Positions 1-46,674 of a stretch of 46,674 bases of DNA are shown here, piece by piece. Source of the stretch: Vulcanimicrobiales bacterium (GTDB lineage Bacteria; Vulcanimicrobiota; Vulcanimicrobiia; Vulcanimicrobiales; Vulcanimicrobiaceae); contig JBBQQR010000016.1 of NCBI GenBank assembly GCA_038215615.1, positions 1-46,674 of the forward strand. Reading direction: 5' to 3'. Below the pieces are notes generated by a model, which was not told where the DNA came from, ran no database searches, and saw only the letters and a program-made list of their open reading frames with translations. Numbering within the stretch: position 1 is the first letter of the stretch; the number at the start of each line of letters is the position of its first letter. Position numbers and translations under genes: made by a program.

Positions 1-1308
1 CGGCTCGCTTTTGAAACCGAGCCCGTCGAGCCGTTCGGTAATCTCTTGCGGCTGCAGGTCGTATCCCAAAAGACGTTTGACGTCGGAGCTTTTGAAATCG
101 ATCGGTGACGCTTCGCCAAGCGGCTGGCCGAAAGCCGCGGGTTCATGTGGCGTGGCGCCGGCTTGCACGAGCAGCTGCGCGGCGCGCGCGGCGCCCACGG
201 TCGTGAGCGCGGGCGCCAGCGATTTCTCATGCCGCGAACTCGCCTGGGTGCGAAAACCGAGCTGGCCGGCCGTCCGTCGGATGCGCGCCCCGCTGAAGTT
301 GGCCGATTCGAGGATCAGCTCGGACGTTTCTTCCGTAACTTCGCTGCTGCGCGCGCCCATTAAGCCGGCCAAACACTCCGCCGATGTTTCACTTGCGATC
401 ACCAGCGCTTGCGGGCTCAGTTTGTGCTCCGCGCCGTCGAGTGCAACGAAGCGTTCGCCTTCGCTCGCGTCGCGGACGATCAGGTGATGATTGGGTATCT
501 TGCTCGCATCGTAAAAGTGCAGCGGCTGCGCCGTTTCGAGCATGACGTAGTTCGAGATATCGACGAGCCGGTTGATCGGCCGCTGACCGGCGAGCGCGAG
601 CCGGATGCGCATCCAGGCCGGGGACGGTCCGCCCTGGACTCCGGTGAAAATCTGCGATACGAACCGGCGGCAATCCGGCGATTCGATGGTGACTTCGGCT
701 TTTGGTCCGCCCGCGCCGTCGCCGGGATTTGAAAAATCCGGCGCGCGCAACGGCACGTTTTGATAAGCCGCCAACTCGCGCGCCAGCCCGATCAGCGACA
801 TCGCGTCGACGCGGTTGCTGGTGATTTCGACGTCGAGCACGGCTTCGCTCAAGCGGAAGTATTCGACGACGTCGGTTCCCGGCTGCAGCGACCCTTCGAA
901 CTGCATGATGCCGTCTTCGAACCACTCTTCCGGAAGCGCGAGCTCGCCGGCGGAGATCATCATGCCTTCCGATTCGAGGCCGCGCATCTTGCGGCGCTCG
1001 ATCGTCAGCTTCGGCAGGCGCGCTCCAATCGTGGCGACTGCGATGGTTTGGCCGGCAGCCACGTTGGTCGCTGCGGTTGCAATGGTGAGCGGGGCTGCGC
1101 CGCCGATGTCAATGCGCCCAACTTGCAAGCGATCGGCATTGGGATGCTTACCGAGCTCTGCGATGCGCCCGGCGATAACACCGGTGATGATCGGACGCGT
1201 TTCGATCGCCGCGACCGGAAAGCCGAGCAGCGCCAGCATCTCTGCGACCGCGCCTGGAGCGGCCGGCAGCTCGACATAGTCGCGGAGCCAGCCTAAAGGA
1301 ACGAGCAT
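1..1308 (-). CDS. pheT: Phenylalanine--tRNA ligase beta subunit (3' end beyond window edge)
   Basis: Manual translation from ATG 1308 (TAATG overlap with the pheS stop): MLVPLGWLRDYV...KHPNADRLQV...KMRGLESEGMMIS..EL..LDVEITSNRVDAMSLIGLARELAA. Absent from the ORF track because no stop lies in the window. Confidence 0.96.
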   Translation of the reverse strand, partial: MLVPLGWLRDYVELPAAPGAVAEMLALLGFPVAAIETRPIITGVIAGRIAELGKHPNADRLQVGRIDIGGAAPLTIATAATNVAAGQTIAVATIGARLPKLTIERRKMRGLESEGMMISAGELALPEEWFEDGIMQFEGSLQPGTDVVEYFRLSEAVLDVEITSNRVDAMSLIGLARELAAYQNVPLRAPDFSNPGDGAGGPKAEVTIESPDCRRFVSQIFTGVQGGPSPAWMRIRLALAGQRPINRLVDISNYVMLETAQPLHFYDASKIPNHHLIVRDASEGERFVALDGAEHKLSPQALVIASETSAECLAGLMGARSSEVTEETSELILESANFSGARIRRTAGQLGFRTQASSRHEKSLAPALTTVGAARAAQLLVQAGATPHEPAAFGQPLGEASPIDFKSSDVKRLLGYDLQPQEITERLDGLGFKSEP

Positions 1309-2339
1309 TAGGCCAGCTGTTCCAAAAACGCGTCATCGTTTTCAAAAAAGCGGCGAATGTCATCCACGTCGTAGCGCACGAGCGCCATGCGCTCGACGCC
1401 GAAGCCGAACGCCCAGCCGGAGTAAACGTCGGGATCGTAGTCGACGTTGCGTAAAACGTTCGGATGCACCATGCCGGCGCCGCCCAATTCGATCCAGCCC
1501 GAACCGCCGCACATGCGGCACTCGCCGCCGGCTCCACGGCAGAGCGGGCACGTCGTATCGACCTCCGCGCTGGGCTCGGTGAACGGAAAGTACGACGGGC
1601 GGAAACGCACTTGCTGTTCGGATCCGAAAATCTCGCGGCACATGCCGGTGAGCATGCCTTTGAGATGTCCCATGTGCACGCCCTCGTCGATCAGCAGGCC
1701 TTCGCACTGATTGAATTGGTAGAGATGGCGCGCGTCAACCGCATCGCGGCGGTAACACGTGCCCGGCACGACCACGGCGACGGGCGGACGGTGCTGCTGC
1801 ATCGTGCGGATCTGCATCGGTGAGGTGTGCGGCCTTAACAAGAGATTCGGCGTGAGAAAGAACGAGTCGAATCCTTCGCGTGCCGGATGATCCGGCGGGA
1901 TATTGAGGGCGTCGAAATTGTAGTAATCGGGCTCGATCTCCGGTCCAACCACGACGGCAAAGCCGTGCCGTTCGAAATAGGAGCAGACATCGTGCATGAC
2001 GCGCTTCATCGGATGAATCGAACCTTGCTGGGGCGGTATCGAAGGAAACGTGACGTCGATGCGCTGCGACAAACTCGATCCGACTTCAAGGGCCTGGGCG
2101 TTCGCCTGCGCTTCGCTCAGCGCGTGCTCCATCTGCTCTACCGCTTCGTTGATGCGCTGTCCGGCGGCAGGACGCTCGGCCGGCGGAAGTTTTCCGATCG
2201 ATCTGCGGACGGCGGTGACTTCCCCACTGCGTCCGAGGAATGCGACGCGCACCGCGTCGAGCGAGCCCGCGCCGGCAGAGTTTTTTAGCGCGTCCTGAAA
2301 CCGGGTGCGCAAGTCCTCGAGATTGTCCGCCAAGTTCAT
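1308..2339 (-). CDS. pheS: Phenylalanine--tRNA ligase alpha subunit
   Basis: Motifs NFDALNIPPDHPAR, LLRPHTSPMQ, FRPSYFPFTEPS, GAGMVHPNV, AFGFGVER. Confidence 0.98.
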   Translation of the reverse strand: MNLADNLEDLRTRFQDALKNSAGAGSLDAVRVAFLGRSGEVTAVRRSIGKLPPAERPAAGQRINEAVEQMEHALSEAQANAQALEVGSSLSQRIDVTFPSIPPQQGSIHPMKRVMHDVCSYFERHGFAVVVGPEIEPDYYNFDALNIPPDHPAREGFDSFFLTPNLLLRPHTSPMQIRTMQQHRPPVAVVVPGTCYRRDAVDARHLYQFNQCEGLLIDEGVHMGHLKGMLTGMCREIFGSEQQVRFRPSYFPFTEPSAEVDTTCPLCRGAGGECRMCGGSGWIELGGAGMVHPNVLRNVDYDPDVYSGWAFGFGVERMALVRYDVDDIRRFFENDDAFLEQLA

Positions 2340-2341
2340 AT

Positions 2342-2374
2342 AAAATAAAAACGCCCGGGGTTACTTTCCGGGCG
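2342..2374 (-). terminator. Intrinsic terminator immediately upstream of the pheS ATG
   Basis: Minus strand CGCCCGG-aaagtaacc-CCGGGCG followed by TTTTTATTTT, ending 2 nt before the pheS ATG. Confidence 0.75.
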
Positions 2375-2401
2375 CTTTGGAGTCCGCCTTTTCGTATGTT
2401 C

Positions 2402-2503
2402 TCAGGTTGGAACCGACGTCGGGTGGAGCTGCCGGTAAATCAAATATGCGTTGATCGATCCCGTTGACTTGAAGAGTTTCCAGAAGAACTCGGACGTGGC
2501 CAT
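2402..2503 (-). CDS. 33-aa small protein, YqzL-like / possible Phe-rich leader peptide
   Basis: SD AAGGAG, then ATG at 2503: MATSEFFWKLFKSTGSINAYLIYRQLHPTSVPT*. The W-x-x-F-x-x-TG-x-I-x-x-YL pattern resembles the YqzL family (from memory). Confidence 0.75.
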   Translation of the reverse strand: MATSEFFWKLFKSTGSINAYLIYRQLHPTSVPT

Positions 2504-2553
2504 CGGTCTCCTTCTGGGCGGGCCTACAGGCCCGGCCCCCATGCGGTGCAAGC

Positions 2554-2562
2554 AGTATAGCA
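2554..2562 (-). promoter_or_regulatory. Extended -10 promoter (TG-C-TATACT) for the small ORF/pheST
   Basis: Minus strand TGCTATACT about 50 nt upstream of the small ORF start, followed by a GC hairpin (2516-2540) and the SD. Confidence 0.55.
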
Positions 2563-2584
2563 CGCGACTTTTCCACAGGGTAGT

Positions 2585-2626
2585 CTTGACTTTTTGGCCT
2601 GTCTAGACTCTCTTGACAGACTTGAC
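2585..2626. repeat. CT(T/A)GAC hexamers in 9-bp register
   Basis: CTTGAC at 2585, CTAGAC at 2603, CTTGAC at 2612 and 2621. Confidence 0.5.
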
Positions 2627-2636
2627 AGCCTCCGGT

Positions 2637-3407
2637 TCAGGGGTCCCCTTGGACTCGCTTCGAGGCTTCATACAGGGCGATTCCGCCCGCCACCGCGGCG
2701 TTCAAACTCTCGGCCTCGCCCTTCATCGGAATGGCTGCGAGCCGCGAACAGAGGGCGGTCCAGGGCCCTAATCCCCTGCGCTCTTGACCCACAACCAGGA
2801 CGCTCTTCGGAGCCCAGGATAGCCCCTCAATCGGCAGGCCTCCCGAGGCCAGTCCGGTTATTTCCCAGCCCTGCGCTGCCGAAGCGGCTTCTTGCGGACC
2901 GGCCACCGCCAGCTTCAGGCGGAAAAGCGCACCCATCGCGCTGCGAACCACTTTGGGAGAGTGAGGCTCGACTGCCCCGGACCCGAAAACGACGGCGGGG
3001 ACACCGAACGCGTCGGCGGCACGCAACAGAGTCCCGGCATTACCCGGATCGCTCAATCCGGCCAGCACCAAGACCAACCCGGGCCCCGAAAAAAGCTCGG
3101 AGACCGGGAGCAGCTCGATCGGAACGACGGCCAGCATGCCGGGCGCGGTTTCGAGATCGGAGAGCCGCTGCATCGTGCGCTCGTCGACGCGGTAGACCTG
3201 CGCCCCGCTCGACTCCGCTTGGCGCGCAGCCTCCGATGATTCGAGTGCCGCAGCCGTGCCGTACAGCTCCTCGATCGAGATCCCGCTGCGCAGCGCTTCC
3301 CGCAAGAGGGTCTCCCCCTCGATGGAAAAGCGTCCGTGCTCGCGGCGGCCTTTTTTTGTGCGCAGCTCGCGAACGCGATCGAGCCGCGGATTATGGGCGC
3401 CGAGCAT
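2637..3407 (-). CDS. TrmH/SpoU family RNA methyltransferase
   Basis: DPGNAGTLLRAADAFG, VVRSAMGA, GQERRGL, IPMKGEAESLNAAVA. Confidence 0.93.
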   Translation of the reverse strand: MLGAHNPRLDRVRELRTKKGRREHGRFSIEGETLLREALRSGISIEELYGTAAALESSEAARQAESSGAQVYRVDERTMQRLSDLETAPGMLAVVPIELLPVSELFSGPGLVLVLAGLSDPGNAGTLLRAADAFGVPAVVFGSGAVEPHSPKVVRSAMGALFRLKLAVAGPQEAASAAQGWEITGLASGGLPIEGLSWAPKSVLVVGQERRGLGPWTALCSRLAAIPMKGEAESLNAAVAGGIALYEASKRVQGDP

Positions 3408-3600
3408 TGCTTCCCAAGAGCTTTGCGCGCAGCGCGATCGTCACGACGCCCGCGAGTATTCCCGCAAGCGATATGGCGATGCGATCGTTAAAATGGTGGG
3501 AGCTCGCATAGGTCAGCAGCAGCGCGGCCGCGGCGGCGAAGATTCCGAGAAAGGCGAGCAGCCACAGCAGCTCTTGTCCGATCGTCGTTTGACGGCGCAC
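3391..3600 (-). CDS. Small two-TM membrane protein (start uncertain; GTG 3600 chosen)
   Basis: Two hydrophobic segments; stop overlaps the TrmH start; the longer start at 3675 would overlap the NUDIX gene. Confidence 0.6.
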   Translation of the reverse strand: MRRQTTIGQELLWLLAFLGIFAAAAALLLTYASSHHFNDRIAISLAGILAGVVTIALRAKLLGSNARRP

Positions 3601-3659
3601 GCTGGTCTCTACGAGGAGCGCTCGAAGTATCCCGTCCTTGGGTATGGAACTCCGGGGCA

Positions 3660-4196
3660 ATGTCGCATGACGCACCGAGGGTCATAGGCTCGAAAGACAT
3701 CTACGCCGGGCGGATCGTGCGGGTGCGCATCGACACAATCGAAGAAGAGGGGAAGCGCCGCGACGTCGAGCTCGTCGTCCATCCCGGTTCGTTTGCTATT
3801 GCCGCCCTGCCGGCCGCCGACCGGATCGTACTCATCCGCCAATACCGCCATCCCGCCGGGCGCAGTTTATGGGAAATCCCCGCGGGCACCGCCGAGCCGG
3901 GCGAGCCGCCGGAGGACGGCGCGAAACGCGAGCTCCGTGAAGAGACCGGCTGCTTGGCTGACAACTGGGAACTGTTGTCGGCCCTCTATCCAACGCCGGG
4001 TTTTTGCACCGAATGCGTACGTATGTATGTCGCGCGCGGATTGCATACGGGGCCTCAGCAACTTCAGGAGGATGAACGCATCGAGGTGCGGCACGTATCG
4101 TTTCAAGACGCTTGGGGAATGCAAGCAAGCGGCGAGATCGTCGACATGAAAACGATGGTAGCGCTTCTTTGGTTGGATCCCAGGCGGAGTAAATAA
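3660..4196 (+). CDS. NUDIX hydrolase, ADP-ribose pyrophosphatase-like
   Basis: Nudix box GTAEPGEPPEDGAKRELREETG; QYRHP; PTPGF; D-x-KT. Confidence 0.9.
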   Translation: MSHDAPRVIGSKDIYAGRIVRVRIDTIEEEGKRRDVELVVHPGSFAIAALPAADRIVLIRQYRHPAGRSLWEIPAGTAEPGEPPEDGAKRELREETGCLADNWELLSALYPTPGFCTECVRMYVARGLHTGPQQLQEDERIEVRHVSFQDAWGMQASGEIVDMKTMVALLWLDPRRSK

Positions 4197-4285
4197 TTTT
4201 CGTCAAGAGTCGATAACCTAGCTACAAATCCTCCGCCGGATGCGCTTTAATAGAGGCGGCGGGTTCGCGTTATGGGAGGCTGGCG

Positions 4286-4564
4286 GTGAATACTCCACGG
4301 GACCTTAACGACGTCCTCAAATATCTTTTAAGCGATGGCAAGCAAGAACACATCGCGAATTCCGTATTGGCAGCCGACGATGAAGCGTATCTCAGCAAAC
4401 TCGTCGCAGCCGTACGCGCCGGAAAGCGCGCAGTGCTCATCGTTGAAGACTCCGACGACAAACTCAAGTATATGTTCAGCAACGCCTCGCGCGCGGAGGC
4501 GGTGAGTATGCTCGGCAAGGTTATTGAGGCCACCGGACGCCGATTAGCTAACGGCGACGATTAA
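4286..4564 (+). CDS. Hypothetical 92-aa protein
   Basis: SD GGGAGG 6 nt before GTG; protein-like composition; ends at a bidirectional terminator. Confidence 0.75.
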   Translation: MNTPRDLNDVLKYLLSDGKQEHIANSVLAADDEAYLSKLVAAVRAGKRAVLIVEDSDDKLKYMFSNASRAEAVSMLGKVIEATGRRLANGDD

Positions 4565-4597
4565 AAGAAACGAGGGCTTCCGCCCTCGTTTTTATTT
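4564..4597. terminator. Bidirectional intrinsic terminator
   Basis: AAACGAGGG-cttccg-CCCTCGTTT flanked by A and T tracts between convergent genes. Confidence 0.85.
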
Positions 4598-4948
4598 CAC
4601 CGCGTTCTTGGCCGTTTTCAGCAGCGACCCGAAGGCGGCCGCATCGGAGACCGCCAGCTCCGCTAGCGTTTTGCGGTTGAGCGTGATGCCCGACTTCTTC
4701 AAACCGTTCATGAAGACCGAGTAGCTCAAGCCTTCCTTGCGCGCGGCCGCGTTGATGCGGCTGATCCACAAAGATCGGAAGTCGCGCTTGCGCACGCGCC
4801 GGTCACGGTACGCGTAGGCTAGCGAGTGAAGCAGCGCTTCGTTCGCGACGCGGTAATTGCGCCGGCGGGCAGCGCGGAAGCCCTTGACGAGCTTCATGAC
4901 TTTACGGCGGTGTTTGAGTCCGTGGACGCCGCGTTTTACTCGTGCCAT
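4592..4948 (-). CDS. rplT: 50S ribosomal protein L20
   Basis: MARVKRG...YAYRDRRVRKRDFRSLWISRINAAAR. Confidence 0.98.
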   Translation of the reverse strand: MARVKRGVHGLKHRRKVMKLVKGFRAARRRNYRVANEALLHSLAYAYRDRRVRKRDFRSLWISRINAAARKEGLSYSVFMNGLKKSGITLNRKTLAELAVSDAAAFGSLLKTAKNAVK

Positions 4949-4958
4949 GCCGAGCTCC

Positions 4959-5165
4959 TTACAGCAGGTAGGGGATCGTCGGCGCCAAGCGCTTCAGATC
5001 TCCGGGAAAGACCGGCTGATCTTTACGGAACTTGCGTTTGCGCTTGCGCGTACGCTTGCTCATGATGTGGCCGCAGCCGCTGAATTGATGACGGTGCGTC
5101 ACCTTTCCGTTGGCGCTGACCTTTACGCGTTTGGCTGTACCGCGGTGGGTACGAATCTTAGGCAC
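4959..5165 (-). CDS. rpmI: 50S ribosomal protein L35
   Basis: MPKIRTHRGTAKRVKVSANGK; lies between infC and rplT. Confidence 0.96.
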   Translation of the reverse strand: MPKIRTHRGTAKRVKVSANGKVTHRHQFSGCGHIMSKRTRKRKRKFRKDQPVFPGDLKRLAPTIPYLL

Positions 5166-5730
5166 TTTTCTTCTCCTTGTCCTTGGCAGCCATGCTGGTG
5201 AACTTCGGCGGACCGGTAGGCACCGAGCGGGGCGCCAGGATCATGAACATATTTTTTCCTTCGAGTTTCGCGTCGCGTTCGATCGTGGCGATTGGAGTCA
5301 TGTCTTCAGCCATCCGATCCAGCAGGCGCTTTCCGAAGGACGTGTAGGTTATCTCTCGTCCGCGAAACATGATCGTGACTTTGATCTTGCTGCCGTCGAG
5401 CAGCAGACGTTCGGCCATCCGGGCCTTGGTCTCGTAATCGTGCGTCTCGATCTTGGGCCGGAGCTTCACTTCTTTGAGCTCGAAGTTTTTTTGTTTCTTG
5501 CGGGCGTCTTTGTCTTTTTTTGACTGCTCGTACTTCAAACGTCCGTAGTCGGCGATCTTGCACACCGGCGGCGATGCCGTCGGTGACACCTCGATGAGGT
5601 CGAGCCCGGCGGCGCGAGCCCGCGCGAGTGCGTCCTCCGTGAAAAGGACTCCAAGTTGCGCTCCGTCGTCGTCGATCACGCGCACCTGGCGGATGCGGAT
5701 TTGGTCGTTTATTCTGAGCGGTCGAGCTAT
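5158..5730 (-). CDS. infC: Translation initiation factor IF-3 (ATA start codon)
   Basis: SD AGGAG, 7 nt, then ATA GCT CGA CCG CTC AGA ATA AAC GAC CAA ATC in frame with the 5158..5685 ORF; PPVCKIADYG, KEVKLRP, FRGRE. Confidence 0.95.
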   Translation of the reverse strand: MARPLRINDQIRIRQVRVIDDDGAQLGVLFTEDALARARAAGLDLIEVSPTASPPVCKIADYGRLKYEQSKKDKDARKKQKNFELKEVKLRPKIETHDYETKARMAERLLLDGSKIKVTIMFRGREITYTSFGKRLLDRMAEDMTPIATIERDAKLEGKNMFMILAPRSVPTGPPKFTSMAAKDKEKKSA

Positions 5731-5744
5731 GGCATTACTCCTGT

Positions 5745-5870
5745 TTGAAAATAAAAAAGGGCACCGCCAAATTGGTGACCCCCATCATGCGAAACCGGCC
5801 GGCGGCTCCTCGATGAAGACCGGATCGCCCGAGGGCATCCGGTGAGGGCTTGGGGCCCCACTTCGGCTTA
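5745..5870 (-). ncRNA. Probable L20 ribosomal-protein leader with terminator hairpin
   Basis: 5' UTR of infC-rpmI-rplT starting TAAGCCGAAG...CCCTCACC (similar to the Firmicutes L20 leader, from memory) and ending in hairpin GGTCACC/GGTGCC plus TTTTTT (5753-5782). Confidence 0.6.
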
Positions 5871-5873
5871 CGG

Positions 5874-5904
5874 AGCATACCATAAAAGGCCGGGGGAGCG
5901 TCAA
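5874..5904 (-). promoter_or_regulatory. Sigma70-type promoter for the infC operon
   Basis: TTGACG (5899-5904), 19 nt, TATGCT (5874-5879) preceded by an extended -10 TG. Confidence 0.55.
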
Positions 5905-5914
5905 GGCGCAGCCG

Positions 5915-6220
5915 CTAGCCGGCCGCCTGCTCCTCGGCCAGAACTCTCCCGGTCTTCGGATCGACCTTGCGCGTGAGCTTATCTTCGGTGCGTGCGACGA
6001 TCACGCCGACCTCGTCGCGGATCGAGGTGTAATGCGGATTGGGCGCATTCGAGGGCCGCGGCTCGACCTGCCAGAGCACGTCGCCTTGCTCGCTCACGCC
6101 GAAGAGGTTCTGCGGATAGACTTGGTCGGGCGGGACGTTGAGCAGCGGTATTACTTAGGCGTGACACGCTACCGTCGCGATCCGGAAGACAACGAGCTGC
6201 TGCACCAGTGGTCGATGCAT
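5915..6220 (-). pseudogene. Small hypothetical protein, apparently interrupted by an in-frame TAA at 6155-6157
   Basis: ATG 6220 is in frame with the 5915..6097 ORF; protein-like text VIPLLNVPPDQVYPQNLFGV continues upstream of the called GTG but hits a stop. Confidence 0.4.
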
Positions 6221-6238
6221 TCAGGCTCAAGCAGTCGT

Positions 6239-7450
6239 TTAAAGAGCTGCCTTAAGTGCGCTGTCCATCGCCGTCACCAAAAGATCGATCTCGGCATCTT
6301 CGATCACCAGGGGCGGGGCGATACGCAGCACATTTTCGTGCGTGTCTTTCGCGACGACGCCGCGCTCCATCAGCAGTTCGGCTAAGCGCCGCGCGGGCAG
6401 GGTGAGCTGGAGACCGATCAGTAATCCGCGTCCGCGCACCTCTGCGATTGCCGGTGATGCCAGTTCGCGCAATCCCCGCATCAGCCGCGCTCCCGCGTAG
6501 CGGGCGCGGGCGGGGAGATTCTCGCTTTCAATCACGTCGAGCGAAGCCAAACCGACGGCGCATGCCAAGGGATTTCCGCCGAACGTGCTGCCGTGATCGC
6601 CCGGGCCGAAGAGTTGCATGAGGTCGCGGCTTGCAAGCATCGCGGAAACCGGATAGTATCCCCCGCCAAGTGCTTTTCCGACGATCATGACATCGGGTTT
6701 GATTCCATCGTGATCGCATGCGAAGCGATCGCCCGTGCGGCCGAGCCCGGTCTGAATTTCGTCGGCCATGAACAGGACGCGATGTTCGCGGCACAGCCCC
6801 CAGGCGCGTTTCAAGAAATCGGGCGGAGGAACGATCACGCCGCCCTCGCCTTGGATCGGTTCGACCAGAATCGCGCACGTGCGTTCGTTGACCGCCGCCT
6901 CCAACGCGCCGAAGTCACCGTACGGAACGGCCACGAATCCGGGCGTGAAGGGTCCAAAATCGTGGCGGTATTGTTCGGTCGTGCTCGCGCTAATCGCAGC
7001 GGTGGTGCGTCCGTGAAAATTATTGGCGAAGACGATGATTTCGGCACTGTCTGGTGCGACGCGCTTGCGTTCGTATGCGTAACGCCGTGCCAGCTTGATG
7101 GCGGTCTCCACAGCCTCGACGCCGGTGTTCATCGGCAGCGCGGATTCGTATCCGCAGAACTCCGTCAGCCGTTTGAGAAAGGGTCCCAAGCGATCGTTGC
7201 GCATCGCGCGTGACGTCAGCGTAACTTTCTTGGCCTGCTCTTCGAAGGCGGCGCGAATGCGCGGGTGGCAATGTCCTTGGTTGACGGCCGAATATGCGCT
7301 TACGCAATCGAGATAACGTTTTCCGGCGCCGTCGTAGAGCCACACGCCTTCCGCCCGCTCCACGACGAGATCGAGCGGTTGGTAATTGTGGGCGCCGTAG
7401 CGTTCTTCGAGTTCGATGAAAGCCGCAGCGTTGCGATCTACGTCGTGCAT
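6239..7450 (-). CDS. rocD: Ornithine aminotransferase (class III PLP)
   Basis: YGAHNYQPL, SAYSAVNQGHCHP, EPIQGEGG, DEIQTGLGRTG, GKALGGG, HGSTFGGNPLA. Confidence 0.93.
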   Translation of the reverse strand: MHDVDRNAAAFIELEERYGAHNYQPLDLVVERAEGVWLYDGAGKRYLDCVSAYSAVNQGHCHPRIRAAFEEQAKKVTLTSRAMRNDRLGPFLKRLTEFCGYESALPMNTGVEAVETAIKLARRYAYERKRVAPDSAEIIVFANNFHGRTTAAISASTTEQYRHDFGPFTPGFVAVPYGDFGALEAAVNERTCAILVEPIQGEGGVIVPPPDFLKRAWGLCREHRVLFMADEIQTGLGRTGDRFACDHDGIKPDVMIVGKALGGGYYPVSAMLASRDLMQLFGPGDHGSTFGGNPLACAVGLASLDVIESENLPARARYAGARLMRGLRELASPAIAEVRGRGLLIGLQLTLPARRLAELLMERGVVAKDTHENVLRIAPPLVIEDAEIDLLVTAMDSALKAAL

Positions 7451-7498
7451 TGTAGGAATGCGGTTCCGTCCGCTTTAAGAGCGTTCCCTCTTTCTTTC

Positions 7499-8356
7499 AT
7501 GAATGATGCAGCGTATGCGGCCGCGCAAGAGGGAATCGCGCGTTTTCGTTCTCGCGACGGCGCCAAAATCGGCGAGCTGGGGCGTTCGCTCGTGTTCGAT
7601 CACGGCCGCCGCACGCACCGCGCGATCGTGTTATTTCACGGGCTTAGCGCGAGTCCGCCGCAACTGATTGGGATCGCGAGCGCGCTTCACAAACGCGGTC
7701 ACAACGTATTCGTACCGCGCCTTCCGCAGCATGGGCGGGAAGACCGAATGTCGCGCGCGCTCGGCGGCATGACGGCCGAACAGTTAAAAGCCTGCTTGCG
7801 CGACTCGCTCGAAGTCGCCCGCGGTTTGGGTGAAGAGGTCAGCGTTGCCGGTTTTTCCTTGGGCGGTTTGCTGGCCGCATGCGCGGGGCAAGTCGAGTCT
7901 CTGCACAAAGCCGTCGCGATCGTTCCCTTCCTGGGTTTCATTTGGATGCCGACGCGCTTGAGCGAATTTGCATCGCGAATGGCCCTCCATTTCCCGAACC
8001 GGTTCTTCTGGTGGGATCCGTGGCTGCGCGAGAAGCAACTGCCCGCGCACGGTTATCCGCGATACTCAACGCACGCTCTCGCGGAAGGCCTAAAACTTGC
8101 GAACGAATTGATGGATGCGGCGCGCGCCGGCGCGCCCGCCGCAACAGAACTGATCGTGGCGATAAACGTTCGGGAACCCGCCGTAAGCAACCGCGCGGCC
8201 GTCAAGCTCGCGGATCTTTGGAAGGCGCACGGCGCGAACGTGCGCGTCGAGCGGTTTCGCGATTTGCCGTTCGCGCACGACGTGATCGAACCCAAGCGCT
8301 ACCCCGATATCGCGCTGCGCCTACAACCGCGCCTGGTGGACTTGATAGATGGCTGA
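7499..8356 (+). CDS. Alpha/beta hydrolase (esterase-like)
   Basis: LFHGLS, nucleophile elbow GFSLGG, C-terminal HD; start set at ATG 7499 to avoid overlap with rocD. Confidence 0.8.
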   Translation: MNDAAYAAAQEGIARFRSRDGAKIGELGRSLVFDHGRRTHRAIVLFHGLSASPPQLIGIASALHKRGHNVFVPRLPQHGREDRMSRALGGMTAEQLKACLRDSLEVARGLGEEVSVAGFSLGGLLAACAGQVESLHKAVAIVPFLGFIWMPTRLSEFASRMALHFPNRFFWWDPWLREKQLPAHGYPRYSTHALAEGLKLANELMDAARAGAPAATELIVAINVREPAVSNRAAVKLADLWKAHGANVRVERFRDLPFAHDVIEPKRYPDIALRLQPRLVDLIDG

Positions 8357-8918
8357 TTCCGCAAAGCGCTGTGCCTGGGCCGTCACCGAAGCTGCGGTCG
8401 CTTACCACGATCGCGAGTGGGGCGTTCCGGCGCACGACGATCGCGTTCACTTCGAGTTCTTGCTGCTCGAGGGCGCGCAGGCGGGTCTGAGCTGGAATAC
8501 GATTTTGGCAAAGCGGGCATCGTACCGCAAACTCTTCGCGAACTTCGATCCCCGCCGCGTGGCTCGATTCAGTGAGGTGAATATTCAAAGTATTTTGAAA
8601 AATCCAGGCATCGTGCGCAACCGTTTGAAAGTGCGCGGAGCCGTGAAAAACGCAAAGGCGTTTTTGCGAGTGCAGAGTGAGTTCGGAAGCTTTGATACGT
8701 ACGTGTGGTCCTTTGTGGGCGGGAAGCCGCTCTGCGCGAAACGCAGCGCGCGTTCGCGCCAGCCGTCTACTAGCAAGCAATCCGATGCACTCAGCGCAGA
8801 CCTAAAAAAGCGTGGCTTCACGTTCGTCGGATCGACGATCTGTTATTCCTTCATGCAGGCTGTCGGCATGGTCAACGACCATGTCACGACATGCTTCAGG
8901 TATGCAAAATGCCGCTGA
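8349..8918 (+). CDS. tag: DNA-3-methyladenine glycosylase I
   Basis: RCAWA, YHDREWG, LEGAQAGLSW, GIVRNRLK, GMVNDHVTTC. Confidence 0.96.
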   Translation: MADSAKRCAWAVTEAAVAYHDREWGVPAHDDRVHFEFLLLEGAQAGLSWNTILAKRASYRKLFANFDPRRVARFSEVNIQSILKNPGIVRNRLKVRGAVKNAKAFLRVQSEFGSFDTYVWSFVGGKPLCAKRSARSRQPSTSKQSDALSADLKKRGFTFVGSTICYSFMQAVGMVNDHVTTCFRYAKCR

Positions 8919-9814
8919 CCGTTTCTTCCTCACCGGCACGATCGTATGCGGAAGCCAAAGCACGCGTCGAAAAATTCAAAGAACTCGATAGCGATCCGCG
9001 CATTCTGCCCGAAGCGTACACACAACTGTACGACTGCGGCGAGCGTACGCCGCTCGCCGTCGTGCTGCTGCATGGGCTAACGAATCATCCGGGACAGTTC
9101 GTACAACTCGCTCCGCTCGCGCGCGAGCTCGGTGCGAACGTCTTCGTTCCGCGGCTTCCGGAGCAAGGCGATCGCGATCGCATGACAACGCGCCTGGCGA
9201 ACCTCACGGCGGAGATGCTGCTGTCGTCGGCCACCGAAGCCGTCGACATCGCGTGTGGTTTAGGCCAACGCGTTTGCGTGCTCGGTATTTCGACCAGCGC
9301 GTTACTGTGCGGATATTTCGTGCAGCACCGCGCCGACGTAGCACATGCTGTCGCCGTCAGCCCGGTCTTCGCGCTGCTGAAGCTTGGGTACCCCGTGAGC
9401 CGGCTCATCGGCGCCGCAATGCGCAAACTGCCCAACGCTTTTATGTGGTGGGATCCGCGCAACAAAGAAAACATCATGCCGCCGACCGGATACCCGCGAT
9501 TTTCCACACACGCGCTCGGAGAGTGTTTGCTGATCGGCGACGACGTGTGGGACGCTTCGCGTGTCGCGCCGTTTGCAGGCGGCCGCGCGACGATTCTGAC
9601 CAACGAGCGCGATCCGGCCGTTAATAATCACACCGCCGACCGCGTTGGGCTGGCGTGGCAGCGCTACCGCCGCGAGTTCACGCAGGCCTACCGTTTTTCC
9701 GACCTGCCGACGAACCACGACATCATCGATCCGCAAAATGCAAGCCCGCGGATCGATATCGTCTATCCGGTGCTCATGCGATTCATCCGCCAAACGATGG
9801 AGGTCCCGGGATGA
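8909..9814 (+). CDS. Alpha/beta hydrolase, paralogue of 7499..8356
   Basis: LLHGLT, NVFVPRLP, GISTSA, WWDP, GYPRFSTHAL, HDII shared with the upstream paralogue. Confidence 0.8.
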   Translation: MPLTVSSSPARSYAEAKARVEKFKELDSDPRILPEAYTQLYDCGERTPLAVVLLHGLTNHPGQFVQLAPLARELGANVFVPRLPEQGDRDRMTTRLANLTAEMLLSSATEAVDIACGLGQRVCVLGISTSALLCGYFVQHRADVAHAVAVSPVFALLKLGYPVSRLIGAAMRKLPNAFMWWDPRNKENIMPPTGYPRFSTHALGECLLIGDDVWDASRVAPFAGGRATILTNERDPAVNNHTADRVGLAWQRYRREFTQAYRFSDLPTNHDIIDPQNASPRIDIVYPVLMRFIRQTMEVPG

Positions 9815-10647
9815 TGATCAAGTACCAACGCCAGATGATGCATAGAACGTTGATCTCCGCTTTCGCGCTGCTGCTTGCGGCGTGCGGTTCGCCGTCCGGC
9901 AGCACGTCCGGCGCCGCCGGAAGCCCAGGCTCGATCTCGATCTCCGGCTCGACCGCGCTGCTGCCGCTGGTGAAACAGGCGGCAGTCGATTATCAAACTG
10001 CGCATGCGAACGTGAAGATTAGCGTAGCCGGAGGCGGATCGCGCGTCGGCATTACGCAGGTTGCCCAGCGCGCGGTCGATATCGGAGACTCCGACATCCC
10101 GGCGCAGGGCGAGCCGAGTCTGGTCGATCATGCGGTCGCAATCGTGACGTTCGGCATCGTCGTCAATCCGCAGACGGGCGTAAAAAACCTGAGCACCGCG
10201 CAAATCCGCGGAATCTTCAGTGGGAAGTTCACAAATTGGAGTCAAGCGGGCGGGCGCAACGGCCCCATTACCGTGATCAACCGGCCCCGCAGCTCGGGCA
10301 CGCGCGCCGTACTGGTCAGCAAGATCTTAGGCGGTCACGAACCTTCCGAAGGCGGTTTGACGCAAGACTCGTCGGGAACGGTCGCCGCGATGGTCGCGCA
10401 GACACCGGGCGCGATTTCGTATCTCGGCCTGGCGTATGTTAATCCCCAATCGCAGACAGTCGTATCCATTGACGGCATCGGGCCGTCACAAGACGGGCTC
10501 AAGAAATACCCGTATTGGTCTTACGAGCACATGTATACGAACGGACAGCCCAGTGCGCAGGTCGCCGGTTTTATCGGCTTTGTCACCCAAGACAGGGTGC
10601 TGCTGCGGCGCCTAAAATTTATTCCCATGGGAAACGGAAAAGACTAG
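9811..10647 (+). CDS. Phosphate ABC transporter substrate-binding lipoprotein (PstS family)
   Basis: Lipobox LLAAC; ISGSTALLP, GGGSRVG, DIGDSD, RPRSSGTR. Confidence 0.88.
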   Translation: MMIKYQRQMMHRTLISAFALLLAACGSPSGSTSGAAGSPGSISISGSTALLPLVKQAAVDYQTAHANVKISVAGGGSRVGITQVAQRAVDIGDSDIPAQGEPSLVDHAVAIVTFGIVVNPQTGVKNLSTAQIRGIFSGKFTNWSQAGGRNGPITVINRPRSSGTRAVLVSKILGGHEPSEGGLTQDSSGTVAAMVAQTPGAISYLGLAYVNPQSQTVVSIDGIGPSQDGLKKYPYWSYEHMYTNGQPSAQVAGFIGFVTQDRVLLRRLKFIPMGNGKD

Positions 10648-11522
10648 AAGCTCACCGTAGCGCGATACATCTCTTTGTCCGCGATGGAGTAGTAGAGTTG
10701 CGTCGCGCCGTTTTCAACGACGGCGGATGCTGCGAACGCGATGTCGGTTGCGCCGGCTGCGTGCTGGACGGGCGGGACGATGAGCGGATCGCCGCCGCGC
10801 GCGCAAACGCGCGTGTAATTTTGGTCAAAGGTTATCCAACCGATGCGCCATTTGGCATCGCGCGTTGCGCCGTTATAAAACATCACGGGATCGCCGCCGG
10901 CCGTCGAAACGATCGGCCCCGTGCTTAGATGCCAGCAGTCCCAGTTGTCCGCGCGAGCTTCGAAGAGCGAATCGGTGATGGTCCAAGGACCGTCGACCGC
11001 AGGCCGCATTGCGACTCCTATTTTCGATTTTTCATCGGCCGCATATTCGAAGAACAACCGCCAGGTGCCGTCACGTGCTTGCACGAGGGTGGCTTCTTTT
11101 GGGTTCTTGCGCTCGGGCGTCCAAGGTAAAATTGTGCGGCTTTCGTCGAGCCGCAGCACATCGCTGCCCTCGGCCAACAGCAGCTGTCCGCGCTTTATGC
11201 GCTCGTCCCAGCCGGTGTAGTAGACATAATAGCGGCCGCCGACAATGCAGACCGTCGGATCTTCGCAGCCGTCATGGTCGTTGTCGGGACCCGGCGCAAC
11301 CGCGGGTTTTTCGCAGAGCGTGAAGCGCAATCCGTCGCGCGATTCTCCGTACTGGATGCGCGCGATCTTTTTCGCCGGATCGTGCGATTCGGGAACGGCG
11401 CGGAGCATCATCCGGTAGAGCGGTCCCTCGCGCCAAACGAACGGACTGAGCAGGTACATATCGCGCAGCGGTTCCGGCCGTACGACACGCAGCGCCGCGA
11501 TTTCGTCGGCGGCGAATGACAT
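10644..11522 (-). CDS. Five-bladed beta-propeller glycosidase, GH130-like
   Basis: ESRDGLRF, GCEDP, YYVYYTG, YNGA, YYSIAD; TAATG coupling to the upstream protease. Confidence 0.72.
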   Translation of the reverse strand: MSFAADEIAALRVVRPEPLRDMYLLSPFVWREGPLYRMMLRAVPESHDPAKKIARIQYGESRDGLRFTLCEKPAVAPGPDNDHDGCEDPTVCIVGGRYYVYYTGWDERIKRGQLLLAEGSDVLRLDESRTILPWTPERKNPKEATLVQARDGTWRLFFEYAADEKSKIGVAMRPAVDGPWTITDSLFEARADNWDCWHLSTGPIVSTAGGDPVMFYNGATRDAKWRIGWITFDQNYTRVCARGGDPLIVPPVQHAAGATDIAFAASAVVENGATQLYYSIADKEMYRATVSF

Positions 11523-14500
11523 TACGGCAGAGCCGGTAGCGAAAGTGACGGCCTGGTGGCCAAATCCGGGTAGGTTTCATGGAAGTTTTCAGCCGCCGAG
11601 AGAACCAGCCGGATCGCGAAATCGAGCTGAGGATCTTTGCCGTCGCGGTAATCGTGCGGGGCGATGTCCACGTCGTAGTCGGGATCGGTTCCGTAATTTT
11701 CGACGCGCCAGCCGACGTCTTTGAACCAGAACGAAAACTCAGGCTGCGTGGTGATCGTGCCGTCCACCAGACGGTGATACGGATTGATGCCGACCACGCC
11801 GCCCCACGTGCGCTTTCCGACGAGCGGGCCCAGTTTGTAGAGTTTGAAGCAGTGACTGAAGATGTCGCCGTCCGATCCCGCAAACTGATTGGTGATCGCC
11901 ACGAGGGGACCGGCGACAGATTCGGGCGGATACGGAAACGGTTTTTGGCTGTAGCGCGCGACATCGTAGCCGACGCGTTTGCGCGCGAGCTTTTCGAGCA
12001 GCAGCGGCGAAACGTGGCCGCCGCGGTTGTAGCGCACGTCCACAATCAGCCCGCTCCGATCGAACTCCGAGAGATATCCACGGTGAAATTCCGCAAATCC
12101 CCACGGCCCCATGTCGGGAATGTGCAGGTAGCCGATTTTTTCGCCGGTCGCTGCGTGCACATATTTCCGCTGCGCGTCTACCCATGCGCGGTAGCGTAAG
12201 CTCTGCTCGCTGGCCAGCGTTTTGACCGTGATGCGCCGCTCTTGCGATCCGGAACGGATTACAATGCTGACCTCGCGACCCGCGGCGTTGACCAGTGCGT
12301 TGTCCGGCCCGAACTCCCGGTCGAGTTTCTTCCCGCCGATGGCCGCGAGGACGTCGCCTTCGCGGACGTTTAGTCCGGGCTCGGCCAGCGGTGAGTCGCT
12401 TTGCGGATTCCACGAGTCGCCGCGCAAGATGTGCGCGATGCGCCAGCCTCCTGCGGCATCGTCGTAGACATAGTCGGCGCCCAAAAAGCCGCGGCGGTAT
12501 TGGGGCGGTTCGCGCAGGTCGCCGCCGTATTCGTAGGCGTGCGATGTGCCGAGTTCGCCGTGCATCTCCCAAATGAGATCGGAGAGTTCGGCCCGCGTGC
12601 GCACGCGCGGAAGCACGGCTTCGTAACGGTCGCGTACGCGATCCCAGTCGATGTCAGCCATGTCTTCGAGCCAGTAGTGTTCGGTTTGCAGCCGCCACGC
12701 TTCGCGATACATCTGGCGCCATTCATCGCGCGGTTCGATTTCGACGCTGATGCGATCCAGATCGATCCAACCGCTCTTGCGCCCCGGTTCGGAAGGCGGT
12801 TTGGGGTCGTCGTGATCTTCGGGCAGTTCGGCAAGCGCGTCGATCGCGCGCACCTTCTCGTGCGAACGGTAGAGCAGCGTGTGGTGATCGGGCGCGAGCG
12901 CGATCTCGCAAACGTCAGTCGCGACGGTGGCCGCCCGCTGCGTTTCAAAATCGTAGGCCATCAGCGTTCCGGCGGCGTCCTCTTCGTCCCACGAACGCGA
13001 CTGCGGCTTGATGCCGCGTACCTCGAACTTGGTGAACAGTACGCGGTTGCGGACCGCCACGATCTGATCGTACTCGCCTTCGTCTACGGGGAAGGCCAAA
13101 ATCCGGCCTTGGATTCCGTCGAAGTCGATCTCGAGACGCGGCGGCCCCGAATCTTTCTTTTTCTCCGGTCCGTCGCGATCGTGATCGTGATCGCGGTGAA
13201 CGGGTTTTGGTTTCGGCGTGAACGGGTTGGGCACGTCGGCCCGCAGCGTGATGACAAAAGGCCGCTGCGCCTGCGGGAAGCTCAAGTCGAACTGCAGCGC
13301 GTCGTAGACCGGATCGAAGTCGCGCGTGGAAATAAAATACAGATATCGTCCTTCGGGGTCCCATGCCGGACTTTGATCGGCCCGCAGCTGTGGCGTGACG
13401 TCTTTGATCTCGCCCGATTTGATTTTGACGACGCGAATAACCGAAACCGCCTGATCGAGCGGCGACCACGCGTAGGCGAGGTAGCGGCCGTCGGGCGAAA
13501 ACGCGAGACCGCTGACCCGGTTTCCCACGCTCTTGTCGAGCACGCGCGGCGCACCGTCGCGCACGTCGACCGCAATCAGTTCGTAACGGTGGTTGGCAAA
13601 CGCGACCAGGTCCTTGGCGGGCGAAGCGACGAGCTCGGTGACGCGTCCGATGTCGCTGGTCGTGACCAAAACCGGTTCTTTCGATCCGTCGACCTCATGT
13701 ACGGCAATTTGCTCGAAGCCGTTGACGTCGGTGGTTGTCGCGAAGCGGGTTCCGTCGTTCAGCCACGCGATGCAGCGGTAACGGACTGTGCTGCCGGCGC
13801 CGTGTGCGACCGGCGCTTCTTCCCAGAACGGCATCGTAAACGGCTGTCCGCGCGCGATAACCGCCAGTTCGGTGCCGTCGGGGGACGGGGCGAACTCGTC
13901 GAGCGTCTGCGTTCCCGGTAAGAATTTGCGTACGGTTTGCGATGCCGCCGACGGCATCGTGACATCGACTTCGCGCGTTTCGCCCGTTGTTACGTCGTAG
14001 CAGAAGAGCGCTCCGCCCGCGGTGTAGACGATGCGCGCTCCGTCAGTCGATGGAAAGCGCGCGTAGTATTCGCCGTGATGCGTATGCCGCTGCACATCGT
14101 TACCGTTCAGCGCGCAAGAATAGATGTTGCCTAAGCCTTCATGATCGGCGGCGAAATAGATCCGGTCACCGATCCACATCGGCCAAACGGGATTGCCGTC
14201 GGGCAAAGCGAGATGTTCGAATTCCCCTTCGCCGGCCGCGTCGATCCAAATTTCGCCCGAGGTTCCGCCGTGGTAGCGTTTCCAGCGTGCCGGATCGTCG
14301 GCATTGCGTCCGATCACCATCCGCGTTCCCGGCCCGGGAGAGATCGCGCGCATGTGTCCCAGGCCGAGCGCTCGCGGTGTTCCGCCGGACGCTGACACCG
14401 CGAAACCACGCGTATCGCGTTCGTACCACGCATTCGGATTCGAGACGAAGAGAATCTCGAAACCGTCAGGCGTCCATCCGCTGACGGTCGTCAGCGTTGC

Positions 14501-14755
14501 GCCTAGAAATGTGAGCCGTCGCGGTTTTCCGCCCACGGCCGGGACGACATAGACTTCGGCGTTGCCTTCGTCGGTCGCGACAAATGCGATCTTCGTACCG
14601 TCGGGTGAGAAGCGTGGCGTGCTGCATAGGCCGGGCGTGGCGGTGAGTCGGACGGCGGAGCCGCCGTCCAGCGGAGCGATCCAGAGATCGTCCTCGCAAA
14701 CGAACGCGATGCGATCGCCCGAGACGGTCGCGTACCTGCAGTAGCCAAGGTCCAT
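11522..14755 (-). CDS. Tricorn protease homologue (peptidase S41, beta-propellers plus PDZ)
   Basis: WKRYHGGTSG, PD40-like repeats, GELGTSHAY, DVRYNRGG, AGSDGDIF, GKRTWGGVVG. Confidence 0.93.
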   Translation of the reverse strand: MDLGYCRYATVSGDRIAFVCEDDLWIAPLDGGSAVRLTATPGLCSTPRFSPDGTKIAFVATDEGNAEVYVVPAVGGKPRRLTFLGATLTTVSGWTPDGFEILFVSNPNAWYERDTRGFAVSASGGTPRALGLGHMRAISPGPGTRMVIGRNADDPARWKRYHGGTSGEIWIDAAGEGEFEHLALPDGNPVWPMWIGDRIYFAADHEGLGNIYSCALNGNDVQRHTHHGEYYARFPSTDGARIVYTAGGALFCYDVTTGETREVDVTMPSAASQTVRKFLPGTQTLDEFAPSPDGTELAVIARGQPFTMPFWEEAPVAHGAGSTVRYRCIAWLNDGTRFATTTDVNGFEQIAVHEVDGSKEPVLVTTSDIGRVTELVASPAKDLVAFANHRYELIAVDVRDGAPRVLDKSVGNRVSGLAFSPDGRYLAYAWSPLDQAVSVIRVVKIKSGEIKDVTPQLRADQSPAWDPEGRYLYFISTRDFDPVYDALQFDLSFPQAQRPFVITLRADVPNPFTPKPKPVHRDHDHDRDGPEKKKDSGPPRLEIDFDGIQGRILAFPVDEGEYDQIVAVRNRVLFTKFEVRGIKPQSRSWDEEDAAGTLMAYDFETQRAATVATDVCEIALAPDHHTLLYRSHEKVRAIDALAELPEDHDDPKPPSEPGRKSGWIDLDRISVEIEPRDEWRQMYREAWRLQTEHYWLEDMADIDWDRVRDRYEAVLPRVRTRAELSDLIWEMHGELGTSHAYEYGGDLREPPQYRRGFLGADYVYDDAAGGWRIAHILRGDSWNPQSDSPLAEPGLNVREGDVLAAIGGKKLDREFGPDNALVNAAGREVSIVIRSGSQERRITVKTLASEQSLRYRAWVDAQRKYVHAATGEKIGYLHIPDMGPWGFAEFHRGYLSEFDRSGLIVDVRYNRGGHVSPLLLEKLARKRVGYDVARYSQKPFPYPPESVAGPLVAITNQFAGSDGDIFSHCFKLYKLGPLVGKRTWGGVVGINPYHRLVDGTITTQPEFSFWFKDVGWRVENYGTDPDYDVDIAPHDYRDGKDPQLDFAIRLVLSAAENFHETYPDLATRPSLSLPALP

Positions 14756-14805
14756 GAGGGCGATATGGTTAGCGTCCGGGAAGGCCGGTCCCGCTTGCCC
14801 GGGTC

Positions 14806-14830
14806 ATTTACTTTGTGGTACAAAGTAAAT
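14806..14830. promoter_or_regulatory. Perfect inverted repeat (putative operator) abutting the uppS start
   Basis: ATTTACTTTGT-ggt-ACAAAGTAAAT; the next base is the A of ATG 14831. Confidence 0.7.
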
Positions 14831-15550
14831 ATGGCAATGCAGGCGCCGGTTCAAGCCGCTCTCCCCGTCCACGTAGCCGTCATCATGGACGGCAACCGGC
14901 GGTGGGCCGCCGCTCGCGGACTGCCGGCCGCCGAAGGCTACCGTCGCGGGGTCGGCGCGTTGCGCGCTACAGTTCGCGCCGCGCTTGCCGCGGGCGTGAG
15001 AGTCCTGACCGTTTACGGCTTCTCAACGGAGAATTGGGCGCGCGATCCGTCCGAAGTGCGCTTGCTCATGCAGCTCTGCGCGATCTTCGCCCGGACCGCA
15101 CTCGCCTCGCTTCGCCGGCAAGGGGTTGCCGTAGGGGTCGTCGGGGACATCGCGGATTTTCCGCGTTCGCCGCGCGTTGCGATCGAGCGCCTCGTGTGCG
15201 CGACGGAGCACAACCGGCGGCTGACGCTGAACCTCGCGCTGAACTATAGCGGACGCGCCGAGATTGTCCGCGCAGTGCGCGCCATTGCAGATGATATTGA
15301 ATCGGGGAGTTTGCGCGCGCGCGACGTTGACGAAACTGCTTTGCGCCGGCGCTTGTACGCTCCGCACCAGCCCGATCCCGATTTGCTGATCCGTACGGGC
15401 GGAGACTTTCGCGTTTCCAATTTTCTCCTATTCCAACTTGCGTACACGGAGCTGCTGACGCTGCCCGTGATGTGGCCGGATTTTAGCGAGGACGACTTTG
15501 CGCGCGCTTTGACGCTGTACGGGGAGCGCTGCCGGCGCTTCGGATCATGA
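14831..15550 (+). CDS. uppS: Polyprenyl diphosphate synthase (cis-prenyltransferase)
   Basis: HVAVIMDGNRRWA, FSTENWAR, NYSGRAEI, DLLIRTGGDFRVSNFLLFQ, RRFG. Confidence 0.92.
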   Translation: MAMQAPVQAALPVHVAVIMDGNRRWAAARGLPAAEGYRRGVGALRATVRAALAAGVRVLTVYGFSTENWARDPSEVRLLMQLCAIFARTALASLRRQGVAVGVVGDIADFPRSPRVAIERLVCATEHNRRLTLNLALNYSGRAEIVRAVRAIADDIESGSLRARDVDETALRRRLYAPHQPDPDLLIRTGGDFRVSNFLLFQLAYTELLTLPVMWPDFSEDDFARALTLYGERCRRFGS

Positions 15551-16976
15551 TCATCGCGGGCGCTCCGGGCAAGATCGTGCGGCCGTCCGCTTCGAGCAGC
15601 AGGTGATTCAGTGCTGCATAGATCAGCGTCGTGTTGTAGATCTGAACCCCGGGCGCATTCACGATAGGGGGCGTTCCGCTGAGCTCCTCAAATGGGATGA
15701 CCGGAGTCCCGGTGCTCGTCAGCGGTGCCGCAGAAAATCCGGCCAGCGTGCGAAACAGCAGCTCGGCATAGAGCGCGTTGGCCCACCCGAATTCGGCGCG
15801 CGTAAACGCCCAGTATGCGTTCCCGTTAAAGCTTTCGTGGGTGAGACCGTCCCTGCTGTCGGTTTCGGCTAGCGTCGTTACGCTCGCCGCGATCTCTTGC
15901 GACGAAGTCGCGGTCAACGCACGTCCGATGATGCCGAGCGGCCACACGTATCCGGCCGGCGTGTGCTCGCTGCCCAATCCGGAGGCGTATATGCCTTTGT
16001 AGTACCACGGGTTGCTTGACGAAAGCGCGAACGCTCGCGTGTTCAAATAGACGGGATCCAAAGACGACGACCATCCGATGTACGGCATCGCCGTAAGGTT
16101 CGGAATGTTGGCATCGTCGGCAAAGAGCTGCGCACCGTTTCCGTCGGTTTCATACGCATAGACCCAGCCGCCCAGCTCGGGGCGCCAGGCTCGTCCATAG
16201 AGTTGAATGCCGTCTTCGATCTGCGCGGACATCGCGTTGGCTTCGTTTGCGAGATTGCGGTCGCCGTACCCGTCGACCGCGAGCGTTGCGATGACGCGCA
16301 GAGCGATCGCCGCGATGGCCTCTTGCGGTATATTGAAATGATAGCGGACCGCGTCGTCGGATGGGCGGTACGCGGTCCAAACCATGCCCGTTCCCGGATT
16401 AAACGGCTCGGTTTGCAGTTCGGTGTGATAGCGGCTGCAGTTCGCGTGCAGCTGTTCGCAGCGCCACGTGTCGACGCTCGCGCGCAGTTCCCGGTGGAAT
16501 GCATGGCTGAAGAGTGCGCGCGTACCCGTTTGCTGCCGGACAACCCACGCCAGCAGCACCGGCCATGCCGGCGAATCCGCTTCCCACTTGCGTTCCCATA
16601 TGTGATAGTCGGCGGTGAACGCGTTGGCGTATGGATCGACGGCCACGTTGCGCGCGTTGCGTTCGATGACGCCCAGCAGCCGCACGGCCAGAATCGGATA
16701 TCCCGGAGCGAAACGCACGTAGGGAATCGTCTGGGCGGACGAATCGCGCAGCCACATCGCGGGAATGTCGCCGGTCTGCACGTACGTCGTGCCGTCGCGT
16801 TCGCTGAAAAAATCCGAAAAAAGCGTGTGGAAAAGTGAGGCCGGTTCGATTGCGCGGGCGCGGTGGCCGGTTAGCGGAACGATCAGGGTTTGCGCGTGCG
16901 CGGGCACTCCGCAGAAGGCAAGGACAACCGTCAGGGCGGCGGCAATCCTTCGAATGTGGGCAATCCAAGCGATCAC
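15483..16976 (-). CDS. Secreted glycoside hydrolase family 125 (alpha-mannosidase-like)
   Basis: TGDIPAMWLRDS, DPYANAF, ERKWEADS, RPSDD, DDANIP, FGWANALY; signal peptide ending AHA-Q; start uncertain. Confidence 0.87.
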   Translation of the reverse strand: MIAWIAHIRRIAAALTVVLAFCGVPAHAQTLIVPLTGHRARAIEPASLFHTLFSDFFSERDGTTYVQTGDIPAMWLRDSSAQTIPYVRFAPGYPILAVRLLGVIERNARNVAVDPYANAFTADYHIWERKWEADSPAWPVLLAWVVRQQTGTRALFSHAFHRELRASVDTWRCEQLHANCSRYHTELQTEPFNPGTGMVWTAYRPSDDAVRYHFNIPQEAIAAIALRVIATLAVDGYGDRNLANEANAMSAQIEDGIQLYGRAWRPELGGWVYAYETDGNGAQLFADDANIPNLTAMPYIGWSSSLDPVYLNTRAFALSSSNPWYYKGIYASGLGSEHTPAGYVWPLGIIGRALTATSSQEIAASVTTLAETDSRDGLTHESFNGNAYWAFTRAEFGWANALYAELLFRTLAGFSAAPLTSTGTPVIPFEELSGTPPIVNAPGVQIYNTTLIYAALNHLLLEADGRTILPGAPAMIMIRSAGSAPRTASKRAQSRPR

Positions 16977-17942
16977 TCCGACCTCTTGCGGCAATTCCGC
17001 GCCCGTTCCCCACGCGCGCTGGCGCGAGCGATCAGCCGCGCGGAATCCGGACGGGGAGCCGAGCTGGTGCGTCATCTTTTTTCGCAAACGGGGCGCGCGC
17101 TCACCATCGGTCTAACGGGGCCGCCGGGCGTCGGCAAATCCACCATCGGGAACGCGCTCGTTCGCAAAGTGCGTTCGCTGGGCAAGAGCGTCGGCGTCGT
17201 GTCGGTGGATCCGAGTTCTCCGTTTTCGCATGGCGCGTTATTAGGCGATCGCATTCGATTGACCGAACACTTTACGGACGGCGACGTTTTTATCCGGTCG
17301 ATGGCCAGCCGCGGTCACCTGGGCGGCCTTTCCGGAGCGACCGCTGACGCCGTGCTGCTGATGGACGCGTTCGGCTTTGACGTCGTCATCATCGAGACCG
17401 TGGGCGTGGGACAATCCGAGATCGAAATCGCGGAGCTCGCGCAAACCACGATCGTCGCGCTGCAGCCCGGCAGCGGCGACAGCATTCAAGTGCTCAAGGC
17501 CGGCATATTGGAGATCGCCGACATCTTTGTGGTCAACAAGAAAGACCACCCGATGGCAAATCAACTCAAGCACGAGATTCGTTCGATGATGGGAATGCTC
17601 GACTTCAGCGGATGGGTGCCCGAGCTGATCATGACGCAGGCTACCAGCGGCGAAGGCATCGACGAACTCTGGGCGGGCGTCGAGCGGCACGTTGCGTATC
17701 TGCGCGATTCAGGCGAGCTCGACGAAAAACGCCGGGAAGCGTTCGCCCACCAGGTTCGCCAACTGGCTCTGGGGCAGCTCGAACGCAAACTGGACCGCCA
17801 GCTGGGGAGCGAACTGGCGGCCGGAGTCGATCCGTATGCGGCCGCCGAACGTGTCCTGGGTGCTTTTGGCATTTCATCTGAAGTCTCCGACGAGCCGGCC
17901 CGCGCGCCGCACGTGCGCGCCTCGGTCAAGGGCCTGACGTGA
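16956..17942 (+). CDS. meaB: Acyl-CoA mutase-associated GTPase (MeaB/ArgK family)
   Basis: GLTGPPGVGKST, DPSSPFSHGALLGDRIR, ETVGVGQSE, KAGILEIAD, NKxD; start uncertain. Confidence 0.93.
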   Translation: MGNPSDHSDLLRQFRARSPRALARAISRAESGRGAELVRHLFSQTGRALTIGLTGPPGVGKSTIGNALVRKVRSLGKSVGVVSVDPSSPFSHGALLGDRIRLTEHFTDGDVFIRSMASRGHLGGLSGATADAVLLMDAFGFDVVIIETVGVGQSEIEIAELAQTTIVALQPGSGDSIQVLKAGILEIADIFVVNKKDHPMANQLKHEIRSMMGMLDFSGWVPELIMTQATSGEGIDELWAGVERHVAYLRDSGELDEKRREAFAHQVRQLALGQLERKLDRQLGSELAAGVDPYAAAERVLGAFGISSEVSDEPARAPHVRASVKGLT

Positions 17943-18685
17943 TCGCGCTGCTTGGGTCGGTCGTCCTCGCCGCCGCGACGGCGGCGCCGCCGCCCACGAT
18001 TATTCGCGAGCGGGTTAGCCCGGTGTGTAGCACGTTGCACCAGCTGGTGATTCCACTCGCGCAAATGAACATCAAAGACAAGCCCGTCATTGACGCCATT
18101 CGTGGAGCGCGAATTCAGCTCGATAAGTATCGCGGCACGGTTCTGGGCGACGGCCTCTTCCTTTACAACTCCCGGATCGACATGCTCTACATGAAAGTAC
18201 TCGCGAATATCACCGAGATGGATCAGTATCTCATTAAGTCATATCACGCGTATCCGCAAGGAACCAACGGCAAGGTCGACGCGTTGCGGCAGCGCGTGCA
18301 GAATGTCATGGATCTGGAACGGCTGATGGTCAATGTAAACGTTGCGGCTTACGCGGCTGCGGTTGACAACGACGGAATGACGGGCATCGAGAGTAGTCTG
18401 AACCAAATGGTCGGAGCACGTTTCGATCAATCCGGTCGACCGATTCCACCGCCGGGGGAGTCCGTGCCGGTTCCACCGGTTCCCAGCATTCCCGATGTCG
18501 ATCCATCGATGCCCGCTTCTATTGCGGAGAACGATCCAAGGCTCGCGAGCTCGGCTCCGCCCGCCTTTGCGATGCGCTCCCTAAAGTGGACGCACTTGGA
18601 TGAGATGCAATCGCTGATGCATCGCGCAGGGCCGGCGCTCGAAGCGCAAGCGCTGATCGCCGCGCACGATTGCGATGGAGTCTGA
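17939..18685 (+). CDS. Secreted hypothetical protein (paralogue A)
   Basis: Signal-like N-terminus; GTGA overlap with meaB; clear similarity to the downstream ORF. Confidence 0.8.
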   Translation: MIALLGSVVLAAATAAPPPTIIRERVSPVCSTLHQLVIPLAQMNIKDKPVIDAIRGARIQLDKYRGTVLGDGLFLYNSRIDMLYMKVLANITEMDQYLIKSYHAYPQGTNGKVDALRQRVQNVMDLERLMVNVNVAAYAAAVDNDGMTGIESSLNQMVGARFDQSGRPIPPPGESVPVPPVPSIPDVDPSMPASIAENDPRLASSAPPAFAMRSLKWTHLDEMQSLMHRAGPALEAQALIAAHDCDGV

Positions 18686-18686
18686 C

Positions 18687-19460
18687 ATGATCGCATTCGT
18701 ACTCGCGCTCGCGGTGGCCGCCACTCCATCGCCGAAGCCGTATCCGGTATTCCAGCCGCCGCCGACGATCATTCAAGAACATGTGAGCCCGGTATGCAGC
18801 ACCCTGCATAAGGTCGTGCTTCCGCTGGCACGCATGCAGAGCCAGTACCGCGCGTCGACGACGGCGATCAAACAAGACGAACTGCAGCTGGCAAAATACT
18901 CGAAAACAAAACTGCAGGACGGCGTGCAGCTCTACGCTTCAAAAATCGATCAGGAAAGCACGAACTTGATCGGCGCGATCCATCAGATCGAAGAGCTCTT
19001 ACAGGAGTCTTACGCGATCTATCCGGTCGGCAAAGTTGCCAAAGTGGACGCAATGCGGCAACGCGTGCAGAATATCGTCGATCTGCAACGCGCTACGGCG
19101 GACCGTTACGCCGAGATCTACGGCACGATCGTCGATAACTACGGAACCGACGTATTGCAGACGGTCAGCAACGCTTTCGGCTCGGGCCCCGGAGGGGGCG
19201 CCGGCGGCAGCGCCGCCGCGCCGGGTCTGGACACGATGCCCAACGCCGCTACGCCCGCTCCCGCGCCGCAGTTCAATACGCCGCCGCCCAGCCTGCCCGC
19301 CGATTACGATCCGCGCCTCGCGAGCAAGCCGCCGACCGTCATCAGTGCGCGCGCCTTGAAGTTCGACCGGCTGTCCCAGCTGAATGCGGCCCTGATCAGC
19401 CAAGGCCGAAGCCTCATCCAGCAGGCGTTGCTAGCCGCCCGGGATTGCGACGGCACTTAG
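18687..19460 (+). CDS. Secreted hypothetical protein (paralogue B)
   Basis: Signal-like N-terminus; shares PPPTII..VSPVCSTLH, KVDAxRQRVQN, DPRLAS, AAxDCDG with paralogue A. Confidence 0.8.
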   Translation: MIAFVLALAVAATPSPKPYPVFQPPPTIIQEHVSPVCSTLHKVVLPLARMQSQYRASTTAIKQDELQLAKYSKTKLQDGVQLYASKIDQESTNLIGAIHQIEELLQESYAIYPVGKVAKVDAMRQRVQNIVDLQRATADRYAEIYGTIVDNYGTDVLQTVSNAFGSGPGGGAGGSAAAPGLDTMPNAATPAPAPQFNTPPPSLPADYDPRLASKPPTVISARALKFDRLSQLNAALISQGRSLIQQALLAARDCDGT

Positions 19461-19462
19461 GG

Positions 19463-21171
<1,709 letters not shown>

Positions 21172-21172
<1 letters not shown>

Positions 21173-21300
21173 TGGCAACACTGACGCGAGAACAGCGCGA
21201 CGCCGAAACCGCGACGCTGAAAGAGGTCATGCGCAAGCTGGAAGAAGCGCTGCGCCTCAGCCTCGAGCTCGAACGCCAGGAAACTGCAAAGCATGGCTAG
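21172..21300 (+). CDS. 42-aa helical/coiled-coil small protein
   Basis: MATLTREQRDAETATLKEVMRKLEEALRLSLELERQETAKHG*; TGATG overlap upstream and 8-nt overlap downstream, filling the gap exactly. Confidence 0.72.
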
Positions 21301-21706
21301 GCCGCTGCGCATCGTCATCGCGAAAGCCGGGCTCGACGGGCACGATCGCGGGGCGAAAGTGATCGCACGCGCTTTGCGCGACGCGGGCATGGAAGTCATT
21401 TACACCGGCCTCTTCCAAGCGCCCGAACAGATCGTGCAGACGGCGATCCAAGAAGACGCCGACGGCATCGGTCTTTCGATCCTGAGCGGCGCGCACATGA
21501 CGCTCTTTCCATTGATCGTCGAACAGCTCAAAGCGCAGAAGGCCCAGGACATCGTTTTTTTCGGCGGCGGCACCATTCCGCCCGAAGATGCCGAAGAACT
21601 CAAGCGCATCGGCGTGCGCGAAATATTCACGCCCGGGGCTCCGCTCGCGAACATCATCAATTTCGTTCAGCGTGAATGCGGCAACCGCCGCGAACTCGTC
21701 GGCTGA
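21293..21706 (+). CDS. Acyl-CoA mutase small, cobalamin-binding subunit
   Basis: AKAGLDGHDRG (DxHxxG), SILSGAH, FGGGTIP. Confidence 0.94.
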   Translation: MARPLRIVIAKAGLDGHDRGAKVIARALRDAGMEVIYTGLFQAPEQIVQTAIQEDADGIGLSILSGAHMTLFPLIVEQLKAQKAQDIVFFGGGTIPPEDAEELKRIGVREIFTPGAPLANIINFVQRECGNRRELVG

Positions 21707-23170
21707 GTGACCGTTAGGACGCGTATCGCGCCGTCGCCGACCGGCGACCCGCATGTCGGTACCGCTTACGTCGCGCTGATAAATTACTGCTTCGCCAAGA
21801 AAAACGGCGGCAAGTTCGTGCTGCGCATCGAGGATACCGATCGCGCGCGCAGCACGCGCGAATCGGAGCAGGCGATTCTGGATTCGCTGCACTGGCTGGG
21901 CTTGAGCTGGGACGAGGGGCCGGACACCGGCGGTCCGCACGGACCGTACCGTCAGAGCGAGCGTTCGGAGATCTATCGCGAGCACGTGCAAAAGCTTTTG
22001 GACGGCGGAAACGCGTTCAAGTGCTTCTGCACGCCCGAGCGTCTGGAAGAGATGCGCGCCGCGCAGCGCGCGTCGAAGCTGCCGTCGCGTTACGACGGAC
22101 TCTGCACGAGCTTGAGCGCGGAAGAGGTCGCGAAAAAAGAAGCGGCCGGTATTCCCTACGTCGTGCGGCTCAGCGTGCCGACGGAAGGCGCCTGCATCGT
22201 CAACGACCTGCGCCGCGGACCGATCGAGATCGATTGGGGCAGCGTCGATATGCAAGTTCTGATGAAATCCGACGGTATGCCGACCTACCATCTCGCTAAC
22301 GTCGTCGACGATCATTTGATGGAAATCACGCACGTCTTTCGCGGCGAAGAGTGGCTCTCGTCGGCGCCCAAGCATTTGCTGCTCTATCAGTATTTTGGAT
22401 GGGAGCCGCCGCAGCTGCTGCATCTGCCGCTCTTGCGCAATCCGGACAAGAGCAAGCTCAGCAAACGCAAGAATCCGACGAGCATTTTGTATTACAAAGC
22501 GATGGGCTATCTGTCCGATGCGCTGCTGAACTTCTTGGGTTTGCTTTGCGTCATGCCGCCCGAGGGCGAAGAGATTATGGACCTTCCGATGATGACCGAT
22601 CGCTTTGCGGTGGAACACATCTCTCTGGGCGGTCCGGTCTTCGACGTCACCAAGCTCGATTGGCTCAACGGGCGCTACTTGCGCGAGCGCAACGACCTCG
22701 ACGCGTTCATGAATAAAGCGCACGCCTGGGGATTCGGCCAGGAGAAGCTGCGCCGCATAGCGGCGCTCGCGCAGCCGCGCATCGAACGTCTGAGCGATCT
22801 TGGGCCGCTGCTCGGATTCTTTTTTGCGGGCCGGGTGACCGTGACCGCGGAGCAGTTGCGCTCGCCAAAACTCGATGACGTTTCTTTGCGCAAAGCGCTG
22901 CAGCTGGCGAGCTGGGGTTTTGATGCGCTGACGAGCTGGCAGATCGCGGATATCGAGGGAGTGCTAAAAGACATAGCTGCACGGCTGGACGTGAAACTTC
23001 GCGACGTAACGCGTCCCTTCTACGTCGCGATGACGGGAAGCCCGACGTCGGTGCCGCTGTACGATTCGATCGCCATTCTCGGCCGCGACATCGTGCGCGA
23101 ACGCCTGCGCGTCGCGCTCGAAGTTTTGGGGGGCGTCTCTTCGTCCGAACTCAAAGAATGGGCGAAATGA
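21707..23170 (+). CDS. gltX: Glutamate--tRNA ligase
   Basis: RIAPSPTGDPHVG, LRIEDTD, YRQSER, RGEEW, KLSKRK. Confidence 0.96.
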   Translation: MTVRTRIAPSPTGDPHVGTAYVALINYCFAKKNGGKFVLRIEDTDRARSTRESEQAILDSLHWLGLSWDEGPDTGGPHGPYRQSERSEIYREHVQKLLDGGNAFKCFCTPERLEEMRAAQRASKLPSRYDGLCTSLSAEEVAKKEAAGIPYVVRLSVPTEGACIVNDLRRGPIEIDWGSVDMQVLMKSDGMPTYHLANVVDDHLMEITHVFRGEEWLSSAPKHLLLYQYFGWEPPQLLHLPLLRNPDKSKLSKRKNPTSILYYKAMGYLSDALLNFLGLLCVMPPEGEEIMDLPMMTDRFAVEHISLGGPVFDVTKLDWLNGRYLRERNDLDAFMNKAHAWGFGQEKLRRIAALAQPRIERLSDLGPLLGFFFAGRVTVTAEQLRSPKLDDVSLRKALQLASWGFDALTSWQIADIEGVLKDIAARLDVKLRDVTRPFYVAMTGSPTSVPLYDSIAILGRDIVRERLRVALEVLGGVSSSELKEWAK

Positions 23171-24501
23171 GCGTACGCGCGATCGTGTTGGCCGCGGGCA
23201 AGGGCACGCGTATGAAGAGCGATACGGCAAAGGTCTTGCACGATGTGTGCGGCCGGCCGATGCTGTGGTACGTCCTGCAAGCGCTGCGTGCTGCCGGCGT
23301 CGCGGATATGTACGTCGTGACGAACCCCGAGCTGCAGGCCCGTATTGGTGAATTCGGCGCAACGGGCGTGCTGCAAGAGGAACAGCTCGGTACGGGGCAC
23401 GCCGTGCGTACCGCGCTGGGGGCGATGAAGCCGGACGGATCGGGCCGCGTGCTGATCGCTTGCGGCGACATGCCGCTGGTTACCGCCGAAGTTTTTAGCG
23501 CAGTGCTAGCCGCGGCCGGCCGCGGCGGCACCATGGCTCTCGTTACCGCGCGCGTGCCGCTGCCCTCGAACTTCGGCCGGATCGTTCGCCGCGGCGGGAG
23601 CGTGCAACGGATCGTCGAGACGCGCGACGCGAGCGCGGCCGAATTGGAGATTGACGAAGTCAATGCCGGTATCTACGCGTTTGACGAAGCGACCTTGCGC
23701 GATGCGGTCGTCCGCCTCAACAATGAGAACGCGCAAAAAGAGTTTTATCTCACGGACACCGTCGCTGATTTGGTACGCTCGGGCAAGTCCGTTACGCCGG
23801 TCATTACATCCGATCCCATCCACATTCTCGGAATCAACGACCGCGTGGAGCTCGCGCTAGCGAGAACGGAGATGAACGCGCGTCTGTGCAGAGAGCACAT
23901 GCGTGACGGCGTCACCATCATCGATCCGCGCAGCACGTCGCTGGAACCGGAGCTGAAGATCGGGCGCGACACCGTGATCTATCCGGACTCTTCGATCGGC
24001 CGCTTGTCCGAGATCGGCGAGCGCTGCGCGATCGGTCCGAACTCCCGTCTGTCAAACGCCCGGTTGGGCGACGATGTAACCGTGCGCGAAAGCTCCGTCT
24101 TCGATTCCAGCGCCGGAGATCGTACGAGCATCGGTCCCTACGCACATATCCGCAACGATTCGCGGCTTTCGCAGGATGTTCGCATCGGAAACTTTGTCGA
24201 GGTCAAGAACTCGCGCCTCGCGCGCGGCGTGAAGGCGAGCCATCTTACCTATCTGGGCGACGCGGAGATAGGCGAGGAGACCAACATCGGCGCCGGTACG
24301 ATCACGTGCAACTACGACGGTAAGCGCAAAAACAAGACGGTCATCGGGCGCGACGTCATGATCGGATCGAACACGTCGCTCATCGCCCCGATCACGATCG
24401 GCGACGGCGCCCTGACCGGCGCGGGTTCGGTGGTGACCAAAGACGTTCCGGCGGGGCAACGCGTCGCCGGTAACCCGGCAAAACCCCTGCCGAGCAAATA
24501 A
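23167..24501 (+). CDS. glmU: Bifunctional UDP-GlcNAc pyrophosphorylase / GlcN-1-P acetyltransferase
   Basis: LAAGKGTRMKS, QLGTGHA, GNFVEVK, HLTYLGDA, NIGAGTITCNYDG. Confidence 0.96.
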   Translation: MSVRAIVLAAGKGTRMKSDTAKVLHDVCGRPMLWYVLQALRAAGVADMYVVTNPELQARIGEFGATGVLQEEQLGTGHAVRTALGAMKPDGSGRVLIACGDMPLVTAEVFSAVLAAAGRGGTMALVTARVPLPSNFGRIVRRGGSVQRIVETRDASAAELEIDEVNAGIYAFDEATLRDAVVRLNNENAQKEFYLTDTVADLVRSGKSVTPVITSDPIHILGINDRVELALARTEMNARLCREHMRDGVTIIDPRSTSLEPELKIGRDTVIYPDSSIGRLSEIGERCAIGPNSRLSNARLGDDVTVRESSVFDSSAGDRTSIGPYAHIRNDSRLSQDVRIGNFVEVKNSRLARGVKASHLTYLGDAEIGEETNIGAGTITCNYDGKRKNKTVIGRDVMIGSNTSLIAPITIGDGALTGAGSVVTKDVPAGQRVAGNPAKPLPSK

Positions 24502-24506
24502 AAACA

Positions 24507-24530
24507 GCTTCCCGCCGCAAGCGGCGGAGC
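24507..24530. other. GC-rich hairpin after glmU (possible terminator or 3' stabiliser)
   Basis: GCT-tc-CCGCCGC-aa-GCGGCGG-AGC; no U-tract on the plus strand. Confidence 0.4.
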
Positions 24531-24588
24531 CAAACTCGTTGGCGGTGTGTGCACGGCGAGCGCTTCGACGCGGGCACTTGCCCATCAT

Positions 24589-25614
24589 ATGAAGGTGCCG
24601 TCGCTGCACGGGCGCTGCCGCGAGGCCGCCCGGTCCGAGCGGGCGCTGCTCGAAGCGGTGATCGCGCTTACTGCAGCTTCGCGTCATTCGGCCGGAACGG
24701 TACTGCAGACGCTCGGAGCCGCGCTCGCGGTATTGGATCCGGGGATCGATGCGGTTCTCGTTTTCCGCCCGGACGGCGAAGATCTGGCATGCGTGTTTGC
24801 GGCCGGCGGACGCGCCGAATACTTCTGTGATCTGCGCTTGCGGATGGACGGGAACTCGCTGCCCGCGCGCGCCGCCGCCGCGGGCCATCATGTGATCCTG
24901 GAGCCCGGCTGCAAACCGGTCATTCCCACCGATCGCGCCGCGCTTGCCGTCCCCATGTATGTGGGGAACGCACTGTGCGCCGTGACGTACGCGGCCTCAC
25001 GAGCCTCGATCACCGCACGCGACGCGCTGGTCCGCGCTGCCGCGCACGCCGCGGTGCCGTATGCGGTCGCGCGCGACCGCGAAGCCGATCGCGCGAGCGC
25101 AACCTACGATGCGTTGACGGGGCTCTACACCGCGCGCGCGTTTCGCAACATATTGCAGGAAGAGCTGCGCGCCGCTGCGATCGGGCGCAGCGTCACGCTC
25201 GCCCTGTGGTTCATCGATACCGACGGTTTCAAAGGCGTGAACGATGCGCGCGGGCACGCCGCCGGCGACAGAGTGCTGCAGCGCTTGGGAAGCATTTTAC
25301 GCGAGCATCTGCGCCCCGCGGTAGATTTGGGCGCGCGTAACGGCGGCGACGAATTCTGCGCCGTTCTGCGCGACGAACACAAGAGTGGCGCGGTCGCTCG
25401 CGCGCAAACGTTTTGCGATGCCGTGCGCACCTGCGATTTCGGTGTCGGCCTTCCTGTGACGGCCAGCATAGGCGTAGCCGCATTTCCGTACGACGCTGCG
25501 GCGGCGAGCGAACTTTTCGAAGCTGCCGACGCCGCCATGTATCACAGCAAACGCTCAGGAAGGGACCGCGTAGCGTTTCCGGACGGGCGCGGCAGCTTCA
25601 CGGTGCATTGCTGA
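24589..25614 (+). CDS. Diguanylate cyclase with GAF-like N-terminus
   Basis: DALTGL, DTDGFKGVNDARGHAAGD, RNGGDEF, ADAAMYHSKRSGR. Confidence 0.88.
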   Translation: MKVPSLHGRCREAARSERALLEAVIALTAASRHSAGTVLQTLGAALAVLDPGIDAVLVFRPDGEDLACVFAAGGRAEYFCDLRLRMDGNSLPARAAAAGHHVILEPGCKPVIPTDRAALAVPMYVGNALCAVTYAASRASITARDALVRAAAHAAVPYAVARDREADRASATYDALTGLYTARAFRNILQEELRAAAIGRSVTLALWFIDTDGFKGVNDARGHAAGDRVLQRLGSILREHLRPAVDLGARNGGDEFCAVLRDEHKSGAVARAQTFCDAVRTCDFGVGLPVTASIGVAAFPYDAAAASELFEAADAAMYHSKRSGRDRVAFPDGRGSFTVHC

Positions 25615-25650
25615 AAAGCAAAGGGCGCCGCGAGCGCGAACCCCTTTGGC

Positions 25651-26298
25651 ATGCCGTGCAGACTCGTTTGGATTACGCCCGACGCCGAGCGTTTGATGGG
25701 GTATTGCGCGCGCGTGAGCAATCCCGCCAATCAGGACAACCCCGATATAGCCGGCCTGCTGCGGTATTGCATCAAAAACGGCCACTGGTCGGTCTTCGAA
25801 ATGGCCGATCTCTGCATGGAGATTCAGACCACGCGCGGTATCAGCGCGCAGATCATCCGCCACCGCTCGATGCATTTTCAAGAGTTTAGTCTTCGATATG
25901 CCGAGCTGCAAAAAATCGAACGCGTGAATCCGCGACGACAAGATCCGAAGAACCGTCAATCGTCGCACGAGGATCTGCCGCCCGAAACACTCGACTGGTT
26001 CGAACGGGCGCAGGACGAGCATTTCGAAGAAGCCTACCGTTTATACGAAGAAGCGCTCGCTAAAGGCATCGCTAAGGAGTCGGCGCGCTTTTTATTGCCG
26101 CTGGCCTCGGCGACGACCATTTATATGAAGGGCACCGTTCGGGACTGGATCCACTACATCAATTTGCGCACCGATCCGTCCACGCAATTGGAGCATCGCG
26201 AGATAGCCGAGGAATGCCGGCGGATCTTCGTCGATCAGCTTCCGGTTGTCGCACAAGCACTGGGCTGGGAGCGCACGCCCGCACCCGCGCACTCATGA
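25651..26298 (+). CDS. thyX: FAD-dependent thymidylate synthase
   Basis: HWSVFE, QIIRHRSMHFQEFSLRY, KESARFLLP, TQLEHR. Confidence 0.95.
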   Translation: MPCRLVWITPDAERLMGYCARVSNPANQDNPDIAGLLRYCIKNGHWSVFEMADLCMEIQTTRGISAQIIRHRSMHFQEFSLRYAELQKIERVNPRRQDPKNRQSSHEDLPPETLDWFERAQDEHFEEAYRLYEEALAKGIAKESARFLLPLASATTIYMKGTVRDWIHYINLRTDPSTQLEHREIAEECRRIFVDQLPVVAQALGWERTPAPAHS

Positions 26299-27506
26299 TT
26301 GAACTCGCGCTCGCGCTCGTCGGCGGCCGGCCCAACGCGCTGGACCGCGCGGTCAACGCGATCCCGGCGCACGCGCTCTTGACGCAGTCCCCACTTTCGC
26401 TCGTCGACCCGGCGCGTGCCGCCGCCGCGCAGCATTTCGAACAATTTACTATTCCGGTATGGTTCGTAACCATCGCCTTACAGATCGCCGTATTGGCGTG
26501 GTTTTGGAGCTCGGGACGATCCGCGCGGCTGCGCGATCGGTTGCGCGCGCGGGTCGGATCCGAATTCTGGGTGCGATTTTGTTTCGGCGCGCTGCTTGCG
26601 ATGATCGACCGTGCGGCGGCGTTCATTCCGATGTTTTTCCAGTACCGGATGTCATGGATCATGGGCTTGAGCGACGTGCTTACACGCTACTGGTTCGGCA
26701 GCTGGCTCCTGACGACGATCATCGCCATGGTTGCGGCGGGATTGATAGCCGCTATCGTACTCGGACTGGTCGATCGTACGCACCAGTGGTACGCGTACAC
26801 CACCGCCGGAATTATCGGTCTGACGCTCTTGACGACATATATTCAGCCGTTTGCGCTCGCGCCGGTGTTCTCGACCTACCGCGACTTGCCGGCCGGCGCC
26901 GTGCAGTCCGATCTGCCGGCGCTTCGCGCGCACGCCGGGAACACGACGGTGCCGGTGGTCGAAGAGATCGTTTCGCGGCGAACGCACGCCGGATCTTCGT
27001 ATGTCTTGGGCTGGGGCCGCTCGCAGCGCGTCGTCATATCCGACACGGCGTTGGCGGGCGCAAGCGAACCCGAGCTGCGCTTTACGATCGCCCGATCGTT
27101 CGGGTGGGTTGCGGCTGATAGCGCGCTTCATTTGGCATTGATCCTGGGAGCCATGCTGGTCCTGGGCTCCGCCCTTGCGATCTTCCTTGCCGATAGAATC
27201 GGATTCAGGCGCGACGACGATCCCGTTTCGCGCCTCGCGCTGGTCGGCGCGCTGCTTGGCCTGGTATATCTCGTAGCCCTGCCGTTTTTTAACGGCTACG
27301 AACGGAACCTCGATATGGCGGCCGACCAATACGCTCTCACCGTAACCGGCGATCGCGTTAGCGCGATCCGCGGCGCCGTGCGCGGCGCCGATCAAGCACT
27401 TCAGCCGGTGTGTCCGCAACTCTTGGGATACTGGTACTTCGCGATACGCCCGCCGGCGGGGGAACGCATTCCAAATCTTCAGGGGCGCGCTCCGGCCTGC
27501 CGCTAG
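26295..27506 (+). CDS. M48/Ste24-like multi-TM protein lacking HExxH
   Basis: Ste24-like architecture (RVVISDT..L, ADxYA, PPxxERI); the zinc motif position reads RSFGW. Confidence 0.72.
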   Translation: MIELALALVGGRPNALDRAVNAIPAHALLTQSPLSLVDPARAAAAQHFEQFTIPVWFVTIALQIAVLAWFWSSGRSARLRDRLRARVGSEFWVRFCFGALLAMIDRAAAFIPMFFQYRMSWIMGLSDVLTRYWFGSWLLTTIIAMVAAGLIAAIVLGLVDRTHQWYAYTTAGIIGLTLLTTYIQPFALAPVFSTYRDLPAGAVQSDLPALRAHAGNTTVPVVEEIVSRRTHAGSSYVLGWGRSQRVVISDTALAGASEPELRFTIARSFGWVAADSALHLALILGAMLVLGSALAIFLADRIGFRRDDDPVSRLALVGALLGLVYLVALPFFNGYERNLDMAADQYALTVTGDRVSAIRGAVRGADQALQPVCPQLLGYWYFAIRPPAGERIPNLQGRAPACR

Positions 27507-28072
27507 TCCGGCGTTTCGGGTAACTCCCACGTGTTGGCGTATTGCATCGCGGCTTCGATGCCGCGATCGAACCAACAAGCCACCCCATCGGTCGCCGCCG
27601 ATACGATGCCCGGCAGTGCTGCAGCTTCTTCTGAGTTGAACGGCGCGAGTACGTGATCGATACTGTCGTAATCAGGGCGTCCCACCCCGATGCGCAGCCG
27701 CACGAATTGCTCGCCCATCGTCGCGATGATCGAACGCATACCGTTGTGGCCTCCGTGCCCGCCGAACGCGCGTAGACGCAGTTTGCCAAACGGGATGTCC
27801 ATGTCGTCGTAGACGACCAGCAAACCCTCGGACAGCACTTTGTACCACGACGCGATCAGCCTCACCGGCACGCCGCTGTTGTTCATGAACGTTTGCGGTT
27901 CGACCAGTACCAATCCGCGCGCGGAATCGTAGGCTTGCCGCGCGCCGTCTTTGACTTTCCAGCGATCGATGCCGAGCCGCCGCGCGAATTCGTCGACGAC
28001 CATGAATCCGACGTTGTGGCGGGTCTGCGCGTACTCTTTGCCGGGATTGCCCAGTCCGGCGACGAGTTTTAC
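27503..28072 (-). CDS. pth: Peptidyl-tRNA hydrolase (apparent GTA start)
   Basis: In-frame extension upstream of ATG 28003 gives (V)KLVAGLGNPGKEYAQTRHNVGF; also TFMNNSG, GGHNGMRSI, RLRIGVGRP. Confidence 0.93.
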   Translation of the reverse strand, partial: VKLVAGLGNPGKEYAQTRHNVGFMVVDEFARRLGIDRWKVKDGARQAYDSARGLVLVEPQTFMNNSGVPVRLIASWYKVLSEGLLVVYDDMDIPFGKLRLRAFGGHGGHNGMRSIIATMGEQFVRLRIGVGRPDYDSIDHVLAPFNSEEAAALPGIVSAATDGVACWFDRGIEAAMQYANTWELPETPD

Positions 28073-28734
28073 TCCGAAGCTCCTTCGGCCGGCGTTTCTT
28101 CGGCGGGTTTGCCGACGATCTCGGGCTCGGCTTGTTCGGTAACTGCGACTGCGGCTTCTTCGAGCAGCTTCTCGGTCTTCGAGGGTTCGACCGCGATAAC
28201 GGTCGCGTCGCCCGGCGTGATCATCTTGAAGCCTTCGGGGAGCTGAATTTCGCCCGCGGTCACGTGCTGATGGATGCCGAGTTCGTTGACGTCGATCTCG
28301 ATACGGTCGGGGAGCTTGTTGGCCGGGCCCTCGACTTCGAGTTCGTGGAGCACGACGTCCATGACGCCGCCGAAGCTGCGGACGCCTTCAGGCGTTCCCA
28401 CGGTAACGACGGGAAGTTTGGCTTGCACTGTTTCGTCGGCGGAGACGCGCTGAAGGTCGACGTGCACGATGCGGCGCGAAACCGGATCGACTTGGACCTC
28501 ACGCATCAGCGCGGTGTCCACGCGCTTGCCGTCCATGGTGAGCGTGATCAGCGACGTGCGCGCGCCGTGATGCAGAATGTCGTCGAGCGCTCGACGCGCG
28601 AAGGCGATCGCCTGCGGATTGGAGCCGTGGCCGTAAAGAATGCCGGGAATTTTCCCGTCCTTGCGGAGCGCCCGCGCCTTGGTCGTGCCGGCGCCGTCGC
28701 GCCGCTCGATGGTGAGATTCAATTGTTGTGCCAT
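28069..28734 (-). CDS. rplY: 50S ribosomal protein L25/Ctc
   Basis: IPGILYGHG, HVDLQRV, GGVM; acidic C-tail; prs-rplY-pth synteny. Confidence 0.94.
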   Translation of the reverse strand: MAQQLNLTIERRDGAGTTKARALRKDGKIPGILYGHGSNPQAIAFARRALDDILHHGARTSLITLTMDGKRVDTALMREVQVDPVSRRIVHVDLQRVSADETVQAKLPVVTVGTPEGVRSFGGVMDVVLHELEVEGPANKLPDRIEIDVNELGIHQHVTAGEIQLPEGFKMITPGDATVIAVEPSKTEKLLEEAAVAVTEQAEPEIVGKPAEETPAEGASE

Positions 28735-29747
28735 TATGTGACTGCTACAGGCTCCGGCGGGCGTAGTTCATTCATTTTTTTTTCTCCGTCTTCGGTAAAG
28801 AGTTCCGAGACGGAACGATTGGTGGTAATGCGGTTGATCGCGTCGGCGAAGGTCTGCGCGATCGAAAGCTGCGAGAACTTCGGGTGCTCGAGCGCGTCCG
28901 AGAACGGGATCGTGTCGGTCACGATCACTTTTTCGATGGGAGAAGCTTCCAGCACCGCGATCGCATCACCCGCGAAGATTCCGTGCGTGGCGACAGTATA
29001 GACTTTAGTCGCACCACGCGACAAGATCGCCTCGGCGGCTTTGGCCAGCGTTCCGCCGGTCGAGATCATGTCGTCCACAACAACGGCGATCTTGCCCGAA
29101 ACGTCGCCCACGATGTCCGTTACTTCGGAGACGTCGGGCTCGGGGCGCCGCTTGAAAACGATGGCGAGCGAACTTCCGAGCCGCTTGGCGAAAAGTTCGG
29201 CGCGGTGCACGCCCCCCGCATCGGGCGAGACGATGACCACCCGGTCGTCCGAAAGCTCTTCTTTCTTCAGGTAGTTGCACAGCGTCGGCATCGCCATCAG
29301 GTTGTCGACGGGGCCGTCGAAAAAACCCTGAATCTGCGCGGCGTGCAAGTCCATGGTCACCATGCGCTTTGCGCCGGCGGTTTTGAGCATGTTCGCAACG
29401 ACCTTCGCGGAGATCGGTTCGCGGCCGCTCGATTTCTTATCTTGCTTCGCGTAGCCGTAGTACGGCACGACCGCCGTGATGCGCGAAGCGGACGCCCGCT
29501 TTAACGCGTCGATCATCAGCAGCAGCTCCATGAGCGAATCGTTGACGCCGCCGCTTGCGGACTTGCAGATCGACTGGATGACGAAGACTTCGGAGCCGCG
29601 CACGTTCTCGCCGATCTGCACGCGCGTTTCCTCGTTCTTGAATTTGGAAACGGTCGCTTTGCCGACGTGCAGTTTTAACCGCCGGGCAATGTCCTCGGCG
29701 AGTTTTTGATTGGAATTTCCGCTAAAGAGAAGCGGGCTCTGGCTCAC
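28734..29747 (-). CDS. prs: Ribose-phosphate pyrophosphokinase
   Basis: [44 protein letters not shown]; start GTG 29747 inferred. Confidence 0.96.
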
Positions 29748-29809
29748 GCTCCGAGGTTCCTTTGGGAGCGTTCGCAACCCTGGCGGGGCCTGCATCGGTC
29801 CAGAGCGTC

Positions 29810-31855
29810 GTGGCCAACCGTTTCAAACTCGTGGCGCCCTTCAGCCTCGCCGGCGATCAGCCGGCGGCTACCCTGGCTTTGGGCGAGGGCGTACTCACAG
29901 GCGATCGCGCGCAGACGCTGCTGGGCGTGACGGGCAGCGGCAAGACGATGGCGATGGCGCGGACGATCGAGATCGCGCAGAAGCCGGCGCTCGTGCTCTG
30001 CCACAACAAGACGCTCGCGGCCCAACTTTGCGCTGAGTTCCGCGAGTTTTTTCCGGAGAACGCGGTCGAATTTTTCGTCTCGTACTTCGATTATTACCAG
30101 CCTGAAGCGTACATCGCCCACACCGACACCTACATTGAAAAAGACAGTTCGATCAACGAGGAGATCGAACGCTTGCGCCACTCGGCCACGCAGTCGCTGC
30201 TCACCCGGCCCGACACGCTCATCGTCGCGTCGGTATCGTGCATCTACGGCTTGGGCTCGCCGGCCGATTACATGGAACTCTCGCAGAATCTGAGCGTCGG
30301 CACCGAGATCGACCGCGACGTGCTTCTGCGCAAACTCATCGATATGCAGTACCGGCGCAACGACCTCAACCTCGTGCGCGGAACCTTCCGCGTTCGCGGC
30401 GATACGCTCGAGTTCATCGGCGTCGACGAAGAACTCGTGCATCGCATCGAATTCTTCGGCGACCGCATCGAGGCCATCAACGTCGTCAATCTCTTGACTG
30501 GCGAGTACGTCGAGAGCAAAGACGCGATCACCATTTTCCCGGCCAAACATTTCATCACGCCGGACGAGAAATTACGGCGAGCGATCGTTTCGATCGAGCA
30601 AGAGCTCGCGGATCGCCTGAAGTTCTTCAAGGAGAACGGGAAGCTGCTCGAGGCGCAGCGGCTTGAAATGCGCACGCGTTACGATCTCGACATGCTGCGC
30701 GAAGTCGGCTACTGTAACGGCATCGAGAATTATTCGCGCCCGCTCTCGGGGCGCGAGCCCGGCTCCACGCCGACCTGTTTGCTGGACTTCTTTCCGAAGG
30801 ATTGGCTGCTCTTCGTCGACGAGTCGCACGTGACGCTGCCGCAAGTGCACGGAATGTTCGCAGGCGATCGCTCGCGCAAGCAGTCGCTGGTGGAGCACGG
30901 TTTCCGCCTGCCGAGCGCACTCGACAACCGCCCGCTCACGTACGAGGAGTTTGACGCGCACATCAAACAGGTCGTCTACGTTTCGGCGACGCCCGGCACG
31001 TACGAAATGGGGCGCAGCGCGCAGGTCGTCGAGATGATCATCCGCCCGACGGGATTGGTCGATCCGGAAGTCGAGATTCGTCCCACGCTCAATCAGGTGG
31101 ACGATCTGATGGAAGAGATTCGTCTGCGCGTGGAGCGCAAGGAGCGCGTACTGGTTACGACGCTCACCAAGAAAATGGCCGAAGATCTGACCGACTTCTT
31201 ACTGGAGATGGGCTTTAAAGTGCGCTACTTGCATAGCGAGGTCGATACGCTCGAACGCGTCGCTATTCTGCGCGATCTGCGAATGGGCGTTTTCGACGTG
31301 CTCGTCGGCATCAATCTGCTTCGCGAAGGCCTGGATCTGCCGGAGGTCTCGCTCGTCGGCATTCTGGACGCCGATAAAGAAGGCTATTTGCGTAGCGGAA
31401 CGTCGCTCATTCAAACGATCGGCCGCGCCGCGCGCCACGTCGAGGGCAAAGTGCTCATGTACGCCGACGTCGTCACGCAATCGATGGAACGCGCGATCGG
31501 CGAAACGCGCCGGCGCCGCGAGCGGCAGGTCGCACATAATTTGGAACACGGCATCGAGCCCAAGAGCGTGCGTAAAGAGATCCGTGACATTCTCTCGATG
31601 GTGGGCGCGACACAAGAGACGCAACTCGAGCTGCGTCGTGAGAAACTGCCGCGCGACGTGGCCGTGAGTATGGCCGCCGAACTCGAAAAGAAGATGCACG
31701 AGTTCGCTGCCAACCTCGAATTCGAAAAAGCTGCGGCGCTGCGCGATGAGTTGGTGGAACTGCGCAAACAGATCGGCGGCAACGAATCGCTGCTCTTTCA
31801 AGGGAAAGCGCCCAAGATTTTCGCTCACGCTCTCAAGGAACTCGTCGGCAGCTAG
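29810..31855 (+). CDS. uvrB: Excinuclease ABC subunit B
   Basis: [50 protein letters not shown]; start GTG 29810 inferred. Confidence 0.97.
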
Positions 31856-31871
31856 TCTCAAGAGTGCCGGT

Positions 31872-34346
31872 GTGAAACTTCGGCTCCGAGAAGAATCGCG
31901 TAGCGAAGAGGTTGCGCGGCTGCGCGCCGTGCTTCCGGCATCGGCGCAGTCCGCGCTGATCTCCTATCGCACGCGAACGGGCGCGTTGCTGCGCGTAGCC
32001 GGAGTTGCCGCGGGCGCTTACGACCGCGAGCACCATGACGTCTTCGTGCCACCGAGCGATGAGCCGCGCGAGCTCTCGCTTGAAGTCGAGCTTGAGGCGC
32101 TGCCGACAAACGGCTTGCCGTCAGGGCCCGGAATCATATGGTGGCTGCTCAACGCGCTGTCGCACCAATCTCCCCAGCGCTTTGTCATCGTGAGCCTGTC
32201 GAACGACGCCGAGCAGCGCGTCGAAGACGCGCAAGCCGAGGGGGAAAATCCGTCTCTCCCCCTCATCGGGCACAGCCACCTCGATGTGGCGTGGTTATGG
32301 ACGTACGAGCAGACGCGGCGCAAAGCGCAGCGGACGTTTGCAATTGCGTGCGATCTCTTCGAGCGCGATCCGCAGTTCGTGTTTGCGCAAAGCCAGCCGC
32401 AACTCTACCGTTTCGTGGAAGAAGACGATCCGCAACTGTTCGAGCACGTCTGCGAAGAAGTGCGCGCGGGCCGGTTCGACCCGGATATAGCAGCGCTTTG
32501 GGTTGAAAGCGACTGTAATATTCCCTCCGGCGAATCGCTGTTGCGTCAAATGCTGTTCGCGCACGACTATTGCACGCAGCGTTTAGGCGCGACGCCCTCG
32601 ATTGCGTGGCTGCCCGACTCGTTCGGTTTTGCGAACACCCTTCCGCAGCTGCTGGCGCATGCCGGCATTCCGTTTTTCGCGACGACGAAGCTGCAATGGA
32701 ACGATACGACACGTTTCCCGTATCCGCAATTCGTGTGGCGCGGCCCGGACGGAAGCAGCGTGACGAGCGCATTGATCCAGTCTTACGATGGCGGTCCTTA
32801 TCCGTGGCGAGTGAAGACCGCGCGCGAGCGGCACGAGCCGCTGGTCCTTGGATACGGCGACGGGGGCGGTGGCGTCACTCCCAAGATGCTCGCGCAAGCG
32901 CCGGCGATCGGCAGGTGGATCCATCCGCGCGAATGGTTCGACGGGCTCGCGAACCGCGGCGACGCGCTCCCGGTCTATTCGGGCGAGCTCTATTTGGAGT
33001 ACCATCGGGGCACGTACACGACGCACCACGACGTAAAGTTTTACAACGCGCTGCTGGAGCGCGCGCTGCTCGAAGCCGAGGAGCTCGTGGCGTGGTGTGA
33101 AGCCGTTCGCGCACCCGCCGCCGCCACGGCGCAGTTCGCGCAGCGCCTTCGCGCCGCGTGGGAAATCGTGCTGCGCAATCAATTCCACGACGTGCTCCCG
33201 GGCACTGCGATTGCAGATGTGTACCGCGATGCGCGGAGCGAATACGCGCAAGCCCAAGAACTGGTAGCGAGCGCGATCGCATCGGCGGAGTCGATGCTCC
33301 CGCGCACGGGCGTGCGCAGCGCCGCCGGGCCGTGCGCGCCTCGCGAAGACGCGACATCGTTTGTATTCGACAACGGCTTGGTGCGCGCGCGTGTGGGCGG
33401 CGACGGTGTCATCACCGAACTCGCCGCGTCCGGCGGCCGGAACGTAGCCGTTGAAGCCAACGTGCTCGCGCTGTACCGCGATCGGCCGCGCCAATGGGAA
33501 GCGTGGAACATCGACGACGGCTATCAGCGAACGCTACGCCGCGTCTCTGCGTTTGAGGCGCGCGTCGCCGGTGACGGGCTCAAGCTTGAGTACGATTTCG
33601 ACGGGTCGCCCGGCATGATGCGCGTCGAGCTGCGCGAAGGCGAGCCGTTTCTACGCGTCGAGCTCGACGTCGACTGGCATACTCGCCGCACGCTGCTTCG
33701 CGTCGAAAGCCGTTTCGCCGTCGAGACGAATGAGGTGACCTACGGATCTCCGCACGGCACGATCGTGCGCAGTGCGCTGCGCGATACACCCGAGAGGCGC
33801 GCGAAGTTCGAAGTTCCGGGCCAGCGCTTTGCCGCCGTGCGCGACATCCGCGCTGAAGGCGCGGCAATCTTTGCGCTGGACACGTATGGCTGGAGCGCGC
33901 TTTCGAAAGGGAGCGAAATCGCGATAGGGCATTCGCTGCTGCGCGGAACTGTTTGGCCGGATCCGCAAGCCGACATCGGTTCGCATCGCTTCAGCTATGC
34001 GTTCGCGCCGCTGGGTTCTGCGAGCACCGGTGCTTTAGAACGTGCGTGGCTGCGGTTCGCGCACGAACCGCGCGTCCGTTTGTTTACGACACCAGACGAG
34101 AACGTGCTGGTCGTCGCTTGCAAACCGGCCGAAGATCGCGACGGCGCGATCGTGCGGGTGCGCGAATGTAACGGCGAAGCGCGGCCGGTTCGTTTGCGAT
34201 CGGGCGCGCGGCTAGCTTCCGCGCATGCGGTCGATGCGCTCGAGCGTCCCGTGGAGAGCGCCGTCTCAATTGAAAGCGAAACGCTGGTCTTCGAATTGAA
34301 AGCGTTCGAGCTGCGATCGTTTCGCGTGCGGTTCGGCCGTGCGTAA
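31872..34346 (+). CDS. Glycoside hydrolase family 38 alpha-mannosidase
   Basis: GHSHLDVAWLW, GESLLRQ, WLPDSFG, GYGDGGGG, GELYLEYHRG, NQFHDVLPG; start GTG 31872 inferred. Confidence 0.9.
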   Translation: MKLRLREESRSEEVARLRAVLPASAQSALISYRTRTGALLRVAGVAAGAYDREHHDVFVPPSDEPRELSLEVELEALPTNGLPSGPGIIWWLLNALSHQSPQRFVIVSLSNDAEQRVEDAQAEGENPSLPLIGHSHLDVAWLWTYEQTRRKAQRTFAIACDLFERDPQFVFAQSQPQLYRFVEEDDPQLFEHVCEEVRAGRFDPDIAALWVESDCNIPSGESLLRQMLFAHDYCTQRLGATPSIAWLPDSFGFANTLPQLLAHAGIPFFATTKLQWNDTTRFPYPQFVWRGPDGSSVTSALIQSYDGGPYPWRVKTARERHEPLVLGYGDGGGGVTPKMLAQAPAIGRWIHPREWFDGLANRGDALPVYSGELYLEYHRGTYTTHHDVKFYNALLERALLEAEELVAWCEAVRAPAAATAQFAQRLRAAWEIVLRNQFHDVLPGTAIADVYRDARSEYAQAQELVASAIASAESMLPRTGVRSAAGPCAPREDATSFVFDNGLVRARVGGDGVITELAASGGRNVAVEANVLALYRDRPRQWEAWNIDDGYQRTLRRVSAFEARVAGDGLKLEYDFDGSPGMMRVELREGEPFLRVELDVDWHTRRTLLRVESRFAVETNEVTYGSPHGTIVRSALRDTPERRAKFEVPGQRFAAVRDIRAEGAAIFALDTYGWSALSKGSEIAIGHSLLRGTVWPDPQADIGSHRFSYAFAPLGSASTGALERAWLRFAHEPRVRLFTTPDENVLVVACKPAEDRDGAIVRVRECNGEARPVRLRSGARLASAHAVDALERPVESAVSIESETLVFELKAFELRSFRVRFGRA
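32183..32243 (+). repeat. REP-like palindromic element, in-frame in the GH38 gene
   Basis: TGTCATCGTGAGCCTGTCGAACGA followed by CCGAGCAGCG-CGTC-GAA-GACG-CGCAAGCCGAGGGG; matches the ligA copy. Confidence 0.8.
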
Positions 34347-35061
34347 ACTCGACGCGGTCCTCTTCGATCTCGACGATACGCTGCACGACGACACGCTCGC
34401 GTTCAGGAGCGCCGCGGACGAAGTCGCGCGCGAGGTCGCCGCCGAGCGCGGCATCGATGCCCTGGCGCTGAGAGACGCGTATGTTGCCCAAGCGGAGGGG
34501 TTCTGGAAGCAGCTGACCGCGGATCGCGTGCAAGAGATACTCCTGACCAAGCTCTCGTCGCTGCGTTCGCGCTTGTGGGGAAGCGCGCTTTCATCGATCG
34601 GACTTAACGATCCGCGCTTAGCCGAACGCTGCGCCGTTGACTATAATCTGTACCGTAAGAAATATTTCGCGCTCTTTCCGGGAGCGCTCGACCTGCTGAC
34701 GCGGCTCCGCGCTGCCGGCAAAAAGCTGGGGCTGGTAACCAACGGCGTTTCGGAGACGCATAATGAGAAGATCGCGCTCCTGGAGTTGAGCGATCGCTTT
34801 GATGCGATCTTTCTGGCCGACGAAACCGGGATGGTCAAGCCCGATCCCCGCCTTTTCGCCCATGCCTGCGAAAAGCTGGGGACCACGCCGACCGCGACGG
34901 CGATGGTCGGAGACCGCTACGAACGGGACATCGTGGGCGCGAACGAGGCCGGCCTATTCACGATCTGGATGAACCTGCGGAACGAACCGCTCCCCAAAGA
35001 CACCGCCGCGCCTGGCGCCACCGTGCGGACCCTTGCCGAGGTAAGCGCTCTCTTGCTGTGA
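34339..35061 (+). CDS. HAD-superfamily hydrolase
   Basis: FDLDDTL, VTNG, KPDP, MVGD...DIVGA. Confidence 0.9.
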   Translation: MRKLDAVLFDLDDTLHDDTLAFRSAADEVAREVAAERGIDALALRDAYVAQAEGFWKQLTADRVQEILLTKLSSLRSRLWGSALSSIGLNDPRLAERCAVDYNLYRKKYFALFPGALDLLTRLRAAGKKLGLVTNGVSETHNEKIALLELSDRFDAIFLADETGMVKPDPRLFAHACEKLGTTPTATAMVGDRYERDIVGANEAGLFTIWMNLRNEPLPKDTAAPGATVRTLAEVSALLL

Positions 35062-35124
35062 AACCTAGTCCAAAGGCGCGGCTCTTTGCATTGGGGAGCC
35101 TGTGAACTGAAAAGGGAAGGTTAT

Positions 35125-35892
35125 ATGCAATCTCCTGAAGGTTTGGGCAACACGTTTGGGCGCTCGTGGGAGCTGCTCTCCGGCAACTGGATCATGCTGG
35201 TCCCGGGTCTCGTGATCGGCATCCTGGCGGCGGTGATCGTCTTCTTCCTGGTCGGAGCCGGGTTAATCGGCGGCGCGGGACTGGGAGCGGTCGGGGCCGG
35301 CGGCGCCGGAATGGGCGCAATCGCCATGGCCGGGATGCTCTCGGCTGTCATCATGCTTGTCGCGATGATATTGACGATCGCTTACACGACGGGCATGGCA
35401 GGAGCCGCTTGGCGGACCGGCCGTGCAACGCTCGACGATGGCGCCTCGGCGTTCCGTAAAGACGCCGGCTCCATTCTGGTCGCCGTCGTTCTGCTGATCG
35501 TGCTCGCGGTGGTTGCCGGATTTCTTTCGCTCTTTACCTTCGGCTTGGCGTTCCTCGCATTCGCACTGTTCTTCATGTACACGTTTGCGAGCGTCATCGT
35601 CGGCGGACATTCCGGCGCTGAAGCGCTTGGCGATTCCGCCCGCGTGACCACGCGAAACTTCGTGACGACGCTGCTGCTGCTGGTGCTCATCTGCGTCGTC
35701 GCCTTCGTAGCCGGTTGGATCGGGCACTTTCTCGGGCAGCTCCCGCTGCTCGGCGGAATTGTCTCGATGGTGATCCAGCAAATCGTTGCGGTCTTCGCAA
35801 CGCTGGTGATCGTCGGCGAGTACATCAAACTGTCGAGCACGGCAGGCGTCGCAGCAAGGCCGCCGAGCGCCGGGCCGCCCGCAACCTACTAG
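35125..35892 (+). CDS. Multi-pass membrane protein, unknown function
   Basis: About six hydrophobic segments; SD GGAAGG before ATG 35125. Confidence 0.8.
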   Translation: MQSPEGLGNTFGRSWELLSGNWIMLVPGLVIGILAAVIVFFLVGAGLIGGAGLGAVGAGGAGMGAIAMAGMLSAVIMLVAMILTIAYTTGMAGAAWRTGRATLDDGASAFRKDAGSILVAVVLLIVLAVVAGFLSLFTFGLAFLAFALFFMYTFASVIVGGHSGAEALGDSARVTTRNFVTTLLLLVLICVVAFVAGWIGHFLGQLPLLGGIVSMVIQQIVAVFATLVIVGEYIKLSSTAGVAARPPSAGPPATY

Positions 35893-35936
35893 ACTCGCGC
35901 AACGACTGAACCGGGTGGCGTGTTGAAGTAACGAAC

Positions 35937-38921
35937 ATGCCACCCGGTCTCGACTCCATCGTTATCAAGGGCGCGCGCGAGCATAACCTCAAGAACATCG
36001 ATCTCGCCCTTCCACGAAACCAGCTGATCGTGATCACCGGCCTCTCGGGGTCCGGCAAATCCTCGCTTGCCTTCGATACGATCTATGCCGAGGGTCAGCG
36101 CCGCTACGTCGAATCGCTCTCTTCGTACGCGCGGCAATTCCTGGGGCAGATGGAGAAGCCGGACGTCGATTATATCGAGGGACTCTCGCCGGCGATTTCG
36201 ATCGATCAGAAGTCCACGTCGCGCAACCCGCGCTCGACCGTCGGAACGGTTACCGAAGTCTACGATTATCTGCGCCTGCTCTTCGCGCGCATCGGGCTGC
36301 CGCATTGCTACAACTGCGGGCGCGAGATCTCTTCGCAAACCAGCGACCAGATCGTGGACTCGATCATGGAACTCCCCGACGGTGCGAAAATTCAACTGCT
36401 TGCGCCGCTCGTCCGCGGTCGCAAGGGCGAGTACGCCAAACTATTTGAAGAGATAGCCAAAGAGGGCTTTTCGCGCGTGCGCATCGACGGCGAACCGCGC
36501 GAGCTGCGCGAAAAGATCGTCCTCGATAAAAAACGCAAGCACACCATTGAAGTTGTCGTCGACCGCCTGGTGATGAAACCGGATATCCGCAAACGGCTCA
36601 CCGACTCGGTCGAAACGACCGTTCGGCTCTCCACCGGCATCGTCACGGCGCTGGTTGAAGACCCTTCGGCAGGCTCGGGGCAAGCTAAGGCCCGAGAACT
36701 CACCTACAGCGAGGCGTTCGCATGCGTCTACTGCGGACTTTCATTTGAAGAGCTCGCGCCGCGGCTGTTTTCGTTCAACTCCCCTTACGGCGCGTGTCCG
36801 GGCTGCACCGGCCTGGGCGAAAAGATCGAAATCGATCCGTGGCTGGTCATTCCCGATCGCGGCAAGTCGATCGAGAGCGGCGCGATCGTTCCGTGGAGCA
36901 AGTCGCTGGGCAGCGGGCGCTTCCCCTCGATGAACCCCTATTATCTACAACAGCTCGAGCGTGTGCTGCGGCGCTATCGCGTGAAGATGACGACGCCGGT
37001 CGAGAAGATGCCCGACGAAGTCGTCGACGTGATTTTATACGGCACCGATCGCGAGCAAAACTTCGCTTTTGAATCGCGGGCCGGCAAAGTCTGGGAATAC
37101 AAGGCGACCTTCGAAGGCGTCGTCAACAATTTGGAGCGCCGCTACAGCGAAACGTCGAGCGACTACGTCAAGGAAGACATCGAGAAGTATATGTCCGCCT
37201 CGGTCTGCCCGCAGTGCAAGGGCGCGCGGCTCAAACCCGAGGCGCTGGCCATAACGGTGGGCGGTTCCAACATCGACAAGTTGACGCGACTTTCGATCGA
37301 ACGGTGTGAAAAATTTTTTAACGAGTTCAAACCGAGTGCACGTGAAGAACAGATCGCGCATCAGGTGCTCAAAGAGATCCGTGCGCGCCTGGGCTTCCTG
37401 ACCAACGTCGGTTTGAATTATTTGACGCTGGGTCGTTCGGCCACCACGCTTTCGGGCGGCGAATCGCAACGCATCCGGCTGGCGACGCAGATCGGCAGCT
37501 CGCTGGTCGGCGTACTCTACATCTTGGACGAGCCGTCGATCGGTTTGCATCAGCGCGACAACGACAGATTGCTCGCAACGCTAAAGACGTTGCGCGACCT
37601 CGGCAACACGCTGATCATCGTCGAGCATGACGAGGATACGATCCGCAATGCGGATGTGGTTGTCGATATTGGCCCGGGCGCCGGCGCGGAAGGCGGTTAT
37701 GTGTTGAGTGCGGGAACGCTTGACGACGTTATCGCCAACCCGGAGTCGGAAACCGGCGCATATATTTCCGGCCGCAAGTTCATTCCGATACCCAAAGAGC
37801 GGCGCGAGCCCCGGTCGTGGCTGCAAGTCCGTAAAGCTAAGGCCAACAACTTGCTTGGGATCGACGTCGATCTTCCGGTCGGCGTGTTCTCGTGCGTCAC
37901 CGGCGTCAGTGGAAGCGGCAAATCCACGCTCGTCAATGACGTGGTCGTCAAGGCGCTGAATCAGCATCTGCATCATCAGCCGGCGGCCGGAACGTACGGC
38001 AGCGTGCGCGGCGCCGACGTGCTCGACAAGCTCGTCGTGATCGACCAATCGCCGATCGGACGTACTCCGCGCAGCAATCCGGCGACCTACACCGGCGCCT
38101 TCGACCTGGTACGCGAGCTGTTTTCGCTCGTTCCGGATTCGAAGATGCGCGGCTACATGCCGGGCCGTTTTTCGTTCAACGTGCGGGGCGGCAGATGTGA
38201 ATCCTGTGAAGGCGACGGCATCATTAAAATCGAGATGCATTTTCTGCCGGATGTCTACGTACCGTGCGAAGTGTGCAAGGGCAAGCGCTACAACGCGCAG
38301 ACGCTGGAGATCAAGTACAAAGGAAAGAACGTCAGCGACGTGCTCGATATGCGCGTCGACGAAGCGTCGGAATTCTTTTCGGCGATACCGCGCATTCACA
38401 ACAAATTGCGTACGATTTGTGAAGTCGGGCTCGGCTACATCAAAATGGGACAGCCTGCGACCACGCTCTCGGGCGGCGAGGCGCAACGCGTCAAGCTGGC
38501 GACGGAACTCGCGCGCCGCTCGACGGGCCGCACGTTCTACGTGCTCGACGAACCGACGACCGGTCTGCATTTCGCCGATATCCACAAACTGCTCGAAGTC
38601 TTGGACCGCTTGGTGCAGACGGGCAACACTGTGCTCGTGATCGAGCACAACCTCGACGTCATCAAAACGGCCGACTACATCATCGATCTCGGTCCCGAAG
38701 GCGGTGACCGCGGCGGCACCGTGGTTGCGGCCGGAACTCCCGAAAAGGTCGCGCGCGACAAGCGTTCCTACACCGGGCAATACCTGTTCCCCGTGCTGAA
38801 AGATCAGCGTGGCGTCGGACACCGCCGGCCCGCGGCCAGCGCGATCGAAGCGCTGGAGCGTGAGAATTTGCGGGCCCTCGACGACCTGGCGAAGGGTGAC
38901 AGGGTAGCCGTCGAAGCCTAA
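35937..38921 (+). CDS. uvrA: Excinuclease ABC subunit A
   Basis: [18 protein letters not shown], two LSGGE signatures, zinc fingers, GVSGSGKST. Confidence 0.98.
36662..36686 (-). repeat. REP-like element (reverse orientation), in-frame in uvrA
   Basis: CCCTTCGGCAGGCTCGGGGCAAGCT (PSAGSGQA), similar to CCCTTCGACCCGGCTCAGGACAGGCT in ligA. Confidence 0.7.
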
Positions 38922-38924
38922 GTT

Positions 38925-39278
38925 ATGGCGCAATTCACAATCGCGATGCTGGTCTGCGCGGATTTGGCACGCTCGCGCGATTTCTACCGCGACGTGCTGG
39001 GCTTGAAGGTGAAGACGGACGCAATTCCGGACTGGGTCGATTTCGATCTCGGCGCCGGCGCGCTGCTTGGATTGCATCCGAAGACCGAAGTGCTGGCCGT
39101 GCGCCCCGGATCGCTGCAGGTTGGTTTTTCCGTGGAAGACGTGGACGCGTTCGTCGAAGAGTGCAGCGCAAAAGGCGTTCCGGTTTTTCAAAGTCCCTGC
39201 GATGAATCGTTCGGGCGCTTTGCGATGATCGGCGATCCGGACGGATACGCTATTCAGATAATCAGTTTGTCGCGCTAG
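38925..39278 (+). CDS. VOC/glyoxalase family protein
   Basis: DLARSRDFYRDVLG, FSVEDVD, GRFAMIGDPDG. Confidence 0.88.
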   Translation: MAQFTIAMLVCADLARSRDFYRDVLGLKVKTDAIPDWVDFDLGAGALLGLHPKTEVLAVRPGSLQVGFSVEDVDAFVEECSAKGVPVFQSPCDESFGRFAMIGDPDGYAIQIISLSR

Positions 39279-42496
<3,218 letters not shown>

Positions 42497-42499
42497 TTC

Positions 42500-44002
42500 C
42501 TAGAAAATGCAGGTCAAGGTGTGCCGCTCCTGCCGGTGGGGCAGCGCAATGCCTAAAGAGCCGGCGACGTCGCGAGCTATGACGCCGACAGGGCGTTGCA
42601 TTCCGGCTTTTCTTGCCGCAAGGCCGTGCCAGTACGCCGCGGCGCGCGCTGCATCGATCGGTGCAAGCCCCTGTGAAAGCAGCGTTGCGATCATGCCCGT
42701 GAGTACGTCGCCCGTGCCGGCCGTTGCGAGCAGCGGCGTGCCGGTCGTGTTGACGTGCATAACTTTACCGCCGTAAATTAGCGTCGCGTCGCCTTTGAGC
42801 AACGTGGTGACGCCGGTACGCTCGACGAACTCGCGCAGGCGGTCGATCCGCTCGCCTGGCTTGATCGTGCCCCGGCCGGAAAGGCGCGCAAATTCGCCTT
42901 CGTGCGGCGTGAGAACGATGCGTTTTCCGCGCAGCACGTCCAGATGTTTCGCGAAATGGAACAGCGCGCTCGCGTCGGCAACCATCGGCAGATCGCATTG
43001 CTTGACAAAATCGCGCACGATTCCGCCCGTTATGTCGTCGAGACCCAGCCCGGGTCCGATTCCGACGGCGCTACAGCGTCCTGCCACGTCCAGAAGATCG
43101 CCGGCGCTGGTCAGCTCGACAACAACTTGCTCGACCAGGTGCGCGCGCAGCGCGGGCAGCGCGCTCTTCGGCGCGGCGACCGTTACATAACCCGCGCCGG
43201 ATCGGGCCGCCCCGAGCGCCGACAGTATCGCCGCGCCCGGAAACTGTTCCGAACCCGCGATGATGAGCGGAGCGCCGGCTTTGCGTTTGTCGGAATTTTG
43301 CGCGCGCTTCGGCAGCAGCTTCAAAAATTCGGTGGCGTCGAGCGCAGCGAATTCCTCAGACTGATCCGCGATCGCTTTTGCGGACAAGCCGATGTCGGCC
43401 AGCCATAGCTCGCCCGCGAGCGAGCGCGCGGGTTCGAGCATCAGCCCGATCTTCAACGCGCCGAGCGTAACGGTGACGTTCGCGCAGACGGCAATGCCGC
43501 CGGCCGCGCCCGTCGCGGCATCAACGCCGCTCGGCGCGTCGATCGCGAGTACGGCCGCCGCGCTTTCGTTAAGAGCGGTCACGAGTGGCTCGTATTTTTG
43601 CGGCAGCGGTAGACGCGCGCCCGTGCCCAGCAGTCCGTCCAGCGCGAGTCCGCAGCCCTCGAGCGCCGCACGCGCTTGGGCAGCGGTCTGCGGCAATGAC
43701 CGCGCGGTGACGCCTGCCTCTGATGCACGCTTTTCTGCGTCGCGCCGCGCCGCGGACGGCCTTTCCGCCAGGTCCGCGTACACGATGCGTTCGTACGACG
43801 CCGGCAGCAGCGCGAGCGCCGCGAAGGCGTCTCCGCCGTTGTTTCCGCTGCCCGCGAATGCGACGATCTTTGATCCGCGCGCGCAGCGGCGCGCCATCTC
43901 GGCGATTCGCTCGCCTGCGCTCCGCATCAGTGCAACGTCGCCGCCGCCGGCCGACGATGCCGCATCGACCGCGCGCATTTGCTGCGCTGTGAAGACGCGC
44001 AC
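42500..44002 (-). CDS. nnr: Bifunctional NAD(P)H-hydrate epimerase/dehydratase
   Basis: GSGNNGGD, DGLLGTG, GPGLG, LTPHEGEF, ATAGTGDVLTG. Confidence 0.92.
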   Translation of the reverse strand: MRVFTAQQMRAVDAASSAGGGDVALMRSAGERIAEMARRCARGSKIVAFAGSGNNGGDAFAALALLPASYERIVYADLAERPSAARRDAEKRASEAGVTARSLPQTAAQARAALEGCGLALDGLLGTGARLPLPQKYEPLVTALNESAAAVLAIDAPSGVDAATGAAGGIAVCANVTVTLGALKIGLMLEPARSLAGELWLADIGLSAKAIADQSEEFAALDATEFLKLLPKRAQNSDKRKAGAPLIIAGSEQFPGAAILSALGAARSGAGYVTVAAPKSALPALRAHLVEQVVVELTSAGDLLDVAGRCSAVGIGPGLGLDDITGGIVRDFVKQCDLPMVADASALFHFAKHLDVLRGKRIVLTPHEGEFARLSGRGTIKPGERIDRLREFVERTGVTTLLKGDATLIYGGKVMHVNTTGTPLLATAGTGDVLTGMIATLLSQGLAPIDAARAAAYWHGLAARKAGMQRPVGVIARDVAGSLGIALPHRQERHTLTCIF

Positions 44003-44367
44003 TACGGCCCTTCCAGGATCACGGTCGCCGCTGCCGTTTGGTCAGTGTGCGTGATCGACAAATGAATGACGGTGACGCCGCGGCGCGCCGGGAGCTCGGC
44101 AGCTTTTCCCGACAGCCGGATAGCGGGCTTGCCGCTGGGCTCGTGGGTGACGCCGATGCTGCGCCATGGGATCGCGTGGCCGAATGCTTTGCGCGTGGCT
44201 TCTTTGGCGGCATAAAACCCGGCGAGACGCTGGGCCGGCTCGCGCTTACGCATCGCGTACGCCATCTCTTCGTCCGTGTACACCTTGCGCGCGAACCAGG
44301 CGAGTTCGGTCTCATCGAAACGGTAGCGCGCAACCTCAGCCAGGTCCGTTCCGATGCCGACAATCAT
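44002..44367 (-). CDS. acpS: Holo-ACP synthase
   Basis: MIVGIGTDL, FYAAKEATRKA, SGKP, HLSITH; start ATG 44367. Confidence 0.92.
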   Translation of the reverse strand: MIVGIGTDLAEVARYRFDETELAWFARKVYTDEEMAYAMRKREPAQRLAGFYAAKEATRKAFGHAIPWRSIGVTHEPSGKPAIRLSGKAAELPARRGVTVIHLSITHTDQTAAATVILEGP

Positions 44368-44410
44368 AGCGGGCGTTTTCGCGGAGGCGTCGAAAGAAAC
44401 CGCCCCAGAG

Positions 44411-44950
44411 ATGGAGATGCAATTGCGCATCGTTCCCGTCAACGGGATCGACCCCGCGTTTCTCTCCCGCCTGGGATTGTGTTTGGCGGAGCGTTTTCTG
44501 TACGACGTCATCGTCGAACGATCGCTCTCCCTCTCGCGCAGCTGCCTCAACAGCACGCGCAAGCAGCTCTTTCTTCCGACGTTGACGACAAAATTATTGC
44601 GGGAATACGGCGGCGAGGGCGGACTGCTGCTGGGCATCACCGATTTCGATCTTTATAAAACCTCGCAGCGCTTCGTCTTCGGCGACGCCGACGAGCATCG
44701 GCGCGTCGCGGCCGTTTCGCTCCATCGGCTTCGCAACGAGTTTTACGGGGAAGCTGCCGACGAAAACGCGCTCTTCCAGCGCACACTCAAAGAATCCGTT
44801 CATGAGCTTGGGCATGCGCTGGGCTTAAAACACTGTTATAACGCACGCTGCGCGATGCATTATTCCAACTCTATTTTCGAAACCGACAACAAGATGCCGC
44901 ATTTTTGCGAGGTCTGCGAAAAGCGGAGCCGCGCTCGGAGTGAAGGTTAG
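44411..44950 (+). CDS. Archaemetzincin-family (M54) zinc protease
   Basis: FVFG, HELGHALGLKHC, CAMHYSNS, FCEVC. Confidence 0.85.
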   Translation: MEMQLRIVPVNGIDPAFLSRLGLCLAERFLYDVIVERSLSLSRSCLNSTRKQLFLPTLTTKLLREYGGEGGLLLGITDFDLYKTSQRFVFGDADEHRRVAAVSLHRLRNEFYGEAADENALFQRTLKESVHELGHALGLKHCYNARCAMHYSNSIFETDNKMPHFCEVCEKRSRARSEG

Positions 44951-45681
44951 CGCAACACGCGCGCATCGGCCTGCGAGATGACGTGGTGGCCGTCGTGGCA
45001 ATCGATCACGAGTTCCCCCGCGCCCCCAAGCTGCACGGCAACGCCTTCGAGACGTTCGTCCGAAGCGTCCAGCCGCAGGCGGTAACGGGTACCGGGAATG
45101 CCGGCCGCGCGTTCCCACGCGCGAGCGATTCCTTCGGGCGTGCGCAGCGTTTCGTAAGAACTGTCTGCGTGCCTCAAGATCGCCGAGAGCAGTTCGTTGC
45201 GATCGCATTCGCGCACGTCGGAAAGAAAAGCGGGCGCGGGATCGAGGTCACGCAGCGCACCCGGTTCGGACGGCCGCACCACGTTCATCCCGACCCCGCA
45301 TGCAACCCAGGCGCGCGCACCCGCGACGCGCGAGACGCAAAGAATTCCGGCGACCTTCGCTCCGTCAAGGAGGACGTCGTTGGGCCACTGGAGCTGCGTC
45401 GTCACGCCGAAATCCGCCAGCGCCTTATGCACGGTCAAGCCGATCCAAAACGGTACGCTCCACAAATCGCGCGAGGCGACCTGATCGTGTAACGCCGTCG
45501 TGAACAAGAGCGCGCTGCCCGGCGGCGCTATCCACGCCCGCCCCTTGCGTCCCGAGCCATGGGTCTGGTAGTCCGAAACCAGCGTTAGACCGCGGGCTTG
45601 CGGCTCGCCGAGGATCTTCGCCATGTCATCGTTGGTGCTGCCGGTCGATTCGACGCGGCGGATCTGCGAGAAGCGGGTCAC
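44947..45681 (-). CDS. birA: Biotin--protein ligase (no N-terminal HTH)
   Basis: [32 protein letters not shown]. Confidence 0.88.
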
Positions 45682-45742
45682 TGCAGCCGCTTCTGTTGTT
45701 TGGAGAGGCGCTCAGCGCCTGCGGAACGTACCTGTGCTTGCT

Positions 45743-46201
45743 ATGGCCATTGAACGTACGCTTCTGTTGTGCAAACCCGACGCCGTGTCGCGCGGCGCGA
45801 CCGGCGACATCATCGCGCGGCTCGAGCGGCGCGGTTATCTCATCATTGCAATGAAGATGATGCAGCTCGACGGCGAACGCGCGCGCAAGCACTACGGCGA
45901 GCATGCCGGCAAGCCGTTTTTCGATGGGCTGGTAAAATTTATTACAAGCGGCCCACTGGTCGCGATGTGCGTTGAAGGTGAATCGGCGATTGCCGGCTGC
46001 CGTCAACTCATGGGAGCGACGGATCCGCTGACGGCTGCACCGGGTTCGATCCGGGCCGATTACGCGCAGACGATCGGCCGGAACCTCGTGCACGGCAGCG
46101 ATTCGCACGAAAGCGCGGAGCGCGAACTGCAAATTTTCTTCGAGTCCTCCGATTTCGTTTCGCGCAAACACGATCTCGAGCGCTGGATCTTCGAAAAGTA
46201 A
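45743..46201 (+). CDS. ndk: Nucleoside diphosphate kinase
   Basis: [36 protein letters not shown]. Confidence 0.96.

Positions 46202-46674
<473 letters not shown>

Follow-up and report, generated by a model that had tools for sequence, protein, structure and literature searches.

A dispersed two-hairpin DNA repeat in Eremiobacterota genes and a candidate Ssn-type GIY-YIG nuclease

Described hairpin repeats and their enzymes

Palindromic repeats that lie in frame within essential genes, such as RPEs and CGTC-tagged REPs, have been known for more than 20 years, and we know of no enzyme that explains them. The Ssn work of 2025 linked one such group of hairpins, with few intragenic copies, to an ssDNA nuclease (Chenal 2025, PMC11893778). 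As described there, Ssn nucleases bind their hairpin repeats as ssDNA only and on one strand only, cut a few bases upstream of the repeat, and still cleave when the loop is swapped for arbitrary complementary extensions, while the cytosine right after the palindrome is crucial. By the same account, altering the palindrome of Neisseria meningitidis with the hairpin kept abolished activity. The published locus layout is NTS-ssnA-NTS, and the proteins are single-domain GIY-YIG proteins of ~94 amino acids, assigned by CDD cd10448 or by SsnA BLAST (E < 1e-10, 75% coverage). SsnA is inactivated by changes at Y6, Y17, and E64, and is reported not to bind RNA (PMC11893778).

The stretch of DNA analyzed here (46,674 nt; the window) belongs to an Eremiobacterota (soil) genome in which we found a dispersed repeat of 60 to 85 nt with two hairpins, a TGTCAT head, and tandem G.A motifs. 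The genome holds about 41 to 47 copies (47 by nhmmer, 41 by the covariance model R1), and R1 has matches in 14 of 30 related genomes, with 7 to 114 in each and about 1000 in all 15 genomes taken together. We found no report of Eremiobacterota repeats in the literature, and the lineage is absent from the 12 of 14 supplementary files of the Ssn paper that were searched (PMC11893778).

Like the RPEs (PMC10969869), as described, the repeat is palindromic and has entered numerous unrelated housekeeping genes without breaking the frame, where it is tolerated as extra loops. This likeness is in the way of working only: the repeat belongs to another phylum and another sequence family, and it is shorter (60-85 nt versus about 100-150 bp). 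RPEs are also described as coding a conserved peptide (PMC10969869), whereas here the frame varies among orthologs. CGTC-tagged REPs, including Rickettsia RPE-4 and RPE-6, share with this repeat the form of short tagged stem-loops with a short tail, the occurrence of head-to-head dimers, the absence of a tyrosine transposase, and units within DNA repair and replication, DNA ligase, and tRNA synthetase genes, to the extent that they are described in this source (Di Nocera 2013, PMC3733652). Among 59 copies, GTC is preceded by T in 98% and by C in 1%; the tag is therefore TGTC, and identity with the CGTC-tagged REPs was rejected. Those REPs also differ from the two-unit architecture, the hypervariable upper stem, and the dedicated candidate enzyme found here.

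With REP/REPIN-RAYT systems, as described (PMC3116915, PMC2817692), the repeat has in common an enzyme gene of one or few copies that stands between inverted copies of an abundant hairpin repeat, and mostly vertical inheritance. Unlike them, it has no GTAG tag, and its candidate enzyme is a GIY-YIG nuclease. Identity with REP/REPIN-RAYT was rejected on PF01797 (Y1), for which this genome, at 100% completeness in marker genes, gave 0 matches; a control search found it in 6 of 14 named genomes. TnpB (PF07282) has no match in this genome either. A MITE was likewise considered and rejected, as target-site duplications were not found: the longest direct repeats in the flanks are distributed just as in a swapped-flank control.

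A conserved hairpin base and a freely covarying upper stem

The host genes and repeat features in the window are as follows.

31872..34346, + strand: GH38 alpha-mannosidase gene (crude gene call; start uncertain, 31746 or 31872)
32182..32243, + strand: whole repeat copy in the GH38 gene, 20 codons in frame (..FVIVSLSNDAEQRVEDAQAEG..)
32184..32207, + strand: unit 1 of the GH38 copy, GTCAT head plus short hairpin
32208..32243, + strand: unit 2 of the GH38 copy, conserved base plus variable hairpin, holding the reported covarying site
32216..32232, + strand: 7-bp stem GCGCGTC/GACGCGC of the GH38 copy, with GAA loop
39285..41354, + strand: NAD-dependent DNA ligase gene ligA (2owo, E 8e-176)
39973..40058, + strand: whole repeat copy in ligA, 28 codons in frame
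40022..40058, + strand: unit 2 of the ligA copy, stem GCGACCG/CGGTCGC (40031-40037 with 40041-40047) and GAA loop (40038-40040)

The sequence-only reading had singled out two stretches in which identical flanks of 10 and 14 nt enclose four inner base pairs that all differ and still pair around a GAA loop, with a change of the encoded residues. Direct sequence comparison bears out each of these points. The GH38 site (32209-32243, +) is CCGAGCAGCG-CGTC-GAA-GACG-CGCAAGCCGAGGGG and the ligA site (40024-40058, +) is CCGAGCAGCG-ACCG-GAA-CGGT-CGCAAGCCGAGGGG; in translation, the GH38 protein reads ..AEQRVEDAQAEG.. and LigA a different peptide. Because the GCG/CGC within the flanks pair as well, the true stem at both sites is 7 bp (32216-32222 with 32226-32232 in GH38). 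A search for the site pattern that tolerated up to 3 mismatches matched just these 2 sites in the window and gave a match in 0 of 100 dinucleotide shuffles of it.

In the dispersed two-hairpin DNA repeat, both matching stretches form hairpin 2. The GH38 copy is recovered with an nhmmer E value of 2.7e-15 and by R1 with 80.3 bits (E 2.2e-17), and the ligA copy with an nhmmer E value of 7e-5 and by R1 with 37.9 bits over 40013-40058. Unit 1 of the GH38 copy (T-CG-T GA GC / loop / C GA A-CG-A, then the invariant C) is the portion that most resembles the published NTS/SRM motif, and the base of unit 2 is GCCGAGC-A ... AAG-CCGAGGGG, with a tandem G.A/A.G motif. By its fold, the ligA copy has a nested inverted unit inside unit 1. 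At orthologous sites, the GH38 stem recurs in genomes G007 and G008, and the ligA stem is kept in G006 with GGA as the loop. The GH38 copy is of unremarkable thermodynamic stability (z = -0.5 as DNA, +0.6 as RNA); the z-scores do not single it out, and stability was therefore left out of the evidence. Across a gap-free alignment of 27 copies (A1), G1, T2, C3, A4, T5, and C24 are invariant, the core carries tandem G.A mismatches (YGAGC...YCGAR), and a second hairpin unit follows that lacks the GTCAT head.

Stem pairing was examined in 64 copies picked by the 5′ head alone, with the stem ignored. Each of the 7 stem positions is paired in 84-98% of these head-selected copies, so the random stem mismatches in further copies that would have spoken against the original observation were not seen. 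Pairs 4-7 are fully paired in 35 of 39 copies, compared with a mean of 15.7 and a maximum of 23 in 2000 arm swaps. In A1, 97.3% of cells are paired versus 84.8% in shuffles (0 of 500 shuffles as high) and 35-49% in slid registers; both sides have changed in 9 pairs, and pairs 6-22 and 7-21 of unit 1 covary (CG, GC, CG/CG). GNA triloops form very stable ssDNA hairpins, a point raised for the GAA loop that fits the family, in which 18 of 36 triloops are GNA. The natural covariation separates the hairpin parts read as sequence (base and head) from a part in which only structure counts (upper stem).

Such pairing could also be the product of mutation instead of selection, if intrastrand templated quasi-palindrome repair or gene conversion copied one arm onto the other. 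Sister species do exchange entire modules at orthologous sites, so that either unit 1 or unit 2 carries the hairpin; ligA and GH38 disagree in how these module types are distributed; inversions and head-plus-flank duplications in tandem at the 5′ end occur at copies and point to frequent repair or recombination there; and the inner sequences of the 64 examined copies are all distinct. Simple arm-copying would, however, erase the tandem G.A/A.G, the unpaired A, and the AAG, all of which stay at fixed positions. Single-mismatch and G.T intermediates are present among the copies, and the link to a nuclease gene described below would be left unexplained, though both processes could act together. 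We consider a purely mutational origin quite unlikely.

Placement of the repeat in genes and transcripts

In the 866-amino-acid GH38 ORF, PF01074 covers residues 173-384, the repeat directly precedes the GH38 N-terminal domain, and orthologs align from about residue 31-39. LigA shows gaps against 2owo opposite residues 231-258, and its PF01653 match is broken into two stretches; the repeat lengthens an adenylation-domain loop by about 20-28 residues. Other in-frame hosts are a biotin carboxylase/BCCP fusion, RF3, a class-I aaRS, Lhr, TrpD, a LigD-like protein, and PurL, in which Pfam domains flank or surround the repeat site. By crude gene calls, 21 of the 47 copies are intergenic, 7 overlap a gene end, 14 are intragenic in sense, and 5 are antisense, and copies are found in both orientations. 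The intragenic share of about 19/47, by these crude calls, contrasts with the 2% described for N. meningitidis (PMC11893778).

The insertions are located in linkers or loops, and both window copies are translated in the same element frame, as would suit a repeat kept as a flexible linker module added to proteins. Orthologous GH38, ligA, and RF3 copies, however, vary in architecture and reading frame: those of GH38 and RF3 use different frames in sister species (e.g., VIVSLSND.. versus CHGERAPLG..), and the peptide is therefore not the conserved thing. The intergenic, gene-end, and antisense copies also contradict a role as a linker, the four changed base pairs alter the residues, and the pattern is explained by nucleotide pairing, not by amino acid conservation. 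We regard selection on the peptide as highly improbable; chance was rejected alongside it. The view of the sequence-only reading that selection acts on structure and not on the peptide is supported by the family-wide covariation, the frame changes, and the existence of intergenic copies and of copies in both orientations.

Structure could be under selection in RNA, with transcribed stem-loops that stabilize mRNA, guide processing, resemble terminators, or modulate translation, as for many REPs, and with only a secondary link to the nuclease. In 35 of 47 copies, the element runs in the sense direction of its host or upstream gene (14 intragenic plus 21 upstream, versus 5 plus 7; crude gene calls), and many copies sit tightly between codirectional genes, with the GAGGGG end 1-21 nt before the start codon. 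GNRA-type tetraloops occur (GTAA 3, GAAA 1, GCAA 1), and G.T wobbles on the element strand exceed A.C (6 versus 2). The sense bias could, however, equally be a replication-strand bias, and antisense intragenic copies exist too. Rfam has 0 matches at the gathering score within the window, and the T-run typical of terminators is absent at both window copies. A GNA triloop closed by C-G is a DNA-hairpin signature, and half of the triloops are of this type. The lack of RNA binding described for SsnA (PMC11893778) points the same way, and we judge selection at the RNA level to be unlikely.

A GIY-YIG nuclease gene between inverted copies

A GIY-YIG ORF (G000:C9:36078-36338) lies between inverted copies of the repeat at 35973-36034 (+) and 36374-36434 (-), whose heads point outward. 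The same arrangement, with outward heads on both sides, is found at 15 of 19 homologous loci, which represent 11 distinct flank contexts, and on one side at the other 4; at random genome positions, it occurs in 6 of 5000. In metagenomes, 64 loci encode relatives of the protein (45-63% identity), with outward heads on both sides at 45 and on at least one side at 62, while shuffled metagenome flanks contain a head in 2 cases on the left and 5 on the right. The gene type (E <= 1e-21) is present in exactly the 15 of 31 genomes with R1 matches, a co-occurrence of 15/15 versus 0/16 that overstates the support, because related genomes are not independent.

The small protein matches PF01541 with 52.4 bits. 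Its ORF spans 85-107 amino acids at 15 non-truncated loci and 34-86 at 4 shortened ones, and 14 sequences all share the catalytic-type residues Y7, Y17, R27, H31, and E65. Thus, like Ssn, the system consists of a small single-domain GIY-YIG gene between inverted hairpin repeats, of matching size and with the catalytic Tyr, Tyr, and Glu, and the repeat flanks the gene on both sides at most loci (15/19; 45/64 in metagenomes). Also as for Ssn, there are tens to hundreds of oriented copies per genome, gene and repeat co-occur, and a GTCAT-type sequence stands just upstream of the palindrome with a conserved C (here C24) just after it. The unimportance of loop identity for Ssn, together with its tolerance of paired extensions as described (PMC11893778), agrees with the free covariation of the upper stem. 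Unlike in the SRM system, the published degenerate search sequence matches 0 of 47 copies and 0 of the 64 metagenome loci; in this genome it has 13 matches, compared with 24-34 in shuffles, and is not enriched. The tandem G.A core and the appended second unit without the GTCAT head also set the repeat apart from Ssn repeats, as does the free covariation of unit-1 base pairs, unlike the palindrome constraint of N. meningitidis.

We propose that the hairpin base of this dispersed two-hairpin repeat is probably recognized as ssDNA by the small Ssn-type GIY-YIG nuclease. The nuclease presumably binds this repeat, and unit 2 would be part of what it reads. If the conserved base were recognized on ssDNA by this candidate enzyme, the upper stem would need only to stay paired, with any sequence, and the covariation would be explained, because Ssn tolerates any paired extension in place of the loop. 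Cutting, with subsequent repair or copying, could then spread and remodel the copies; the tandem 5′ head duplications and the differing architectures at one gene site in sister species would be explained in this way as well. The covarying site sits in unit 2, where the GTCAT head is absent, and this counts against the nuclease reading, as do the free covariation of unit 1 and the lack of matches to the SRM search sequence. As a separate observation, the 5′ head-plus-flank duplications are compatible with a cut upstream of the repeat, a compatibility that we do not count as evidence.

A wider reading is possible, though on the doubtful side: very widespread bacterial tandem-G.A hairpins of the form GTCAT-nn-YGAGC...CGAAG-nn, a class missed by the SRM definition, may be the cognate DNA of a large uncharacterized branch of small GIY-YIG nucleases, with cutting and copying from other copies carrying the hairpins into protein loops and quickly remodeling them there. 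If so, RPE-like “selfish DNA inside genes” would have its missing enzyme named, and one origin of loop variation in essential enzymes would be known. A single family missed by the SRM pattern combines the layout of a nuclease between inverted repeats with heavy colonization of housekeeping genes and informative covariation. That this family shares the layout, and that the profile of the small GIY-YIG protein matches at least 6249 protein clusters, suggests that Ssn-type systems extend beyond what the present motif definition covers.

The closest solved relatives of the protein in a profile search are UPF0213 proteins (1zg2, 3e-20; 1ywl, 2.5e-16). NCBIfam has no match for either of the two small GIY-YIG proteins in this genome, and we found no literature that pairs “GIY-YIG” with “YhbQ,” “UPF0213,” or “repetitive extragenic palindromic.” No repeats lie near the second small GIY-YIG gene (C4:51575-51769), which was rejected as the partner. 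Against the nuclease reading, the gene between the inverted copies in this genome carries a -1 frameshift after residue 66, which may be real or an assembly error in an A-run, and its counterpart in G005 has a premature stop.

The repeat family and its copies

Both 35-nt stretches match the description given in the sequence-only reading exactly, and a pattern allowing up to 3 mismatches finds these two sites and no others in the window (0 of 100 shuffled sequences had a match). Because the GCG/CGC of what had been taken as flanks pair too, each copy has a 7-bp stem and a GAA loop. Both copies are in frame within their host genes.

The two copies in the window and their host genes
32209..32243, + strand, GH38 copy
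31746/31872..34346, GH38 alpha-mannosidase ORF, repeat at residues about 146 to 169
40024..40058, + strand, ligA copy
39285..41354, LigA, repeat at residues 231 to 258

Compared with Escherichia coli LigA (2owo, E 8e-176), the LigA repeat segment is an added stretch within a loop, and it divides the Pfam adenylation domain. The GH38 copy lies immediately ahead of the N-terminal GH38 domain (residues 173 to 384), and the part of the ORF upstream of it is conserved among orthologs.

Scans of the genome (G000; 2.21 Mb, 54 contigs, 61% G+C, with the window as contig C16) identified the stretches as the second hairpin of a genome-wide repeat. Each of its units combines a base stem, a tandem G.A/A.G motif, and a G-C pair.

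Consensus of the repeat units
Unit 1: TGTCAT-SS-TGAGC-YTG-TCGAA-SS-AC
Unit 2: CCCYGAGC-A-GCG[3-4 variable bp][loop][complement]CGC-AAG-YCGARGGG

Units can be single, arranged in tandem, or nested; unit 1 of the ligA copy, for example, has an inverted unit inside it. The genome has 47 matches in a profile search (E < 0.01) and 41 with R1, the covariance model of the repeat; within the window, the covariance-model search returned only the two reported copies as significant. Across 185,579 species genomes, an exact-pattern scan matched at least 121 stretches, and the 80 loci among the matches listed belong to Eremiobacterota/Vulcanimicrobiota MAGs (Baltobacteraceae, Rubrimentiphilum) or to "uncultured bacterium" records.

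By crude gene calls, 14 of the 47 copies are intragenic in sense and 5 in antisense orientation, 21 are intergenic, and 7 lie over a gene end. Pfam-supported in-frame hosts are a biotin carboxylase/BCCP fusion (in the linker), RF3, a class-I tRNA synthetase, Lhr, TrpD, PurL, and a LigD-like protein gene with two copies; LipB-like and TrpE genes carry copies in their C-terminal tails, and NuoG-like and CO-dehydrogenase-like genes carry antisense copies (Pfam). The GAGGGG 3′ end of several copies is located 1 to 21 nt upstream of a co-directional start codon (C19:36674, C28:16120, C30:13349, C5:109791, and others in G000), where it could act as a ribosome-binding site.

No target-site duplication was found at the repeat copies. 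At many copies, the 5′ head (the TGTCAT end of unit 1) and a few flank bases are tandemly duplicated (2 to 4 times, 19 to 24 nt), as at C4:39029-39092, C7:3570-3635, and C28:16180-16220 in G000 and at the orthologous ligA, GH38, and RF3 sites; the copy number of these duplications varies between sister species. On contig C15, a one-unit repeat copy lies 8 nt beyond tRNA-Gln (13012-13085, − strand), and after it comes a 26-nt duplicate of the tRNA 3′ end (12938-12963); this arrangement (G000:C15:12938-13085) resembles an insertion in which the end of the tRNA was rebuilt.

Covariation and orthologous sites

The compensatory changes between the GH38 and ligA copies had been taken as selection on nucleic-acid structure and not on the peptide. 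This interpretation is supported by family-wide covariation and by orthologous GH38, ligA, and RF3 copies that differ in architecture and, in some cases, in the reading frame used. When the 5′ head was the sole criterion, 104 copies were collected (12 from G000 and 92 from other genomes), comprising 26 with a simple unit 2, 64 with a hairpin-length insert (all 64 distinct), and 14 without the 3′ anchor. In a fixed register (1 nt on the 5′ side, 3 nt on the 3′ side), stem positions 1 to 7 are paired in 84 to 98% of the 64 copies with such an insert; stem mismatches at random rates, which would have spoken against the interpretation, were not seen in these further copies. The pair types include G-C (35), C-G (11), and A-T (11) at position 5 and C-G (47) and T-A (10) at position 4. 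All of pairs 4 to 7 form in 35 of 39 copies, versus a mean of 15.7 and a maximum of 23 in 2,000 arm swaps.

In A1, a gap-free alignment of 27 copies scored on an 18-pair structure, 97.3% of cells are paired versus 84.8% in shuffles and double-sided change occurs at 9 pairs (57 cells), values attained by 0 of 500 shuffles; slid registers reach 35 to 49%. Unit-1 base pairs covary (CG 14/GC 13 and GC 15/CG 12), as does Y27-R57 in unit 2. GNA is enriched among the loops (18 of 36 triloops, 13 of those GAA). Folding energies by themselves were not out of the ordinary.

LigA orthologs are present in 30 of 31 related genomes; the 31-genome tallies include the unpublished G030, counted only as having no repeat, no close nuclease homolog, and one LigA ortholog with the insertion site unread. 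Among the loci read, the ligA site carries the repeat in 6 of 8 from the same genus (G000, G006, G005, G007, G008, and G003) and lacks it in G001, G009, and 4 loci from other genera. The G006 stem is identical to that of the window copy, with loop GGA; in G005 and G007 the hairpin sits in unit 1 instead, and G008 has truncated copies. The GH38 site has the repeat in 9 of 10 same-genus genomes and lacks it in G009, G016, and G010. Its stem is GCGCGTC/GACGCGC in the window, G007, and G008, GCGTTCGC/GCGAACGC in G002 and G001, and GCGCAC/GTGCGC in G004, while in G006 and G005 the hairpin is in unit 1 and a different frame is read (CHGERAPLG..). In unit 1, a C-G pair of the window copy is cleanly replaced by G-C in G008. 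At the RF3 site, 8 of 10 genus genomes carry the repeat, with varying architecture and frame; the site is empty in G009, and in G008 only a 10-nt head remnant is left. The upper stem there in G002, G006, and G007 (loci L196 to L198), GCGAGCC-GAA-GGCGAGC, itself holds a tandem G.A/A.G, which places the GAGC...CGA motif at a third nested level.

A GIY-YIG gene bracketed by the repeat

Neither a Y1/RAYT gene nor a TnpB gene was found in G000. An 86-aa GIY-YIG ORF on contig C9 is bracketed by two convergent repeat copies, heads outward. Close homologs (E ≤ 1e−21) occur in G000 to G010, G014, G015, G016, and G018, precisely the set of 15 genomes (of 31) in which R1 finds matches, and in none of the other 16; G012 has a 43%-identical homolog (5e−16). 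The gene has an outward head on each side in 15 of 19 loci and on a single side in the remaining 4 (random positions, 6 of 5,000); the loci represent 11 different flank contexts, and some of the ORFs terminate in the TGA of the inverted repeat head. Of 598 candidate stretches from a metagenome scan, 571 encoded relatives of the protein. Both flanks were present at 64 of the best 80 loci, with outward heads on both sides in 45 and on at least one side in 62; shuffled flanks had a head in 2 left and 5 right cases.

The GIY-YIG profile matched at least 6,249 protein clusters, and Y7, Y17, R27, H31, and E65 do not vary. Among solved structures, the nearest relatives are UPF0213 proteins, which have been assigned to a bacterial Slx1-like group (PMC1564403). 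In the G000 gene (C9:36078-36338), a 1-nt deletion within an A-rich run, identified by comparison with G006, G007, and G008, shifts the frame by −1 after residue 66. The conserved C-terminus is still encoded in the shifted frame, so the deletion reflects a recent frameshift or else a mistake in the assembly. The G005 gene has a premature stop.

A second small GIY-YIG gene (G000:C4:51500-51769), YhbQ/UPF0213-like by eye and without repeat copies nearby, is found in most relatives (E 1e−6 to 1e−9 to the first type). At the tRNA-synthetase/GIY-YIG locus (G000:C9:35973-36885 and loci L166 to L169), G000, G006, G007, and G008 do not share one arrangement: the nuclease cassette and the next gene vary in order and orientation, as inversions between inverted copies of the repeat would produce. 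Arrays of repeat units directly adjoin the gene in G014 (L179, 1868-2996) and G015 (L174, 1899-2113), the former with at least 20 units about 50 to 70 nt apart in both orientations, and are reminiscent of REP clusters (BIMEs).

Relation to published hairpin repeats

Ssn proteins are a family of GIY-YIG nucleases of about 94 aa (Chenal et al. 2025, PMC11893778), whose genes are flanked by the hairpin repeats NTS/SRM, CGTCATTCCCGCG..GCGGGAATC. As described there, they bind NTS/SRM only as ssDNA and on one strand, cut a few bases upstream, and require the C after the palindrome; cleavage persists when the loop is swapped for complementary random extensions. This tolerance of paired loop extensions in the published system would directly explain why the upper stem here is free to vary yet paired. 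The repeat is a variant of the Ssn/SRM (CGTC-REP-like) kind; binding by the candidate nuclease, a function for unit 2, and the way in which copies spread are what we infer. Unlike the published system, the family escapes the SRM search pattern (matches in 0 of 47 copies and in 0 of 64 metagenome loci), its core contains tandem G.A mismatches, it has a second, headless unit, and its intragenic copies are frequent, compared with 2% in Neisseria meningitidis (PMC11893778). A search of 12 of that study's 14 supplementary files did not find the lineage. The CGTC-tagged REPs of Di Nocera et al. (2013, PMC3733652), RPE-4 and RPE-6 among them, lack a dedicated transposase, and some of their units lie within genes for repair, DNA ligase, and tRNA synthetases; in contrast to theirs, the tag of the repeat here is TGTC.
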